64,000 nucleotides of DNA from contig JBAZVD010000001.1 in NCBI GenBank assembly GCA_041661065.1, forward strand, positions 441,417-505,416, written 5' to 3'. A model generated the notes under the pieces. That model was not told where the DNA came from and did not search any database. It saw only the letters and a program-made list of their open reading frames with translations. Every line of letters starts with the position of its first letter. Position 1 is the first letter of the stretch. The translations under genes were made by a program, and so were the position numbers. Of this stretch, positions 1 to 64,000 are shown one piece after another. Source of the DNA: Candidatus Peribacteraceae bacterium. GTDB taxonomy: Bacteria; Patescibacteriota; Gracilibacteria; Peribacterales; Peribacteraceae.

Positions 1-158
1 CGATTTGGCTGATGCCCGGCGTGCGGCTGTCGCTGAGGAGGCGGGAGAAGTTCAAATGGGCGTTCTCGTCGATGAGGGACGTGGTGAGGCGGGACACGTA
101 CACGAGCACCAGAATCACGCTTGTGGAGGCGAGCGTGGCGGCACCGAGGAACGCATCG

Positions 159-2471
159 TCAATGGACGGCCACCTGCCGCGGGAGGGTGATTGCATAACT
201 GGTCTTGGTAAGGTGCTTGCCGTGACGCGTCTTTTCCCAATGGTGCGGACGCAGCGCCATTTGCACGGCGCCGTGGACGGTGGCGACGGCGAGGAGGATC
301 CAGTACAGCGGCGAGAGGAGGCTGTACTTCACCAGAGCGAAACGCTGTCGGCGGTAAGCGCCGAGGAGGTTGCAATAGGTGAAGAGGAAGTTGCCCGTGA
401 CGAACGACGCGACGGAGACGTAGAGCACCGGTCCCGGGAACAGCTGTTGGATGGTGGCGGAATGCGTGGAAGCCCACACGATGAGCAGGAGCCAGAAGAA
501 CAGGTTCAGCGCATTCACGAGCACGCTTCCCGGCACGATGACGAGGAACGCGAGGAACGGGCGCCAGCCGCCGAGCTCGTGCCAGAGCCGGACGGGATGG
601 CGGAGATGGACCATGGACGTTTGGATGAACCCCTTCACCCAGCGGGAGCGCTGAAGCATCCACGCATGCACGCTGCTCGTCGCTTCCTCGCTGCTGAAGG
701 AATCCAAAAGGTCGCTGCGGTATCCCCGGCGATAGAGGCGGATGCCCACATCACAATCCTCCGTGACGTTGTAGGGGTCCCAAGCCCCGATCTCCTCCAG
801 TGCTGTTGTGCGGAAGTGCGTGCTGTGGCCGGAGAGCGGCAAGGGGAACCCCAAGTGCTGCAAGCCGGGGAGGAAGAGGTCGTAATGGAACGTGAACTCC
901 GCGTTGAAGAGTTTCGTGACCCAGTTCTGGTAGGCATTGTAGTGGTCCAGGCGCGTCTGGAGGCAGGCGACGTCCGCATGTGTCCGGAAGGCGATCACCG
1001 CTTTCTTCAATTGGTCGGGGTCCGGGATGATCTCCGCGTCGTAGATAACGATGTATTCGCCCTTCGCTTCCCGGAACGCCACGTTCAGTGCTTTCGGTTT
1101 CGTTTTGGGGGCGACATCGGGGAGGGTGACGATGCGGAAATGCGGCGGGAAACCCGCGCGCTCGATCGCCGTCCGCGTCTCTTCGTCGTACTCCTCCAGC
1201 GTGATCATGATATCGAGCTTGTCCGGCGGGTAATCAATGGCCGTCATCGCCTGGAGGATCTGAGGAACCACATCCGCTTCCTTATACAGGGGGATGAGGA
1301 TGGTGTAATGAGGCAGGTCTTCATCGTTCAGATCCCTCACGTCGTCACCGCTCACGCGCAGGGGCGGGTGGCTCATTGCGTGGCGCAGCACCCAGAGCTT
1401 GAAGAGAATGAGGCCGAGGTAGAAGGAGGAGATGATCCCGGAAACGAGTATGAGGGGATTGGTGCTCAAGAGAATGCTCCCGAGCGCCAGGATGCCGGCT
1501 GCCGCCGCCATGCACACCGCCGCCAAGGAGACGGTCTCCCATCGCAGTTGCTTCTTCACGCTGAAGATCTCCGGCAAGAAGAGGAAGTCCGTCGTGTTAT
1601 CAAACCCGCCGGGGAAGAACTCGGATGGGTGATGTGCAGCCAGGAATGGAAAGACGTCAAAGAAGGACGTGCGCAGCCGCAAGCGCAATGCGCCCCAAGC
1701 GAGCGCAAAGCCGTCCCGGAAGACGCGCACGTTGCTGGTGCCGCGGAACCGTTCTTCGAAGATGATCGGCCTCTCCCCGATGGTCCATCCGAACCTCTGC
1801 GATTGAAACAGGAATTGGTAATCGAAGCCCCATGCGGAAGAGGAGAATGCCACCCCTTTCAGCGCATCCTTCCGGAATACCTTGAGTCCCGATTGCACGT
1901 CCACATTGAGGGAGAGCAGAAGGCGACCGCACACCACATTGAATGCGTTGCTGAAGAAGGAGCGCAGGAAGCTCGTCCGACGGTGGGTCCGTCGCGCAAC
2001 GACGATGTCGTACGTGCCGATGGCTTTGACGAGCGCGGGAATCTCCTCCGGCGGGTACTGCAGGTCCGCATCGATCATGGCGATGATCCCGCCTTCCGCG
2101 GCGGCGATGCCTTCCCGGAGTGACTGCAGCTTCCCCTGTTTCCCTTTCTTCTCCAATATGCGGACCGTGAACGGCCACGCGCGTTGCCGCAGGAACTCCG
2201 CGCTGCCGTCCGTTGACCGGTCATCCACCACGATGCATTCCGTGCCGTAGGGCAGATGGGAGAACATGCGTTCTAACCGGCGGAACAACGCGGGTAGGTT
2301 CTCCCGTTCGTTGAAGACCGGGATGATGACGCTGAGGAATGTGAAGGAATGTCCGTGGTGGTCCGCCTTCCTCTTCATCCCCTGTTGCAACGTCCTCCCG
2401 CGTCTGTTTGCGGAGACGCCGTGCGGGGGTAAGTCCAAGGAGCGCGGGGGTTCTTGCGTGAGTCTCGACAT
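159..2471 (-). CDS. Two-domain family-2 glycosyltransferase: an N-terminal DPM1/GtrB-like GT2 fused through a membrane block to a processive beta-glycan-synthase-like GT2
   Basis: 770-aa ORF. N-terminal half has 'LSVIIPVFNERENL', 'VVDDRSTDGS' and 'IDADLQYPPEE'. Hydrophobic segments lie in the middle and at the C-terminus. C-terminal half has 'ILIPLYKEADV', 'YDAEIIPDPDQL', 'VTEDCDVG' and 'LQRSRWVKG', i.e. the D, DxD, TED and QxxRW pattern. An alternative start is M32 at 2378. Confidence 0.85.
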   Translation of the reverse strand: MSRLTQEPPRSLDLPPHGVSANRRGRTLQQGMKRKADHHGHSFTFLSVIIPVFNERENLPALFRRLERMFSHLPYGTECIVVDDRSTDGSAEFLRQRAWPFTVRILEKKGKQGKLQSLREGIAAAEGGIIAMIDADLQYPPEEIPALVKAIGTYDIVVARRTHRRTSFLRSFFSNAFNVVCGRLLLSLNVDVQSGLKVFRKDALKGVAFSSSAWGFDYQFLFQSQRFGWTIGERPIIFEERFRGTSNVRVFRDGFALAWGALRLRLRTSFFDVFPFLAAHHPSEFFPGGFDNTTDFLFLPEIFSVKKQLRWETVSLAAVCMAAAAGILALGSILLSTNPLILVSGIISSFYLGLILFKLWVLRHAMSHPPLRVSGDDVRDLNDEDLPHYTILIPLYKEADVVPQILQAMTAIDYPPDKLDIMITLEEYDEETRTAIERAGFPPHFRIVTLPDVAPKTKPKALNVAFREAKGEYIVIYDAEIIPDPDQLKKAVIAFRTHADVACLQTRLDHYNAYQNWVTKLFNAEFTFHYDLFLPGLQHLGFPLPLSGHSTHFRTTALEEIGAWDPYNVTEDCDVGIRLYRRGYRSDLLDSFSSEEATSSVHAWMLQRSRWVKGFIQTSMVHLRHPVRLWHELGGWRPFLAFLVIVPGSVLVNALNLFFWLLLIVWASTHSATIQQLFPGPVLYVSVASFVTGNFLFTYCNLLGAYRRQRFALVKYSLLSPLYWILLAVATVHGAVQMALRPHHWEKTRHGKHLTKTSYAITLPRQVAVH

Positions 2472-2765
2472 CTGCGTGGGTGGGTGGGAAGCGACGTTGC
2501 CTCTCTTGACGCACCTCTTCGCGCACGCTTACAGAAGATGAGGAGGAAATTTCTTCGCCGGCACAAGGGGGAGAACGTACGGAAAGACGAAGAAGTCAAT
2601 TGGGGGGTTTGCGGATCGAAACCCTGGGAACGACCCTTACGCAAGCGCAGAACATTCATTGTGGTACTAGACGGTAAAAACGATAACCCGCAATTCTTTC
2701 CCCGGAACACTTGTCCCGGCCTTCCCATCCCCTTAGGGTCGGCTGTCTTTTTCCCCCACCTTGCC

Positions 2766-4313
2766 ATGAGGCAACAACCCCTGCCTTTTCGTTCGGTTCT
2801 GCGTGCGTTCACATTCACCGCACACACCTGTCGGTCTCGCATGGTTGCGATACTGGCGCTCCTGGTGATCGTCACGCAACTCGCCCTGCCGAATCTTCTT
2901 CCGGTGACGCAAGCCGTCGGCGCATCACCGTCTTTGGACGTATGGTGGCCCGCGGATGGAGCGGTCATCAACGGCGTCCAGCCGTTCAAGGTAATGCTCA
3001 AGGATGCGGATGTCGGGAACTACACTGCCTACTGGCAGGTGGACGGCGACCGTTTGAATGCCATGCCGACATCCCTGGACGGGTACCCGCACAAGGAGAC
3101 GACGGTGGATTTGTCCGGATGGACCTGGCGCGGGAGTGGACCGTACGTCATCACCTTCGTCGCCAAGGACGCTGCTGGGAACGTGCTGGCGACACGCAGC
3201 GTGAACATACGCACGGGTGATGGGGCAGGCGCATCTTCATCGCAAGCATCGTCCAGCTCTTCACTTTCCCTCCTCCAGCGGCTCTCTTCGTTCCGGAAGC
3301 TCCCTTCCGCTTCCGCAACGCCATATCCTTCTCTCTCTTCCGTAGCTTCATCGTCTTTATCATCCCTGTCACAGCCCTCCTCGGTCGCATCGTCCGCCGC
3401 GGCGTCCTCCGCACCGGCGGTGACATCATCTCCGCACAACGTCTTTACCGGCGCGCGTTTCTACGTCAATCCGCAGAATGACGCTGCCAAGCAGGCAGAA
3501 GCATGGAAATCTTCCCGTCCCCAAGACGCACAAACCATCCTGAAAATCGCACAGCAGCCGGAGACGTTCTGGATGGGGAACTGGAACCCCGACATCGCGG
3601 GTGATGCGCGGAAGTTCGCCGATATCGCCATCAATGCGGGCGCGCTGCCCGTCTTCGTCCTCTACAACATCCCCCAGCGCGACTGCGGCGGGTATTCCGC
3701 CGGCGGGGCGAACGGCGGTGATGCGTACCGCGCGTGGGTGCGCGGATTTGCCGAGGGCATCGGTTCACGCAAGGCCGCCGTGCTCGTGGAGCCGGATGCT
3801 CTCGCGGGCATGGATTGCCTCTCCGAGCAGGACCGCGAGACGCGCATGCAGCTTCTGCGCGAGACCGTGCAGACGCTTAAGTCCAAACCCGGCATGGCGG
3901 TGTACATCGATGCGGGGCATGCGGCATGGAAGAGTGCGGACGACATGGCTTCCCGCCTTACGAAGGCGGGCATAGACATGGCGGAAGGGTTCTCCCTCAA
4001 CGTCTCCAACTTCGAGACGGACGCGGATACGGTGCGGTACGGAACGGAGCTCTCACAGAAGACGGGCGGCAAGCACTTTGTCTACGATGCGGGACGCAAC
4101 GGTGCAGGTCCCGCGCCGGACCGGCAGTGGTGCAACCCCCCCGACCGCGCTCTGGGACAACGTCCCACCGTCAACACGGGCAATGCGCTCGTGGATGCCG
4201 TCCTCTGGGTCAAGGGTCCCGGCGGATCCGACGGGTCATGCAACGGCGCGCCGTCCGCGGGCCAGTGGTACCCGGAATATGCACTGGGCTTGGCGCAGAG
4301 GGCGCGTTGGTGA
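2766..4313 (+). CDS. Secreted glycoside hydrolase family 6 (endoglucanase/cellobiohydrolase-like) with an N-terminal Ig-like module and a Ser-rich linker
   Basis: The ORF opens at 2454. Plausible starts are ATG 2766 or ATG 2841 ('MVAILALLVIVTQLALP', signal-like). The catalytic region 'VLYNIPQRDCGGYSAGG...VLVEPDALAG...YIDAGHAAW...NVSNFE...DAGRNGAGP...WCNPPDRALGQRP...LWVKGPGGSDG' matches the Thermobifida Cel6A-type GH6 signature blocks. Confidence 0.9.
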   Translation: MRQQPLPFRSVLRAFTFTAHTCRSRMVAILALLVIVTQLALPNLLPVTQAVGASPSLDVWWPADGAVINGVQPFKVMLKDADVGNYTAYWQVDGDRLNAMPTSLDGYPHKETTVDLSGWTWRGSGPYVITFVAKDAAGNVLATRSVNIRTGDGAGASSSQASSSSSLSLLQRLSSFRKLPSASATPYPSLSSVASSSLSSLSQPSSVASSAAASSAPAVTSSPHNVFTGARFYVNPQNDAAKQAEAWKSSRPQDAQTILKIAQQPETFWMGNWNPDIAGDARKFADIAINAGALPVFVLYNIPQRDCGGYSAGGANGGDAYRAWVRGFAEGIGSRKAAVLVEPDALAGMDCLSEQDRETRMQLLRETVQTLKSKPGMAVYIDAGHAAWKSADDMASRLTKAGIDMAEGFSLNVSNFETDADTVRYGTELSQKTGGKHFVYDAGRNGAGPAPDRQWCNPPDRALGQRPTVNTGNALVDAVLWVKGPGGSDGSCNGAPSAGQWYPEYALGLAQRARW

Positions 4314-4321
4314 CATCGCGC

Positions 4322-5002
4322 CTACAGCGGCCTCTGCCGCCTCACGTCCCATCCGCTCTGGATGGCTGGTCCGGTGTCGCCGTTGGGCAGGAGCGGCGTC
4401 ACTTGGAAGGTAATGCGCTCGAAACCGAGCGTGAGGGTGTCGAGAGGGATCGCCTCCCCCGTTGCGCTCACGGAAGCGTACGAGAGCACCGTGACGCCGG
4501 AGAGCGTCCAGCGCAGCAGTTCCTGCGGGGCGTTCTGCGTGCGGACCGAAATGACGGCGGAGGCGAGGCGGTCACCCGCCGCGGCCGCCAGGAACAACCG
4601 CGGGGATGCGAGGTTCTCGCGCATCACCACGCTGAAGGAGCGGGGTCCTCCGGTTGCGGCGCGGTCCTGGCGTTCCACGCTGATACCGTAGGACTGCAGG
4701 GGGATATCCACGGATTGGTTCGTGATGGGAAAATCGAGGAGACGGAGGGAAACGCCTACGGGGAATGACTCCCGGATTGCGGAAAAACTCTCGGAGGCGA
4801 TGGAAGACGACGGGCTCCCGTCGGTGCCAAAGTGCGTCACAGGCGAGGATGCGTTCCCCGCAGAGGAGGAGAGAGAACTCTCCTCATTCTGCGTGTCGAA
4901 GATGATGCTGTTGCCGGAGAGCGTTTGCGCGCGCGCCGCAGTCCAACCGATGACCGGGATGAGCACGGCGAACAGTGCCAGGAGTCGGATGACGTACTTC
5001 AT
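4322..5002 (-). CDS. Secreted protein with a C-terminal Hcp1-like (T6SS tube / phage tail-tube fold) domain
   Basis: Signal peptide 'MKYVIRLLALFAVLIPVIGWTAARAQ' is followed by a Ser-rich spacer. The next region, 'SPRLFLAAAAGDRLASAVISVR...LSGVTVLSYASVSATGEAIPLDTLTLGFERITFQV...GPAIQSGWDVRRQ', aligns by eye to Hcp1 'STPNLMMACSSGKHYPQAKLTIRK...LKEVLVSSVSTGGSGGEDRLTENVTLNFAQVQVDY...GPVKYGWNIRQN'. Confidence 0.55.
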   Translation of the reverse strand: MKYVIRLLALFAVLIPVIGWTAARAQTLSGNSIIFDTQNEESSLSSSAGNASSPVTHFGTDGSPSSSIASESFSAIRESFPVGVSLRLLDFPITNQSVDIPLQSYGISVERQDRAATGGPRSFSVVMRENLASPRLFLAAAAGDRLASAVISVRTQNAPQELLRWTLSGVTVLSYASVSATGEAIPLDTLTLGFERITFQVTPLLPNGDTGPAIQSGWDVRRQRPL

Positions 5003-5144
5003 GGTGGTGCATGGGGGAAGGGTCGTCTGTGTTGACGAAGGAAGCAGAAGAAATGTGCGAAAGAGATTGGACGTGAGCGGATATTGGTATATTGTTTCCT
5101 TCGTTTCGTTGCAGCGCCCGGATTGATCTCATCCCCCCTACCGT

Positions 5145-5501
5145 ATGTCGTCCATACTGCTCGTGGAAGATGACCCGTTCCTTCGAGAAACCATCCGCTT
5201 GAGTTTGGAAGAGCACGGTGTGGAGGTGCAGGAAGCGGCGAACGGCGAGGAGGCCATTGATGCCATTGACCACGTTGTTCCCCGACTTGTTCTCTTGGAC
5301 CTCCTCATGCCGAAGAGAGACGGCTACGCGGTGTTGAGCCACATACGGGAAAAGGAAATGAAGTTCCCCGTTGTCATCCTCTCCAACCTGAGCGACTACC
5401 TCGACCACGAAAAGTGCATGAAGTTGGGCGCGCGAGATTACTTCATCAAAAGCGACATGGATGAGGAGGACCTGTGGGTGAAGATCCAGAAATACCTCTG
5501 A
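5145..5501 (+). CDS. Stand-alone response-regulator receiver domain (CheY-like)
   Basis: 118 aa with 'ILLVEDDPFLRE', 'VLLDLLMPKRDGYAVL' and 'VVILSNL...K'. No output domain is present. Confidence 0.9.
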   Translation: MSSILLVEDDPFLRETIRLSLEEHGVEVQEAANGEEAIDAIDHVVPRLVLLDLLMPKRDGYAVLSHIREKEMKFPVVILSNLSDYLDHEKCMKLGARDYFIKSDMDEEDLWVKIQKYL

Positions 5502-5512
5502 ACGGTCATCCT

Positions 5513-6292
5513 ATGAAGAACCGCGCGCTCCGAAACCAGGCAGGGGAAATCATGAAGGTTCTTTTTCTGGAGAGCCACGGGCTGCGCAGTCCCCTCACGG
5601 CCATCCGCTGGGCGTGTGGTCGCTTGAGGAAGGAGAGCACCGGCGTGCTTTCCAAAGAACAGCGGTACTTGGTCGACCACATCTACCTGAACACGAAGAA
5701 GCTCACCACGGCACTCGAATCCATGCTCCTCCTCGCGCGGATCGGGGAGAGGGGCGCGGAGAAGGCCGTACAGGAACTCTGCGTCAAGGACCTCTTCGAC
5801 CGGACGAGGACGGCGCTCAATCCCCCGGCCGACGTCACGTGGCACATCCACGCGCCGCACTACCACTTCACGGCGGACCGCATCCTCCTGGACATGCTCC
5901 TCAAGGACATCTTCACGATCTTCCTGGAAACACCCGCACCGGGCGGGAGGGCGGTGTTCATCGACGTTGCCTCCGCCAACGGGGAAGTGTCGTTCCGTTT
6001 CCGCTCCTCTTTCCTCCTCCCCGTGGGGAGCGTGGATGATGCGCGCGGGGACGCCTCGGGGGAGGGGTCAAAGGTGATCGGGGGCATTCCCGGGCTCATG
6101 TTGTCCATGGCACAGGCGCTTGCCGTCCACATCAAAGGATCGGTGGAACTGGAGGAAGTGGTGACGGGGGAATTCATTGCGGACGGGACGGTGGAACTGG
6201 GAGAGAATGCCGCGGATGAGCACCGTATAGTGCTGCGGATCCCCGCTTCGGTACGCATTGTGGAAGGGGCATGCCAGGAAAAGGGTAGTTGA
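5513..6292 (+). CDS. Soluble histidine-kinase-like protein with a HisKA H-box and a degenerate ATP-binding domain
   Basis: H-box 'FLESHGLRSPLTAIRW'. The C-terminal half lacks clear N, D-x-G-x-G and G-x-G-L boxes, retaining only 'GIPGLMLSMAQAL'. No TM segment. The ORF opens at 5474; ATG 5513 avoids overlap with the receiver gene. Confidence 0.65.
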   Translation: MKNRALRNQAGEIMKVLFLESHGLRSPLTAIRWACGRLRKESTGVLSKEQRYLVDHIYLNTKKLTTALESMLLLARIGERGAEKAVQELCVKDLFDRTRTALNPPADVTWHIHAPHYHFTADRILLDMLLKDIFTIFLETPAPGGRAVFIDVASANGEVSFRFRSSFLLPVGSVDDARGDASGEGSKVIGGIPGLMLSMAQALAVHIKGSVELEEVVTGEFIADGTVELGENAADEHRIVLRIPASVRIVEGACQEKGS

Positions 6293-6317
6293 CAAAATCA
6301 ACACAAATTAGTATAAT
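6289..6317 (+). promoter_or_regulatory. Consensus sigma70-type promoter (TTGACA, 17 nt, TATAAT) 9 nt upstream of the VanW-family ATG
   Basis: TTGACA at 6289-6294, a 17-nt spacer, TATAAT at 6312-6317, ATG at 6327. No Shine-Dalgarno sequence is possible in the gap. Confidence 0.6.
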
Positions 6318-6326
6318 ACATGTTAA

Positions 6327-7721
6327 ATGACGAAGAAGAAAAACAAATATCTACGCTTCTTCCTGCGGAAAAGTACACATTCCGTCCTCTTTGGCGTCTT
6401 CTCCATCACACTGCTCTCCTGGTACGGGACGCAGGGCATCCTTTCCCCAACCGCGGCCGTCTTTCCATCGTCCTCACTGAAGTATGCATCGCATGGTGCG
6501 GCTGGGGATTCCGGCACGTCGCTTGCATACGAAGGCAGGGTGTACCGGTTGCAGAAGAGGCTGCGGAAAGCGTTCGGGAGGACGTATGATCTCGATGCGC
6601 TGCAAGAGGCGGTGCGGGAACGGGCTGCGCTGCTCAAGAAGTCGGTGACGGTACAATGGCAGAACACGGAAGGAGATGAGGTGCCGCCGTGGACCGTTTC
6701 CGTGGGCGGGTACCCGTCATGGGTGAAGGCGCAGGCGACGGAGGGGACATTCGGCTTTGCGTTGAGCAAGGAACAGATTGCCGCTTACCTCACCCTCACC
6801 CCGCCGCCCGGCATCACGACGCCCAAGAACAGCATGCTCACGGACGTGAAACTCGAGAACGGCGTCTACCGCGCGGTGGTGGACGGCGATGCGGAAGCGG
6901 GGTACGCGCTTGATGCGCAAGCGACAGCGGAAACGCTGATCGCTCTCCTGAAAACGAGCGGAACGTCCGCTCTCCTTCCCCTCAGCTTCGTTCCGGGACG
7001 CATCGTCAATGCTTCGTCATTCGACCTCGGTCCCCTCCAATTCCTCACGACGGGCCGTTCGGACTTTGCCGGGTCGGGGTACGGCCGCATCTCCAACGTG
7101 CGCAAAGGGCTCTCGGAACTCATCGACAATATCATCGTGCCTCCCGGTGAAGAGTTCTCCTTCAACAAAGCGGTGAATGACATGAAGGTCCCCGGCGGCT
7201 GGCAGGACGCGTTGGTCATCGTGAACGGCAAAGACCTGGTGTCGCAGCCTGGCGGGGGGATTTGCCAAGTGGCGACTACCGTGTACCGTGCCGCGCTCAA
7301 CTGGGGGCTCCCCATCATGCAGAGGGCGAACCACAGCCTGTTCGTCACCTACTACATGAAGTTCGGCGTAGGTATCGATGCGACGATCTATCCCAAGCAG
7401 CAGGACCTCACCTTCATCAACAACACCGGCCATTACCTTCTGCTGCAGGCGTACTCCCGCGGTTTCGATGCATACGTGAATCTCTACGGGCAATCCGATG
7501 GCCGCATGGTCGCTTTGGAGGGTCCGTTCTTCCAATCCACGTCCAGCGCCGCATTCCAGCAGGTGAACGGCAAGGCCCTCCGGAGCAACGAGATCGGTTG
7601 GCTCCAGAAGATCACGTTTGCGGACGGGTTCTTCCAGACGAATGTCATCCTATCCCGGTACTCATCGGTCCCGCGGTACGTGAAGGAGATGTATGCGCAG
7701 CTGCAGGGGGGGAATACGTGA
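6327..7721 (+). CDS. VanW family protein (membrane-anchored)
   Basis: An N-terminal TM segment, then the VanW core 'GGGICQVATTVYRAALNWGLPIMQRANHSLFVTYY...GIDATIY'. Confidence 0.85.
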   Translation: MTKKKNKYLRFFLRKSTHSVLFGVFSITLLSWYGTQGILSPTAAVFPSSSLKYASHGAAGDSGTSLAYEGRVYRLQKRLRKAFGRTYDLDALQEAVRERAALLKKSVTVQWQNTEGDEVPPWTVSVGGYPSWVKAQATEGTFGFALSKEQIAAYLTLTPPPGITTPKNSMLTDVKLENGVYRAVVDGDAEAGYALDAQATAETLIALLKTSGTSALLPLSFVPGRIVNASSFDLGPLQFLTTGRSDFAGSGYGRISNVRKGLSELIDNIIVPPGEEFSFNKAVNDMKVPGGWQDALVIVNGKDLVSQPGGGICQVATTVYRAALNWGLPIMQRANHSLFVTYYMKFGVGIDATIYPKQQDLTFINNTGHYLLLQAYSRGFDAYVNLYGQSDGRMVALEGPFFQSTSSAAFQQVNGKALRSNEIGWLQKITFADGFFQTNVILSRYSSVPRYVKEMYAQLQGGNT

Positions 7722-7851
7722 GGAATATCCACATCGGCTATTGGGCTGTCGCCCATCTGAAGTGTCAAATGGGATTCCATGAAACACCCGTTCGATCTTG
7801 TATGATGGTCATCGGCATGCGCTTTCTTTTGCGTCCTTTTCTACATTTTCC

Positions 7852-8583
7852 ATGAACACATCCTCCACCCATTCCTGGCAGCAGAACATCTGGTTCTCCG
7901 TCTCCCTCGGCCTCCTGGGCGTCATCGTCGGTTACATGGGAGCGCAATTTACCGGCGTGAAAGCACCGCAGGTTGCAGAGAACCCCTCTGTCCCAAACCC
8001 GACGGAACAAGTGGCTCCTCCCGTCCAGCCGCCACCTTCGGTGGATGGGACAAAGGACCACATCAGAGGCGATGCCAATGCGCCCCTCAGCCTCATCGTC
8101 TACTCGGATTTCGATTGTCCCTATTCCAAGCGCCACCATCCCACGCTCGCGCAGATAACGGACGCGTACGGGGAGAAAGTGAACGTGGTGTACCGCCACT
8201 TCCCCCTCAGTTTCCATCCCACGGCGCAAATAAAGGCGGAAGCGTCGGAATGCGTTGCGGAGCTTGCCGGGAACAGCGCCTTCTGGTCGTTCACAGACGC
8301 AATGTACGATCCTGCGGCGACGGCGGCACCCGCGACCAAGGATGAGCTCGTGGCTCTGGGTGTCAAGCTCGGCGCGAATGAAGGGCAGATGCGCGATTGC
8401 ATCGAACAGGGGAAGTACGCGCAGGACGTGAAGGACGAGATGCAGGCGGGAACATTGGCAGGAATCAACGGGACGCCGGGGAACATCCTCTTGGATAACC
8501 GCACCAAAAAGACCAGCGTCATCGTGGGCGCGCAGCCGATCGATGCGTTCAAGACAGCTATCGATACCGTATTGGCACAGTAA
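7852..8583 (+). CDS. Membrane-anchored DsbA/thioredoxin-fold protein with a monothiol CPYS active site
   Basis: TM segment 'IWFSVSLGLLGVIVGY'. The region 'IVYSDFDCPYSKRHHPTL...FPLSFHP...ASECVAEL' is paralogous to 21707..22480, which has CPYC. The ORF opens at 7798. Confidence 0.8.
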   Translation: MNTSSTHSWQQNIWFSVSLGLLGVIVGYMGAQFTGVKAPQVAENPSVPNPTEQVAPPVQPPPSVDGTKDHIRGDANAPLSLIVYSDFDCPYSKRHHPTLAQITDAYGEKVNVVYRHFPLSFHPTAQIKAEASECVAELAGNSAFWSFTDAMYDPAATAAPATKDELVALGVKLGANEGQMRDCIEQGKYAQDVKDEMQAGTLAGINGTPGNILLDNRTKKTSVIVGAQPIDAFKTAIDTVLAQ

Positions 8584-8601
8584 CCTTCCCTCCCTATTAC
8601 T

Positions 8602-9537
8602 ATGAGACGCTCCACTGCCGCCGCAACCGGACTGCTCACCCTCACCTTGCTCCTCACAGCCTGCCAGTCCCCCTTCCAATCGTCCGTTTTCCCGGAGGGA
8701 GACGGTGCCTCTTCTTCGGAGGAGGTGTTGGAACTCATGCCGGCGGAGGAAGTGACGTACCAGGGGACGGTCCAGGCGCTTCCCGCGGGATCTTCCCTCG
8801 AGGAAGCCACGCACCGGCTCGCGCTGGGAGAGGGGCTCTACCTCTACCTGCGCAGCGACACGGTGGACCTGGATGAGTATGTGGATCAGGAAGTGCGCGC
8901 GAAAGGTGTGGTGCGGTCAACGGTGGAAGGCGATGCGGACATGATGCGCGTCTCCTACATGGAGACCATCCTCTCGGATGCCTCATCCTCATCGTCGGAA
9001 AGCGAGAGCTCTTCCTCCCAAGAATCTTCTTCGCAAGTATCATCCGAACCCATACCTGCATCGTCTTCCGTCCGCAGCGTCGTTTCGAGCAGCGCGGCGT
9101 CGGTCGCCGTCCAACAGAGCAGCGCCTCTTCCGCCTCTTCCCTTTCGGACCAGGAGAAGACGATGGCGAAAGCGGGAACGGACGCGGGCTTGTGGACACA
9201 GAAATATTGCTCCACGCACATCGGCTTCTGCATCCCGGTGTACAAGAACTGGTGGTACAAATCCTTCGGGGCTACGGATGCGTCGCTCTGGCACGTGGAG
9301 CTGAGCACGCAGGAGATCGAGAATATGGGGGAAGGTGTCATAGCGCTGGACTTTGAGAGCGGCCCCCTGCCGTCCGGAGGTACGGACGGCGCCGTGCAGG
9401 ACGCTGATGGCGGCGTCGTGGGGTACCGCGCCTGGACGAACGGCCGGCACTTCCGGATCACCGCGCCGTCGTCGCTGCGCTCATCCGTCCGATACATCAC
9501 CGAGAACCTTACGACGTACGAAGTTCCCACGGAATAA
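8602..9537 (+). CDS. Lipoprotein, function unknown (Ser-rich linker plus a C-terminal globular domain)
   Basis: Lipobox 'LLTLTLLLTAC', a poly-Ser/Glu linker, and an unassigned C-terminal domain. Confidence 0.6.
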   Translation: MRRSTAAATGLLTLTLLLTACQSPFQSSVFPEGDGASSSEEVLELMPAEEVTYQGTVQALPAGSSLEEATHRLALGEGLYLYLRSDTVDLDEYVDQEVRAKGVVRSTVEGDADMMRVSYMETILSDASSSSSESESSSSQESSSQVSSEPIPASSSVRSVVSSSAASVAVQQSSASSASSLSDQEKTMAKAGTDAGLWTQKYCSTHIGFCIPVYKNWWYKSFGATDASLWHVELSTQEIENMGEGVIALDFESGPLPSGGTDGAVQDADGGVVGYRAWTNGRHFRITAPSSLRSSVRYITENLTTYEVPTE

Positions 9538-9555
9538 TTCTTTCTCCTCGCTTGT

Positions 9556-10014
9556 ATGGGCAGTGATGGAGATGCCACAGCCGTCCCCCCCGTTCCCCCT
9601 TCCGGCGCGAAGGAAGGGGCGAAGAAAGCATCCTGGCTCGTGACGCAGGATGAGAAGGATGATAAAGGCCCGGAGCGGTTGCAGGAAATCCTCACGGAGG
9701 CGCCGACGTCTTCCGCCGTGCGATACGCGCCCCTGCTGGACACCTTGCGCTTGTACGCGGGGTGGCTGTTGGCCTGGTACTTTATGATCTACGCGCTCGC
9801 GGGGTACCAAGTGACGCGTCCCCTCCCCTTCCGTCTGTCGCTCTTGGATGATTTCATCGGCTCCGCGCTCGTGGCGCAGATCTCCGCGGTCCTTTTCCTC
9901 TTTCTCCTGCTCACGTCTCTGCATCGTGCGGTGCGCGGAAAGAACCTCTTTGGTATCCTTCTGACCTTATTGGGGTTGATAGGTATCCTGTTATTTTCGA
10001 TGAATATAAGATGA
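9556..10014 (+). CDS. Hypothetical integral membrane protein
   Basis: 152 aa with three or four hydrophobic helices in the C-terminal two thirds. No recognisable motif. Confidence 0.5.
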   Translation: MGSDGDATAVPPVPPSGAKEGAKKASWLVTQDEKDDKGPERLQEILTEAPTSSAVRYAPLLDTLRLYAGWLLAWYFMIYALAGYQVTRPLPFRLSLLDDFIGSALVAQISAVLFLFLLLTSLHRAVRGKNLFGILLTLLGLIGILLFSMNIR

Positions 10015-10032
10015 CATGAAGCGCTTCTTTTT

Positions 10033-10956
10033 ATGATTCTTGCAGCTGGACTTACCCCCTCATGGCAGCAGATCTGTGTCTTGGATGATTTTCAGCCAGG
10101 CGAGGTAAACCGCGCTCAGCAGGTTCTTTGGTGCGCTTCAGCAAAGGTGTGCAATGTTGGCATAGCCATACAACATTTAGGCGGCTCTGTTCTGCTGCTT
10201 GCTCCGATTGGAGGAGTGGCGGCAAATGCCATACAGAAGGAACTGGATGTACTTGAGGTTCCTCATCGTCTTATTCCGACGAAATCCCCTACTCGCGTCT
10301 GTACGACCATTTTGGATCGTAAATCCGGAGTGACCACAGAGGTGGTTGAGAATGCCTATCCATTATTACCGTTTGAAGTCGAGGCATTTCGATCTGCCTA
10401 TTTCGAAGAAGCGCAGAAAGCGAAAATCATTGTTCTGTCAGGTTCTCTTCCGGAGGGAACAACCAAGACATTCTATCGTGATCTGGCTATGAACACTCGA
10501 TGCCCCCTGGTCTTGGATTGTAGGGGGCCTGAGCTTCTCGAAGCTCTCGGCTCCAAGCCATTTGTTGTTAAACCGAATCGCGATGAGTTGGGTATGACCG
10601 TCGGTCATCACTTGAACAGTGAAAATGATGTACTTGCAGCGATGCGAATGCTCAATGAACGTGGGGCACAATGGGTTGTAGTCACGCACGGGTCTCATCC
10701 GGTCTTGGTAAGTTCGTTAACAGGTGTGTACCGTCTCTCGACGCTACCCGTTGCCAATATGATGAATCCCATTGGTTCCGGCGATGCTTTGGCAGCAACC
10801 ATCGCATGGGGTGCTACTGAAGGACACTCGTTGATCGAGTCAATTCGCTTTGGAATAGCAGCAGCGGCACAAAACGTCAGCCAGCTTCTGCCCTGCAGGA
10901 TCAATCCGGTCTTGCTGGAGGCACAAGCAGCGCTTGTAAATGTAGAGCGGCTGTGA
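10033..10956 (+). CDS. PfkB-family carbohydrate kinase (1-phosphofructokinase / tagatose-6-P kinase-like)
   Basis: 'AKVCNVGIAIQHLGG' is a GKG-x-NV-like motif. 'VKPNRDEL' and the C-terminal 'NPIGSGDALAATIAWG' anion-hole motif are present. Composition is more AT-rich than the flanks. Confidence 0.85.
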   Translation: MILAAGLTPSWQQICVLDDFQPGEVNRAQQVLWCASAKVCNVGIAIQHLGGSVLLLAPIGGVAANAIQKELDVLEVPHRLIPTKSPTRVCTTILDRKSGVTTEVVENAYPLLPFEVEAFRSAYFEEAQKAKIIVLSGSLPEGTTKTFYRDLAMNTRCPLVLDCRGPELLEALGSKPFVVKPNRDELGMTVGHHLNSENDVLAAMRMLNERGAQWVVVTHGSHPVLVSSLTGVYRLSTLPVANMMNPIGSGDALAATIAWGATEGHSLIESIRFGIAAAAQNVSQLLPCRINPVLLEAQAALVNVERL

Positions 10957-10974
10957 AGGTGCGTCAGTGACAGA

Positions 10975-11634
10975 TCACAGACCTAATTGCTTCCGAATGT
11001 CATCCACCTGGGACTCCTCCTCCTTTTTTACGTCCTTCTGTTTCATGATGGAGATCAGGTCCTTCCAATCTTCCGTGTGCTTCTGCTCCAGTTTCATGAG
11101 CTGGAGGAGGTGCTTGGGGCTGAGCTCGGAAAACTTCTGCTTCTCCTCGGAAAGGATCTTCTGCAGTTCGTCGATCTGGAACTGGCTCAACTTGGGGATG
11201 GCTTGGATGATGCGCCACTTCTCGTCCCGTGTCAGGGAGATGCTTCCCCGGAGCAGCGTGAGAAACTTCTGTTCGTCGAAGTTCGTTTCCGCATGCGCGG
11301 GGACAATGACCCCCTCGTTCGTGAGGCCGGTAGCGACGCTGCCGAAGCGGTAGTTCCCCACCTGCGCGAGGATCTTGAGGTCCTCATCGTCGTATCCCAT
11401 CTCCTTCGTCGCTTGGACGCCGGGAGGGGGGGGTGGAGGGCTCGTGTCCTTGGGCGGAGGCGGAAGGGGGGTGGAACCTTGCCCTTGCGGTTGTACGGCG
11501 GCAGCTCCGGCCGGAGGTGCCGGCGGTCCGGGAGGGGCGGAGAACACTTGGGTGGGGTCCAGCCCGCCTTCCGGTACGGAATCACCGGGACGGGGAGGGG
11601 GGGGTGGCTGGGGAGGGTTCGTCTGGTCCGCCAT
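10975..11634 (-). CDS. Hypothetical protein with a roughly 75-aa proline-rich N-terminus and a charged helical C-terminal domain
   Basis: 'MADQTNPPQPPPPPRPG...PLPPPPKDTSPPPPPPG' followed by a conserved-looking domain. No signal peptide. Confidence 0.6.
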   Translation of the reverse strand: MADQTNPPQPPPPPRPGDSVPEGGLDPTQVFSAPPGPPAPPAGAAAVQPQGQGSTPLPPPPKDTSPPPPPPGVQATKEMGYDDEDLKILAQVGNYRFGSVATGLTNEGVIVPAHAETNFDEQKFLTLLRGSISLTRDEKWRIIQAIPKLSQFQIDELQKILSEEKQKFSELSPKHLLQLMKLEQKHTEDWKDLISIMKQKDVKKEEESQVDDIRKQLGL

Positions 11635-11696
11635 GGGGAATGGGGAAAACGGCCAAAATAGTGTACCAGCGGGGATTTAGGGATGAAAGGTGATTA

Positions 11697-11743
11697 TTCA
11701 AGAGGAAAACCCCCGCCGAGGAGAGCCCGTACAGCGGGGGTTT
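11697..11743 (-). terminator. Rho-independent terminator (GC stem plus T-rich tail on the minus strand)
   Basis: Stem aaacccccgc (11707-11716) pairs with gcgggggttt (11734-11743). The minus-strand tail reads tttcctctt. Confidence 0.6.
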
Positions 11744-11759
11744 GAAACCCGTACCCGGA

Positions 11760-11978
11760 TCATGATGCAAACGCTTCAGGAGCGTTGCGCCGAACTGCCG
11801 CCGACGTGATCGTTGTCCGGTCCTGGAGAAGCTCAGCGATGGCTTGCCGATCGCCTTCCGCGGCATAGAGGCCGTCCGGTCTCACCTTGAGGGAAACACC
11901 GCGGGGAATTTCCTGCTGGTTCACCAAGACATACGATTCCGAGTCGGCATCGACTTGAACGGGAAGCAAATTGACCAT
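11760..11978 (-). CDS. Hypothetical small protein (72 aa)
   Basis: An ORF only. It is followed by the 11697-11743 terminator. There is no Shine-Dalgarno sequence and no recognisable motif. Confidence 0.35.
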   Translation of the reverse strand: MVNLLPVQVDADSESYVLVNQQEIPRGVSLKVRPDGLYAAEGDRQAIAELLQDRTTITSAAVRRNAPEAFAS

Positions 11979-12181
11979 AAAGGAGGGGAGAAAAGGGATA
12001 AGAAAGAAAACACCGCGTCTCTGCGAGGGTGGGTTCCGTGAGCGGGAGAGTTAGCACTGACTCACGGCCGCCTCGCAGGAGGGGCGCATCATCATTGCCA
12101 TAGCCATGACTGCGAGGAGGAAGATGACTAGCACGCGGGTATGGTAGGGACGCCGCGGGTGAAGTCAACTTAGACCGGATG

Positions 12182-12253
12182 AGAATCAAGAATTATGAGT
12201 TAAGAATCAGGAAAACACGTTCTCATGAATCATGATTCTTAATTCTTGATTCT
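12182..12253. repeat. Long AT-rich, low-complexity imperfect hairpin immediately 3' of recG
   Basis: Left arm 'agaatcaagaattatgagttaagaatca' and right arm 'tgattcttaattcttgattct'. The 13-mer attcttaattctt recurs at 16490-16502. Confidence 0.6.
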
Positions 12254-12267
12254 ACATTCATACTTCT

Positions 12268-14325
12268 TTAAAGGGCGGGACGAACCGGCGGCTGTTCCGA
12301 CTCGAACAAGGCCTTCTCCACCGCGCGGCGGGCGCGGGCGATCAGTTCCGGTTTGAGGAGGTTCTGCAGGAAGGATTCCGGGATGCCGCTCTGGCGCGTG
12401 CCGAAGATCTCGCCGGGGCCGCGGAGACGCAGGTCCATCTCCGCCAGCATGAAGCCGGAGTCGTACTTCTCCATCGCCTTCAGGCGGGGGGAGTGCGCCT
12501 GCGTCTGTTGCGTGGTGAACAGGAAGCAGTGGCTCTTGTGATCGCCGCGCCCCACGCGCCCCCGCAACTGGTGCAGCTGCGAAAGGCCGAAGCGTTCCGC
12601 GCCTTCGATGAGGATGATGGTGGCGTTGGGGACGTCGATCCCCACTTCGATGACGGACGTGGAAACGAGGATGTCGGATTTCTTGTCCCGGAAGTCCTTC
12701 ATGATCGACTGTTTCTCCTGCGGCGACAGCTTGCCGTGGAGCATGCTGATGCGTCGGCGGGGGAAGGCCTCGCGCAACCGCTTCGATTCCTGCTCCACGT
12801 TGCGTACGTCGTCCAGCTCCTCGCTCTCGGTGATGAGGGGGCAGATGACGAACGCCTGCCTCCCCTCGTCGATCTCGTGGTCGATGAACTTCTCTATCAC
12901 GTGGCGGTCGCTCGGCGCCACCACCTTGGTATGGATCGGCTGGCGGCGTCCCGGCTTCTCCAGAAGCACGGAAAGGTCGTGGTCACCGTAGGCCGTGAGG
13001 GCGAGCGTGCGGGGAATGGGCGTGGCGGTCATGGAGAGGAAGTGCGGGCTCCCCTTCTCCCGCAGTCGCTCGCGCTGCACCACGCCGAAGCGGTGCTGCT
13101 CATCCACGATCACGAGCCGCAGGTCCTTGAACCGCACCGTCTCCTCGATGAGCGCGTGCGTGCCGATGACGATGTCCACCAGGCCGGAGGCCAATCCCCT
13201 CTTCATCGCATCCGCTTCCGCGCGCGGCGTGGAACCCGTGAGGAGCGTGACCGTGGGGAGGCGGAAGCGGTCCTTGGGGTACGCGGCTTGCGTTTGCAGG
13301 AACGAGTGGAAGTTGAGGAGGAGGCGGGAGATGCCTTCCGCGTGCTGGCGCGCCAGCACTTCGGTGGGGACCATGAGCGCGCATTGGCCGCCGTGGCGCA
13401 CGGCATTGGCTATCACGCAGACGGCCACGAGCGTTTTCCCCGACCCAACGTCTCCTTCCAGCAGGCGCGACATGGGCACGTCCTTCTCCATGTCCCGCAG
13501 GATTTCGTAGATGGCGATCTTCTGACTCGCCGTCGGCGTAAACTTGAGCGAGGCGAAGAGCGCCCGGATGAGTTCGATGTCCATGGGGGTGCGCAGGCGG
13601 TCCTGCACGGCGCCCTGCCATGCCTTCTTCCTCTCCAGTGCCTGTCGTTGCATCTCGTACATCTGCTCGAATGCAAAACGTTCCATCGCCTGTTCCACTT
13701 GTTCCGGCGTTTGCGGGAAGTGAAGGGAACGAACCATCTCCTTGCGCGGTACCAGCTTCTCCTCCCGTACCACGTCTGGTGGCAGCGTCTCCGGAATCCG
13801 TTCAATGGCGTCCTTCACCAGCATCATCTTCTCCCGCAGCCACTTGGTGTTGATAAAATCGTGCTGGGGGTAGATGGGTACGAGACGGCCGCTGTGCACG
13901 AGCGGTTTCGCCCCTTCCTTCTCAAACTGCGGGCTCTGGAACACCACCTTCGAACCGCGGATGGCGAGCTTGCCCGTGAGCACCACGTCCGCGCCTTCCT
14001 CCAGCATGCGCTTGATGTGCGGCTGGTTGAACCATACGACGTCCGCCAGGGTCCCGTCCGTATCCATGAACTTCGCCGTCACCATCTGCTTCCCTCCGCG
14101 GATACGCACCAGCTTGATGTGGTCCACCGTGCCGCGGATCGTCACCTTTTGGTCGAGCGGCGCACCGGTGATGGTCTCCATGCGGCTCAGGTCCTCATGG
14201 GCGCGCGGAAGGTACAGGAGGAGGTCTTCCACTGTGAGCAAACCCATCCCCTCCAAGGCCTTGATGTGATCCTTGGTGGTGCGGAGGACGGCCGAGAGCG
14301 GGGTGGAAAGCTGCAGTGGCGGCAT
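12268..14325 (-). CDS. recG: ATP-dependent DNA helicase RecG
   Basis: Start at M161 of the 845-aa ORF ('MPPLQLSTPL...'). Wedge region is present. Walker A is 'GDVGSGKT', followed by 'DEQHRFGV', and helicase C motifs 'QLHQLRGRVGRG'. Confidence 0.92.
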   Translation of the reverse strand: MPPLQLSTPLSAVLRTTKDHIKALEGMGLLTVEDLLLYLPRAHEDLSRMETITGAPLDQKVTIRGTVDHIKLVRIRGGKQMVTAKFMDTDGTLADVVWFNQPHIKRMLEEGADVVLTGKLAIRGSKVVFQSPQFEKEGAKPLVHSGRLVPIYPQHDFINTKWLREKMMLVKDAIERIPETLPPDVVREEKLVPRKEMVRSLHFPQTPEQVEQAMERFAFEQMYEMQRQALERKKAWQGAVQDRLRTPMDIELIRALFASLKFTPTASQKIAIYEILRDMEKDVPMSRLLEGDVGSGKTLVAVCVIANAVRHGGQCALMVPTEVLARQHAEGISRLLLNFHSFLQTQAAYPKDRFRLPTVTLLTGSTPRAEADAMKRGLASGLVDIVIGTHALIEETVRFKDLRLVIVDEQHRFGVVQRERLREKGSPHFLSMTATPIPRTLALTAYGDHDLSVLLEKPGRRQPIHTKVVAPSDRHVIEKFIDHEIDEGRQAFVICPLITESEELDDVRNVEQESKRLREAFPRRRISMLHGKLSPQEKQSIMKDFRDKKSDILVSTSVIEVGIDVPNATIILIEGAERFGLSQLHQLRGRVGRGDHKSHCFLFTTQQTQAHSPRLKAMEKYDSGFMLAEMDLRLRGPGEIFGTRQSGIPESFLQNLLKPELIARARRAVEKALFESEQPPVRPAL

Positions 14326-14388
14326 GATGTGACGATGGGAGTATACAACGGGCGGGCGTACCCTTCCCCTCTCCCGTATACTATTCCC

Positions 14389-14781
14389 ATGAATATTCAC
14401 CCACCCTCCAGGACCACATTGATCGTGTCCGGATTCACCCTTCTCGTTGTAACCGTGATCCTCCTGCGCCTGCCGCAGAAAGCTTCGGCTCCTGCGAGCG
14501 ACCGACCCCCCAAGTCCTATACCATCGAAATCTGGGAGAACGGCTTCTTCCCCGCGAAGGCCGTGGTGCCCAAGAACACCAGTGTTTGCTGGCTGAACAA
14601 AGATTCCAAAGAGCACTTCCCCTCCGCAGACCCTTCCGTTTCCTCCTTTGCGTTCAGCCCGGAGGGCGCTCTGCAACCCGGTGGCATGTGGTGCTTCCCC
14701 TTCTCCTTGCCCGGCGTTTGGTCCTATGGCGACAAAAGCGACGGCGCGCTCAAGGGAAGCCTTACCGTGACCGAAGGATAG
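14389..14781 (+). CDS. Membrane-anchored cupredoxin-like small protein
   Basis: It is hidden in the tail of the spurious 12493..14781 ORF. The ATG at 14389 is in frame. Sequence runs 'MNIHPPSRTTLIVSGFTLLVVTVILL' (TM), then 'YTIEIWENGFFPAKAVVPKNTSVCWLNKD...GSLTVTE' (beta-sandwich pattern). It is divergent from recG. Confidence 0.6.
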   Translation: MNIHPPSRTTLIVSGFTLLVVTVILLRLPQKASAPASDRPPKSYTIEIWENGFFPAKAVVPKNTSVCWLNKDSKEHFPSADPSVSSFAFSPEGALQPGGMWCFPFSLPGVWSYGDKSDGALKGSLTVTEG

Positions 14782-14942
14782 GGCACACCATATATAGCAC
14801 AACATAGCTACAAAATAGCCAGTTCAATGGAACTCAGCGTTTCTGCAGTGGAACAGGCGTGCTTGGACTGTCTGGAACGGGAAGGGAGAGAAATGAACAG
14901 GAAGGATACGGAATGGAGGTTCGGGAATGGTAGAATGGGGTT

Positions 14943-15332
14943 ATGGCAGATTTAGCTTCCCTCTACGACGAACATAAGGACCTCCCGGAAGACAAGCAGA
15001 AGAAAGCGGGAAAAGCTCCTGCCGGACGCATGGGCGATGAGCACACGGACTTCGTGAAGACTGTTTCGCGGATGATCACCGAGGGCGAGATCAACGTCTT
15101 CGAAATCAGCACGCTCTACAACCCCGGCGCCTACGATACGCTCAAGCAGGAAGACCGGGAGCAGGTGGATTTCCAGATGGTGAACATCGCCTCTCTGCTT
15201 CGCCACATCGCGGACTTCTATCTCTCCAAGCAGACGCCGGATTCAAGCCCGCAGCTGGAGCAGATGGTGGAGGAGTTGTGGCAGATGAAGGCGAGGCTGG
15301 AGGAGAAGTATGGAGATATACTGAAATTCTAG
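14943..15332 (+). CDS. Hypothetical protein
   Basis: 129-aa ORF with coding-like composition. An extended -10 (TGgTAGAAT, 14928-14936) sits just upstream. Confidence 0.6.
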   Translation: MADLASLYDEHKDLPEDKQKKAGKAPAGRMGDEHTDFVKTVSRMITEGEINVFEISTLYNPGAYDTLKQEDREQVDFQMVNIASLLRHIADFYLSKQTPDSSPQLEQMVEELWQMKARLEEKYGDILKF

Positions 15333-15339
15333 AATCAGT

Positions 15340-15422
15340 CGTATGACGTATTACGTATCACGTATACCGTATGGGATGCGTCTTCTTTCATACGTAATAC
15401 GTACTATTTCATACGAAATACG
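15340..15422. repeat. Long low-complexity hairpin between convergent genes (likely bidirectional terminator)
   Basis: Arms are built from 'cgtat/acgta' words. 'acgtattacgtat' (15346-15358) pairs with 'atacgtaatacgt' (15390-15402). Confidence 0.55.
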
Positions 15423-15433
15423 GCAAAAAGGCA

Positions 15434-16393
15434 TCAATGACGAATCCACCGAATCCTCTGATCCTTCCCCCACCACGTCATCTGCCTTTTTGCGTACTGG
15501 CGCGTGCGCGTCACGATCAGTTCTTCCAGCTCGTCCTTCTCCATCTCCCCCCGCAAGTACGCCATGATCTCACGGTAGCCTTCGCTCTTCATCCCGGGGT
15601 CGGCGGGAAGACATCCGCGGTCCAGGAGCCCTTCCACTTCCTCAATCCACCCGCGTTCCAGCATCAGTTTCGTCCGTGCCCTGATGCGCGCGTTGAGTGC
15701 GTCGCGGTCCCATTCCATCCCGTACATGAGAAGATTGTACGGAGACATCCCCTTCTTCTTCACGGCGGACGGCTTCTTCCCCGAGGCCAACAGTTCCGCC
15801 GCGCGGATCACGTACGGCTTGTTGCGGCGGTGGAAGGACTTTGCCGTGGCGGGATCCTCCTCTTCGATTCTCTTGTAGAGAGATGCGCCATTGTCGCGTT
15901 CGTACTCTTCTTCCCTGGCACGTCGAATGGAGGGAGCCGCGGGTGCAACGAACTGCAGGTCATCCACCACGGCGCTGATGTACAACATGGAGCCGCCCAC
16001 GAGGAGCGGAACGTTCTTCCTCCCCACAATCTCCGCGATGGTCTTTTGCGCGCGCGCCTTGTACCACGCGGCGGTGAGTTGATCCTTCGGGTCCAGAACA
16101 TCTATCAAGTGGTGCGGGATGCCTTGCATCTCTTCCGCCATCGTCTTCGCCGTCCCGATATCCAGGTGCTTGTACAATTGCCGCGAATCGGCGTTGATGA
16201 TTTCCGCCCCTTTCCACTCCCCTTTTTCAAAAGCCGGCGCTGTCGTAATCACCTGCGCAAGATCCACCGCGAACGACGTCTTGTTCCCGGCCGTAGGGCC
16301 GAGAATGACGATCAGTGGCCGTTCCGAGAGGCTCAAGTGCCGCAGGGTTTCTGCGCGGACGTGAAGGTCAATCAAAGATGACATCACCTCCAT
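15434..16393 (-). CDS. miaA: tRNA dimethylallyltransferase
   Basis: P-loop 'ILGPTAGNKTS', with 'IINADSRQLYKHLDIGTAK', 'PHHLID' and 'GGSMLY'. Confidence 0.9.
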   Translation of the reverse strand: MEVMSSLIDLHVRAETLRHLSLSERPLIVILGPTAGNKTSFAVDLAQVITTAPAFEKGEWKGAEIINADSRQLYKHLDIGTAKTMAEEMQGIPHHLIDVLDPKDQLTAAWYKARAQKTIAEIVGRKNVPLLVGGSMLYISAVVDDLQFVAPAAPSIRRAREEEYERDNGASLYKRIEEEDPATAKSFHRRNKPYVIRAAELLASGKKPSAVKKKGMSPYNLLMYGMEWDRDALNARIRARTKLMLERGWIEEVEGLLDRGCLPADPGMKSEGYREIMAYLRGEMEKDELEELIVTRTRQYAKRQMTWWGKDQRIRWIRH

Positions 16394-16516
16394 TAGACCA
16401 CATTCAAAAGGCGATGAACACTATGCCCTGAAGCCTAAAAGTAGTATCATATTCCTGAAGGTTTTCGCTTTTCCATCATTCATAATTCTCTATTCTTAAT
16501 TCTTCATTCCCGCCCC

Positions 16517-17167
16517 ATGCATCCCCAAATCCAGTTTGTCGCTTCGAAACTCGCCAGGTCAGGTTATTCCCTTGAAAACTTCATTGTCCCTACGGTCATA
16601 GAGAAGACGCAGTTCGGCGAGCGCGTGTACGACATCTACTCGCGCCTTCTGGAGGACCGCGTGGTGTTCCTCGGAACGCCCATCAACGACGATGTGGCCA
16701 ACGCCATCATCGCGCAGCTCCTCTTCCTGGAGAAGCAGGATCCCAAGAAGGACATCATCCTCTACGTCAATTCCCCGGGCGGGCAGGTCACCTCCACCCT
16801 CGCCATGTACGACACCATGCAGTACGTGCAGCCGGATATTTCCACGGTCTGTCTCGGCATGGCCGCGTCCGGCGGCGCCGTGATCCTCATGGGCGGCTCC
16901 AAGGGAAAGCGCTTCGCGCTCCCGCATGCGGAGATCATGATCCACCAACCGCTCGGGGGCACGGAAGGGCAGGCGACGGACATCGCCATCCACGCCGAAC
17001 ACATCATCAACACGAAGAACCTCCTCAATGACCTCATTGCGCAGCACTCGGGGAAGAAGATCGAGCAGGTGAAAGTGGATACCGAGCGCGACAAGTTCAT
17101 GAGCGCGCAGGAGGCTTTGGAGTACGGGTTGATTGACAAGATCATTGCGAAAATCACCCAGAAATGA
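16517..17167 (+). CDS. clpP: ATP-dependent Clp protease proteolytic subunit
   Basis: '[25 protein letters not shown]', 'YVNSPGGQV', the catalytic Ser in 'GMAASGG', and 'IMIHQPLGG'. Confidence 0.93.
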
Positions 17168-17215
17168 GTGCACTGACGCATTGACAGGAGATGCATTCGG
17201 TCGTATTGATCATGC

Positions 17216-17611
17216 ATGTACGGACATCCGCCCTCTCCGGAGGATATTCAAAAATTCTGTGACCGTCCCGGATCACGATGCGATAGAGTGAAAGCAGACG
17301 GGACATGCACGGTGGACAGGTTCAAGAGGGCGGAAAAAAGGACGGGACAGCTCTTTCAGGAATTGATGAAATTGGAAGATCTTCTCGCAGCAATGCGAAA
17401 AGCGTTCACGAAGAGTCTGGGTGAGGCCCAGACAAGCCTGTTCGTCGAACATGTCGATCGTAATCGTACGGCCATTCATTTGGGTTGGACTCTCCAGCAG
17501 AGGAGTGTCGACAATGGCATTTGCATCTTCTCAATCGTCAACGGTGTAAGAGGCAGTCTTTCCGAGTGCGGATTTTGCGCCGATCAAGCAGATGCCGCGG
17601 ATGCAGGGTAA
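17216..17611 (+). CDS. Hypothetical protein with an N-terminal F-C-x6-C-x8-C motif (paralogue A)
   Basis: 'DIQKFCDRPGSRCDRVKADGTC'. The region is AT-richer than its surroundings. Confidence 0.5.
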   Translation: MYGHPPSPEDIQKFCDRPGSRCDRVKADGTCTVDRFKRAEKRTGQLFQELMKLEDLLAAMRKAFTKSLGEAQTSLFVEHVDRNRTAIHLGWTLQQRSVDNGICIFSIVNGVRGSLSECGFCADQADAADAG

Positions 17612-17711
17612 CCATGGTTTCATGTTTCATGAGAGGTACAATGACAGTCGTACGGCATACGGAAGATCATACGGAAGTATCCCAGACCTACTCTTCATCA
17701 TTCGCTCTCCC

Positions 17712-18050
17712 ATGTTTACGAACGAACATTCCATTACGAAGGCGGACATCCGCGCGTTCTGCGCGCAGGACGGGGAGAAGTGTGACCATTACCGGAACGA
17801 CGGAACCTGCGACAAGGATAAGAAGATCCTGACGGATGCACAGGAGCGGAGGATCATGCCGATGAGAGTCCACGAGGCGTACAGACTCGTGCAGACGATC
17901 CTCACAAGACCGATCAGCCAGCAGCAACAGCGTGTGCGTGCGAAGTTATGCAGATATGCGATGAAGGACGGCGCATCGGGAACGATGGATGCCGAAGGAT
18001 TTACGCCGGTGATTGATATCGAATTGTTTCGGTACATCGATACGGAATGA
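17712..18050 (+). CDS. Hypothetical protein with an N-terminal F-C-x6-C-x8-C motif (paralogue B)
   Basis: 'DIRAFCAQDGEKCDHYRNDGTC'. The ATG at 17712 lies inside ORF 17592..18050. Confidence 0.5.
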   Translation: MFTNEHSITKADIRAFCAQDGEKCDHYRNDGTCDKDKKILTDAQERRIMPMRVHEAYRLVQTILTRPISQQQQRVRAKLCRYAMKDGASGTMDAEGFTPVIDIELFRYIDTE

Positions 18051-18068
18051 ACATGATACGATACGGCC

Positions 18069-19250
18069 ATGTTCACGTTGGTTACGGCGAACGCCGAAGG
18101 GAGGCGCGGCAGGTTGATAACGGCGCATGGTGTGCTGGAAACGCCGTTCTTCATGCCGGTGGGGACGGCGGGGGCCATGAAGGGATTGACGCATGAGGAC
18201 CTGCTTGCGCTGGGGGCGGAGGTTCTCCTCTGCAACACGTACCACCTTCACATCCGCCCCGGGGAGGACGTTGTGGCAGATGCCGGAGGGCTCCATGCGT
18301 TCATCAATTGGGAGAAGCCGATCCTCACGGATTCGGGAGGCTTCCAGGTCTTCTCCCTTGAGGCATTGCGGAAGGTGACGGATGAAGGTGTTTCCTTTCA
18401 ATCGCACCTCGACGGCGCCCCCCTCTTCCTCGGCCCCGAAGAAGCGATGGAGATCCAGCACAGGCTGGGTTCGGACATCATCATGTGTTTCGACCAGTGT
18501 CCGCCGTCCAAAGCGCCCCGTGCGGAGATCGAAGCGGCGGTTGAGCGGACGATCAAGTGGGCGGCTGAGTGTAAACGTGTTCATGAGCGGTGGAGGAATC
18601 AGAAGATGCAGAAGATGCAGAAGAAGCAGAGGAACAATCACCGTTCTGTTTCCGAAGAGAATAGCTGCCATTCCTCTGACTCTTCTGATTCCTCTGAATC
18701 CTCTGCATCCACCCCATTACTCTTCGCCATTGTCCAAGGAGGCCTGCACCGTGACCTTCGCAAAAAATGCGCGGAAGAGCTCATCGCCATCGGCTTCGAC
18801 GGGTACGCCATCGGTGGGCTGGCCGTTGGTGAGGAGGAGGACGAAATGTTCGGCGTCCTCGATGACGTGTGCCCCCTGCTCCCCAAGGACAAGCCGCGGT
18901 ACCTGATGGGCGTGGGGAGGATCAGCCAAATGGTGACGGCGGTTTCCAAAGGGATCGATATGTTCGATTCCGTACTGCCCATGCGCGAAGCGCGGCACGG
19001 CACCATCTACCTTTCTGACGGCTCGACGATCCGTATCCTCAACAACAAATTCGTGCACGACCATTCCCCCATCGATCCCCACTCCCCTTCCCCCTTCTCC
19101 CGCACATACAAGAAGAGCTACCTCAACCACCTGATGCGTTCGGGCGAGAGGCTCGGGGAAACCATTGCGTGCATGCAGAACATGGGGATGACGCTGATGG
19201 AGATACGAAAGTTGAGGGAGAGCACTATCGCACAGGGGAATGCAAAATGA
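18069..19250 (+). CDS. tgt: Queuine/preQ1 tRNA-ribosyltransferase homologue, a zinc-ligand-less variant with an insertion
   Basis: 'GRRGRLITAHGVLETPFFMPVGT', 'ILTDSGGFQVFSL', 'GSDIIMCFDQC', 'GGLAVGE' and 'YLMGVG...GIDMFDSV' are all present. The CxCxxC...H positions read S-x-S-x-x-S...Q. Confidence 0.88.
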   Translation: MFTLVTANAEGRRGRLITAHGVLETPFFMPVGTAGAMKGLTHEDLLALGAEVLLCNTYHLHIRPGEDVVADAGGLHAFINWEKPILTDSGGFQVFSLEALRKVTDEGVSFQSHLDGAPLFLGPEEAMEIQHRLGSDIIMCFDQCPPSKAPRAEIEAAVERTIKWAAECKRVHERWRNQKMQKMQKKQRNNHRSVSEENSCHSSDSSDSSESSASTPLLFAIVQGGLHRDLRKKCAEELIAIGFDGYAIGGLAVGEEEDEMFGVLDDVCPLLPKDKPRYLMGVGRISQMVTAVSKGIDMFDSVLPMREARHGTIYLSDGSTIRILNNKFVHDHSPIDPHSPSPFSRTYKKSYLNHLMRSGERLGETIACMQNMGMTLMEIRKLRESTIAQGNAK

Positions 19251-19330
19251 GAAATGTGAAATGCAAAATGAAAAAAACGGTGACAAGTGATACCCGCATC
19301 ATTTAACATTTTGCATTTCCAATTTCACAT
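19251..19330. terminator. Long low-complexity hairpin exactly filling the convergent tgt/rplU spacer
   Basis: 'gaaatgtgaaatgcaaaatg' (19251-19270) pairs with 'cattttgcatttccaatttcacat' (19307-19330). Confidence 0.6.
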
Positions 19331-19644
19331 TATTTCGTCGTGATCACCGTTACCTCAATCTCCGTAAAATCCTGCCTGTGGCCATACACACGGCGGTAGC
19401 GCTTGCGGCGGTGCGCCTTCTGCACGCGGACTTTCTCTCCCTTCCCGACACTCAGGATCTTCGCGCCGATCGTTGCGCCTTCCACGAAGGGCGTTCCCAG
19501 CGTAATGGCGTCGCCATCGGCTATGAGAAGGACCTTCTCGAACGTGACAGAGGCACCCGTGTCGCCCTTCAGCAGAGGCACCTTGAGTTTCATACCCTTC
19601 TCCACTTTTTCCTGGAACCCGGCGATGTCTACGATTGCGTACAT
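19330..19644 (-). CDS. rplU: 50S ribosomal protein L21
   Basis: 'MYAIVDIAGFQEKVEKGMKLKVP...KVRVQKAHRRKRYRRVYGHRQ'. Confidence 0.92.
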   Translation of the reverse strand: MYAIVDIAGFQEKVEKGMKLKVPLLKGDTGASVTFEKVLLIADGDAITLGTPFVEGATIGAKILSVGKGEKVRVQKAHRRKRYRRVYGHRQDFTEIEVTVITTK

Positions 19645-19755
19645 GGTAAAAGAAGGAGAAATGCCGAATGAGTCTAGGGAAAACAGCAGGCCGGAGCAAG
19701 GGAATATGCACCTCCCTCACCCTTCCTGCAGGCGGAGGGTTAATCCGTTAAAGAA

Positions 19756-19784
19756 TTGAACAAGGATCGGAAGATTCGTATACT
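19756..19784 (+). promoter_or_regulatory. Sigma70-like promoter (TTGAAC, 17 nt, TATACT) 10 nt upstream of the ATG at 19795
   Basis: TTGAAC at 19756-19761, a 17-nt spacer, TATACT at 19779-19784. Confidence 0.5.
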
Positions 19785-19794
19785 GTGCGCTCAC

Positions 19795-20226
19795 ATGAAG
19801 AAAGCCCTCGTCTCCCTCTTCGGCCTCTCCGTGTTGCTGGGCAACGTCTGTCTGATGGACGCCAGCTTTGCGGCCGGTCCTGCAACGGGCTCCCCCCCCA
19901 TGATGGAGCACGCGGCGCAAGTGCATCATGCCGTGCGATCTACTGACAGCTGTACGGAGAACGTTTGTTTGGAACCCGATGCCGGGGAGAACGCGATGGA
20001 ATCGGACGAGCCGGATTGTACGGAAGGACAATGTGTGAGGGGTGGGGCGCAGGACGGGAGGGCATCATTCCTCGCACCCTTGAGTGTCCCCGAACCGGAC
20101 ACCACGGGCTTCATCGACACGCTCATTACCCAGGCACTGCTCATCACCGGTCCGCGGCCGTTCGTGCAACCCGTGGTGGAACGCGGAATCCTGTGGCCCA
20201 TCATGACGGTCGTCATGCGTCAGTAG
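19795..20226 (+). CDS. Secreted His/Met/Cys-containing small protein, first gene of the copper cluster
   Basis: Signal peptide 'MKKALVSLFGLSVLLGNVCLMDASFA', then 'PPMMEHAAQVHHAV' and four Cys. The ORF opens at 19756. Confidence 0.55.
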   Translation: MKKALVSLFGLSVLLGNVCLMDASFAAGPATGSPPMMEHAAQVHHAVRSTDSCTENVCLEPDAGENAMESDEPDCTEGQCVRGGAQDGRASFLAPLSVPEPDTTGFIDTLITQALLITGPRPFVQPVVERGILWPIMTVVMRQ

Positions 20227-20292
20227 AGGGGACTCTGTATCCCTGCGCGGCGCACGCCGATGCGGGGACTCTATTTGCGTTCCCCTTTTCCC

Positions 20293-21660
20293 ATGTCAAA
20301 GAATCATCAACAGGACGTCGTCACTGCGCACTTCCGCATCGTAGGTATGCACTGCGCCAGTTGCGAGCTTCTCCTGGAGCGGAAACTCAAAGCGCTTCCG
20401 GGCATCACCGGCGTATCGGTGAACCACAGGACGGGCAAAGCCGCGCTCAGCGCGGATGCGGCGCATCCCCCTTCCCCTGAGCGGATCGAAGAGACCATAC
20501 GTGCGGCGGGATACCGCATAGCGGATGCCGATTCGTCAGACGCCCTTCCCGTGGAAGCGGACAAGACGAAATGGAAGGAAATCGGCGCATCGCTCGTCAT
20601 TCTCTTCGCGCTGTGGAAACTCCTGCAAGCGTTCGATCTCACGTCCCTCCTGCCGGATACCACCGGCGGCGCCGTGGGCTTGGGCGGTGTGCTGCTCATC
20701 GGCCTCGTCGCCGGCACGTCCAGTTGCCTGGCGGTGACGGGAGGCCTGCTCCTCGCCATCGCGGGGAAGTACAACGAGGCGAACCGGTCGCAGACGGCGT
20801 GGCAGAAGTTCCAGCCCCTCCTCCGGTTCAACATCGGCCGCCTCGCATCCTACTTCGTACTCGGCGGCGTGGTGGGCCTCATCGGGCAATCCATCACCAT
20901 CAGCGCGCGGATGACGGGCGTCATGAATCTTGCGGTGGCATTCATCATGCTGTGGCTCGCCCTTTCCATGCTGGGTTTGCTTCCCAAGCAATCGTTCATA
21001 AGGCCGCCAAAGCGCCTCTCCCATTGGATCGCCGGACTGGCGGAGCACTCCCATCCGCTCGCCCCCTTCGCGCTGGGCGCACTCACGTTCTTCCTGCCCT
21101 GCGGGTTCACGCAGTCGCTGCAGCTCGTAGCGCTCGCTTCCGGAAACGTTGTAACCGGGGCACTCACCATGTTCGTCTTCGCGCTGGGCACGCTCCCCTC
21201 CCTGCTCGGCATCAGCGCCGTAAGTTCCACGGCCAAGGGAACGGGGCGGCGACTGTTCCTGCGCTTCGCGGGGACGCTCGTCCTCGTCCTCGCGCTCTAC
21301 AACGGAAACAACGCGCTCGCGCTCAACGGCATCGACCTGGGAGGCATGTTCTTCCCGGGGCAATCCGGCGCGGCGGCTTTTGCCGTGGAGAAGGACGGAA
21401 AACAGGAAGTGCGCATGGCCGTCCAGAGCTACCGGTACCAACCGGACACGCTCACCATCAAAGCGGGCGTGCCCGTCCGCTGGGTGGTGGACGGGACGGG
21501 CGCCTCGGGTTGCACCAGCGCCATCGTCATCCCCTCACTCGACGTCTTCCGTGTGCTCGAACGCGGCGAGAATGTGATTGAATTCACCGCAACGAAAACG
21601 GGAAAGCTGCCTTTTAGCTGTTCCATGGGGATGGTACGCGGTACCTTTACCGTCATCTAA
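20293..21660 (+). CDS. Fusion protein: HMA metal-binding domain, a multi-pass DsbD/TauE-like membrane domain and a C-terminal cupredoxin-like domain
   Basis: 'FRIVGMHCASCELLLERKL' (MxCxxC), about six TM helices with 'FFLPCGF', and a C-terminal 'YQPDTLTIKAGVPVRWVVDG...LPFSCSMGMVRGTFTVI'. Confidence 0.8.
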   Translation: MSKNHQQDVVTAHFRIVGMHCASCELLLERKLKALPGITGVSVNHRTGKAALSADAAHPPSPERIEETIRAAGYRIADADSSDALPVEADKTKWKEIGASLVILFALWKLLQAFDLTSLLPDTTGGAVGLGGVLLIGLVAGTSSCLAVTGGLLLAIAGKYNEANRSQTAWQKFQPLLRFNIGRLASYFVLGGVVGLIGQSITISARMTGVMNLAVAFIMLWLALSMLGLLPKQSFIRPPKRLSHWIAGLAEHSHPLAPFALGALTFFLPCGFTQSLQLVALASGNVVTGALTMFVFALGTLPSLLGISAVSSTAKGTGRRLFLRFAGTLVLVLALYNGNNALALNGIDLGGMFFPGQSGAAAFAVEKDGKQEVRMAVQSYRYQPDTLTIKAGVPVRWVVDGTGASGCTSAIVIPSLDVFRVLERGENVIEFTATKTGKLPFSCSMGMVRGTFTVI

Positions 21661-21706
21661 GATGTTCCATCGTCTATTTCACTTTTTACTTCATTCATTT
21701 CCCACC

Positions 21707-22480
21707 ATGAACGCAGTGCAATGGCAGAAATCATCGTCATCCTCAAAAGACCCTTCCCCCAAGAGCGCGTCCTCCAAGCATTCCTCCAACATCTGGTTTC
21801 CCGTCTCCCTGGGGCTCATCGGCGTCATCGTCGGTTACACCATCGGGAATTGGACACAGGTGACGGGAAGCCTCGCACTCGATCCGAACGGGGTTCCGTC
21901 CGTGCAGGAGGATCAGCAATCGTCCCCACCCCGGTATGAAGATATGCCGGCAGTGGACTTTACAAAGGACCACTTCAAAGGGAATACGGACGCCGACATC
22001 GCCCTTGTGGAATACACGGACTACGAATGTCCCTACTGCAGAAGCGCACATCCCACGCTGGAGCAGCTTGAAGCCGATTACGGCGGTAAAGTCGTGTGGG
22101 TACTGCGCCAGTTTCCGCTCACGAGCATCCATCCCAACGCGCTGCCTGCGGCGGAAGCGTCGGAATGCGTCGCGGAGCTCGGCGGGAACGACTCATTCTG
22201 GACGTTCACGAACGCCGTCATGACGCAGCAAGACGCCTTCGGTAAGCTTCCGGAACTGGCCCAAACGGCGGGAGTGGACGGCGCGGTGTTCACCGCATGC
22301 ATCGAAAGCGGCAAGTATAAGCAGGAAATCCAGGATGAGAGCGCCGCGGGGTCTGCGGCAGGGGTGCAAGGGACACCCGCGACCTTCGTGGTGAACCTCA
22401 AGACGCAGGAGACGCAGTTTGTCAGCGGAGCGCAGTCCTACGAGGGCTTCAAGTCCGTCATCGATTCCATGTTGTTGTAA
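21707..22480 (+). CDS. Membrane-anchored DsbA-family thiol:disulfide oxidoreductase (CPYC)
   Basis: 'IWFPVSLGLIGVIVGY' (TM) and 'VEYTDYECPYCRSAHPTL...FPLTSIHP...ASECVAEL'. An alternative start is at 21662. Confidence 0.85.
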   Translation: MNAVQWQKSSSSSKDPSPKSASSKHSSNIWFPVSLGLIGVIVGYTIGNWTQVTGSLALDPNGVPSVQEDQQSSPPRYEDMPAVDFTKDHFKGNTDADIALVEYTDYECPYCRSAHPTLEQLEADYGGKVVWVLRQFPLTSIHPNALPAAEASECVAELGGNDSFWTFTNAVMTQQDAFGKLPELAQTAGVDGAVFTACIESGKYKQEIQDESAAGSAAGVQGTPATFVVNLKTQETQFVSGAQSYEGFKSVIDSMLL

Positions 22481-22486
22481 ATCCCC

Positions 22487-22720
22487 TTGTTATCCATGCA
22501 AACCACTGTTTCCATCCCCGGCATGCATTGCGCGTCCTGCGCGGCGCTCGTGAAGGATGTCACGTCCGCATTCCCGGAGATACGGCACATTGAAGTGGAT
22601 TTGGAGACGCGGCGCGTGACGATGGAGCATGACGATGCGTTCACCATCGAACATTGGAAGGACGAAGTGCAGGGATTGGGGGAGGAATACACGGTGTATC
22701 CCGTCGCCTCGAACGCCTGA
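22487..22720 (+). CDS. copZ: Copper chaperone, HMA domain
   Basis: 77 aa with '[18 protein letters not shown]'. Confidence 0.85.
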   Translation: MLSMQTTVSIPGMHCASCAALVKDVTSAFPEIRHIEVDLETRRVTMEHDDAFTIEHWKDEVQGLGEEYTVYPVASNA

Positions 22721-22830
22721 CGGGATAATGGAAGGGCGTACGGAAACCGCTGAACTGCGGCCGCCCTTCCTACGTCTTGCCGATCCGATCCTATACCTGT
22801 ATCCTAGGTACGATCGTCACCCCCGCTTTC

Positions 22831-23103
22831 ATGAATCCCCAGAAGAAGAAAACGCTCATCGCGCTGCGCAAGGCACGGACGCTCCTCTCCGTGGTCGAAC
22901 GGATGGTGCAGAAGGATGAGTACTGCATCGACATCATGCAGCAGACGCTCGCCTCCATCGGCTTGCTCAAGGGAGTGCACGCAAAACTCATGGAAGGGCA
23001 CCTGGACAGCTGTTTCATCAATGCCATGAGGGCGCGCAATAGCCAACAGAAAGAGAGAATGATCAAGGAGATCCTCACGGTGTCGAAGCTGGCGAACAAG
23101 TGA
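22831..23103 (+). CDS. csoR: CsoR/RcnR-family metal-sensing transcriptional repressor
   Basis: 'LIALRKARTLLSVVERMVQKDEYCIDIMQQ...LMEGHLDSCF' carries the C...H-x3-C ligand pattern. The ORF opens at 22777. Confidence 0.85.
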   Translation: MNPQKKKTLIALRKARTLLSVVERMVQKDEYCIDIMQQTLASIGLLKGVHAKLMEGHLDSCFINAMRARNSQQKERMIKEILTVSKLANK

Positions 23104-23243
23104 GCGCCGATAACCTGTGAGGCCTGACGAAGAGTATTGAGTAAGGATCGTAAAACCTGTTCGGGTTTATGACCACCCCCCCAGGTGCATTGACTACGCA
23201 GGATCTCGACACTATTCTGGCAGTGTCCTTTCTTTTCATCCCC

Positions 23244-25592
23244 ATGGAACGCGTATCCCTTTCGCTCTCCGGCATGCACTGCGCGTCCTGCGCCCTGCTC
23301 ATCGAGAGAGGCTTGAAGAAAACACCGGGTGTGCAACAGGCGAACGTCAACTTTGCAGCCGAAAAGGCATCCATCCTCTTCGACACGTCCGCGGTGCATG
23401 TGGAGGACCTTCTCCTCGCCGTGAAGAAAGCGGGTTATGCAGCCGTACTCGTGGACGAGAAGGACAGGGATTACGAACGGAAGAAGCGCGAGGCGGAGAT
23501 CCGCGGATACCGCGACAGGCTCATCGTTGGCGCGGTTTTCAGCATCCCGATGCTCTACTTCATGATGTTGGATTTCTTTCCATCCCTCCCCGGAGGTTCG
23601 TTCCTCTTTCCTTATGTAGGGATCGCATCCCTGCTTCTCACGACGCCGGTCCAATTCATCATAGGCGCGGGTTTCTACAAGGGCATGTGGTCCAGCCTCA
23701 AGATGAAGACATTCAATATGGACAGCCTGATTGCCATAGGGACCTCAACCGCATTCGTTTACAGCGCAGTCAACTTCTTCCTCTACGTCGCAAGGATGGG
23801 ATCGGTGCTCGGCCAGGGTGGCGATAAGATCCCGGAACTCTACTTCGAAACGGCAGCATTCCTCATCACCTTCGTCATTCTCGGCAAGTGGCTGGAAGCG
23901 AAGGCGAAAGGGCAGGTATCCGACGCCATCCGCAAGCTCATGAACCTGCAAGCGAGGAGTGCACGCGTGGTGCGCGGTGGGAAGACACTCGACATCCCCG
24001 TGGAGGAAGTGGTCGCGGGGGATACTATCGTCGTGCGACCCGGCGAAACGGTCCCCGTGGACGGGACGATCGTGAAGGGTAGGTCGTCCGTGGATGAATC
24101 ACTGCTCACGGGGGAGAGCATCCCCGTGGAGAAGAACCCCGGCGACCGCGTCATCGGCGCAACGCTCAACAAGAACGGTGGGTTTGAATACCGGGCGGAG
24201 AAAGTGGGCGCGGATACCATGCTCGCGCAGATCATCCGCCTTGTGGAGGAAGCGCAGGGTTCGCGCGCGCCCATCCAGGCTTTTGCGGACCGCATTGCAG
24301 CCTGGTTCGTTCCCGCGGTCATCATCATCGCCATCCTCACGTTCGCCGTCTGGTTCGCGCTGGGGTCTTCCCTCAGCTTCGCGCTCATGGCCTTTACGGC
24401 GGTGATCGTGATCGCCTGCCCGTGCGCATTGGGTCTCGCCACGCCCACGGCCATCATGGTTGGCACGGGGAAGGGCGCACAGCAGGGCATCCTCATCAAG
24501 GGCGGGGAACCGCTGGAAGCGGCGGACAAGATCACGGCGATCGTCTTCGACAAGACGGGGACGCTCACCAAGGGGAAGCCGGAAGTCACGGACGTGGTGG
24601 CCGCGGGAGCGATGGGGACAGACGAGGTCCTCACAATCGCAGCCAGCCTGGAGCGTTCCTCCGAACATCCTCTGGCGGAAGCCATTTACGCGTATGCGCA
24701 GGGGAAAGGCATCGCGCTGCGGGATGTGACGGAGTTCACTGCCGTTCCGGGGCAAGGGATTCAGGCGCAGATCGTCGGTGTCACGTACTTCTTCGGAAAC
24801 CGGATGATGGTCGGGAAAGGTGCGGCAGCGTTGACCGAAACGCTGGAGAAGACGCTGCAGGAGCTGGAGGAACAGGGGAAGACGGCGATGGTCTTGGCGA
24901 CGAAGGAGGCGGTGCTCGGTATCGTCGCCGTCGCCGATACCCTTAAAGAAACAACGAAGGAGGCGGTGGACCGATTGCGGCGCATGAAGATCGCCACGTA
25001 CATGATCACGGGTGACAACGAGAGGACGGCGCGCGCCATTGCGGGACAAATCGGGATGGAGAACGTGCTTGCGGAAGTGTTGCCCGCAGACAAGGCGCAG
25101 GCAGTGAAGAAACTGCAGGAAGCGGGGCATAGTGTTGCCATGGTCGGCGACGGCATCAACGACGCCCCCGCGCTGGCGCAGGCGGAACTGGGCATCGCCA
25201 TGGGTTCGGGGACGGATGTGGCCATGGAGACGGGCGGTATCGTCATCATACGGAACGACCTGCGCGATGTGATCACCGCCATCAGGCTCTCTCGCGAGAC
25301 CATGGGAAAGATCAAACAGAATATGTTCTTCGCCCTCTTTTACAACGTGATCGGCATCCCCATAGCGGCTCGCGCCCTCTATCCCCTCCTCGGCTTGGTT
25401 CTCCGGCCGGAACTGGCGGGGTTGGCCATGGCATTCAGTTCCGTATCCGTGGTCACCAATTCTCTCCTCATACGCTTCTTCCGTCCCGGACGCATCAACT
25501 GGCTCTCCGCCCTTGCGCCCGCCGTGATGGTCGTAGGTTTCACGGCCCTCTTCCTCGGTTTTGCGGTCTTCAGTTCCGGCCGCATGTCGTGA
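23244..25592 (+). CDS. copA: Copper-translocating P1B-type ATPase
   Basis: N-terminal HMA '[14 protein letters not shown]', with 'TGESIPVEK', '[10 protein letters not shown]', 'FDKTGTLT', 'ITGDN' and '[11 protein letters not shown]'. The ORF opens at 23169. Confidence 0.93.
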
Positions 25593-25617
25593 AGACATGT
25601 GTCACGGAGCTCGTTGC

Positions 25618-26559
25618 TCAAAGAATGGCATTGAACAGGTAGCCGGTGATGATGATCCCCGCGCCCACCGTCCCGAAGAACAGGAAGAGCAGCTTGAGCT
25701 TCATCACGCGTCGGAGGATGAGGAATTCCGGCAGGGAGAGGCCGGTGACGGCCATCATAAAGGCGAGGACGGTGCCGATGGCAACGCCCTTCTCCGTGAG
25801 CACGGAGACCAGCGGCATGATGCCGGCGGCGTTGGAGTAGAGCGGGATGCCGATGAGAACGGCGACGATGACGGCGAAGGGGTTCCCCTCCCCCGCGACG
25901 CTCGCCAAGAAGTCCTGCGGCACATACCCGTGAATGCCCGCCCCGATGCCGACGCCGATGACGATGTACAGCCACACGCGGCGGAAGATCATGAGCGTGT
26001 AATTGCGGGCGTACGTGAGGCGGTCCTCCCACGTATTCCACTGCTGGGCGAACTTCCTGTCCACGCCCTCTCGCGAGAGGGGCAAGAGGAGCGTCTCCGC
26101 TTTCAGCGACCCCAGGAAAAGCCCCGCGAGTATGGCGATGAGGAGGCCGCTCCCGATGTAGAGGAGCGTGACGCGCCAACCGAACAGCCCCAACAGCATG
26201 ACGAGTGCCACTTCATTGATCATCGGCGAAGCCACGAGGAAGGTGAATGTGACGGAGAGCGGCACGCCGGCCTCCAGGAAGCCCAGGAAGAGCGGGATGG
26301 CGGAACACGTGCAGAAAGGCGTCACGATGCCGAAGAGACCAGCGAAGAGATGGCCCGTCATGCGACGGCCGGAGAGGAAGCGCCGGATGCGCTCCGGGGG
26401 GAGGAACGTACGGAGGACGGATACCGTGAAGACGATGGCGATGAGCAGCAGGAAAATCTTCAAAATATCCGCGATGAAGAAATGGATGGCTGCGCCCAAG
26501 TGGCTCTCCAGCGGGATACCGACTGTGGTCACGACGAACGAAGCGGCGGCATCAAGCAT
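25618..26559 (-). CDS. Permease of the COG0701/ArsP-like family
   Basis: About eight TM helices. 'PFCTCSAIPLFLGF' and 'PLYSNAAG' are typical of this permease family. Confidence 0.75.
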   Translation of the reverse strand: MLDAAASFVVTTVGIPLESHLGAAIHFFIADILKIFLLLIAIVFTVSVLRTFLPPERIRRFLSGRRMTGHLFAGLFGIVTPFCTCSAIPLFLGFLEAGVPLSVTFTFLVASPMINEVALVMLLGLFGWRVTLLYIGSGLLIAILAGLFLGSLKAETLLLPLSREGVDRKFAQQWNTWEDRLTYARNYTLMIFRRVWLYIVIGVGIGAGIHGYVPQDFLASVAGEGNPFAVIVAVLIGIPLYSNAAGIMPLVSVLTEKGVAIGTVLAFMMAVTGLSLPEFLILRRVMKLKLLFLFFGTVGAGIIITGYLFNAIL

Positions 26560-26660
26560 GGATGCAGTATGGCATACATCTCCTTCCTTCGGAACGCTTC
26601 GCGGTAAGTCTCCCGCCTTCCAAGCGTCATGGTATGCGCAACTTCTTACCCCAATGCGCT

Positions 26661-26915
26661 ATGGCTGACGAACGGAAGGACATCATGGACGAACAGGCAC
26701 AGAAGGCGGTGGACGAGGGTCAGTGGGACCGGATGGTGGGAAAAGCGAAGTCCCTGTGGGGAGAACTGACGGATGACGACTTCATGGAGGCGAAGGGGGA
26801 CATGCAGAGCTTTTTCGGGATGATCGAACAGAAGACCGGGGAAACGATACAGTCCATCAAGGAGAAGCTGGAATGGAAAGATGAGGAACACGGTGGCATG
26901 GAAAAGGCCGAATGA
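26661..26915 (+). CDS. CsbD-family stress-response protein
   Basis: 'GKAKSLWGELTDDDFMEAKGDMQSFFGMIEQKTGET'. The ORF opens at 26562. Confidence 0.8.
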   Translation: MADERKDIMDEQAQKAVDEGQWDRMVGKAKSLWGELTDDDFMEAKGDMQSFFGMIEQKTGETIQSIKEKLEWKDEEHGGMEKAE

Positions 26916-27022
26916 CGTCTGTTATTTGGCACTCACCATCACGATATTATTGAACTATGCGTCCATCCTGGTGCTGCGGGTCTGTGGGACTCTACCTACG
27001 GCAAGGATAACGTTCATCTTCT

Positions 27023-27361
27023 TCATCGGATGAGCATGCGGCTCATGAGGAGAGCGGTGAGCAGAAGGGCGAGCAGGAGTGCCATCATGATGATCATGGA
27101 GATGATGACAATTGCGGCATCCCGGTACCGCTTCTGGAAGAGCAGCACTGCGGGGAACGTCCCTGTAATTGCTGCGCAAAGAAGAGCAGAGAAGCTGAAT
27201 GTAAAAAGAAAGAAGACAGGAGCCATCATGCTCATGACGGGAGTGTGTTCTACATTATCTATGAGCGGAACTCCGACGAATGCGAACAGGACGATGTAGA
27301 GGAGGATGCCTAGGGCTTGGAGTATTCCTGCAACAACGGGATGGAAACGGAGTTTCTTCAT
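27023..27361 (-). CDS. Hypothetical small membrane protein (four predicted TM helices)
   Basis: 112 aa, almost entirely hydrophobic helices. Confidence 0.55.
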   Translation of the reverse strand: MKKLRFHPVVAGILQALGILLYIVLFAFVGVPLIDNVEHTPVMSMMAPVFFLFTFSFSALLCAAITGTFPAVLLFQKRYRDAAIVIISMIIMMALLLALLLTALLMSRMLIR

Positions 27362-27437
27362 GTAGAGAGGATAGAGGATGCCGCAGTAACATCGAATACC
27401 TTCGGAAGGAAGATTCTGCTAAAATAGGGGAAGCCAT

Positions 27438-27512
<75 letters not shown>

Positions 27513-27586
27513 ACCTACGCACGCCTGAGCTGTGGCTTCGGCGTGTCTTCGGTTGGCAGGACAACCGGTCAACAGTAGGATGGAGA

Positions 27587-27685
27587 GCCAAGTGGCATGT
27601 CTACGTTCTGAGAAGCAGAAGAGACGGAAACACGTTCGTCGTTTCCAGAAAGAAGCGTTGTGGAGATCCGTATATTCGCCTTTGA
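27587..27685 (+). pseudogene. Possible GIY-YIG nuclease N-terminal remnant downstream of tRNA-Gln
   Basis: The frame reads 'AKWHVYVLRSRRDGNTFVV...' and resembles the 'KWYVYILRC.DG.LYTG' start of UPF0213/GIY-YIG proteins. It has no start codon and stops after 32 codons. Confidence 0.3.
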
Positions 27686-27913
27686 GATTCGTCGTATCGT
27701 CTATTTCTTTGTCAGCCCTAATAGAAGGAGTAAACACTGAGTACTATATGTGTTCAAAGCTTTAACGTTGATGTGGGTTGAACCAAGGTCTAAAACAGTG
27801 TTTTAAGGCCTCAAATTTAAGCCTAATGCATATTTGACATAACAAAAGAACTTGCGCGCGTATAAGGAGGGATGTAACCTTCACCCCTTTTTATCAACCC
27901 CCTCATAATTCCC

Positions 27914-30900
27914 ATGAAAGCCTACCGATCGAAGATGATCGCCGGAACGAGCATCGCACTCCTGGTGCTTCCTCTTCTCTCCCATGCGATTGATACGGCG
28001 TTTACGCCGGTGGCGAACGCAACACCCGCTGTGAATGAATGCAAGGATGGCATAGACAACGACGGGGACGGGAAGATCGATGCACTTGTGGAACTGGACC
28101 CCAACAACGGCCAGACGAAGTCTTGGTATGCGGATTCCGTCGGCATACGCGCTTTCTACAACCAAGTAGCCGCACAGCGTGGCTGGAGGCAGATACCCAC
28201 GGCGTGGGACGGCCAGGGAATGGTGAGCAATGACTCAGTCACAGCGGATAAGATCTGCGAGATCGCCGGGTACAGCACCGTCGCATCACGGAGCTGCCCC
28301 GAGTACGGCTCTTCCGGCCGCTGCAACTTCACGAGCTGCAACAACAACACCATGGGGGTATGGAAAGCTTCCTCGAACAACATGAAAATCGTGGGGGCAT
28401 GCGGTTACACCTGGATCGCTTCCCTTACCTGCAAGAACAAACTGGCAGCCTGCAGCGACGGAATTGATAACGACGGGGACGGGAAAGTAGACATGGAGGA
28501 TCCCGGGTGTGCGAGCATCAATGATGACAGCGAAGTGGAGCATGATCCGGGTTGTCAGAATCCCGATGATCCCACGGAATCCACGGCACAGTGTTCCGAC
28601 GGCATCGATAATGACGGTGATGGCGCAATCGACTTTCCCGCTGACTTCAGTTGCTCATCCTCAACGGACAACGACGAAACGCTTCCCAAGTCCAAGTGTC
28701 AGGACGGGGTTGATAACGATGGGGACGGTCTGATCGACTATCCGCAGGATCCCGGTTGTGTAAATAACCAGGACAATGATGAAGGGAATCCGATCCAGTG
28801 TTCCGATGGCATTGATAACGACAATGACGGTGCGACGGATTATCCCAACGATTTCAGCTGTACGAGCGCAACGGACAACGACGAAACGCTTCCCAAGGCG
28901 CAGTGCCAGGACGGCCTGGACAACGACGGGGATGGCAAAATAGATTATCCCGCTGATCAAGGCTGCACCAATAAGCAGGACAATGATGAAGATAATGCAT
29001 CTGTGTACCTGTCGCATGTCAATATTGACGGATGCAACGTCACCGTACAATACAGCAGGGAAGGGAATACCTGTGCACATTTGCTGAGAGCAGATAACTC
29101 TAAGATTCTTCATACGCAAAATGTATTCTGCCAATTGAGTGATACTGTAACGCTCCCTCTCACGAAGTTTAGCGCAGAATTGCAACCAGGCTTACGCGTC
29201 AAACTGTGTCATGGCAACAACTATAATGATTGTAGCGACGTTATCACTGTAACTGGCGGAGGTGTTTGCCAAGAAGCCCAGTGCCAAGATGGCATTGATA
29301 ACGACAATGACGGTGCGACGGACTATCCCAACGATTTCAGCTGTACCAGCGCAACGGACAACGACGAAACGCTTCCCAAGTCCAAGTGTCAGGACGGGGT
29401 TGATAACGATGGGGACGGTCTGATCGACTATCCGCAGGATCCCGGTTGTTTGAATAACCAGGACAATGATGAAGGGAATCCGATCCAGTGTTCCGATGGC
29501 ATTGATAACGACAATGACGGTGCGACGGATTATCCCAACGATTTCAGCTGTACGAGCGCAACGGACAACGACGAAACGCTTCCCAAGGCGCAGTGCCAGG
29601 ACGGCCTGGACAACGACGGTGACGGGAAGAAGGATAGCCAGGATCCGGGATGCGTTGATTTCCAAGACAACGATGAATACAACGCACCGGCCTCCTCATC
29701 TTCTTCTTCATCGGTTGGCCAAGGACAATGCAAGGACGGCCTGGACAACGACGGTGACGGGAAGATCGATGCACTCGTGGAACTGAACCCGAACAACGGC
29801 CAGACGAAATCTTGGTATGCGGATTCCGTCGGCATACGCGCTTTCTACAACCAAGTAGCCGCACAGCGTGGCTGGAGTCAGATACCCACGGCCTGGAATG
29901 GCCAGGGCATGGTGAGCAATGACTCGGTGACAGCCGACAAGATCTGCGAAATCGCCGGGTTCAGTACCGTCGCATCACGGAGCTGCCCCGAGTATGGCGC
30001 TACCGGACGCTGCAACTTCACGAGCTGCTACAACAACACCATGGGGGTCTGGAACGCTTCCTCGAACAACATGAGTGTCGTGGGGGCTTGCGGCCATCCG
30101 TGGCTTTCCAACCTCACCTGCCAGAACAAACTGGCAGCCTGCAGCGACGGGATCGATAGCGACGGGGACGGGAAAGTGGACATGAACGACAACGGCTGCG
30201 CGTCCGTGAACGACGACAGCGAGATACAGCATGATCCGGATTGTCAGAACCCCGATGACCCGACGGAATCCTCCTACCAGTGTTCTGACGGCATCGATAA
30301 TGACAACGACGGTGCGACGGATTATCCCAACGACTACAGCTGCTCCACGGCATACGATACCGATGAGTTCAATCCCAAGTCACAGTGCCAGGACGGCATA
30401 GACAATGAAGATGACGGGAAGATCGATTATCCGCAGGATCCCGACTGCAGCAGCCTGCAGGATAATGACGAAGGCGCCGCACCCCAGTGCAACGACGGGT
30501 TGGATAACGACAACGACGGCGCGATCGATTACCCCAGCGAATTCAGCTGCCAGGACCGACACGATGACGACGAAACGTTTCCCAAATCCCTGTGCCAGGA
30601 CGGCATTGATAACGATCAAGACGGAAAGGTCGACTATCCGCAGGATCCCGGATGTACGAACAATCAGGACAATGACGAAGGGAACACGTACCAGTGCAAC
30701 GACGGGGTGGATAACGACGCCGACGGCGCCACGGACTACTCCAATGACTTCAGCTGCGGAAGCCCGACCGATGACGATGAAACGCTTCCCAAGGCGCAGT
30801 GCCAGGACGGGATTGATAACGATGGGGACGGAAAGGTCGACTACCCTCAAGATCCGGGTTGCACAAGCAAGCAGGACAATGACGAGTTCAATCAGCCAAC

Positions 30901-33226
30901 GGAGGCGAATGTGGTCATTGAGAAGAGCGGATCCCAGGGTATAAAGTTCGGAGGGAACATCGTGTACAAGGTGGAAGTCCGCAATGAAGGGCCGGCTGTT
31001 GCACAAAGTGTCACCGTGACGGACGTTGTCCCCGCGGGTTTCGTGTTCAACCCGCAACTTTCAACCAATACGTGCGTACAGGATGGATCCATCATTCGGT
31101 GTAGTTCATTCAACCTTGCGCCTCTGGACTCACGCGTCCTTCTCATAGCCTTCGTGGTTCCCATGCCCGTGAGCGGATGCATTCCCATGACCGTGAGCAA
31201 TACGGCCGTAGTGGGTGCGACGAACGATACGACGCCTTCGAACAACCAGAGTACGGCAACTACGGATGTGCTTTGTAACGACCAGAGCAGCTCCTCCTCC
31301 AGCTCGTCTTTCAGTTCATCCAGCGGGATATTCTACGGTTGCATAGAAGTGATTAAGGAGACCTACGATACGGTCGGTAATCCTCTTACACCCGTTGCAC
31401 AATTCACATTTACGTTGGACGGCATTACGCAAGATAAGAACGACGGAACGGGCCATCTGAGGTTCGATAATGTCACTCTTGGAGACCATCAAGTAACGGA
31501 ATTGGTGCCGGCCGGGTGGGAACAAATGTTCGTTACACCCGCTGAAGGAAAGATATACGTTGCCGGCGGAGATCAGTGTTCTGTGTTGACGTTCAAGAAT
31601 ATGCAGCATCTATTCGGATCGTCTTCTAGTGCTTCCAGCAGTTCCAGCGTAGTGAGCTCCAGTTCTTCCCAAAGCTCCCAGTCTTCCTCCTCGGAAGAGT
31701 CGTCTCTTAGTTCATCCAGTTCCTCATCGTCTTCCACATCATCCCTATCTTCCCAATCTTCCTCCGAAGATTCTTCCAGCAGCTCTTCCGTAATCACCGG
31801 ATGCATTGAGGTGAAGAAAGAAACGTACAACACGCAGGGTGTCCCCTTGAATCCGGTCGCGCAATTTACGTTCTTGCTGGACGGGACCACTCAGAAACAG
31901 AACGACGGTACGGGATTGCTGCGTTTCGACAACGTTTCCGTCGGAAGCCACCAGGTGTCCGAATCCGTTCCGGACGGTTGGACGCCGATCTCCGTAACGC
32001 CGGAGAACGGCATTGTGGACGTACCCGGAGGCGACACGTGTGTTGCCCTCACATTCAAGAACCGGCAATCCATCACCAGTTCAAGTTCATCTTCCAGCAG
32101 CTCTGCCGATTCCAGTGCATCATCTTCGGATTCATCTTCCAGTTCTGCTGCAACCACGGGTTGCATTGACGTCATCAAGGATACGTTCGACACGGTGGGT
32201 AATCCCCTTGTTCCCGTCCCCCAGTTCACGTTCAAGAGGGACGATGTGGAGATGAAGAAGAATGACAGTTCCGGAAAACTTCGATTCACAAATGTTACGG
32301 TGGGAACGCACAAGATCGTAGAGGAGGTGCCGCCAACGTGGGAATTGGTTTCCGTTACCCCTTCCAGCGGATCCGTTGTCGTGGTGCCGGGGGACACGTG
32401 CGCGGAAATCAGGTTTAAGAACAAGCAGGTGATTACCTCATCCTCTTCCAGTTCTTCATCCTCCGATTCCTCGTCGTCTATTTCTTCCTCCAGTTCGTCT
32501 TCATCCTCCTCATCGTCATCGTCCCTTTCCAGTTCCAGCAGCAGTTCCTCCTCCTCTTCCTCGTCCAGCTCACAGCAGCAGATCATCATCATTGAGCGGA
32601 CATGCGATGAGTGCCAGCCGAAGAAGGAACGCGGAAGCCACAGGCATGGTATAGACATCATCCAGATCATCGCGCAGAGCAGGCTGGCGAAGAAGGACAA
32701 AGTCCCCGTGGAGCTGGTGATTGACAAGTCATCCGACCGCGGAGAAGTGCAAGGCGGCGACTACTACAGTTACACGATCAGCGTGCGCAACATCTCCACG
32801 CGCACTGCGACCAATGTGATTGTAACCGATTACTTCGACCAACAGAGGCTGACCGTCCTCGATACGGATGGCGGAAAGCTGACCTACGAGGGTCTCCAAT
32901 GGAATATCCCTTCCATGAAGCCTTCGGAACTCGTCACATACCGGTATCACGTACGCCTGACGGAAAACGTGAAGCACGGTGAGATCATCCACAACACGAG
33001 CATCGTGCGTGCGGACGAGGCTCCGGAACGCATGGCATTCAACGACGTCAGTGTTATCAAGGTCATGCCCCAGACGGGGACGTTCGCCCTTGCGGAATCC
33101 GATGCGAAGTTCGTCAATCCCCTGAAGAACGGCGGCGCTGCGGACACGATCCCGTTGACGGTCCTCATCACCTTCCTCACATTGGGAACGGCCGTGGGCG
33201 GATCATTCACCAAACGCTGGCTCTGA
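27914..33226 (+). CDS. Giant secreted cell-surface protein (1770 aa) with, in order: signal peptide; two copies of a novel Cys domain; about 24 TSP3/MopE-like Ca-binding Cys modules; a DUF11-like domain; three Cna-B/SpaA-like domains; a second DUF11-like domain; and an 'MPQTG' motif with a C-terminal TM anchor
   Basis: Signal 'IAGTSIALLVLPLLSHA'. Repeated 'QC(S/Q)DG(I/V)DND(N/G)DG..DYP.D(F/P).C' modules. 'VIEKSG...YKVEVRNEGPAVAQSVTVTD' is DUF11-like. 'GCIEVIKETYDTVGNPL...LTFKN' occurs three times. Poly-Ser spacers are present. The C-terminus reads 'VMPQTG...IPLTVLITFLTLGTAVGGSFTKRWL'. Confidence 0.9.
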   Translation: MKAYRSKMIAGTSIALLVLPLLSHAIDTAFTPVANATPAVNECKDGIDNDGDGKIDALVELDPNNGQTKSWYADSVGIRAFYNQVAAQRGWRQIPTAWDGQGMVSNDSVTADKICEIAGYSTVASRSCPEYGSSGRCNFTSCNNNTMGVWKASSNNMKIVGACGYTWIASLTCKNKLAACSDGIDNDGDGKVDMEDPGCASINDDSEVEHDPGCQNPDDPTESTAQCSDGIDNDGDGAIDFPADFSCSSSTDNDETLPKSKCQDGVDNDGDGLIDYPQDPGCVNNQDNDEGNPIQCSDGIDNDNDGATDYPNDFSCTSATDNDETLPKAQCQDGLDNDGDGKIDYPADQGCTNKQDNDEDNASVYLSHVNIDGCNVTVQYSREGNTCAHLLRADNSKILHTQNVFCQLSDTVTLPLTKFSAELQPGLRVKLCHGNNYNDCSDVITVTGGGVCQEAQCQDGIDNDNDGATDYPNDFSCTSATDNDETLPKSKCQDGVDNDGDGLIDYPQDPGCLNNQDNDEGNPIQCSDGIDNDNDGATDYPNDFSCTSATDNDETLPKAQCQDGLDNDGDGKKDSQDPGCVDFQDNDEYNAPASSSSSSSVGQGQCKDGLDNDGDGKIDALVELNPNNGQTKSWYADSVGIRAFYNQVAAQRGWSQIPTAWNGQGMVSNDSVTADKICEIAGFSTVASRSCPEYGATGRCNFTSCYNNTMGVWNASSNNMSVVGACGHPWLSNLTCQNKLAACSDGIDSDGDGKVDMNDNGCASVNDDSEIQHDPDCQNPDDPTESSYQCSDGIDNDNDGATDYPNDYSCSTAYDTDEFNPKSQCQDGIDNEDDGKIDYPQDPDCSSLQDNDEGAAPQCNDGLDNDNDGAIDYPSEFSCQDRHDDDETFPKSLCQDGIDNDQDGKVDYPQDPGCTNNQDNDEGNTYQCNDGVDNDADGATDYSNDFSCGSPTDDDETLPKAQCQDGIDNDGDGKVDYPQDPGCTSKQDNDEFNQPTEANVVIEKSGSQGIKFGGNIVYKVEVRNEGPAVAQSVTVTDVVPAGFVFNPQLSTNTCVQDGSIIRCSSFNLAPLDSRVLLIAFVVPMPVSGCIPMTVSNTAVVGATNDTTPSNNQSTATTDVLCNDQSSSSSSSSFSSSSGIFYGCIEVIKETYDTVGNPLTPVAQFTFTLDGITQDKNDGTGHLRFDNVTLGDHQVTELVPAGWEQMFVTPAEGKIYVAGGDQCSVLTFKNMQHLFGSSSSASSSSSVVSSSSSQSSQSSSSEESSLSSSSSSSSSTSSLSSQSSSEDSSSSSSVITGCIEVKKETYNTQGVPLNPVAQFTFLLDGTTQKQNDGTGLLRFDNVSVGSHQVSESVPDGWTPISVTPENGIVDVPGGDTCVALTFKNRQSITSSSSSSSSSADSSASSSDSSSSSAATTGCIDVIKDTFDTVGNPLVPVPQFTFKRDDVEMKKNDSSGKLRFTNVTVGTHKIVEEVPPTWELVSVTPSSGSVVVVPGDTCAEIRFKNKQVITSSSSSSSSSDSSSSISSSSSSSSSSSSSSLSSSSSSSSSSSSSSSQQQIIIIERTCDECQPKKERGSHRHGIDIIQIIAQSRLAKKDKVPVELVIDKSSDRGEVQGGDYYSYTISVRNISTRTATNVIVTDYFDQQRLTVLDTDGGKLTYEGLQWNIPSMKPSELVTYRYHVRLTENVKHGEIIHNTSIVRADEAPERMAFNDVSVIKVMPQTGTFALAESDAKFVNPLKNGGAADTIPLTVLITFLTLGTAVGGSFTKRWL
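28040..28615 (+). repeat. Intragenic duplication, copy 1 of a roughly 576-bp module (novel Cys domain plus flanking DND modules)
   Basis: High nucleotide identity to 29729-30305 (offset 1689 bp). Runs such as 'tcttggtatgcggattccgtcggcatacgcgctttctacaaccaagtagccgcacagcgtggctgg' are identical. Confidence 0.85.
28664..28929 (+). repeat. Near-identical 266-bp intragenic repeat, copy 1
   Basis: Almost base-for-base identical to 29354-29619 (offset 690 bp = 230 codons). Confidence 0.9.
29354..29619 (+). repeat. Near-identical 266-bp intragenic repeat, copy 2
   Basis: See 28664-28929. Confidence 0.9.
29729..30305 (+). repeat. Intragenic duplication, copy 2 of the roughly 576-bp module
   Basis: See copy 1 at 28040-28615. 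Confidence 0.85.
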
Positions 33227-33247
33227 TAGCTGATTCAAATTACGCGG

Positions 33248-33273
33248 AAAGCCCCCGTTCCCGGGGGCTTTTT
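33248..33273 (+). terminator. Rho-independent terminator after the first giant gene
   Basis: aaagcccccg-ttcc-cgggggcttt followed by tt(t). Confidence 0.75.
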
Positions 33274-33417
33274 GGTACAGAGGGATCTTGCGGTCCCCTC
33301 CCCCGTTTGCGGTGTGGCGAATATGCGACGAAAACGACGTTCTTCGCGTAATTCTTGCTGAGGGAGAACGTCAAAATGAGCGATTGACTATTCCGGTGTG
33401 CCTTTCCCCCCTTTTGT

Positions 33418-36174
33418 ATGACTTCTGTGATGAATATGCGGCTATGGACCATCGTCGCAGTGACGGGAGCTCTCACCCTATTGGTGGCTTCTGTCATTGC
33501 CAGACCGAGCGGTGCAACGGCGCAAACGACCGTTGCATCCAACACCCAGTGCTCGGAATTTAATGATGGGAAAATGATAACCGTCGGTCTCCTTGGCAAC
33601 GGGAGAGGCGACCCGGGAACGGTACAGTTCGCCGTTGCTAATGCGATAGCACAGAAAGGCCTTCCGTTCTCTCACCCGCAAGCGCCGCTTTTGCGCTCCA
33701 CGGGCGGAACGGGGGGCGGAAACGTTTGGAAGGACAACGGAAGCCCGCACATCCAAACTTTGACGGCGGTATGCGAGATACTGGGGTATAAGCATTACGT
33801 CGCAAGCACTTGTCTGGACTCGGAAAGCAGCGGCAGGTATCCCAACGGAAAATGCAACTACCACTCACCGAATAACAACCAACTCTCACGATTTACCGGA
33901 AACTTCCAATCGGAGACCGCAGAACCCAAATACAACAAGACATGGCTCAGTTCCATCACGTGCAAGGATTCCATAGGCGTCTGTCTCCCCAGCTCCTCTT
34001 CGTCATCCAGCGTCTCACAAGCGCAGGCTGCGTGCCGTGACGGCATCGACAATGACCAAGACGGGGCTACGGACTACCCCGATGACTTCAGCTGCAGTTC
34101 GCCCAATGACGACGATGAGGCGAACCCCAAAGCGCAGTGCCAGGACGGCGTTGACAATGACGGCGACGGACTGGTGGATTACCCGCAGGATCCGGGGTGC
34201 TTCAGCCGGCAGGACAATAATGAATTCAACGCTGTCAGTTCTTCATCCTCATCGAGCTCAGCGCACGAAGCTCAGTGTCGTGACGGCATTGATAATGATG
34301 GGGACGGTGCGAAGGACTATCCCGATGACTTCAGCTGCGGTAATCCCAACGATGACGATGAGACGAACCCCAAAGCACAGTGTCAGGACGGGGTTGATAA
34401 CGATGGAGATGGAAAGACCGATTACCCGAACGATCCCGGGTGCTACAACCGCCAGGACAATGACGAGTGGAACGCTGTAAGCTCATCCTCATCATTCAGC
34501 AGCTCCGTGCATGAAGCGGAGTGCAGGGACGGTATTGATAACGACGGGGACGGTTCGAAGGACTATCCCGATGACTTCAGCTGCGGTAATCCCAATGACG
34601 ATGATGAGACGAACCCCAAAGCACAGTGTCAGGACGGGGTTGATAATGACGGAGATGGAAAGACCGATTACCCGAACGATCCCGGGTGCTACAACCGCCA
34701 GGACAATGACGAGTGGAACGCTGTAAGCTCATCCTCATCATTCAGCAGCTCCGTGCATGAAGCGGAGTGCAGGGACGGTATTGATAACGACGGGGACGGT
34801 TCGAAGGACTATCCCGATGACTTCAGCTGCGGTAATCCCAATGACGATGATGAGACGAACCCCAAAGCACAGTGTCAGGACGGGGTTGATAATGACGGAG
34901 ATGGCAAGACCGATTACCCGAACGATCCCGGGTGTTACAACCGCCAGGACAATGACGAATATAATGCGGTGAGTTCTTCCTCCTCCTCCAGCAGTTCCGC
35001 GCACGAGGTTCAGTGCCGTGACGGCGTTGATAACGATGGGGACGGAGCAAAGGATTATCCCGATGACTTCAGTTGCAGCAACCCCAACGATGACGATGAG
35101 ACGAATCCCAAGGCGCAATGCCAGGACGGAGTTGATAACGATGGGGACGGGAAGGTTGACTTTCCAAGTGACCCCGGCTGCTACAACCGTCAGGACAATG
35201 ATGAATATAACGCGGTGAGTTCTTCCTCCTCAAGCAGTTCTTCCTACAGTTCGAGTAGCAGCAGTTCATCGCAGCCCTTCTACGGCTGTATCGACGTGAT
35301 CAAGGAAACGTTCGATACGCTGGATAATCCCTTCAATCCCGTACCGCAATTCACCTTCTACTTGGACAATGTCCATGAAGCTCGCAATGACGGATCAGGA
35401 CGAGTGCGCTACACGGGCGTGAATGTCGGGAACCATAGGGTACACGAGATGGTCCAGCAGGGATGGTACCAACTCAGCGTCACACCGACGAACGGTGACG
35501 TGTATGTCAATGGCAGCGACCACTGCGCCGTCGTCGTCTTCAAAAACAAGCAGTACATCACGGCGAGCTCCAGCTCCTCCAGCAGCTCGAGCTCAAGTTA
35601 CAGTTCCAGCTCGTCGAGCGGTAACTGGTGGTATCCCGTTTCCAACGTCAACGTCAATAACTCGGCGAATACCACCGTGAACAGCGAAATCAATGCGGTA
35701 AGTCAAAATAATACGGTCATCAACCAGAACGGCGGAGCGAACCAGAACGCAGAGGTGAACAATAACGCGCAGACCAACGTGAACTCCGTCATCAATGCCG
35801 CCAGTCAGAACGTCGTGAGCGTCACGCAGCAGCAGAGCGCAGGACAGTGGCACTTGCCGTCGGGATTTGAGTTCTGGAGCGGCAACGGTATCAGCAACAA
35901 TGCGGCATTCCTCCGTCCGCAGACGGCCGACATGCAGGAGATGACCGCAGGGCAACGAGTGATGGAAATGTCCGTCCCACAGCAGGACGCACAGGTCCAA
36001 GTGATGGACGCGGCGCGCGTTGAGGAGAACGGTACAGCAAATGAGGTGCAGGCTGAGACCGTTGTTTCAGCGGAAGCCGACGGAGGGAACGGGTTCGCCG
36101 CAGACGCATGGGCAACGCTCATGACAGCAGGCATCGGTACGGGAAGCCTCTTCCTCCGCAAGCTGTTCCCGTAA
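33418..36174 (+). CDS. Second giant secreted surface protein (918 aa) with, in order: signal peptide; one copy of the novel Cys domain; about 12 TSP3/MopE-like modules in 82-aa units; one Cna-B-like domain; an Asn-rich tract; and a C-terminal hydrophobic anchor
   Basis: Signal 'MRLWTIVAVTGALTLLVASVIARPSGA'. 'AVCEILGYKHYVASTC...SSGRYPNGKCNYHSPNNN...TWLSSITCKD'. Repeated 'EAECRDGIDNDGDGSKDYPDDFSCGNPNDDDETNPKAQCQDGVDNDGDGKTDYPNDPGC'. 'GCIDVIKETFDT...VVFKNKQ'. The C-terminus reads 'AWATLMTAGIGTGSLFLRKLFP'. Confidence 0.9.
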   Translation: MTSVMNMRLWTIVAVTGALTLLVASVIARPSGATAQTTVASNTQCSEFNDGKMITVGLLGNGRGDPGTVQFAVANAIAQKGLPFSHPQAPLLRSTGGTGGGNVWKDNGSPHIQTLTAVCEILGYKHYVASTCLDSESSGRYPNGKCNYHSPNNNQLSRFTGNFQSETAEPKYNKTWLSSITCKDSIGVCLPSSSSSSSVSQAQAACRDGIDNDQDGATDYPDDFSCSSPNDDDEANPKAQCQDGVDNDGDGLVDYPQDPGCFSRQDNNEFNAVSSSSSSSSAHEAQCRDGIDNDGDGAKDYPDDFSCGNPNDDDETNPKAQCQDGVDNDGDGKTDYPNDPGCYNRQDNDEWNAVSSSSSFSSSVHEAECRDGIDNDGDGSKDYPDDFSCGNPNDDDETNPKAQCQDGVDNDGDGKTDYPNDPGCYNRQDNDEWNAVSSSSSFSSSVHEAECRDGIDNDGDGSKDYPDDFSCGNPNDDDETNPKAQCQDGVDNDGDGKTDYPNDPGCYNRQDNDEYNAVSSSSSSSSSAHEVQCRDGVDNDGDGAKDYPDDFSCSNPNDDDETNPKAQCQDGVDNDGDGKVDFPSDPGCYNRQDNDEYNAVSSSSSSSSSYSSSSSSSSQPFYGCIDVIKETFDTLDNPFNPVPQFTFYLDNVHEARNDGSGRVRYTGVNVGNHRVHEMVQQGWYQLSVTPTNGDVYVNGSDHCAVVVFKNKQYITASSSSSSSSSSSYSSSSSSGNWWYPVSNVNVNNSANTTVNSEINAVSQNNTVINQNGGANQNAEVNNNAQTNVNSVINAASQNVVSVTQQQSAGQWHLPSGFEFWSGNGISNNAAFLRPQTADMQEMTAGQRVMEMSVPQQDAQVQVMDAARVEENGTANEVQAETVVSAEADGGNGFAADAWATLMTAGIGTGSLFLRKLFP
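34441..34932 (+). repeat. Two near-perfect tandem copies of a 246-bp (82-codon) unit inside a roughly five-unit diverged array (about 33990-35220)
   Basis: 34441-34686 and 34687-34932 differ at only a few positions. The flanking units have clearly diverged. Confidence 0.9.
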
Positions 36175-36199
36175 GGGTACAGACACCAACATCCTTCAA

Positions 36200-36223
36200 C
36201 CCCCGCAGCGCGCGGGGGTTTTT
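36200..36223. terminator. GC-stem terminator shared by the convergent giant gene and pth
   Basis: cccccgc-agcgc-gcggggg followed by ttttt (plus strand). Confidence 0.7.
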
Positions 36224-36224
36224 C

Positions 36225-36776
36225 TCATTGCATCTTCCCCAACACGTACTCCGTGATGAGCGCAGGGACGGTTTGCATGGCTTCCTTCAGCGCAGCCTCT
36301 TCCTCTGCGGTGGGAACGCTCAAGACCCAGGAAGCGAGGTCGGAACCGGCGGGCGCGTTGCCCAGGCCGATGCGGATGCGGGGGAAGGCATCACCGAACT
36401 CCTGCGCGACGGACTTAAGGCCGTTGTGCGTCCCGGGACCGCCGGACTTGCGGAAGCGTACTTCGCCCAGCGGCAGGTCCACATCGTCACTGATGACGAG
36501 CAGTTGCTCGGAGGGGATGAGCTTGTAGAAGTCCATGGCTTTCCGTAAAGCGTTGCCGGAAAGGTTCATGAATGTCATGGGTTTGACCAGGAGCACAGGC
36601 GCGGCTACCACGCGCGCCTCCTGTGTGAAAGAAATGAATTTCTCCTTCTCCTGCCACTCCCCCTGACCGAACGCCTCTGAGAGGGTATCGAGACATCGAA
36701 ACCCGGCGTTGTGCCGCGTTTGGGCATACGCGGAACCGGGATTGCCCAACCCTGCGATGATCAATGAGGGCTTCAT
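36225..36776 (-). CDS. pth: Peptidyl-tRNA hydrolase
   Basis: 'LIIAGLGNPGSAYAQTRHNAGF' and 'GGPGTHNGLKS'. The ORF opens at 36794. Confidence 0.9.
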   Translation of the reverse strand: MKPSLIIAGLGNPGSAYAQTRHNAGFRCLDTLSEAFGQGEWQEKEKFISFTQEARVVAAPVLLVKPMTFMNLSGNALRKAMDFYKLIPSEQLLVISDDVDLPLGEVRFRKSGGPGTHNGLKSVAQEFGDAFPRIRIGLGNAPAGSDLASWVLSVPTAEEEAALKEAMQTVPALITEYVLGKMQ

Positions 36777-36808
36777 GGGGAAAGGATAGGGCAATGGGGC
36801 GGGCGATG

Positions 36809-37213
36809 CTACCCGCAGAAATGCCGTATGGTCTTCTCGAGCGTCCCCAGGGCTTCCCGCAGCTCCCGTTCGGGGACGGGTGTGCCCACCTCATGCGCCA
36901 GACGGTTCCGGAGCTTGTGGGCCTTCCAAACGGCATCGAGATCCGGCAGGTACGGTCCGGCCTTCTTCAGCTTCTCACCCAGGGTGCCGGCGTAACCCAA
37001 TTCCGTGAGCAATGTGTCCAACACGGCATCGGCTTCCATGAGCATCCGGAAGGCGTCCTGGCGTCGCATAGCCTGCTCCCATCCCCGGAGGACGCGAACA
37101 CGCGATGAACCGCGCAGGCGGTGCCGCTGCCATTTCCTCCACAGTACCCATACCCCGAACGTGCACACGATCAATAGGACGGCAAAAGCCGACAGGTATT
37201 CCGGCAATGTCAT
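36809..37213 (-). CDS. Membrane-anchored protein with a HEPN-like R-x4-H motif
   Basis: N-terminal TM segment 'YLSAFAVLLIVCTFGVWVLW', a helical domain, and 'VWKAHKLRNRLAHE'. It has a 4-nt overlap with the upstream gene. Confidence 0.45.
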   Translation of the reverse strand: MTLPEYLSAFAVLLIVCTFGVWVLWRKWQRHRLRGSSRVRVLRGWEQAMRRQDAFRMLMEADAVLDTLLTELGYAGTLGEKLKKAGPYLPDLDAVWKAHKLRNRLAHEVGTPVPERELREALGTLEKTIRHFCG

Positions 37214-37908
37214 ACGCGCCTCGTGACAATGACGCCCTTCGCCTTCTTCTCCTCCTGCGCTTTAGTGGAAACATCCTGCAGCTGGATCTTCTCCGCCACG
37301 AACTCCGCGAGCAAATCCTGCACGTGCTTTGCGTTCTTCAAGTTCTTGTCGTGCAGGTACGCCTCCATATTCCTCAGAATCAGCGCTTCAATCTTCTTGG
37401 GCTGGCGGACATTGGCGATGCTCACGGCGCCGCCCGTGGATACCTTCTCAATGTTTAAGGTACCGCAGCGGTTCAGCGTTCCCATGAGTCCTTTGATCTC
37501 GTACCCCACGCCTTGGATATCCGAAAAGAGGATGCGGTTCGACGTGCGGTGGAACCATCCCTCCCACTTCAGTGCGATGATACCCTGATCGGTGATGATC
37601 CAGACGTCCAAGTAGTAGTCCAGGAAGTTCCGAAGGAGCCACACCAGGCTGAACGCGCTCCAGGGAAGGACGATGTACAGGACGGTCTTCACGGGCGCCA
37701 AGGCGAGGAACGTCAAACCGGCAACCAGTGCAAGTGAAGGCCAGAACATGGATTGCGAGGCGACGCCCCAGTACTTATGCACGATCAGGGAAACCGTTTC
37801 ATCGTCTTCCAGGTGCTTCTTGAAGAGAAAGTTGTCCAGCATCACGCACAGTGTACAGGATGGCGGGTGGATCCCTGAAATCATTCTCCCCGGCCTGCTG
37901 TACTTCAA
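37210..37908 (-). CDS. Membrane protein with a bacterial PH-like (DUF304/YdbT-like) domain
   Basis: Two TM helices are followed by 'VWIITDQGIIALKWEGWFHRTSNRILFSDIQGVGYEIKG...LNIEKV'. An alternative start is M23 at 37842. Confidence 0.55.
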   Translation of the reverse strand: MKYSRPGRMISGIHPPSCTLCVMLDNFLFKKHLEDDETVSLIVHKYWGVASQSMFWPSLALVAGLTFLALAPVKTVLYIVLPWSAFSLVWLLRNFLDYYLDVWIITDQGIIALKWEGWFHRTSNRILFSDIQGVGYEIKGLMGTLNRCGTLNIEKVSTGGAVSIANVRQPKKIEALILRNMEAYLHDKNLKNAKHVQDLLAEFVAEKIQLQDVSTKAQEEKKAKGVIVTRRV

Positions 37909-37934
37909 ATGGCAAGTTCTCTACAATACCTCGG

Positions 37935-38564
37935 ATGACGGATCTACAGCCAAAGCACGGGTTCTGGTTCCACTTTCTGGATGTCTTCCTCAACATCGTC
38001 GTCATCGTGGCCATCGTAGCCGGTATCCGGTCTTTCCTCGTTTCCCCTTTCCAGGTGGAAGGGAATTCCATGGTGGAGACGTTGGAGGACAAGGAGTACA
38101 TCATCATCAATAAGCTCGCCTACATCCTCGGGGAGCCCCACCGCGGGGACGTCGTGGTGTTCCGTCCCCCCAATGATCCCAAGAAGTACTACGTGAAGCG
38201 CGTCATCGGGGAACCCGGGGACACGGTCATCATCAAGGAAGGCTATGTCTACGTACGCAAGCAGGGGGAGCAGGAATTGCAGCAGCTGGATGAAACGGGG
38301 TACCTCACGGTGACGAACGAAGGACATACGTACAAACATCCCCCCAGCAGCGGTGACAAGTCTCCGGCGGAGTACGACGTTCCTGCCGGCCGATACTTTT
38401 TGCTCGGGGACAACAGGCAGGGGAGCCTGGATTCGCGGAGCTTCCTCGTGAATGCGAAGCCGGAACCCTACGTTGCAAGCACCGACATCAAGGGGAGGGT
38501 GTGGTTCATCGCGCTCCCCATCACGCGCATCCAAGCCCTGGAACCCCCCTCCTACGGCCTCTAG
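37935..38564 (+). CDS. lepB: Signal peptidase I
   Basis: TM segment, then 'VEGNSMVETL', 'GDVVVFRPP', 'YVKRVIGEPGDTV' and 'GDNRQGSLDSR'. The ORF opens at 37851. Confidence 0.88.
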   Translation: MTDLQPKHGFWFHFLDVFLNIVVIVAIVAGIRSFLVSPFQVEGNSMVETLEDKEYIIINKLAYILGEPHRGDVVVFRPPNDPKKYYVKRVIGEPGDTVIIKEGYVYVRKQGEQELQQLDETGYLTVTNEGHTYKHPPSSGDKSPAEYDVPAGRYFLLGDNRQGSLDSRSFLVNAKPEPYVASTDIKGRVWFIALPITRIQALEPPSYGL

Positions 38565-38646
38565 CGCACAAAATGACCTTGCATCCGCCTTACAGGCTTG
38601 TACTATGTGGATGCCCCGTCAGGGGTTTTTTCTAGACACCTCCCCT

Positions 38647-38835
38647 ATGATCTCCCCACTCACCTACATAGACGAAGCGCTCGAGGAGCTGCACCAGGTC
38701 CGCTGGCCGACGCGCCACCAGGCCGTGCGGTTTTCCGCCATCGTGCTCGGCTTCGTATTGCTGAGCGCCTTCGTGTTCGGCGTCGTGGACTTCGGCCTCT
38801 CACAGATCGTCACTATCCTCTTACCCACAGCCTGA
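38647..38835 (+). CDS. secE: Preprotein translocase subunit SecE
   Basis: 62 aa with 'EELHQVRWPTRHQAVRFSAIVLGFVLLSAFVFGVVD', immediately upstream of nusG. Confidence 0.75.
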   Translation: MISPLTYIDEALEELHQVRWPTRHQAVRFSAIVLGFVLLSAFVFGVVDFGLSQIVTILLPTA

Positions 38836-38837
38836 TT

Positions 38838-39383
38838 ATGGGCAAGCAAGACCCGCGCGCAGGACGCAACTGGTACGTCCTCCATACGTACTCGGGGTAC
38901 GAAGACAGCGTCAAACAGGCGCTGGAACAGCGTATCGAATCCCTGGGCATGCAGGATTACATCTTCAGCGTCATCGTGCCCAAGGAGAAGCAGCTGGTGT
39001 TCAAAAAGGGCGATCCCGTGGAGGAGGAGCGCAAGCTCTTCCCGGGGTATGTGCTCGTGGACATGGTGGTGACGGACGAGAGTTGGTACGTGGTGCGCAA
39101 CACGCCCAACGTCACCGGCTTCGTGGGCTCCGGGAACATCCCCGTCCCCGTGACGCCCGAGGAGTTCGGCGTCATCGAGAGGCGCGTGGGCGAGCAGGAG
39201 GCCAAGTTCAAGAGCGACTTCCAGGTGGGCGACCTCGTGGTGATCGTGGACGGGCCCTTTAAGAACTACGAGGGCTCCATCGAGAGCGTGGACGTGAACA
39301 AGGGAAAGCTCAACGTCCTCGTCCTCATCTTCGACCGCGAGACACCCGTCGAGCTTGATTTCACGCAGGTGAAGAAGAAGTAA
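38838..39383 (+). CDS. nusG: Transcription termination/antitermination factor NusG
   Basis: 'NWYVLHTYSGYEDSV', 'FPGYVLVDM', and KOW 'GDLVVIVDGPFKNYEGSI'. Confidence 0.92.
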   Translation: MGKQDPRAGRNWYVLHTYSGYEDSVKQALEQRIESLGMQDYIFSVIVPKEKQLVFKKGDPVEEERKLFPGYVLVDMVVTDESWYVVRNTPNVTGFVGSGNIPVPVTPEEFGVIERRVGEQEAKFKSDFQVGDLVVIVDGPFKNYEGSIESVDVNKGKLNVLVLIFDRETPVELDFTQVKKK

Positions 39384-39396
39384 TATCTTTCATGAT

Positions 39397-39735
39397 ATGA
39401 ACATGAGGGGAAAGTCAGTAGAGCTGCCGGCAGTGGACGAAACCTGCTTGATCTATAAAGAATTAGTCAGATTGAGGCAAAGCTGGCTCGATAATCCCGC
39501 CTTCGGTTCTGCCGCTTGGAACGCGGTATGCTTCCATGTCGACCGTGTGACTGAGACACTTCAATCGTTCGTCGGAACATGTGACGCATCGCTCATTCAA
39601 CATGACGCACGGCAGGCACGGGGGGAAATAGAATTGATATTGGAGCGATGCGTGCCGCATGCTGTCCGTGATCAATTGCATTTTTATCATGAGTTTTTAA
39701 AGGAGATAGGTACAGCGTGCGAAGATCAACAATGA
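39397..39735 (+). CDS. Hypothetical protein
   Basis: 112-aa ORF, AT-richer than its neighbours, with no motif. Confidence 0.4.
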   Translation: MNMRGKSVELPAVDETCLIYKELVRLRQSWLDNPAFGSAAWNAVCFHVDRVTETLQSFVGTCDASLIQHDARQARGEIELILERCVPHAVRDQLHFYHEFLKEIGTACEDQQ

Positions 39736-40001
39736 CCGCATACAGCATGGTTATTGTCGGCAAAGTCCAAGGTGTCTTTTTTCGAACCTATGCGAAACAG
39801 GTGGCGGATCGTTTGGGTCTCAAAGGTTGGGTGAAAAACATGGGGGATGGGTCCGTGTCCGTGCATGCAGAGGGGGAGACGGATACGCTGAAGGAATTTG
39901 AAGAGTGGTGCAGAAGAGGTCCGCCCTCCGCGAAAGTGGAGGATGTGCGGTGTGATGCCGCCGAAGAAGAGGGGTATAAGGGCTTTTACATCAGGCAATA
40001 A
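39732..40001 (+). CDS. acyP: Acylphosphatase
   Basis: 'VIVGKVQGVFFRTYAKQVADRLGLKGWVKNMGDGSVSVHAEG'. Confidence 0.85.
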   Translation: MTAYSMVIVGKVQGVFFRTYAKQVADRLGLKGWVKNMGDGSVSVHAEGETDTLKEFEEWCRRGPPSAKVEDVRCDAAEEEGYKGFYIRQ

Positions 40002-41337
40002 CTTCCGCATCCACAAGCGGAGACAGAGGCTTCAGCGCACGCCTTCTCTTCCCCGGAAGCAGTATCCACAAGCCGATGGTTTGGATGATGATGCCGGATG
40101 AATATCCCGCGGCGATGCCGTAGATGCCGTACATTCCCGATGCGAGCGTTGCGACCGCTATGGCAGTGAGGCCGCCCATGACGCCCATGAGCGCGGGGAT
40201 GAAGGTATCGCGCAGCGCATAAAAGGCGCGCAGCTGCAGGTGATTGAGGCTCTCGAAGGGGATGCTGAATGCGTAGATGAGGACGCACACGGAGAAGACG
40301 CGCAAGACACCGGACAAGTGCACCAGCCATGCGGCGACGGGCGTAAGGAAGACGAGTGCCACGGCACCCGGGACGGTGAGCAGCAGCGTGATCATCTCCC
40401 CTCTCCGTACGTAGAGGGAGAACTGCTTCGCGTCATTGCGCGCGGCGGCCTGGCTGAGGACGGAGTACACCGACTGCGCGACGGCGATGCCCACGATCCC
40501 CACCAGCAGCGATTGGAAGTTCCGCGCGTACGCGTTGATGGTCACCGCCCCTGACGGAAAACCGGAAGCGATGCGGTCCAAGAAGAGGAGCTGGAACTGG
40601 AAGGCACCCAAGGAGAGGATGCGCGGAAGCATCAGCCTCCCGATCTCCCTGAGGTCCGGGTGCCAGAACGTGAGGGAGAATCCCGTGCCCCGCCAATGTA
40701 CGGCAACGAAGCGAAGGATGACGTACGTCACGGCGCCGAGGATGGTCCCCGCCATGGGCCCGTAGGCGCCCACGAAAGGGGTGAATGCGTACGTCCCTAT
40801 GACGGTCCCCACGGTGTACAGGACCGGCGTGATGCCGTAGATCCAATACCGCTGTACCGTGATGAGGTACTGTCCGTACGTGATGCCGAAGACGAAGAGG
40901 AAGTTGGTGAACAGCGCGAGCCTTCCGAAGGAGACGTAGAGTGCCAATTGCTCACCTTCAAATTGGACAAGGGAAGGGGCGATGACGGGAAAGATGAGAC
41001 CTAAGAGCAATGCGAACGTGCCGAAGAGCAAAGCGGCAGCACCGACGGTCCCATTGAGCACATCACCCATCCCCTTTCGATCCCCTTTCGCATGGTAACC
41101 CGCTAGGACGGGGACGAGGACCGTCCCCACGGCGGACATGATGGCCGTTTGGAAGAGCAGATCCGAGGGGCGGAAGGCGGCGATGTATACGTCTACCACG
41201 CCGAGGTTGTCTGCAAAGACGGACGTGAGCGCGCGGTCGCGGAACAATCCCGCAAGGGATGCGGCAAATTGCGTGATGCCCAGGATAGCAACGCCGCTCG
41301 CGATGCGCCCTGAGCGGAGGAAGGAAAGGAACTTCAC
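39991..41337 (-). CDS. murJ: Lipid II flippase MurJ/MviN family
   Basis: 448 aa with about 12 or more TM helices. N-terminal 'LAGLFRDRALTSVFA...VDVYIAAFRPSDLLF'. Confidence 0.82.
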   Translation of the reverse strand: MKFLSFLRSGRIASGVAILGITQFAASLAGLFRDRALTSVFADNLGVVDVYIAAFRPSDLLFQTAIMSAVGTVLVPVLAGYHAKGDRKGMGDVLNGTVGAAALLFGTFALLLGLIFPVIAPSLVQFEGEQLALYVSFGRLALFTNFLFVFGITYGQYLITVQRYWIYGITPVLYTVGTVIGTYAFTPFVGAYGPMAGTILGAVTYVILRFVAVHWRGTGFSLTFWHPDLREIGRLMLPRILSLGAFQFQLLFLDRIASGFPSGAVTINAYARNFQSLLVGIVGIAVAQSVYSVLSQAAARNDAKQFSLYVRRGEMITLLLTVPGAVALVFLTPVAAWLVHLSGVLRVFSVCVLIYAFSIPFESLNHLQLRAFYALRDTFIPALMGVMGGLTAIAVATLASGMYGIYGIAAGYSSGIIIQTIGLWILLPGKRRRALKPLSPLVDAEVIA

Positions 41338-41590
41338 GAGGTGATCTTAGCGTGAATTCGTTAAGAAAACGACGATTGACATCTTAATAGCCTCAATGAA
41401 TAATACACAATGAGCCTGTACTCGTACAGGCATGAATCTGGGAAGAAGTCCTTCCGTTTTCCCGTGGAGGGGCAGTGATGGATCGCCATCCCATAGGCGG
41501 ACCGCCGCAAGCGGTCGAGGACACTACGATGATCTGATGCGAAGGTTGAGAATGTGTCCCTCTCCAGCATCAACTTCTTCCCCATGAGGG

Positions 41591-41667
41591 ACCCGAGAGG
41601 GTGGAACGTCTTCCATGACGTAAGTACGGTGTCCATGACACCAGAATCCACCCCTCGGGTCTTTTTC
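41591..41667 (+). promoter_or_regulatory. Terminator-like compound hairpin with a U-tract in the purL leader (candidate attenuator or riboswitch expression platform)
   Basis: A 14-bp closing stem, acccgagagggtgga (41591-41605) pairing with tccacccctcgggt (41647-41660), encloses two small hairpins. It is followed by cttttt, 90 nt before the purL ATG. Confidence 0.4.
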
Positions 41668-41755
41668 ATACACAAACGAAGAAGGAATTCTGTATACTTC
41701 TCCCGTGAACTCTTCGGCCGCTTCATCGGCAGTACCGACGCTCGATTTCTCGTCC

Positions 41756-44203
41756 ATGAGCGACGGAGAGGTGAAGACTGTATTGGCTAAATACCAAATA
41801 GGATTGACAGCTGATGAGGCACGCAAGGTCCAAGAGATGATCGGAAGACCTCCGAGTGTGGTCGAGGCTGTCATTTGGGGCATACAGGGGAGCGAACACT
41901 GCAGCTACAAATCCAGCAGAAGGTTCCTCAAGACCCTTCCTACGGAGGGGGAGCACGTCATCTTGGGGCCCAAAGAGGATGCGGGGATCGTTGCGCTCAC
42001 GGACGGGCCTCCCGGAAAACGATGGGGAATCGTCATCAGCCACGAGTCGCACAACCATCCATCGCAGATCGTCCCCTACGAAGGCGCCGCGACGGGTATC
42101 GGCGGAACGGTGCGTGACGTGGCGTGTATGGGGGCGCGCGTGCTGGGAGCACTCGATTCCCTGCGGCTCGGCGACCTGAAGACGAGCGAATCCAAAACCA
42201 TCGCCAAAGAAGTGGTGCGGGGCATAGCAGGGTACGGGAATCCGTTAGGAATCCCCAACCTGGGCGGGGACATCGTGTTCGATGCCGCCTACAACAGCAA
42301 CTGTCTCGTGAACGCCATAGCCGTAGGCCTCGTGCGCGAGGACGAAATCATCCACAGCTACGTACCAAAGGAAGCCGCTGAGGTGGGGTACGATGTGATC
42401 ATTGTGGGCAAGCCGACGGACCGCAGCGGATTCGGCGGTGCGGCGTTCGCGAGCGTCTCCATGGAGGAGGAGAAGAAGGACCAGAACAGCGGGGCGGTGC
42501 AGGAGCCAAACCCTTTCCTGGAACGCCATCTCCTGGCATCCACCTATGCGCTCTTCGACTGGATCGTCACAACGGGCAACCTGCCGCACGTCAGCTTCAA
42601 GGATCTGGGCGCGGGCGGCGTTGTATGCGCTTCCGTGGAACAGGTGGCGGGACCAGGATACGGCGCGGAGATCGATTTGGACCGTCTCCACGTGGCGGTT
42701 GAGGATCTTCCTTCCGAAGTCATCGCCTGTGCGGAAACGCAAGAGAGGTTCTGTTGGATGTGCCATCCCGACCTCACGCAGCGCATTCTCGACCACTACA
42801 ACAAGGATTGGGACTTGCCCGCCATCGCTGAGAAAGCACGCGCAAGCGTCATCGGCAAAGTGACCGGGGACGGCGTCTACCGCGTGCGACACCGCGGCAG
42901 GGTGGTCTGCGAAGCTAAATCACGCGACATCACGTCCGGGCTTCTCTACAACAGGAAGACGGAGCAGAAAGTAGAAGTTCGCAAGGAACCTACGTTGAGT
43001 TGCGAAGGAGATGCCATAGGCGTGGAAGTGGAGGGAAAGATGCATACGACAAGCATCGGTGAAGTGTTCAAGGCGATGGTTGCGCACCCCAATTACGCCA
43101 GCAGATTCCCGGCCATTCTTCACTACGACAAGACCGTCATCGGGAATTCGGTTGTGGAAGCGGGTGAAGCGGACGCAGGGGTCATAGCGCCGCTGGGGAA
43201 TCTTGAACACTATGTACAGGGAGGATCCCATACCGGTTGGGAAGTTTCGGAGAAGGATCGCAAACGCGGCGCGGCATTCTCCAGCGACGGGAACAGCCGC
43301 TACGGGCGCATATCACCCTACTGGCAGGGGGCGCTGGCGGCGCTGGAGAGCATGTGCAACGTCGCCGCCGTCGGCGCAACGCCCAGGGCCCTCACCGATT
43401 GCCTCAATTACGGAAACCCGGAGAAGCCGGCGGAATTGGGCGCACTGGAAGAAGGCGTACGGGGGATCGGCGACGCTGCGAGAGGCGTGGCCATCCGTGG
43501 TGCACCGGTACCCGTCATTTCGGGGAATGTGAGCCTGTACAACGATACACCCGATGGCGGACCCATACCTCCCAGCGCCATAGTGTGCTGCGTGGGGGTG
43601 GTGGAAGACGCGTCCAAAGCCGTATCCATGCAATGCACGAAGGAAGGTTCCCTCCTCCTCTACATCGGCGAGCCGAAGGACGAATGCGGCGGTTCGGCGT
43701 ACTACCAAGTGCTGGAAGAAATCACCGGAGCGGCGCGTGACGTCCTCCTGGGCGCCCATGTGCCCAAGCCGGACTTTCCCGTAATCGGACGCATGATGGA
43801 ATGCGTCAGGGACCTCATCGGTGGCGGTTCCGTTCGTTCCTGCCATGATGTGAGCGAAGGGGGCATGCTCCTCGCTTTGTTCGAAATGCTTCTCCCGAGG
43901 CGCAAGGTTTCGAGGGGATTCGGGGTCGAGGTTGAGTTGCATAACTTTCCGGGTTCACTGCGGACGGATACGCTCCTCTTTACGCAAACACCCGCTTTCA
44001 TCATAGAGGTGGAACAGGAATTACGGGATGCAGTGGAACGGCTCTGCAAGGAACACAATGTCCCCGTCCACGCCCTGGGAACCGTGACGAATGACGGGAC
44101 GATGCGCGTGCGGCATGGCGCGCTCACCCTGCAATGGGAAATGGCTGAGATGCACCGGATTTGGGAACAGGGGCTGATAAAAGCATGGGAAACGCAGCAG
44201 TGA
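41756..44203 (+). CDS. purL: Phosphoribosylformylglycinamidine synthase subunit PurL
   Basis: 'GIQGSEHCSYKSS', 'SHESHNHPSQI', 'GGTVRDV', 'GNPLGIPNLGG'. The ORF opens at 41705. Confidence 0.92.
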   Translation: MSDGEVKTVLAKYQIGLTADEARKVQEMIGRPPSVVEAVIWGIQGSEHCSYKSSRRFLKTLPTEGEHVILGPKEDAGIVALTDGPPGKRWGIVISHESHNHPSQIVPYEGAATGIGGTVRDVACMGARVLGALDSLRLGDLKTSESKTIAKEVVRGIAGYGNPLGIPNLGGDIVFDAAYNSNCLVNAIAVGLVREDEIIHSYVPKEAAEVGYDVIIVGKPTDRSGFGGAAFASVSMEEEKKDQNSGAVQEPNPFLERHLLASTYALFDWIVTTGNLPHVSFKDLGAGGVVCASVEQVAGPGYGAEIDLDRLHVAVEDLPSEVIACAETQERFCWMCHPDLTQRILDHYNKDWDLPAIAEKARASVIGKVTGDGVYRVRHRGRVVCEAKSRDITSGLLYNRKTEQKVEVRKEPTLSCEGDAIGVEVEGKMHTTSIGEVFKAMVAHPNYASRFPAILHYDKTVIGNSVVEAGEADAGVIAPLGNLEHYVQGGSHTGWEVSEKDRKRGAAFSSDGNSRYGRISPYWQGALAALESMCNVAAVGATPRALTDCLNYGNPEKPAELGALEEGVRGIGDAARGVAIRGAPVPVISGNVSLYNDTPDGGPIPPSAIVCCVGVVEDASKAVSMQCTKEGSLLLYIGEPKDECGGSAYYQVLEEITGAARDVLLGAHVPKPDFPVIGRMMECVRDLIGGGSVRSCHDVSEGGMLLALFEMLLPRRKVSRGFGVEVELHNFPGSLRTDTLLFTQTPAFIIEVEQELRDAVERLCKEHNVPVHALGTVTNDGTMRVRHGALTLQWEMAEMHRIWEQGLIKAWETQQ

Positions 44204-44288
44204 TCATTTCATACGATATTCCGTTCCTTGCATGCCCATTTACTAGGGCGCGCTTGCTTGTAAGGGGCAAGCACTGTGAAATGCCCCC

Positions 44289-45566
44289 ATGATCCACCGC
44301 TCCACTGGCGCTTTTGCGCTTACTCTTTCTATCCTTCTCAGTACATCAGCGGCTGCACTGCCGGCATTCGCCGCCAGCGGCGACACGGTCCCGACAGGAA
44401 TCATTACCATTGAACAAACACCCGTGTACGGCATCACGTGGAAATGGACATTGCTTAATACCGACCATGCTTCCTTCACCGGCAACAAGGAGACGGAGCA
44501 AGTGAACATACCCGCGGGTTCCTACACACTCTTCTTCGATTCGCCGAAAGGGTACACGACGGCCGTGCAATTGCTGCAGGGCGATACGGTCCTGCAGAAA
44601 GCGGAATCCCCCCAATTGACTTTCACCTACGACGGCAGTGCCTCTCTGCGCATCAAAGTCGCCTATACGTTGTTCTACAAAGGACAGGTGAACGTCGTCA
44701 GTACGCCGAAGGGCATACCGTTCGAGATGCGCGGCCCGAACTTGATTGTTCTCCCGGGCGTTACGCCGCAGTCGTTCCCCGATATGCCCATCGGGCAGTA
44801 CAGCGTCCGGTATTTCCCCGAAGGCTGCACGGCCACCCCTCCTCGCTCCGACGAGCTCAAATACGAAAGCCGCGTGGACTTTTCCGTCACGTTGAGCTGT
44901 GACGGTGTGAAGGCGATGGAAGAGAAGCGCAGCGAGAGCACGAAGTTTGTGAATACCTCGGTGGGAGAAGACGTCATCGTCCTCCGGGATGTACCCACGG
45001 ATGCATGGTTCGCCACGTACGTGAACAGTGTTGTCCGCCGCGGGATCATGGCGGGTTATAAGAATGATGACGGGTCGCCGAGCGACAGGTTCGGTCCGAC
45101 GGAGCCCGTGACCCTCGCACAACTCGCGAAAATCGCCCATGAGATATCCGGATTGGATGAGTCGAGAACGACATCTTTTCCGGTGAATATGTCCGCGTAC
45201 GGATGGATGCAGACCTACATCGCCTCCGCGGAAGCCAATGACTGGCTGGTATTCACCGACTCCGGCGCGGACGTGAACCGGCCGGCAACGCGCGGGGAAG
45301 TACTTGTCACGCTGCTCCAGGCGCTCGATATCCCGTTGAAATGGCCGCGCGGAAACATGTTCAGCGATGTCTACAGGAGGACGCCGTATGCAGGCGCCAT
45401 TGAGACGGCGGCGGCGGCGGGGGTGGTTGCGGGGACTTTGGACAATACCGGAAAGCTCACGGGAGCGTTCGGCCCCGTCAATTCCGTCAACCGCGCGGAA
45501 ATGGCCAAGATCGTCATGATGGCCATCGAGAAGTACAAGCTGAGCGTATCGGAAGTGGAAGAATGA
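44289..45566 (+). CDS. Secreted protein with three C-terminal SLH (S-layer homology) repeats
   Basis: Signal 'LTLSILLSTSAAALPAFA'. SLH-type 'RDVPTDAWFATYVNSVVRRGIMAGY', 'FSDVYRRTPYAGAIETAAAAGVVAG' and '...VNRAEMAKIV'. Confidence 0.8.
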   Translation: MIHRSTGAFALTLSILLSTSAAALPAFAASGDTVPTGIITIEQTPVYGITWKWTLLNTDHASFTGNKETEQVNIPAGSYTLFFDSPKGYTTAVQLLQGDTVLQKAESPQLTFTYDGSASLRIKVAYTLFYKGQVNVVSTPKGIPFEMRGPNLIVLPGVTPQSFPDMPIGQYSVRYFPEGCTATPPRSDELKYESRVDFSVTLSCDGVKAMEEKRSESTKFVNTSVGEDVIVLRDVPTDAWFATYVNSVVRRGIMAGYKNDDGSPSDRFGPTEPVTLAQLAKIAHEISGLDESRTTSFPVNMSAYGWMQTYIASAEANDWLVFTDSGADVNRPATRGEVLVTLLQALDIPLKWPRGNMFSDVYRRTPYAGAIETAAAAGVVAGTLDNTGKLTGAFGPVNSVNRAEMAKIVMMAIEKYKLSVSEVEE

Positions 45567-45586
45567 CATGCGCCCTTCACGCACTG

Positions 45587-46873
45587 CTACGTCTGGGTGT
45601 GCAAATCCAGCATTCTCGCCGCGAGCGACGTGATATTCCCCGCGCCCATGCAGAGGAGGATATCACCGGGCTTCAGGATCTTCCTGAGCATCCGCTCCGT
45701 CTCTTTCAACGACGTGCCGTTCCTCGCTTCCACGGAGCTCCGTGACGCTATGTCCTTCACGAATGCGTCCACGTCCACTTCCTTCGTCTCAATGTCTGTC
45801 CGCGCGACGTAGATATCCGGAATGATGACGCTATCCGCTCCGGCAAATGCCTTGGTGAATCCCTCGTACATTTTGAGAGTGCGGTCATGCGTGTGCGGCT
45901 GGAAGACCGTCACCAGTCGTCTCGAGGGATAGGCGCTCTTCATAGCAGCGATGGTTGCAGTAATCTCTTTCGGATGGTGTGCGTAGTCATCAACAATGAG
46001 AACACCGCCGGCCTCTCCCTTCACCTCCATACGCCGCCAAGTTCCCGCGAAGCCTGATAACGACTTTGTGGCTTCAGCATGCGGTATAGAAAGCACTTCC
46101 GCCAACGCCAGAACCAACTGCGCATTCTGCATCATGTGGAGGCCCGGGGTGTTGAGCGACGTCAACGGAAAGCTGTCGGCGTCCTGCACGGTCCTTCCCG
46201 CGCGCTGGACGACATCGGCGCAGTCCCGGTCACTCTTGTGCGTAATGACCATGCCGTCCTTGGGGAGCTTTTGTATGAATGCAACGAATGCCTGTTTATA
46301 ATCGTCTTCAGACGCGTAGTAATCGAAGTGGTCACCGTCACAGTTCGTTAGGATGACGATGGAAGGGCTGTAGTGCATGAAGGACCTCCGGTACTCGCAC
46401 GCTTCCACCAGGAACAAGCCGCTCTTTCCCTGACGCCAATTCCTTCCTCCGAGTTCACGCACTTTGGTCCCCACCACCACCGTGGGATCCAATCCTGCTT
46501 CCAACAGCACTCTTGCCGCCATGGCGGTGGTGGAAGACTTCCCGTGCGTGCCGCAAACGGCGATAGTCCTGCTGCCATCCTGTATTTCCGCAAGCGCTTC
46601 GGGATACGATTTCTGGGGTATCCCCAATGACGTCGCTTTCCGTCGTTCCGGAGCATCGGGGGGGATGGCTTCGGAGTAGACGAGCAGTTCGGCATCGGAA
46701 GGGAGCGCCTCCCCGCCTTGATCCAAAGACACCGGTATCCCCTGCTCACGCAGGTCCGCGATGAGCTCGCTCATGTTCCGGTCGCTGCCGGATACGTCAT
46801 GCCCGGCGGCCTTCCGAAGGGAAGCGTATGCGCTAAGGCCTATGCCCCCGATTCCGCAGCAATGGATCCTCAT
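45587..46873 (-). CDS. murC: UDP-N-acetylmuramate--L-alanine ligase
   Basis: 'IHCCGIGGIGLSAYA...HDVSGSD', 'AVCGTHGKSSTTAM', 'DDYAHHP', 'MGAGNI'. Confidence 0.88.
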   Translation of the reverse strand: MRIHCCGIGGIGLSAYASLRKAAGHDVSGSDRNMSELIADLREQGIPVSLDQGGEALPSDAELLVYSEAIPPDAPERRKATSLGIPQKSYPEALAEIQDGSRTIAVCGTHGKSSTTAMAARVLLEAGLDPTVVVGTKVRELGGRNWRQGKSGLFLVEACEYRRSFMHYSPSIVILTNCDGDHFDYYASEDDYKQAFVAFIQKLPKDGMVITHKSDRDCADVVQRAGRTVQDADSFPLTSLNTPGLHMMQNAQLVLALAEVLSIPHAEATKSLSGFAGTWRRMEVKGEAGGVLIVDDYAHHPKEITATIAAMKSAYPSRRLVTVFQPHTHDRTLKMYEGFTKAFAGADSVIIPDIYVARTDIETKEVDVDAFVKDIASRSSVEARNGTSLKETERMLRKILKPGDILLCMGAGNITSLAARMLDLHTQT

Positions 46874-46915
46874 AAATCACGTGCAGTATAGCCCATTAGC
46901 GCTACACTGTCCCCC

Positions 46916-47362
46916 GTGACCTACCGAGACTTGGAGCCGGTATCCAAGCAGCTCACGATTGTCGTGGGCCTTACGGTCGTGGGTTTCATGGCGTTCGGCC
47001 TTGCGCTTTCGTACTACAGGAATGTCCTGTTTGAAGTGACGCTTGAGAACATCCGCATGGAGAACGACAAGCTCCGGTCGAGGAACTCCTTGAGCCAATC
47101 GGATGTGGATTATTATCGATCCGCGCAATACAAGGACAAATATGCGAAGGAGAACTTGGGAAAGGTGAATGCGGGCGAAAAGCTGCTCATCCTCAATGAA
47201 AAGGTCACGGCACCCGCACTCGATGATGAGGGACAATTGACGGCAACGGAAAGGCAGGAAATTGAGTTCGAGGAACTCCTGAGGCAGATGCCCGTACTGG
47301 AGCACTGGAAACTCTACCTGTTCCACCCGGAGCGCATTGAGGAACTGAAGAGGGCGATGTAA
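46916..47362 (+). CDS. Septum formation initiator (FtsB/DivIC-like)
   Basis: A single TM segment, a coiled coil 'LENIRMENDKLRSRN', and 'YYRSAQYKDKYAKENLG'. Confidence 0.7.
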   Translation: MTYRDLEPVSKQLTIVVGLTVVGFMAFGLALSYYRNVLFEVTLENIRMENDKLRSRNSLSQSDVDYYRSAQYKDKYAKENLGKVNAGEKLLILNEKVTAPALDDEGQLTATERQEIEFEELLRQMPVLEHWKLYLFHPERIEELKRAM

Positions 47363-47370
47363 GTATGATC

Positions 47371-47637
47371 TTATGAGTCGGTTGCCGTAGACGGTGGGAG
47401 AGTCACCAGCCGTTCTTTCTCAGGCTTTTTCCATTTCTTCACTTGGAATTCTCTTCTTCGTGATTCAGCAAGAGTCTTATACTGTTCATAATATATAATC
47501 TGTATCGGTTTCCTGCTTCGGGTATATTTCGCGCCTTTCCCGTTATTGTGTTGTTGTTCACGACGCAGCAGGTCTATGGCTGTACCACAGTACAATGATT
47601 GATCACAACACCGCGCGATATAAAAGTAGTATGGCAT
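47371..47637 (-). CDS. GIY-YIG nuclease family protein (UPF0213/YhbQ-like)
   Basis: 'MPYYFYIARCCDQSLYCGTAIDLLRREQQHNNGKGAKYTRSRKP...RREFQVKKW'. It is AT-rich and lies 70 nt downstream of tRNA-fMet on the same strand. The ORF opens at 47691. Confidence 0.8.
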   Translation of the reverse strand: MPYYFYIARCCDQSLYCGTAIDLLRREQQHNNGKGAKYTRSRKPIQIIYYEQYKTLAESRRREFQVKKWKKPEKERLVTLPPSTATDS

Positions 47638-47707
47638 CAGTCCCAGTATAGCCTCTCGACGCGTCCGCCTTTGCAGACTCGCTCGGGGCACTCCATGTTG
47701 AATCGAA

Positions 47708-47785
<78 letters not shown>

Positions 47786-47818
47786 CAGTAAAGTCATTCT
47801 GACTGAATCTTTTTACTC

Positions 47819-47846
47819 TTGCAAGTAGACGGATCATGAGTAGAAT
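47819..47846 (+). promoter_or_regulatory. Sigma70-like promoter (TTGCAA, 16 nt, TAGAAT) 9 nt upstream of the rpmA ATG
   Basis: TTGCAA at 47819-47824, TAGAAT at 47841-47846, ATG at 47856. Confidence 0.55.
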
Positions 47847-47855
47847 GTGCAGGCT

Positions 47856-48140
47856 ATGGCTCATAAAAAGGCCGGTGGGTCTACACAGAATGGCAGAGAC
47901 AGCGTTGCGAAGCGCCGCGGCGTAAAGCGTTTTGGCGGGCAAAAGGTCAATGCAGGGGAGGTTTTGGTACGCCAGAAAGGCTATTGGTACCGCCCCGGAC
48001 AGAACACGCATGTGGGCAACGATTGGACCATCCATGCTTCCGTGAACGGCGTGGTGCGTTTCCAGAAGAAGCGTGTGGCAAAGTTCAACGGGAACCGCGA
48101 GAAATGCACGGTGGTGTTCGTAGAGGCCGTCGTCGCGTGA
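47856..48140 (+). CDS. rpmA: 50S ribosomal protein L27
   Basis: '[40 protein letters not shown]'. The ORF opens at 47847, inside the -10 box. Confidence 0.93.
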
Positions 48141-48206
48141 TGAAACCGATCATTGGGGGCCGTTCTTGCGTTTGTCGTGTTCAAGGAATTTCATTAGTAT
48201 AGGCCC

Positions 48207-48902
48207 ATGAGCGATTTCGGAGGTCCAGAATCGTTTGCACCGGGTGAGGGAGGCGGCAATGCCCCCGAGCAATTGAGCGAAGAAGCGAGGCAGAGGTTCG
48301 CAGCTTCCGCCGCCGCCATGAAAGCCATACAGAGGGAGGAGAAGCGCAGTCGCAAGAGGGATGACCGCGTCGCACGTACCATCATCCAATTTCTCAATGA
48401 CGAGCGATATACCCACCTGTTCGTCCTCATTTCCCGTCTCGTTGCCAGGGATTGTCCTTCCATCTTCACCCTTGCCATCCTCTCTTTGATCAGTGACGAA
48501 AGCAAAACGGTGGTGCAAGATTACCTCAAGGAAACCGGGCAGAAGTCCGAGGCGGAGACCGTAGGGGATTCCCTACGGCTCACTAAGGGCGGGGAAATGG
48601 ATGCCGCATCCCACGCACGCATCGTGGAGTGGATCACGCGCATGCAGATGGTTCTCTCCCTCGAAGCCGTTCCCATCCTCACGAGGCTCATGGTTGATGA
48701 ACATACGATCGACGGGACGGTCCTCCAGCTCACCACCTTCGTCCTCCAGGATTTCTTTTCCGGAGACAGCAAGAAGAAGATCCCCTTCGAGAAACTGCAT
48801 TCATTCACCGCAAGCGTGCTCCAGACGGTGTTCGAACCGTTCATGGATGCCGTGGAGAAGCGGGCATTCCGCAAGCCGACGGAGGAGAATGACCGGGAGT
48901 GA
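48207..48902 (+). CDS. Hypothetical protein
   Basis: 231-aa ORF with coding-like composition and no recognisable motif. Confidence 0.6.
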   Translation: MSDFGGPESFAPGEGGGNAPEQLSEEARQRFAASAAAMKAIQREEKRSRKRDDRVARTIIQFLNDERYTHLFVLISRLVARDCPSIFTLAILSLISDESKTVVQDYLKETGQKSEAETVGDSLRLTKGGEMDAASHARIVEWITRMQMVLSLEAVPILTRLMVDEHTIDGTVLQLTTFVLQDFFSGDSKKKIPFEKLHSFTASVLQTVFEPFMDAVEKRAFRKPTEENDRE

Positions 48903-49496
48903 TCACTGCGGCGAGAACGGGAAATCCTCCAAGGGTGTTTGATATCTCCCCTCAATTTCGGCGTACAAACGCAACAGGTTCACGTCCATGGTGAAGTTCG
49001 CGTCATCAACGCGCTTCATGAGTGCCTTCTTCACCACGCGGAAACGCTGCGGATGCCGAATGCGTGCCAGCGTGATGTGAGGCGAGAACGGCTGCGCGGA
49101 AGGCCATGGGCAGAGCTTGCGCAGACGCGCCAGTTCCTCCGAGAAAGGGACGGCGAGGAACAGCACGCGGTCATCGCCACGGGCACCGAATGTTTGAGCG
49201 CCTTGCACCTTGAGCGTAAACGGCGAGGCCTTGCGTGCTATGTCTTCCGATTGCCTGAGAATTCGTCCGTACTCGATCTCCATCACTTCCGGCCAGAATT
49301 GGAGCGTGAGATGCGGGGATTGGGGGTTTTGGAACGCCAAGACTTCTTCCCAGGGCTTGAGTTCTTCCTGCAAGGCCTGGAAGAGCCACTTCTCTTTTCC
49401 TTCTAGAGGAAGGGCGAGAAACGCAGATTGTAGTGGATAATTGTAACCTTGAAGCATTCTGCATACTATACTACACTTCCTTTCCATGGAAAACAT
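48903..49496 (-). CDS. thpR: RNA 2',3'-cyclic phosphodiesterase / 2'-5' RNA ligase family
   Basis: Two H-x-T-x motifs, 'SPHLTLQFW' and 'SPHITLARI'. An alternative start is M14 at 49457. Confidence 0.85.
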   Translation of the reverse strand: MFSMERKCSIVCRMLQGYNYPLQSAFLALPLEGKEKWLFQALQEELKPWEEVLAFQNPQSPHLTLQFWPEVMEIEYGRILRQSEDIARKASPFTLKVQGAQTFGARGDDRVLFLAVPFSEELARLRKLCPWPSAQPFSPHITLARIRHPQRFRVVKKALMKRVDDANFTMDVNLLRLYAEIEGRYQTPLEDFPFSPQ

Positions 49497-49693
49497 GCTT
49501 CCTCCAGACGCAAATGAATCTCTGGATGTTCAGACTACTTTTTGGAACATCCTTATTCGCTATGGAGGCGATTCACGGGAAGTTGGAAGCTATCTCATAC
49601 AATTGGAACGTGACACACTATATGAACTATTAGAGAATCACAGTAATAGAATTCCAGAAGCGTAATAATGAGATGATGATAATGGCCACGATG

Positions 49694-51526
49694 CTATCTC
49701 TTGAGGACGGCTAAGAACGCCTCCTGGGTCAGGGTCACCTTCCCCATTTTCTTCATGCGCTTCTTGCCCTTCTTTTGCTTCTCCAGAAGCTTCTTCTTGC
49801 GGCTCACGTCCCCTCCGTACAGGTATCCCGTCACGTCTTTACGAAAGGCGGAAACCGTCTCCCGTGCCACGATCTTCCCACCGATCGCCGCCTGTATGGG
49901 AATGGGGAATTGCTGCTTAGGCACCACTTCCTTGAGCTGTTTGCATATGATGCCACCCACGGAATGAGCCTCGGACCTGTGGACTATAGTCGAGAGGGCA
50001 TCGGCAGGTTCACCCAGGAGGAGGATGCTGAGCTTCACCAGTTCGCCGGAGCGGTTGCCGATGTGTTCGTAGCTCATGGAAGCATACCCGGCGGTGGCGG
50101 ACTTCATGCGGTCGAAGAAATCCAGAACGATGCTCTGGAGCGGCACTTCGAAGTGCAGGATCGCCCTGTCTTCGATGTACTCCGTGTTCAAGTACACGCC
50201 GCGCCTGTCCCCCGCCAGTGTCATGCAGGCGCCCACGTCCTGCTTCCTGCACACAATTTCCATTTTCACCCAAGGCTCTCGTATCTCATCGATCAACGCG
50301 GCATCGGGAAAGTCCGCCGGGTTGCTGATGGAAGCAACGGAAGGCTCGTCCGGCTTGAGGAGGCTCGCGCGCACGTATTCCGCCGGGTTCTTGGCACGCA
50401 GTTTGACCTCGTAGAGAACGCTTGGCGCCGTTATCACCAGGTCGCAATCGTGCTCCCGTTCCAATCGTTCCTGGATGATGTCCATATGCAGCAAACCCAG
50501 GAAGCCGCAGCGGAAACCGTTGCCGAGAGCGGAATTGCGCTCCGGCTCCATTTGGAGCGCCGCATCGTTGAGGGAGAGCTTCTCCAGTGCCTCGCGCAGC
50601 CTGGAGTACTCATCCGCTTCGGTGGGGTAGAGTCCGGCGAAGACCATGGGTTGTACGTGCTTATAACCCGGCAAAGCCTTGGATTCGGAGGAGAGCGCAA
50701 TGGTGTCACCCACGCGCACCTGGTTCACATCCTTGAGTCCGGTGACGATGTACCCGATCTGCCCCACGGAGAGAGAGTCGTCCGAAACGTACTTGGGGGC
50801 GAAGTGGCCAACGTCCAATACTTCGAAGACGGTCTTCGTCTGCAAGCAATGCGCTTTCTGCTTTTTCTCGAACAGCCCTTCCACCACCCGAACGTAGGCG
50901 ACTGCTCCGCGGTAGGTATCCATGATGGCATCGAAGATCAATGCACGGGTGTTCTGACCGTTCTCCGTCGGGAGGCCGCTCTCGCGAGGCTTCGGCGTCC
51001 TCTCAATCACCGCATCCAGGACCTCGTTCACTCCCCTGCCCTCTTTTGCGGAGATGAGGAGGATGTCCTTCTTCTCGCATCCGAGGAGCTTGCGCACTTC
51101 TTCGGTGACGCGTTCGGGATCCGCGGCGGGGAGATCGATCTTGTTTAGAACGGGGATGATGGTGAGGTTGTGCTCCATGGCCATGTAGAGCACGGCGAGC
51201 GTCTGCGCTTGTATGCCTTGCGTGGCGTCCACAAGGAGAATGGCCCCTTCGCACGCAGCCAAAGAACGGCTCACCTCGTAGCGGAAGTCGGTATGCCCCG
51301 GCGTATCAATCAGGTTCAGCTCGAAGCCTTTGTACTGCATGCGGACAGGCTGCAGCTTGATGGTGATGCCACGCTCGCGCTCCAGGTCCATCATGTCCAG
51401 AAGTTGCTCCTTCATTTCGCGCTTCTGGACCGTCCCCGTGCACTCGATCATGCGGTCGGAGAGCGTCGATTTTCCATGGTCAATGTGCGCAATGATGCAA
51501 AAGTTCCTGATGTTCATGTATGTCAA
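49694..51526 (-). CDS. lepA: Elongation factor 4
   Basis: 'IRNFCIIAHIDHGKSTLSDR', 'DTPGHTDF', 'NKIDLP', and the C-terminal LepA region 'YGGDVSRKKKLLEKQKKGKKRMK'. Confidence 0.95.
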   Translation of the reverse strand: MTYMNIRNFCIIAHIDHGKSTLSDRMIECTGTVQKREMKEQLLDMMDLERERGITIKLQPVRMQYKGFELNLIDTPGHTDFRYEVSRSLAACEGAILLVDATQGIQAQTLAVLYMAMEHNLTIIPVLNKIDLPAADPERVTEEVRKLLGCEKKDILLISAKEGRGVNEVLDAVIERTPKPRESGLPTENGQNTRALIFDAIMDTYRGAVAYVRVVEGLFEKKQKAHCLQTKTVFEVLDVGHFAPKYVSDDSLSVGQIGYIVTGLKDVNQVRVGDTIALSSESKALPGYKHVQPMVFAGLYPTEADEYSRLREALEKLSLNDAALQMEPERNSALGNGFRCGFLGLLHMDIIQERLEREHDCDLVITAPSVLYEVKLRAKNPAEYVRASLLKPDEPSVASISNPADFPDAALIDEIREPWVKMEIVCRKQDVGACMTLAGDRRGVYLNTEYIEDRAILHFEVPLQSIVLDFFDRMKSATAGYASMSYEHIGNRSGELVKLSILLLGEPADALSTIVHRSEAHSVGGIICKQLKEVVPKQQFPIPIQAAIGGKIVARETVSAFRKDVTGYLYGGDVSRKKKLLEKQKKGKKRMKKMGKVTLTQEAFLAVLKR

Positions 51527-51602
51527 GGATAGCGCATATTCAAGCGAATGGCGATATTCTCTTTCTCCGGCTATTCATGTGAATTCCCTTCATCTGTAGG
51601 AA

Positions 51603-52331
51603 TCACGAACGTGAATCAACAGATGCAGGGAAACTGAAAGGGGTGAAAGTCGTTGTCTTGTCATAATAGTCTTCCTTTTCCTTGCGTTTGAGCAACGAGA
51701 CAAGGCGGTACGTGAGAGGCGTGAACAGGACTTCGATGGCAACTTTGAAGACGTAGTTTGCAATCACAAGGTTCCAGAACAGTGACCACGGAAACACGCC
51801 GAAGAACGTCGCTATGGCTATGAACGCAGCCGTATCAATCCCCTGCCCCACCAACGTGGAGCCGATCGTCCTCATCCACAAGTGGCGCCCCTCCATCCGC
51901 ACTTTCATCTTCGCAAGGATGACGGAATTGCTGAATGCACCGAAGAAGTATGCGACGAGGCTCGCAATGATGATCCCTCCGCTGCTCACGCCGCCGAGGA
52001 TCGAAATGTACGCCGCATCACCTGCGTACTGCTGCCACTGTGCTTCCCCCGGCAGCGCGGAGAGGATCCAGAACACGGCACTCATCGCGGCGGTGGCCGC
52101 AAAGCCGACCCAAATGACGCGCCGCGCACGCTTGAAGCCGTAGACTTCGGTAAGGATATCGCCGAAGATGTAACTCAAGGGAAAGAGGAGCGTCCCTCCG
52201 TCGAACGAAAGCCGGAGGCCGTAGAGGGAAACACCCCAATCCACGATCTTCGCGGATGAGGCGATGTTGCTCACGAGGAGCACCGCGACGAACGCGGCCA
52301 TGACGAGATCGAAGTAACGGTAGGACTTCAT
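51603..52331 (-). CDS. yhhQ: Queuosine-precursor transporter (VUT/DUF165, YhhQ-like)
   Basis: Six TM helices with 'LLFPLSYIFGDILTEVYGFKRARRVIW' and 'GQGIDTAAFI'. Confidence 0.82.
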   Translation of the reverse strand: MKSYRYFDLVMAAFVAVLLVSNIASSAKIVDWGVSLYGLRLSFDGGTLLFPLSYIFGDILTEVYGFKRARRVIWVGFAATAAMSAVFWILSALPGEAQWQQYAGDAAYISILGGVSSGGIIIASLVAYFFGAFSNSVILAKMKVRMEGRHLWMRTIGSTLVGQGIDTAAFIAIATFFGVFPWSLFWNLVIANYVFKVAIEVLFTPLTYRLVSLLKRKEKEDYYDKTTTFTPFSFPASVDSRS

Positions 52332-52344
52332 AGGTTGATGATAC

Positions 52345-52382
52345 TGCAGTTAAAGAAAGACCGCTTCGTTTTGCGAAGCGGC
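52345..52382 (-). promoter_or_regulatory. Terminator-like hairpin in the yhhQ 5' leader
   Basis: On the minus strand, gccgcttcg-caaaa-cgaagcggt is followed by ctttctttaa, ending about 14 nt before the yhhQ ATG. Confidence 0.4.
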
Positions 52383-52566
52383 TCTCTTCTCTTCCTATCC
52401 CTACCGTAACACAATGAATTGCGACGCGTAAGTACAACTCCCTTGATGAATCTTCTTTCTGTTTCGTGAATAAAATGGAGAGGAAGAACGACAAATTATG
52501 CGTTCACACACGAATATTCCCGAGTGACCTGTTCATGGCGCAGAAGCCGCAGTATCCTGGCTCACA

Positions 52567-52647
52567 CGGGGCGTAGCTCCCGTCTTCGCTCCTCACTTCG
52601 TTCGGAGCTTCGCCGTGGCAGGCAGTTGGCTGTTCATTCGAACTCTG
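52567..52647 (+). pseudogene. Decayed, fragmentary tRNA-Pro-like sequence just upstream of the intact tRNA-Pro
   Basis: It shares the ordered words cggggcgtagctc (52567-52579), cagttggct (52623-52631) and ttcgaactctg (52637-52647) with the tRNA at 52668-52744. Confidence 0.3.
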
Positions 52648-52667
52648 TCACAGTATTGACCTCATGT

Positions 52668-52744
52668 CGGGGCGTAGCTCAGTTGGCTAGAGTGCCTGCT
52701 TTGGGAGCAGGAGGTCGCCAGTTCGAGTCTGGCCGCCCCGACCA
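52668..52744 (+). tRNA. tRNA-Pro (anticodon UGG), CCA encoded
   Basis: CGGGGCGTAGCTCAGTTGGCTAGAGTGCCTGCTTTGGGAGCAGGAGGTCGCCAGTTCGAGTCTGGCCGCCCCGACCA folds into a clean cloverleaf. Confidence 0.9.
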
Positions 52745-52871
52745 TTGGGAGTAATCACCGTGGGGGCGCGTACTGCTGTGCTTTTACCCATTGCACATAT
52801 CAACCTATACAAAGAAAAGGCTACCCATCGAGGAGCAGCCTTTGGGTGAGATTTGCTCTCACCCGCGCCGA

Positions 52872-53060
52872 TCACAGCGAGGCGGTGTGAAGGACAGTGG
52901 CTGTCCCGCACACCACCACAGCAACCCCGCCCAGGATCACCGACGCTAGCAAAAGCTTCGTGTGCGTATTGGCAGGATCCAACGCACTACGCAAATTGAA
53001 GCCGAGCAGGAATGCGTTGACGACGGTGAGGGCTAAGCTCACCCAAATGATCGAATCCAT
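52872..53060 (-). CDS. Small two-TM membrane protein
   Basis: 62 aa with a strong Shine-Dalgarno sequence (aaaggaggtgttccATG on the coding strand). Confidence 0.55.
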   Translation of the reverse strand: MDSIIWVSLALTVVNAFLLGFNLRSALDPANTHTKLLLASVILGGVAVVVCGTATVLHTASL

Positions 53061-53173
53061 GGAACACCTCCTTTAAAGGAACAGTTGATCGACAATGACA
53101 ATGATACAATAGTATGGTCTAGAAATTATAGTATTTCATTTAAACAGGTGTACGACTGTACATCATCCATCTT

Positions 53174-55321
53174 ATGGAGCACAATCCTCAACGAATGTTC
53201 TGCACCGTCGTCACTTCTTCGCGGTCATCGGGCATCGGCAACGGCCTCACGTATGAATCGCAGGGCAAAGAGGTACTGGGCTCCGCCGTGCGCGTCCCCC
53301 TCCGCAACAAGATGGTGGAAGGGATCATTGTGGAGGTGAAGAAAGAACAGGAACAGAAGGAATACGATATGCGGAAGATAGAGGAGATTTTGGACGTAAA
53401 TCCACTCCTCACGGAAGCGCAGATCAAGACGGCGCAGTGGATGGCGCAGTACTACATCACAACACTCCGGCAAGCGCTGAGCGTGTGGATCCCTCCTCCC
53501 CCCTGGTCTCGCGTGCTCCCCAAGGAACTCATCGGGTATAAGCCCGGTTCCGTCCCCTTGGATGTGCTCCGTGGCAAGCGTCAAATGGTCATCGCCGAAT
53601 ATGTGATGGGGAAGGACTGGGTGTCCCAGGAAGAGCTGCGACGTGCAGTGGGAGCCGCCCCCGAGATGCTCCGTCAACTAAAGAAGAAAGGCGTGATCAT
53701 CGAGGAACGCAGGAGGGAAGCGCCAGCCGAGCCACATCCCGCTCCCATCAACGAGATGCCTTCCCTCACGCCGGCGCAGGAAGCCGCCGTGGAATTCATA
53801 CAGAAGGATGACCGCCCCGCACTCCTCTTCGGCGTCACGGGCAGCGGGAAGACGGAGATTTACGCGCAGTTGATAGCACAAGCGATTCGCGACGGAAAAC
53901 AGGCCATTCTCTTGGTGCCGGAAATCCTCCTCACGGAGCACTCCATCGCTCGGTTCGAACGCCTGCTCAAGCGGGAAGCGATTTCCGTCATCCACAGCAA
54001 GCTGACACAGAAAGCGCGCAGGGATGAGTGGAAACGCATACGGAGCGGCGCCGTTTCTTTGGTCATCGGTTCGCGGAGCGCGCTCTTCGCCCCCGTGCGG
54101 AAGCCGGGGTGCATCATCCTGGATGAGGAGCATGAATGGACATACAAGAACGAGCAGACGCCGCGTTACCACGCGCGTGATACGGCGGAAGTCTTGGCAA
54201 GGAACAACGGTGCGAAGCTTGTACTGGGTTCCGCGACACCCTCGTTGGAATCCTGGGCAAGGGCGAAGAACGGCGCGTACAACCTCGTGCGACTTCCACT
54301 GCGGTTCCAGGACCAACCCATGCCCACGGTGCGTGTTGTCGATTTGGCGGACGTGAAGTTCGGAAAGCTGTATCCCTTCACTCCCCCTCTCATCGAAGCC
54401 ATCGGCGAAAGGCTCAAGCGCGGCGAGCAGAGCGTCCTCTTCCTCAACAGGCGCGGCATCGCCAGTGCACTGCTCTGCCTCAAATGCAGACGGCGCGTGG
54501 TGTGCGCGGAATCACAGCTCCCCTTCACCGTCCACAACACGTCGCACGGAAGGCCGTACCTCATGGACCACTCCACGGGCATCATTGCGGAAGTGCCGGC
54601 CGTATGCCCGCACTGCGCGAGCACGGAACTCAAGGCCGTAGGTGCGGGGACACAGAGGATAGAAGCAATCCTGCAGTCACTGTTCCCTCAGGCGCGTCTC
54701 ATCCGTGCCGACAGGGATACCATGCAGGACCCCGTGGAAATGCGCGCCATACTGAGCGCGATGCGCGAAAGAAAGGCGGATATCCTTCTGGGAACGCAAG
54801 CAGTGGTCAAGGGGCTCGACCTGCCGGGCGTGACGCTTGCGGCTGTCCTGCTGGCCGATCTCGGGCTTTCGCTGCCGCACTTCCGCGCCGGCGAACGCGT
54901 ATTCCAACTCCTCACGCAGCTCACGGGAAGGAGCGGAAGGGCGCTTCCCGGCGAAGTGATCATCCAAACGTTCCGTCCCGATTCACCCGAAGTGCTTGCT
55001 GCATCAAAGCACGAGACGGAGAAGTACCTCAATGACGAGCTCAAGCTGCGTATCTACGGTGAATATCCCCCCGCGGCGGACATGATCCGTTTTCTCGTGA
55101 GAACGAACGGTGCGGAACGACGCGCAAAGAGGCTCTTCGCGGAGGTGCAGAAAGCGATCGCCGAGGAGCGCTGTGAGGCGAAAGTGTACGTTTCACCCAC
55201 GTTCTTCGGCGGTAACAGGGAATGGCATGTCCTCGTACGCGGCTCCTCCCTGCGACCTCTCCTGCGCCATGTGGACCTCACGGACGTGTCTGTTGACGTG
55301 GATCCGATGGAGACGCTGTAG
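53174..55321 (+). CDS. priA: Primosomal protein N' (replication restart helicase PriA)
   Basis: 'LFGVTGSGKTEIY', 'IILDEEHEWTYK', Cys-rich insert 'CLKCRRRVVC...CPHCAS', and 'GTQAVVKGLDLPGVT'. Confidence 0.92.
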   Translation: MEHNPQRMFCTVVTSSRSSGIGNGLTYESQGKEVLGSAVRVPLRNKMVEGIIVEVKKEQEQKEYDMRKIEEILDVNPLLTEAQIKTAQWMAQYYITTLRQALSVWIPPPPWSRVLPKELIGYKPGSVPLDVLRGKRQMVIAEYVMGKDWVSQEELRRAVGAAPEMLRQLKKKGVIIEERRREAPAEPHPAPINEMPSLTPAQEAAVEFIQKDDRPALLFGVTGSGKTEIYAQLIAQAIRDGKQAILLVPEILLTEHSIARFERLLKREAISVIHSKLTQKARRDEWKRIRSGAVSLVIGSRSALFAPVRKPGCIILDEEHEWTYKNEQTPRYHARDTAEVLARNNGAKLVLGSATPSLESWARAKNGAYNLVRLPLRFQDQPMPTVRVVDLADVKFGKLYPFTPPLIEAIGERLKRGEQSVLFLNRRGIASALLCLKCRRRVVCAESQLPFTVHNTSHGRPYLMDHSTGIIAEVPAVCPHCASTELKAVGAGTQRIEAILQSLFPQARLIRADRDTMQDPVEMRAILSAMRERKADILLGTQAVVKGLDLPGVTLAAVLLADLGLSLPHFRAGERVFQLLTQLTGRSGRALPGEVIIQTFRPDSPEVLAASKHETEKYLNDELKLRIYGEYPPAADMIRFLVRTNGAERRAKRLFAEVQKAIAEERCEAKVYVSPTFFGGNREWHVLVRGSSLRPLLRHVDLTDVSVDVDPMETL

Positions 55322-55700
55322 AGCCGGACACAGCGAGTGCGCAAACAACCGCTTCACGGATGGACCGCAGCATTTCTTCCTGTTCATCCAATGGGGGGGC
55401 ATCCCTTCCCAGTCTATGGATACAATCTTCCGAAAAGAAATAACAACGATCGAATAGTATCTTCCCGCCGCCGATGATGGCATTGCTGAGCGCTTCCACC
55501 GCCGGTGCGTCCACGGGATGACGCAAGGCCAAGCCGAGGTGACACCTCACTGCTTCGATGAGTTGTCCATGACGGGTGGTGTTCTGCGCCAGGAGGGTGC
55601 AGAGCTCTTCATGTGCTCGAAATGTCAGGAACTTCAGCAGCACACCTCTCTCATAATCGGCCCGTATGTCTTCCCGGGGATCGAAGAATTCGATTCTCAT
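55278..55700 (-). CDS. Hypothetical protein
   Basis: Start assumed at 'MRIEFFDPRED' just downstream of the trmH-like stop. Its 3' end overlaps the convergent priA by 44 nt. No motif. Confidence 0.4.
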   Translation of the reverse strand: MRIEFFDPREDIRADYERGVLLKFLTFRAHEELCTLLAQNTTRHGQLIEAVRCHLGLALRHPVDAPAVEALSNAIIGGGKILFDRCYFFSEDCIHRLGRDAPPLDEQEEMLRSIREAVVCALAVSGSTASPSDPRQQTRP

Positions 55701-55720
55701 TCCGGCAGTATCCCCAGCCG

Positions 55721-56176
55721 TTACCGTATTGTAAAGAGGGCTATACCCGCTGCCACTGCAACATTCAGCGATTCCTTCTTCCCCAGCATCGGTATCTTCG
55801 TCACTTGGTCGCACAGCGTAAGGATCTCCGGCGGTACACCCGTGAGTTCATGCCCCACGATAAGGCACACGTTCTGCGGCGCTTTCAACTCCCCCAGGTC
55901 AACGGCATCCGGGGTAATCTCCAACGCGAGGAGATGCCACCCTTCCGCTTGCAAGCCTTTGAGGATAGGAATGGGGTCTTTCGCGGATTCCCACGGAACG
56001 AACTCCTCCGCACCCAAGGCGGTCTTCGTGATTTCCTTCCGCGGAGGCGTTCCCGTGTAACCGGTAAGGTAGATCTTTTCCACGCCGAAAGCATCGCACG
56101 TGCGGAAGAAGGAACCGACGTTCCAGAGGGAACGGACGTTGTACGCCAGCAGTCTGATGCGACGGCCCATGTTCAA
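55721..56176 (-). CDS. SpoU/TrmH-family RNA 2'-O-methyltransferase
   Basis: 'NVGSFFRTCDAFGVEKIYL', 'LIVGHELTGVP' and 'IPMLGKKESLNVAVAAGIALF'. It has a 4-nt start/stop overlap with purQ. Confidence 0.85.
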   Translation of the reverse strand: MNMGRRIRLLAYNVRSLWNVGSFFRTCDAFGVEKIYLTGYTGTPPRKEITKTALGAEEFVPWESAKDPIPILKGLQAEGWHLLALEITPDAVDLGELKAPQNVCLIVGHELTGVPPEILTLCDQVTKIPMLGKKESLNVAVAAGIALFTIR

Positions 56177-57432
56177 GCGAGGAGCATCAGCTCGCCGGCG
56201 TGCGGATTGCAGAACACTTCAAGGAGCTTCCGTGACGTGAGATCGTGCTCTCCCACGCCCTCGAGTCCGTAACAGACGCCGCTCATGCCGTTCTTGCCAA
56301 GGCCGCCTGCGCCCGTATCCGGCCTGTCGCGACGTAAGAGAAGCGAACCTGTCAGCACGTGACTCCTGACGTCATCGGTGAGCCGTTCTTCCCCCTTCGC
56401 CGCGTTGTTCCACCTGTAGAGGACGCCGCCCCGGCGTACGAACGCACGTTCCTTGTTCGGATTGTAGACGGAGAGGTCGGAGAGGATGTCCTGCGGTTTT
56501 ACATCATGGCCGCGGAAGTACTTCCACTGTTTGAGACGCAGGTGCGGAGCGAACTTCTTCGCCGTCTGCTCCACCGTCCTCTCTTCGTTGTTCACAATGA
56601 CGGTATCAATGAAGATTTCCACGCCGCCGGGTACCTGCGTTAGAAGTTCCATCTTTGCGTCTGCAGACGAAGCGTGATGCACGCGGCTCAGGGGACCCCT
56701 TTTCGCCTCGATCCACATGCGCATGGAATCGAAGTATGGCTTGCCGTTGGGCGTCCTCTCCGGATGCGGCATAAGCGCGATGACGTTGCCAGCAGGGTTG
56801 CATATGCCCGCCGCGCCGAACTGTGATCCGTTGGGAGTGATGGCGACTTCTTCCGAAGAATGGCCTTGCGCGTCGCAGTAGGAAAACGCCAACTGGTTGT
56901 TCTTCTTCAGTTCCGCCATCACGTCTTTGTCCGCGGTGACGAAGCGCCCTTCAGCGTGCGCGATAGGGAGGTGCATGGCGCCTCCCCAACCGCTCGTCGC
57001 GCAGCGGTCCTTTGCGCAGGTCGGCGTCATCCACACCCATTCGCTCAAGAATCCGGGTGACGTGAATCCCCCATCCGCCTTGACGGCGTTGCGTGCAAGG
57101 CTCATGCGCAGACCGTTGTCCAAGGGCACCATGCCGCTCTCCACGAGCACTTGCGCACCGTTGCAGTTGCCGATCACCACTTTGCCCTCTTCCGCCTCCC
57201 GACCGATGAAGTCCATGAGCGGGTCCCGCGCCGCCACCATGCCGGAACGGCCGCGGTCCTCGTAGGAAAAGCCTCCCACAAGGAAGTACCCGTCCGCATC
57301 CCTTAGCTTCGCGCGGTCATCGTTCCAACGGAAGTACAGCGGCTCCATGTCGCTCTGCGCAATGGCGCGCAGTGATTCGTATTCGCAGTTATTGCCAGGA
57401 AAGGAAACGACGGCGATGCGTGGCTTCTTCAT
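56173..57432 (-). CDS. purQ: Phosphoribosylformylglycinamidine synthase glutaminase subunit (PurQ) with a roughly 180-aa C-terminal extension
   Basis: 'KPRIAVVSFPGNNCEYE', 'LVGGFSYED', nucleophile 'GNCNGAQVL' and 'MPHPER'. The extension may be PurS-like ('VYNPNKE', 'FCNPHAGEL'). Confidence 0.82.
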   Translation of the reverse strand: MKKPRIAVVSFPGNNCEYESLRAIAQSDMEPLYFRWNDDRAKLRDADGYFLVGGFSYEDRGRSGMVAARDPLMDFIGREAEEGKVVIGNCNGAQVLVESGMVPLDNGLRMSLARNAVKADGGFTSPGFLSEWVWMTPTCAKDRCATSGWGGAMHLPIAHAEGRFVTADKDVMAELKKNNQLAFSYCDAQGHSSEEVAITPNGSQFGAAGICNPAGNVIALMPHPERTPNGKPYFDSMRMWIEAKRGPLSRVHHASSADAKMELLTQVPGGVEIFIDTVIVNNEERTVEQTAKKFAPHLRLKQWKYFRGHDVKPQDILSDLSVYNPNKERAFVRRGGVLYRWNNAAKGEERLTDDVRSHVLTGSLLLRRDRPDTGAGGLGKNGMSGVCYGLEGVGEHDLTSRKLLEVFCNPHAGELMLLA

Positions 57433-57499
57433 GGTGGCATTATAACATAGGAGTATTTGAACGGTTGTTTATCCCATTTTCAAGAAGAGCCCGAGGATT

Positions 57500-57569
57500 C
57501 CGAAGATTCCGAGGAATGTCAGGAATAGGCACCAGTCTTCCAGATGCAGACGCTCCTCGGAATCTTCGG
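57500..57569. repeat. Low-complexity hairpin between frr and purQ
   Basis: ccgaagattccgagga (57500-57515) pairs perfectly with tcctcggaatcttcgg (57554-57569). Confidence 0.5.
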
Positions 57570-57579
57570 CAACCTCCTG

Positions 57580-58122
57580 TCATATCTTCATAAGCTCATC
57601 CTCCTTCTTCTTCGCCGCATCCGCGATCTTTGCATTGGCATCGTCAACGGCGTGCTGGAGAGCTTCGAGCTGTGTTTCCTTCACATCCTCATCCTTCTCC
57701 GTCTTGAGGAGGTCGTGGACCGCCTGCCGGTGCTTCCGAAGAACGATACGCGCATCTTCCGCAAGCGTGTTGACGATCTTCTTCAAGTTGGTGCGTCGCT
57801 CCTCCGTCATGGGGGGGAGGGTGAGGCGGATGACCACGCCGTCGTTGACGGGTGAGGAGCCAGTATCCACCTGCCGCAGCGCCTTCTCCACGCTCGCGAG
57901 GACCGAACGGTCCCACGGCTGTATCATGATGGTGCGCGCATCCTGGACGGTGATTCCGGCCACCGACTTGAGAGGCTGTTTGACACCGTATGCATCCACT
58001 TCCACGTGTTCCACAAGGGCGGCGTTCGCGCGTCCGGTCTGCAACTTGGAAAACTCCATCTTGAGGTGCTGCAAAACCTTGTCCGCTTCGGCATGGAAAG
58101 ATGCTATGCGTTGATCAGCCAT
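57580..58122 (-). CDS. frr: Ribosome recycling factor
   Basis: 'LQTGRANAALVEHVEVDAYG', 'ITVQDARTIMIQPWD', 'LTLPPMTEERR'. Confidence 0.93.
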   Translation of the reverse strand: MADQRIASFHAEADKVLQHLKMEFSKLQTGRANAALVEHVEVDAYGVKQPLKSVAGITVQDARTIMIQPWDRSVLASVEKALRQVDTGSSPVNDGVVIRLTLPPMTEERRTNLKKIVNTLAEDARIVLRKHRQAVHDLLKTEKDEDVKETQLEALQHAVDDANAKIADAAKKKEDELMKI

Positions 58123-58146
58123 GGAAGATGGGGGAAGGAAGGAGAA

Positions 58147-58854
58147 TCACGCGTGGACGATGGTGCCGATCTTCTCACCCTTGGCGGCCTTGAGCAAGGA
58201 ACCCCTCTTGAGGAAGTTGAAGACGACGATGGGCAGCTTCTGCTCCTGGCACAGGCTGAAGGCAGCCTGGTCCATCACGCCCAAGCGCTTCTCGATCACT
58301 TCCCGGTACGACACCTCCTCAAACAATTTGGCCTTGGGGTTCTTGCGCGGGTCATCGTCGTACACGCCGTCCACGTTCGTCGCCTTGAGGAGGACGTCGC
58401 AGGTGAGTTCGGAGGCGCGCAGCGCGGCTGCGGAATCTGTTGTGAAGTAGGGGTTGCCTGTTCCCCCCGCGCAGATAACGATCCTCCCCTTCTCCAGGTG
58501 TCTCAGGGCGCGTCGGCGGATGAAAGGTTCCGCCATTTGTGGAACGTCTATGGCGGAGAGGACGCGTGTTTCCGCACCGAGGGCCTCGAGAGCGGCTTGA
58601 AGCGCGACGCTGTTCATGATGGTCGCCAGCATGCCCATGGCGTCGCTCGCCGTCCGTTCAATCGCCGTTTCCTTGGTGTCCCGGAACCGCCAGATGTTCC
58701 CCCCTCCTACGACGATCACGGTCTGCACCTTCAATGTCGCCACTGCAACGATCTGAGCGGCTATGTCGTCGAGAGTGGGTTTGTGGATACCGAAATCACG
58801 TTCGCCGGAGAAGACTTCCCCGGAGAGCTTGAGCATGATGCGCTTGTAGGTCAT
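58147..58854 (-). CDS. pyrH: UMP kinase
   Basis: 'YKRIMLKLSGEVF', 'VVGGGNIWR', 'ICAGGTGNPYFTTDSAAALRA', 'ATNVDGVYD'. The ORF opens at 58890. Confidence 0.92.
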   Translation of the reverse strand: MTYKRIMLKLSGEVFSGERDFGIHKPTLDDIAAQIVAVATLKVQTVIVVGGGNIWRFRDTKETAIERTASDAMGMLATIMNSVALQAALEALGAETRVLSAIDVPQMAEPFIRRRALRHLEKGRIVICAGGTGNPYFTTDSAAALRASELTCDVLLKATNVDGVYDDDPRKNPKAKLFEEVSYREVIEKRLGVMDQAAFSLCQEQKLPIVVFNFLKRGSLLKAAKGEKIGTIVHA

Positions 58855-58920
58855 CCCCCACAGGATAGAGATTCCACGGACGTACGCCAAGGGGTGTTCG
58901 TGGCTTCCGAAACCTCCCGC

Positions 58921-59418
58921 CTACGCGGGATAGCGCCGGTTCCCGTCCCCATGATCATCGTCCCCGGGGGGACCTTTCTCCTGCGGCCCCGGGCTCTTTG
59001 CGGCCCGTACGGCGGAAGAAACGGACTCCACAGTCTGTTTCCATGCGTCTCGAACGGTCATCTCACCGCGCGATAGAGGACCGACGATGGGGACGTCTCT
59101 CCATTGTCCCTGTGCGGCGTGCAGGAAGCCCAGGACCATGCCCGCGAAGAGGATGAGTTCTATGACCGGACCGATGACGGGGACGAACCATGCGGCCACT
59201 GCAAGGCCGAAGAGGATCATCGCTTGTTTGCTATGGTAACGGATGAAGGCCGAATCCTTCGCTTTGAGGAGGTAGACGACCACGGACATGATGTAGATGT
59301 AACTGAAGGCGGCGAGGTCCTTGTTCATCTCCACATCCTGCGCAACGCGGGGAATGTGCAGTGTTTCGGGGGTATAGCCGTCTTCCTCCTCCATGGGGCG
59401 TCGTTCAGTCATGGACAT
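58921..59418 (-). CDS. Membrane protein, DUF4870-like
   Basis: 'LAAFSYIYIMSVVVYLLKAKDSAFIRYHSKQAMILF' plus further TM helices. Confidence 0.55.
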   Translation of the reverse strand: MSMTERRPMEEEDGYTPETLHIPRVAQDVEMNKDLAAFSYIYIMSVVVYLLKAKDSAFIRYHSKQAMILFGLAVAAWFVPVIGPVIELILFAGMVLGFLHAAQGQWRDVPIVGPLSRGEMTVRDAWKQTVESVSSAVRAAKSPGPQEKGPPGDDDHGDGNRRYPA

Positions 59419-59501
59419 ACCATAGCAAATAGATGTGTCCGTGCAGAGGATTGTCCGGAAATACGGATGTAAGTATGAGGTGTACGGTTGCCTCGAAATG
59501 A

Positions 59502-59578
59502 TGGTACCCCGGACAGGAATCGAACCTGTGACCCGCAGCTTAGAAGGCTGCTGCTCTATCCAACTGAGCTACCGGGGC
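59502..59578 (-). tRNA. tRNA-Arg (anticodon UCU), CCA encoded
   Basis: The reverse complement reads GCCCCGGTAGCTCAGTTGGATAGAGCAGCAGCCTTCTAAGCTGCGGGTCACAGGTTCGATTCCTGTCCGGGGTACCA. Confidence 0.88.
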
Positions 59579-59673
59579 ATTGCCACTATTTTACCACGGA
59601 TGCCCGAGATGATCCCATCCAATGCAAAAAGGGCAAGGCCGCCCTTGCCCTTCTGCGTTGATGGGGAAAGAAA

Positions 59674-60342
59674 TCACTTCGTCACTACGACCGATCCCGT
59701 CATGGTCGGATGGAAGGCGCAGTGGTACGCATATGATCCCGTAGCGGTAAAGGTGTAGGAGTACGTTTCACCTTTCGTCATCACGCCGCTCAGAGGCCCT
59801 TGCTGTCCCTGGTTTCGCGTGACGGTATGCGGGACATTGGATTCCTCATTATTTTTCCATGTCACCTGGGTACCGATCTTCACCGTCAAGCGCGCAGGCG
59901 TGTACGCGTGGTTCCTGAGCGACACGTTCATCACTTGCATGCCGGTCCCGGTGCTCACGCTGCTGCTCGAAGAACTGCTTGAAGAACTGCTGGAAGACGA
60001 GCTGCTCGAAAGGGAACTGCTCGAGGAGCTCGAAGACTGTGAGGAACTGACGCTGCTGGCGGAGGAGCTCATCATACTGCTGCTGGAACCGGATGAAGGC
60101 CACTGCCGGTCACGCCAAGCTTCATGATCTTCCTGGTACACTTCCCAAAAGCACCAACGGTACAATCGGAGTCGTCCCAACCCAGACCTACTTCCGCGGT
60201 CCTGGAAGCGCGTATTCGACTCGTTCATGCGTATGCAGGTGTCTATGCGGGTACCGAACGTCGGCGGCTGGGCGGCCATTACTCCTCCGACAGCCATCAG
60301 ACCTGCAATGGCACCGAGGAGAATCGTCATGCTCTTCTTCAT
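59674..60342 (-). CDS. Secreted plastocyanin/amicyanin-like type-1 copper protein with a long poly-Ser linker
   Basis: Signal 'MKKSMTILLGAIAGLMAVGGVMA', about 60 Ser-rich residues, and a cupredoxin 'VTWKNNEESNVPHTV...YAYHCAFHPTMTGSVVV' with H...C-x2-H-x2-M ligands. Start verified at 60342. Confidence 0.8.
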   Translation of the reverse strand: MKKSMTILLGAIAGLMAVGGVMAAQPPTFGTRIDTCIRMNESNTRFQDRGSRSGLGRLRLYRWCFWEVYQEDHEAWRDRQWPSSGSSSSMMSSSASSVSSSQSSSSSSSSLSSSSSSSSSSSSSSSSSVSTGTGMQVMNVSLRNHAYTPARLTVKIGTQVTWKNNEESNVPHTVTRNQGQQGPLSGVMTKGETYSYTFTATGSYAYHCAFHPTMTGSVVVTK

Positions 60343-60490
60343 AGTGAAAGGAGAAAGGAATGAATAAGCCTCCCTTGTAGACGTTCTGGTACAATGGTTC
60401 TTACTCGACAGCGGAAAGAGCCCGTATGGCCGTACGTCTCCCATGATGCTTCCCCTTTCCACACCTGTTATGCCAACACGTTCGACAGCA

Positions 60491-61069
60491 ATGGCAATAC
60501 CGTTTATGCTCTTCCTCGCCCTCGCCGGCGCCCTGTGGTGGGAGATGCCGTCCAAATCTCCCGTCTACGCGCAGACGAGCAACCTCCAGATCTGTTCTCA
60601 GAATGCGGTGATCGAACGCACAAACGGCTTCGTGGGTGCGTACAACAGGTACCATGAGGAGATGCAGCAAGCGTTCTTTAACCGACGCGATGCGGAAGTG
60701 CAGGCATGGAACAACCCGGACATCAAACAGCGCAACAAAGACCTAAAACGCGCCGCTTCCGATTTTACGCATGCGTACAACGGTATATCGTCACGTCTCA
60801 GTTCCACGAAGAGAGACGTATGGAACACCTACTATCGTGCAATGAATGACTGCAAATATGCCAATCGCTCGTCAAGGAGCAGCAGATGGTATTCCTCCAG
60901 CCGTTCATCCGTTACATCCTCTTCCTCCTCACGTGTGGGATGCTTCTGCACGCTCCAGTACGATCCCGTTTGCGGCTCGGACATAAAGACGTATGGAAAC
61001 TTCTGCCAAGCGCACTGTGCCGGAGTCACCATTTTGCATGAAGGGAAGTGCGGCGAGCAGGGATACTAA
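60491..61069 (+). CDS. Secreted protein with a C-terminal Kazal-type inhibitor domain
   Basis: Signal '[17 protein letters not shown]', a helical region, a Ser/Arg linker, and '[37 protein letters not shown]'. The ORF opens at 60443. Confidence 0.7.
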
Positions 61070-61184
61070 ATGCCACCGAGGACGCCGTAAGGCGTGGTTG
61101 TTGCCCTCCACGGTCAATGCAGGGAATCCGTGTGCATGGACGGCGACGCTGCACTATACTGCTCGCCGCTTCCGTCCCACGCCC

Positions 61185-62213
61185 ATGAATCTCAGACACA
61201 GCATTTTCACGTGGCGATACGCCGTACTCGCAACCTTTCTGCTCCTCATCCGCGCGGCGGCTGCCGGCGCGCAAGCATTCAGTGACGTGCCGAAGAACGA
61301 TGTCATCTACGATGCCGTCGTCTATTTGAAAGACCGTGGGATCATCAACGGCTTCCCCGACGGCACGTACCGTTCCGATGCAAAGGTGACGCGTGCGGAA
61401 GCCTTGAAAATGATTGTCACTGCAAAGGGCATCACGCCTGATGACGTGAAGAAGTACACGTCCACGCCGTTCACGGATGTTCCCAAAGGAACATGGTTCC
61501 TCCCCTACGTGGAATGGGGGCGGAAGGATCTTTCGATCATTGACGGGCCGCCCAAAGCGCAGGAGTTCCATCCCAACCGTACGGTGCAGAAAGTGGAATT
61601 CCTCAAGATGCTGTTCCTTGCGCAGGGCATGGATGCGGCTGCGAACGCGGATGTGAAGCTCCCTCTTTCCATCGACGTATCGGACGTGAACGCGTGGTAC
61701 TACCCGCACATGCGGCTTGCGCTCTCCTCCTCGACGACCGCTCCCGGCAAGAACGGTTACCTCTCCCCGGACCGTGCTCTGACGCGCGGTGACGTCGCCT
61801 TGCTCCTCCACCGCTTGCTCCTCTATAAGGAAGGACGACGGACGCAGGATTTGCTCTCACAGATAGAAACGGAGGCGATCACGATTGTGAGCGCCTTGAA
61901 CGCCAAGAACATCCGGACCGCCGAATACGCTTCCGTCCGCGCGCTCCTCTACGCCCGCGGCGCCAAGGCCGTCGTTCCGGACGAGCCCATCGTCGGCGCG
62001 GCGCTGAAGGTTACGGAAGGTTTCCGTGCGCTCGTCCGCGGTTACGGCGCGCAGTCGGAGAAGAAATATGACGATGCGCTGAAGTTGTACCAGGACGCAT
62101 GGAACATCGGGAAGACGGCGATGGCTCTCAGTTCATCCGCGAAAACATACGCAACGGGCATACAGAAAAGCGCTCAACAGCTGGCGAACGACGTGCGCGC
62201 CCTCAAGAAGTAA
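61185..62213 (+). CDS. Secreted SLH-domain protein
   Basis: Signal 'AVLATFLLLIRAAAAGAQA', then the SLH repeats 'FSDVPKNDVIYDAVVYLKDRGIINGFPDGTYR', 'FTDVPKGTWFLPYVEWG' and '...LTRGDVALLL'. The ORF opens at 60993. Confidence 0.8.
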   Translation: MNLRHSIFTWRYAVLATFLLLIRAAAAGAQAFSDVPKNDVIYDAVVYLKDRGIINGFPDGTYRSDAKVTRAEALKMIVTAKGITPDDVKKYTSTPFTDVPKGTWFLPYVEWGRKDLSIIDGPPKAQEFHPNRTVQKVEFLKMLFLAQGMDAAANADVKLPLSIDVSDVNAWYYPHMRLALSSSTTAPGKNGYLSPDRALTRGDVALLLHRLLLYKEGRRTQDLLSQIETEAITIVSALNAKNIRTAEYASVRALLYARGAKAVVPDEPIVGAALKVTEGFRALVRGYGAQSEKKYDDALKLYQDAWNIGKTAMALSSSAKTYATGIQKSAQQLANDVRALKK

Positions 62214-62216
62214 CCA

Positions 62217-62245
62217 TTGCAAATACTCGCCGGAAATGCCATAAT
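62217..62245 (+). promoter_or_regulatory. Sigma70-like promoter (TTGCAA, 17 nt, CATAAT) upstream of pyk
   Basis: TTGCAA at 62217-62222, CATAAT at 62240-62245, ATG at 62275. Confidence 0.5.
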
Positions 62246-62274
62246 AGTAAGAGCTGAGACTTCATTCCTTCCGC

Positions 62275-63696
62275 ATGCGGTTCACAAAAATCATCTGCAC
62301 CCTCGGCCCCGCCACCAGCACGAAGGAGGACGTGCGAAAGCTCGTGAGTGCGGGCATGAATATTGCGCGCATCAACCTCTCCCACGGAACGCTGGAACAG
62401 CATTTGAAGACGATCAAACTGCTGAAGGAGATCAACGGGGAATTGAAGAGGAAAGAGGGAACCCGCTGCATCGGCATTCTCCTGGATACGAAAGGCGCGG
62501 AGATCCGTACGGGGGACGTGAAGGAGAAGGTGGCGGTTGAGAAAGGTGAGGAAGTGGTGTTTTCCCCCAAGCCGCTCCCCAAGGAGAAGCGGACGGTTGT
62601 CATCGTCAATCACGAACGCTTCGACAAGGACGTCGCTGAAGCGGAATGCATTCTCATCGACAACGGCTTGATACGCTTCGACATCCTGGAGGCCAGGCCC
62701 GACGGATCAGTACTTGCGCGGTCGCAGGAGGACGGGGCCATCGGCTCACGCCGGCACGTCAACCTGCCCGGCGCCAACCTCAGCATGCCGTCCGTGACGC
62801 ACAAGGACTGGGAGGACATCGCCTTCGCGGCCAAGGAAGACGTGGACTTCCTCGCACTCTCGTTCATACGCGAAGCGAAGGAAATCCATGAAGTGCGGGG
62901 TTTCCTGGAAGCGCACGGCGCGCGGATCGGACTCATTTCCAAGATCGAGACGCGCCAGGCCATCAAGAACATCAAGGAGATCGTCGAAGCCTCCGACGGC
63001 ATCATGGTGGCTCGCGGCGACCTTGGCGTGGAAGTCCCCTTCGAATCCGTGCCGGCCATACAAGACGACATCGTGGAGGAGGCGCGCCTCGCCGGTAAAC
63101 CGGTGATCGTGGCCACGCACATGCTGGAGAGCATGATCGACCAGCCCATGCCGACGCGCGCCGAAGTGACGGATATCGCACACGCCGCCACCACGCGCAC
63201 GGACGCCACCATGCTCTCGGGAGAGACGGCGAGCGGCGAGTTCCCCTACGCATCGGTGGAGGCCATGGACCGGGTTCTCCAAGCCACGGAAGAGCACATC
63301 CTGCTCCCCGCCCCCATGCTGGAAGCCACCTCCCATACGGAACGCGAAGCCCGGGCGCACGCGGCCGTGACGCTCGCCGTCACCACACGCGCCACCGCGC
63401 TCTTCGTGATGACGAAAAGCGGGAAGACGGCGGTGGACCTCGCCAGGTTCCGTCCCAACATTCCCATCATTGCCTTTACGGACAGCGAAGCGACGCAACG
63501 AAAGCTGCAACTCTCGTACGGCGTGAACCCCGTCTTTATCCCCTTCAGCACGGACCCCGAACGGACGGTGAAGGCCGCCATGGATGAGGCGAAGCACTTG
63601 GGCATGCTGGAGAAAGGCAACCACGTCGTGTTGGTTTCGGATACCAAGGCGGGTGATTCCTCCATCAATACCATCCAGATGCGTTCCATCTCTTGA
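62275..63696 (+). CDS. pyk: Pyruvate kinase
   Basis: 'TKIICTLGPAT', 'MNIARINLSHG', 'LDTKGAEIR', 'MVARGDLGVE', 'ATHMLESM'. Confidence 0.93.
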   Translation: MRFTKIICTLGPATSTKEDVRKLVSAGMNIARINLSHGTLEQHLKTIKLLKEINGELKRKEGTRCIGILLDTKGAEIRTGDVKEKVAVEKGEEVVFSPKPLPKEKRTVVIVNHERFDKDVAEAECILIDNGLIRFDILEARPDGSVLARSQEDGAIGSRRHVNLPGANLSMPSVTHKDWEDIAFAAKEDVDFLALSFIREAKEIHEVRGFLEAHGARIGLISKIETRQAIKNIKEIVEASDGIMVARGDLGVEVPFESVPAIQDDIVEEARLAGKPVIVATHMLESMIDQPMPTRAEVTDIAHAATTRTDATMLSGETASGEFPYASVEAMDRVLQATEEHILLPAPMLEATSHTEREARAHAAVTLAVTTRATALFVMTKSGKTAVDLARFRPNIPIIAFTDSEATQRKLQLSYGVNPVFIPFSTDPERTVKAAMDEAKHLGMLEKGNHVVLVSDTKAGDSSINTIQMRSIS

Positions 63697-63703
63697 ACAG
63701 GTC

Positions 63704-63997
63704 TCACTCCGGCAATGACGTGAGAGGCTTCTCCACCGTAATGTAGCGCGGCTTCGTAGCGACGGACATGGTGTGGATCTGTTGCTCTTGCTGCAAGTGA
63801 TTCAGCGATTGCGCTTCCGCTATCTGCATGTTGAGCACTTCCTGTTCCAGGAGGAGCATGCTCCTTTCGCGTTCCAGGCCGCGCAGCTCATAGCCTTTCG
63901 TCGCGGTCGCATTCTCGTGGAAGAGGATGAGAAGCGCGAGACCGAGAATGAGCGCCCCGATGGACACCATGAGCAGCACCGTGCTCTGCGAGACCAT
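63704..63997 (-). CDS. FtsL-like cell-division protein
   Basis: 97 aa with one TM segment 'VLLMVSIGALILGLALLILF' and a coiled coil 'ERERSMLLLEQEVLNMQIAEAQ'. It starts 3 nt from the window edge. Confidence 0.5.
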   Translation of the reverse strand: MVSQSTVLLMVSIGALILGLALLILFHENATATKGYELRGLERERSMLLLEQEVLNMQIAEAQSLNHLQQEQQIHTMSVATKPRYITVEKPLTSLPE

Positions 63998-64000
63998 TCT

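Follow-up and report, generated by a model that had tools for sequence, protein, structure and literature searches.

A tRNA-guanine transglycosylase gene of Candidatus Peribacteria with all four structural zinc ligands replaced

The window analysed here is a stretch of 64,000 nucleotides from a groundwater member of Candidatus Peribacteria (CPR), whose genome (1.385 Mb, 99.8% complete) holds one gene of the TGT family, namely tgt. The following features of the window are relevant to this study:

18069..19250, plus strand: tgt coding sequence (P0001), a single open frame of 393 amino acids plus stop
18330..18335, plus strand: Asp88-Ser89 of TDSGGFQ, equivalent to Z. mobilis D102/S103 (HMMER alignment)
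18591..18707, plus strand: low-complexity insert, residues 175-213 (KMQKMQKKQ...SSDSSDSSESS), limited to close relatives
18966..18971, plus strand: Asp300, equivalent to the Z. mobilis nucleophile D280, then Ser301 (HMMER alignment)
19083..19100, plus strand: Ser339-Pro340-Ser341-Pro342-Phe343-Ser344, the former zinc knuckle, replacing C-x-C-x-x-C (alignment to E. coli and Z. mobilis Tgt)
19176..19178, plus strand: Gln370 codon CAG, replacing the fourth zinc ligand, His349 in Z. mobilis numbering (HMMER alignment)
51603..52331, minus strand: YhhQ-type (Vut_1) membrane protein, candidate preQ1/preQ0 importer (PF02592, E = 2e-47; substrate suggested by the family)

The tgt product scores 429.6 bits against Pfam TGT (PF01702, E = 1.2e-128, cut-off 26.3) and 431.5 bits against the bacterial Tgt equivalog TIGR00430 (cut-off 306.75), and its best PDB matches by HMMER are the E. 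coli and Z. mobilis enzymes, with E ~1e-99. In the phylogeny it is placed inside bacterial Tgt, adjoining a sister family of the same class (support 97). Three other identities within the family were considered and rejected: the DNA-guanine transglycosylase DpdA (NF041059), with 27 bits against a cut-off of 200; the archaeosine enzyme TgtA (TIGR00432), with 120.5 bits against a cut-off of 350 and a protein that stops at residue 393, lacking the extra C1/C2/PUA domains; and a non-catalytic subunit of the QTRT2 type, the pattern being the opposite one (zinc ligands lost, aspartates kept) and the TGT gene the only one in the genome. The sequence evidence supports the assignment of the reading frame as an orthologous bacterial tgt, in which the catalytic and substrate residues are all kept and the zinc ligands all replaced. 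The initial annotation had read it in just this way, as a tgt homologue with all four ligands substituted, and both the HMMER alignment and the TIGR00430 score bear this out. The Zn(Cys3His) site is treated here as a trait of the studied members that does not define orthology, and on this basis we class the Peribacteria protein by descent, as a variant form of Tgt rather than a canonical zinc-bearing one.

HMMER alignment to solved Tgt chains pairs DPHSPSPFS...ACMQN of the Peribacteria protein with DPECDCYTC...TIHN of E. coli and DSECHCAVC...TEHN of Z. mobilis, a pairing that maps the ligands C318 to S339, C320 to S341, C323 to S344 and H349 to Q370. The zinc-site stretch is ungapped, and its flanks are common to all three proteins, with the invariant Asp336 just upstream, SYLNHL downstream and an Asn after the fourth ligand. 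The interval first annotated for the lost site, 19083-19178, extends exactly from the Ser339 codon (TCC, 19083-19085) to the Gln370 codon (CAG, 19176-19178). A proper alignment might, as was allowed for at the outset, have placed Cys or His at the ligand positions; HMMER places S339, S341, S344 and Q370 there. That the protein is free of zinc is what we infer from the missing ligands.

The motifs TDSGGFQ, FDQC, GGLAVGE, YLMGVG and GIDMFD, initially taken as signs of a retained active site, are all found in the translation and the alignment. Among 45 distinct full-length Peribacteria Tgt sequences, D88, S89, D142, C144, Q223, G250, A252, V253, E255 and D300 are invariant, and L251 is present in 44. 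The protein thus carries the equivalents of S103, D156, Q203, G230, L231-A232-V233, E235 and C158, a pocket of the preQ1 type, in which we take the Z. mobilis residues C158, V233 and E235 to have a role. The roles of Z. mobilis D102/S103, D156, Q203 and G230 are given in passages of PMC5699537.

The E. coli and Z. mobilis enzymes (EC 2.4.2.29; PDB 10fb, 1ozm, 1q2r and many others) are orthologues with ~42% identity in Foldseek alignments, alike in the TIM barrel with its C-terminal subdomain, the nucleophile, the preQ1 pocket and the dimer-contact residues; the homodimer predicted for the Peribacteria protein matches theirs. The Peribacteria protein differs from them in having Ser, Ser, Ser and Gln for the four ligands, Gln for Glu157 (Z. 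mobilis numbering), Ser for the Cys after the nucleophile, and a 39-residue insert at 175-213. The Ser at 301, noted from the start as MFDS, is correctly read but is a minority state (Cys in 43 of 45 relatives, Ser in 2). The HMMER match splits around the insert, for which AF2 gives a pLDDT of 52-69. Its evolution is close to neutral: dN/dS ranges from 0.13 to >1 between pairs (~0.6 or more in 11 of 14 computable pairs), values that come from an unreliable alignment.

The Cys3His set is absent from all 45 full-length Peribacteria sequences and from all four fragments spanning the site. A survey of relatives for S-x-S-x-x-S, proposed with the initial annotation, gave Ser339 at the first ligand position in 45/45 (with the adjoining P340 in 42), Ser at position 341 in 39 (Ala in 3, Val, Thr and His in one each) and Ser at 344 in 38 (Gly in 5, Ala and Cys in one each), while position 370 is Gln in 45/45, encoded by CAG in 30 and CAA in 15. 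These counts were taken from the hmmalign alignment, because a fast-setting MAFFT alignment broke up around ligand 3. Elsewhere in the same class, the CCCH set is kept in 21/21 Tgt proteins from seven other families. In a FastTree phylogeny of 229 rows, built after the ligand columns had been taken out, the zinc-less Peribacteria clade (46 rows) is monophyletic with support 100, and its sister, with support 97, consists of 15 rows of the same class that have CCCH. The ligands were lost in one event at the base of the family, and the arrangement Ser-Pro-Ser-Pro-x-Ser ... Gln was fixed and conserved afterwards.

Relaxed selection on a pseudogene had been named as a finding that would undo the initial reading; tgt is instead under purifying selection, as judged from dN/dS and synonymous codon changes. 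Pairs from within the genus give dN/dS values of 0.06-0.18 over the full-length gene and 0.07-0.32 over residues 311-393; these are rough, since dS is saturated (>1) in most pairs. Ser339 is retained via four synonymous codons and Ser344 via both the TCN and the AGY codon families, and the ratio of subdomain to barrel divergence is 1.51 in Peribacteria vs 1.58 in the zinc-bearing sister family. The gene is nonetheless dispensable within the family: it was not found in 4 of 40 sampled genomes (98-99% complete), it is split over two frames in three relatives (L020, L075, L113), and one match (G222) contains an in-frame TAG.

An AF2 model built from a Peribacteria-only alignment has a mean pLDDT of 89.1, and the former zinc subdomain, for which a structure prediction had been suggested, is modelled with high confidence (96-98 in 10-residue blocks over residues 311-380). 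The model superimposes on Z. mobilis TGT with a Foldseek TM of 0.80-0.87. A homodimer is predicted with a score of 0.82, vs 0.00 for the best control, and this pass may come from likeness, since Tgt dimers have already been solved; among proteins of solved structure, 20 of 30 pairs and 1 of 23 single chains score this high. The homodimer runs have at least 98% contact agreement and a partner pLDDT of at least 87, and the predicted interface (residues 34-41, 77-80, 329-332 and 343-365) is the canonical contact. Such confidence, in the monomer as in the complex, is no proof of a metal-free fold, as metals are unmodelled and training included zinc-bearing homologues.

The queuosine pathway appears to be in use, as the initial annotation had surmised from a yhhQ gene in the window. 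That gene is real, given its Vut_1 match, and the wider context fits, with a QueA gene in the same genome and tRNA-Tyr(GTA), tRNA-His(GTG), tRNA-Asn(GTT) and tRNA-Asp(GTC) that all have U33-G34-U35 (T-G-T in the anticodon loop). Searches of this genome detected no QueC, QueF, QueG or QueH, a gap that suggests salvage of preQ1. Across the family the link to QueA does not hold throughout: 29 of 61 genomes were found to have the gene. Joint loss of tgt and queA was considered as evidence of coupling and set aside: the four genomes lacking tgt also lack queA, but so do about half of those bearing tgt.

Textbooks count TGT among the zinc metalloproteins, and in Shigella it is a drug target. A Tgt lacking zinc was initially called unusual, which stands in relation to every characterised TGT and to the published description of the ligands, absolutely conserved according to passages of PMC3074131, but not in relation to sequence space, where the full set is absent from 49/49 Peribacteria, from 30/30 SAR11 and from 26 of 109 alignable nearby representatives (among 150 listed of 13,536 Tgt-like cluster representatives). 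In the openly available full-text literature we found no description of a bacterial Tgt lacking the zinc ligands; the TGT alignment of PMC11570991 Table S2 may be relevant here. The Tgt proteins of Pelagibacteraceae (SAR11) and of the marine alphaproteobacterium IMCC14465 resemble those of Peribacteria in that the core (GGLAVGE, GIDMFDC) is intact and Cys3His absent, and their genomes are likewise small and streamlined. Their loss is, however, independent, in a separate clade of the FastTree phylogeny, and the replacements are different and more variable, mostly Val/Ile/Leu, sometimes with one Cys remaining and often with the His kept; L095 has S-C-A-N at the ligand positions. QueA was not found in the one SAR11 genome tested, which agrees with the "tgt only" state described in a part of PMC11570991; the same source mentions that Bartonella henselae Tgt has been assayed.

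In the case of phage 9g DpdA, also a TGT-family member, two of the four zinc ligands are unconserved according to passages of PMC5699537, but this protein is a DNA-acting member of the DpdA/arcTGT-like branch, whereas the Peribacteria protein is a bacterial Tgt of the tRNA type with all four ligands gone. Precedents for escaping zinc dependence within the queuosine pathway are FolE2 (GTP cyclohydrolase IB) and QueD2, treated in parts of PMC9894224 and, for FolE2, in a reference of PMC5699537. The likeness is limited to metal sparing: FolE2 and QueD2 are paralogues in their own right that differ in how they use the catalytic metal and are induced when zinc is limiting, whereas in Peribacteria the single orthologue itself is without the structural site, constitutively and lineage-wide.

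The reading that we favour, with a probability of roughly 75%, is that the protein is a working tRNA-guanine(34) transglycosylase of Candidatus Peribacteria, with canonical chemistry and a C-terminal subdomain without zinc ligands. Judging from the conserved residues, G34 of tRNA-Tyr, -His, -Asn and -Asp would be exchanged for salvaged preQ1, with Asp300 as the nucleophile and Asp88, Ser89, Asp142, Gln223, Gly250 with Leu251-Ala252-Val253, Glu255 and Cys144 forming the preQ1 pocket, and the resulting preQ1-tRNA would next be acted on by QueA. The C-terminal subdomain, held together by Zn(Cys3His) in all characterised TGTs but here deprived of the four ligands, would now fold metal-free with respect to that zinc, whose job was probably taken over by proline rigidity together with hydrogen bonds of the Ser and Gln side chains, and it would still form the canonical dimer contact through Lys38, Phe78, Tyr/His347, Tyr351, His354 and Glu360. 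Counting against this reading, the E. coli zinc-ligand mutants of Chong et al. 1995 reportedly lose both zinc and activity.

A structural metal might still be bound through other nearby residues, such as Cys368, His332, His347 and His354, which are indeed typical of the lineage (C368 in 36, H332 in 42, H347 in 37 and H354 in 43 of 45 sequences). We regard this as unlikely: there is no invariant set of four, position 368 being Ala/Ser/Gln/Thr in 9/45 and position 347 Tyr/Leu/Met/Thr in 8/45; Cys368, two residues earlier on a helix, should face away from position 370; and the three histidines all lie within the predicted dimer interface, as do their canonical counterparts W326 and H333, a position that would explain their conservation. 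The proposal of a pattern created by misalignment, assembly error or frameshift has practically no weight, given that the HMMER alignment has no gap at the site and conserved sequence on either side of it, and that the ligand set is replaced in 49/49 independently assembled relatives spanning the site; two DNA runs, both of which may be the source of this DNA, contain the stretch completely, whereas no RNA run is listed as containing it.

The absence or splitting of tgt in some relatives, together with the lack of QueA in about half of the family, could mean that the protein is a decaying or already inactive remnant, or that it acts as a non-catalytic subunit in the manner of eukaryotic QTRT2. 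We consider this highly improbable, since no catalytic or pocket residue varies among the 45 sequences, the opposite of QTRT2, in which zinc is kept and the catalytic aspartates are lost (passages of PMC3074131). Furthermore, dN of tgt lies far below dS, and with a single TGT copy in the genome there is no catalytic partner for the product to serve. Loss of the zinc subdomain could also reflect a shift of substrate, to queuine, preQ0 or another nucleic acid, as for DpdA on DNA. Passages of PMC5699537, by which the zinc subdomain aids dimerisation, tRNA is bound by the homodimer only and phage 9g DpdA is without two of the four zinc residues, would fit such a shift, but it seems very unlikely in view of the low DpdA and TgtA scores, of the E. 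coli-like pocket (GGLAVGE plus Cys144), of QueA, which acts on preQ1-tRNA, in the same genome, and of the retained dimer-contact residues of the predicted interface. According to a part of PMC11570991, GGLAVGE plus Cys is the preQ1-type signature, vs GG[LS][AS]G in queuine salvagers.

A conserved and apparently working Tgt lacking zinc ligands is present in whole lineages, including the major marine lineage SAR11. If so, zinc is not required for the fold, dimer or catalysis of Tgt, and queuosine modification in these organisms is independent of zinc supply at the Tgt step, in contrast to the zinc sensitivity of the queuosine pathway in Acinetobacter described in passages of PMC9894224. Such proteins lend themselves as natural models for studying the role of zinc in the canonical enzyme, and as a practical warning, filters demanding the zinc motif would wrongly discard real Tgt genes. 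More tentatively, and we hold it as a possibility with the odds against it, the structural zinc of bacterial Tgt may be dispensable and repeatedly discarded in streamlined oligotrophs (groundwater Peribacteria, marine SAR11, IMCC14465 and others) for adaptive reasons, either lower zinc demand or removal of a thiol cluster that oxidants or copper could attack, with Ser-Pro-Ser-Pro-x-Ser ... Gln serving in Peribacteria as a metal-free clamp that keeps the enzyme dimeric and active.

Two further ideas were tried and rejected. Two small ORFs with Cys motifs just upstream of tgt (17216-18050) might have supplied cysteines as a neighbouring partner, but they have no homologue at the tgt loci of relatives or elsewhere in the genome. 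Nor is there genome-wide avoidance of zinc, as Cys4 modules are kept: CxxC...CxxC occurs in 23 of 1,494 crude ORF calls, and the genes that retain such modules include those of the DnaJ CXXCXGXG domain, the NrdR zinc ribbon, RecR, UvrA, the T2SSE ATPase, the prepilin peptidase and PriA.

The window encodes one bacterial tRNA-guanine transglycosylase (Tgt), in which the structural zinc site has been replaced:

18069-19250, + strand: tgt, single open frame, 393 residues

The protein matches Pfam TGT at E = 1.2e-128 and reaches 431.5 bits with TIGR00430, the NCBIfam equivalog for bacterial Tgt (cut-off 306.75). Assignment as an archaeal TgtA or as a DpdA was rejected, the scores lying far under the cut-offs (120.5 bits against 350 and 27 bits against 200, respectively). 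It is the only TGT-family gene of its genome (1.385 Mb, 4 contigs, 99.8% complete), lies between clpP/miaA and rplU, and has its closest named relatives, with 76-79% identity, in Candidatus Peribacteria / Peregrinibacteria (CPR bacteria); the sequencing runs containing the stretch are groundwater metagenomes only. The solved E. coli and Z. mobilis Tgt match it at E ~1e-99 with HMMER, and the ungapped alignment sets DPHSPSPFSRTYKKSYLNHL...ACMQN opposite ...TIHN of E. coli and DSECHCAVCQKWSRAYIHHL...TEHN of Z. mobilis. In the Z. mobilis entry, chain positions carry the same numbers as the residues, so the zinc ligands C318, C320, C323 and H349 correspond to S339, S341, S344 and Q370. The initial annotation, which had read Ser, Ser, Ser and Gln at the four positions by eye, is borne out by this alignment; the span it assigned to the site is exact, beginning with the codon for S339 and ending with that for Q370, and it was also right about the Ser after the nucleophile (Ser301) and the 'FDQC' motif, including Gln143. 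Ligand mutants of E. coli Tgt were reportedly described by Chong et al. in 1995.

Whether relatives share the Ser pattern, a survey proposed together with that reading, was answered with 45 distinct full-length Peribacteria sequences, taken from relatives' genomes and named genomes after removal of duplicates.

Residues at the ligand positions of Peribacteria Tgt (n = 45; window Tgt numbering)
339 (ligand 1): Ser 45/45
340 (residue after ligand 1): Pro 42/45
341 (ligand 2): Ser 39, Ala 3, Val 1, Thr 1, His 1
344 (ligand 3): Ser 38, Gly 5, Ala 1, Cys 1
370 (ligand 4): Gln 45/45

Four more fragments covering the site (locus L021 and the C-terminal pieces of L020, L075 and L113) have the same pattern, and C-x-C-x-x-C...H (CCCH) is present in 21/21 Tgt of seven further families in the class to which the Peribacteria belong. 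In a FastTree phylogeny of 229 sequences, from which the ligand columns had been removed beforehand, the zinc-less Peribacteria form one 46-row clade (support 100), whose sister group (support 97) consists of 15 CCCH sequences, 12 of them loci whose records place them in a single family of that class and the other three unnamed cluster representatives. The replacement, its conservation and its age are established in this way, and the simplest history is one loss of the zinc site at the base of the family.

The catalytic apparatus is intact: the retention of catalytic and substrate residues claimed for the window protein extends to 45/45 Peribacteria sequences, in which the equivalents of Z. 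mobilis D102, S103, D156, C158, Q203, G230, A232, V233, E235 and D280 are invariant. Decay of the gene, named at the outset as one of the findings that would undo the claim, is unlikely. Between pairs within the genus, Nei-Gojobori dN/dS lies at 0.06-0.18 over the whole gene and at 0.07-0.32 over residues 311-393, values which, as dS is saturated in most pairs, show only that dN is far below dS; the divergence ratio of the former zinc subdomain to the barrel is 1.51 in Peribacteria versus 1.58 in the zinc-bearing sister family, which gives no sign of relaxed constraint. Codons change silently at the kept replacements (four codons for Ser339, two for Gln370; 32 AGY and 6 TCN codons for Ser344), and only the low-complexity insert at 175-213 evolves about neutrally. 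The replacement is thus maintained by selection. Three observations count against essentiality: tgt is absent from 4/40 family genomes of one sample (98-99% complete); in three assemblies (loci L020, L075 and L113) the gene is split over two frames near the variable insert, which makes it a frameshifted pseudogene or else reflects misassembly of the low-complexity stretch; and one match among the family genomes has an in-frame TAG. A zinc-free cell was also considered and rejected: DnaJ, NrdR, RecR, UvrA, PriA, the T2SSE ATPase and the prepilin peptidase of the window genome keep ordinary Cys4 modules, so the loss is specific to Tgt.

Structure prediction with AlphaFold2, which used only the 45 Peribacteria sequences as input and leaves metals outside the model, gave a mean pLDDT of 89.1 and a pTM of 0.88, with the insert at 175-213 as the sole weak region (52-69). 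Over residues 311-380, the C-terminal subdomain whose modeling had been suggested, 10-residue blocks reach 96-98. In Foldseek the model superposes on Z. mobilis TGT with TM 0.80-0.87 over ~386 columns. The homodimer prediction scored 0.82 versus 0.00 for the best control, although solved Tgt dimers exist and the score may thus reflect the predictor's familiarity with known structures; the mark for this score was attained by 20/30 proteins solved as pairs and 1/23 solved as single chains. Contacts in three runs, likewise without metals, agree to at least 98%, with partner pLDDT of at least 87. The predicted interface (residues 34-41, 59-80, 329-332 and 343-365) has as HMMER-aligned Z. mobilis counterparts K52, F92, W326, Y330, H333 and E339, which we take to be the dimer hot spot and for which many mutant structure entries are listed among the Foldseek matches. 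The lineage-specific His332 contacts residues 71-78 of the opposite predicted chain, which explains its conservation without a new metal site. We infer a metal-free, dimeric and active protein. Taken together, the window Tgt is real and conserved and most likely an active enzyme, whose zinc site was replaced once in the Peribacteria ancestor.

The surrounding pathway fits such activity. The transporter gene reported for the window is present, encoding a YhhQ-type Vut_1 protein, and a second gene lies outside the window:

G000:C1:867576-868601 (window genome, first contig): QueA, E = 3.9e-104

QueC, QueF, QueG and QueH were not found in the window genome with family models, each of which found its family in named controls. 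tRNA-Tyr, -His, -Asn and -Asp carry GUN anticodons between U33 and U35. This gene set has the pattern of a preQ1 salvager, in which the YhhQ-type protein would import preQ1, Tgt would insert it into tRNA and QueA would then act. As neither QueG nor QueH was found, the gene set does not fix the final nucleoside; modification may end at epoxyqueuosine, or a novel reductase may complete it. QueA occurs in 29/61 genomes of the Peribacteria family, while Tgt occurs in 24/24 and 36/40 genomes of two samples, so that about half of the family is 'tgt only', resembling Bartonella and Pelagibacter, to which a passage of PMC11570991 ascribes this state.

The wider interest lies in a known enzyme in a new form, which runs against a published 'absolute' family feature and is met again in SAR11 and other abundant lineages. 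An excerpt of PMC3074131 states that the zinc ligands are absolutely conserved and that sequences without them were deleted; a passage of PMC5699537 treats the zinc subdomain as a dimerisation element and describes phage 9g DpdA without two of the four zinc residues, and PMC9894224, in the part concerned, treats Tgt as a zinc enzyme within a zinc-sensitive pathway. The full-text literature searched yielded no description of a bacterial Tgt lacking the zinc ligands. The judgement 'unusual' holds against published conservation, but not against the sequences themselves. Tgt is found in 36 of 41 sampled Pelagibacteraceae genomes (G319, G324-G363), and 0/30 of the SAR11 loci listed (L151-L180) have the full ligand set; replacements are mostly Val/Ile/Leu, most sequences keep no more than one Cys, and the motifs GGLAVGE and GIDMFDC remain intact. 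The loss there is independent, in a marine lineage that is very abundant. Among the listed named-genome matches from other bacteria, 50 Tgt are CCCH and five are not (a Pelagibacteraceae genome, alphaproteobacterium IMCC14465, a Bacteroidales MAG, a Verrucomicrobiales MAG and one uncultured bacterium). The best 150 cluster representatives from 1.84 billion proteins include 120 of 340-460 residues, of which 83 are CCCH, 26 non-canonical and 11 unaligned at the C-terminus; as the ranking follows similarity to a query that itself lacks the zinc site, zinc-less proteins may be over-represented. At least 17 state changes are needed on the tree, an upper-leaning estimate (FastTree, single alignment). 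QueA was present in 3/5 other zinc-less genomes tested.

Further features of the neighbourhood and genome are as follows:

17216-17611 and 17592-18050, + strand: two small paralogous ORFs, immediately upstream of tgt
20260-25592, + strand: metal-handling cluster (copper/heavy-metal), directly downstream of rplU
59677-60555, - strand: additional cupredoxin protein
4325-5002, - strand: Hcp-like (T6SS_HCP) protein, in a CPR genome
27914-33223, + strand: DUF11 surface protein, 1,770 aa, in a CPR genome
G000:C1:593052-594635: primary sigma-70 (L142), 528 aa, C-terminal CxxC...CxxC at ~residue 498, after region 4
G000:C1:508561-509064: MscL (L148), 168 aa, similar CxxC...CxxC tail at the C-terminus

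The two ORFs share the motif F-C-x5-C-D-x4-D-G-T-C; neither matches a Pfam family, and no homologue was found at the tgt loci of relatives or in the rest of the window genome. The metal-handling cluster comprises an HMA-DsbD_2-cupredoxin fusion, a CsoR-type metal-sensitive repressor and a heavy-metal P-type ATPase with an HMA domain. The additions on sigma-70 and MscL are both unusual. Finally, the ARAGORN tRNA set includes a tRNA-Ile whose anticodon is TAT, while just two tRNAs have CAT, so that the reader of AUA may be tRNA-Ile(UAU) instead of a CAU tRNA modified with lysidine.
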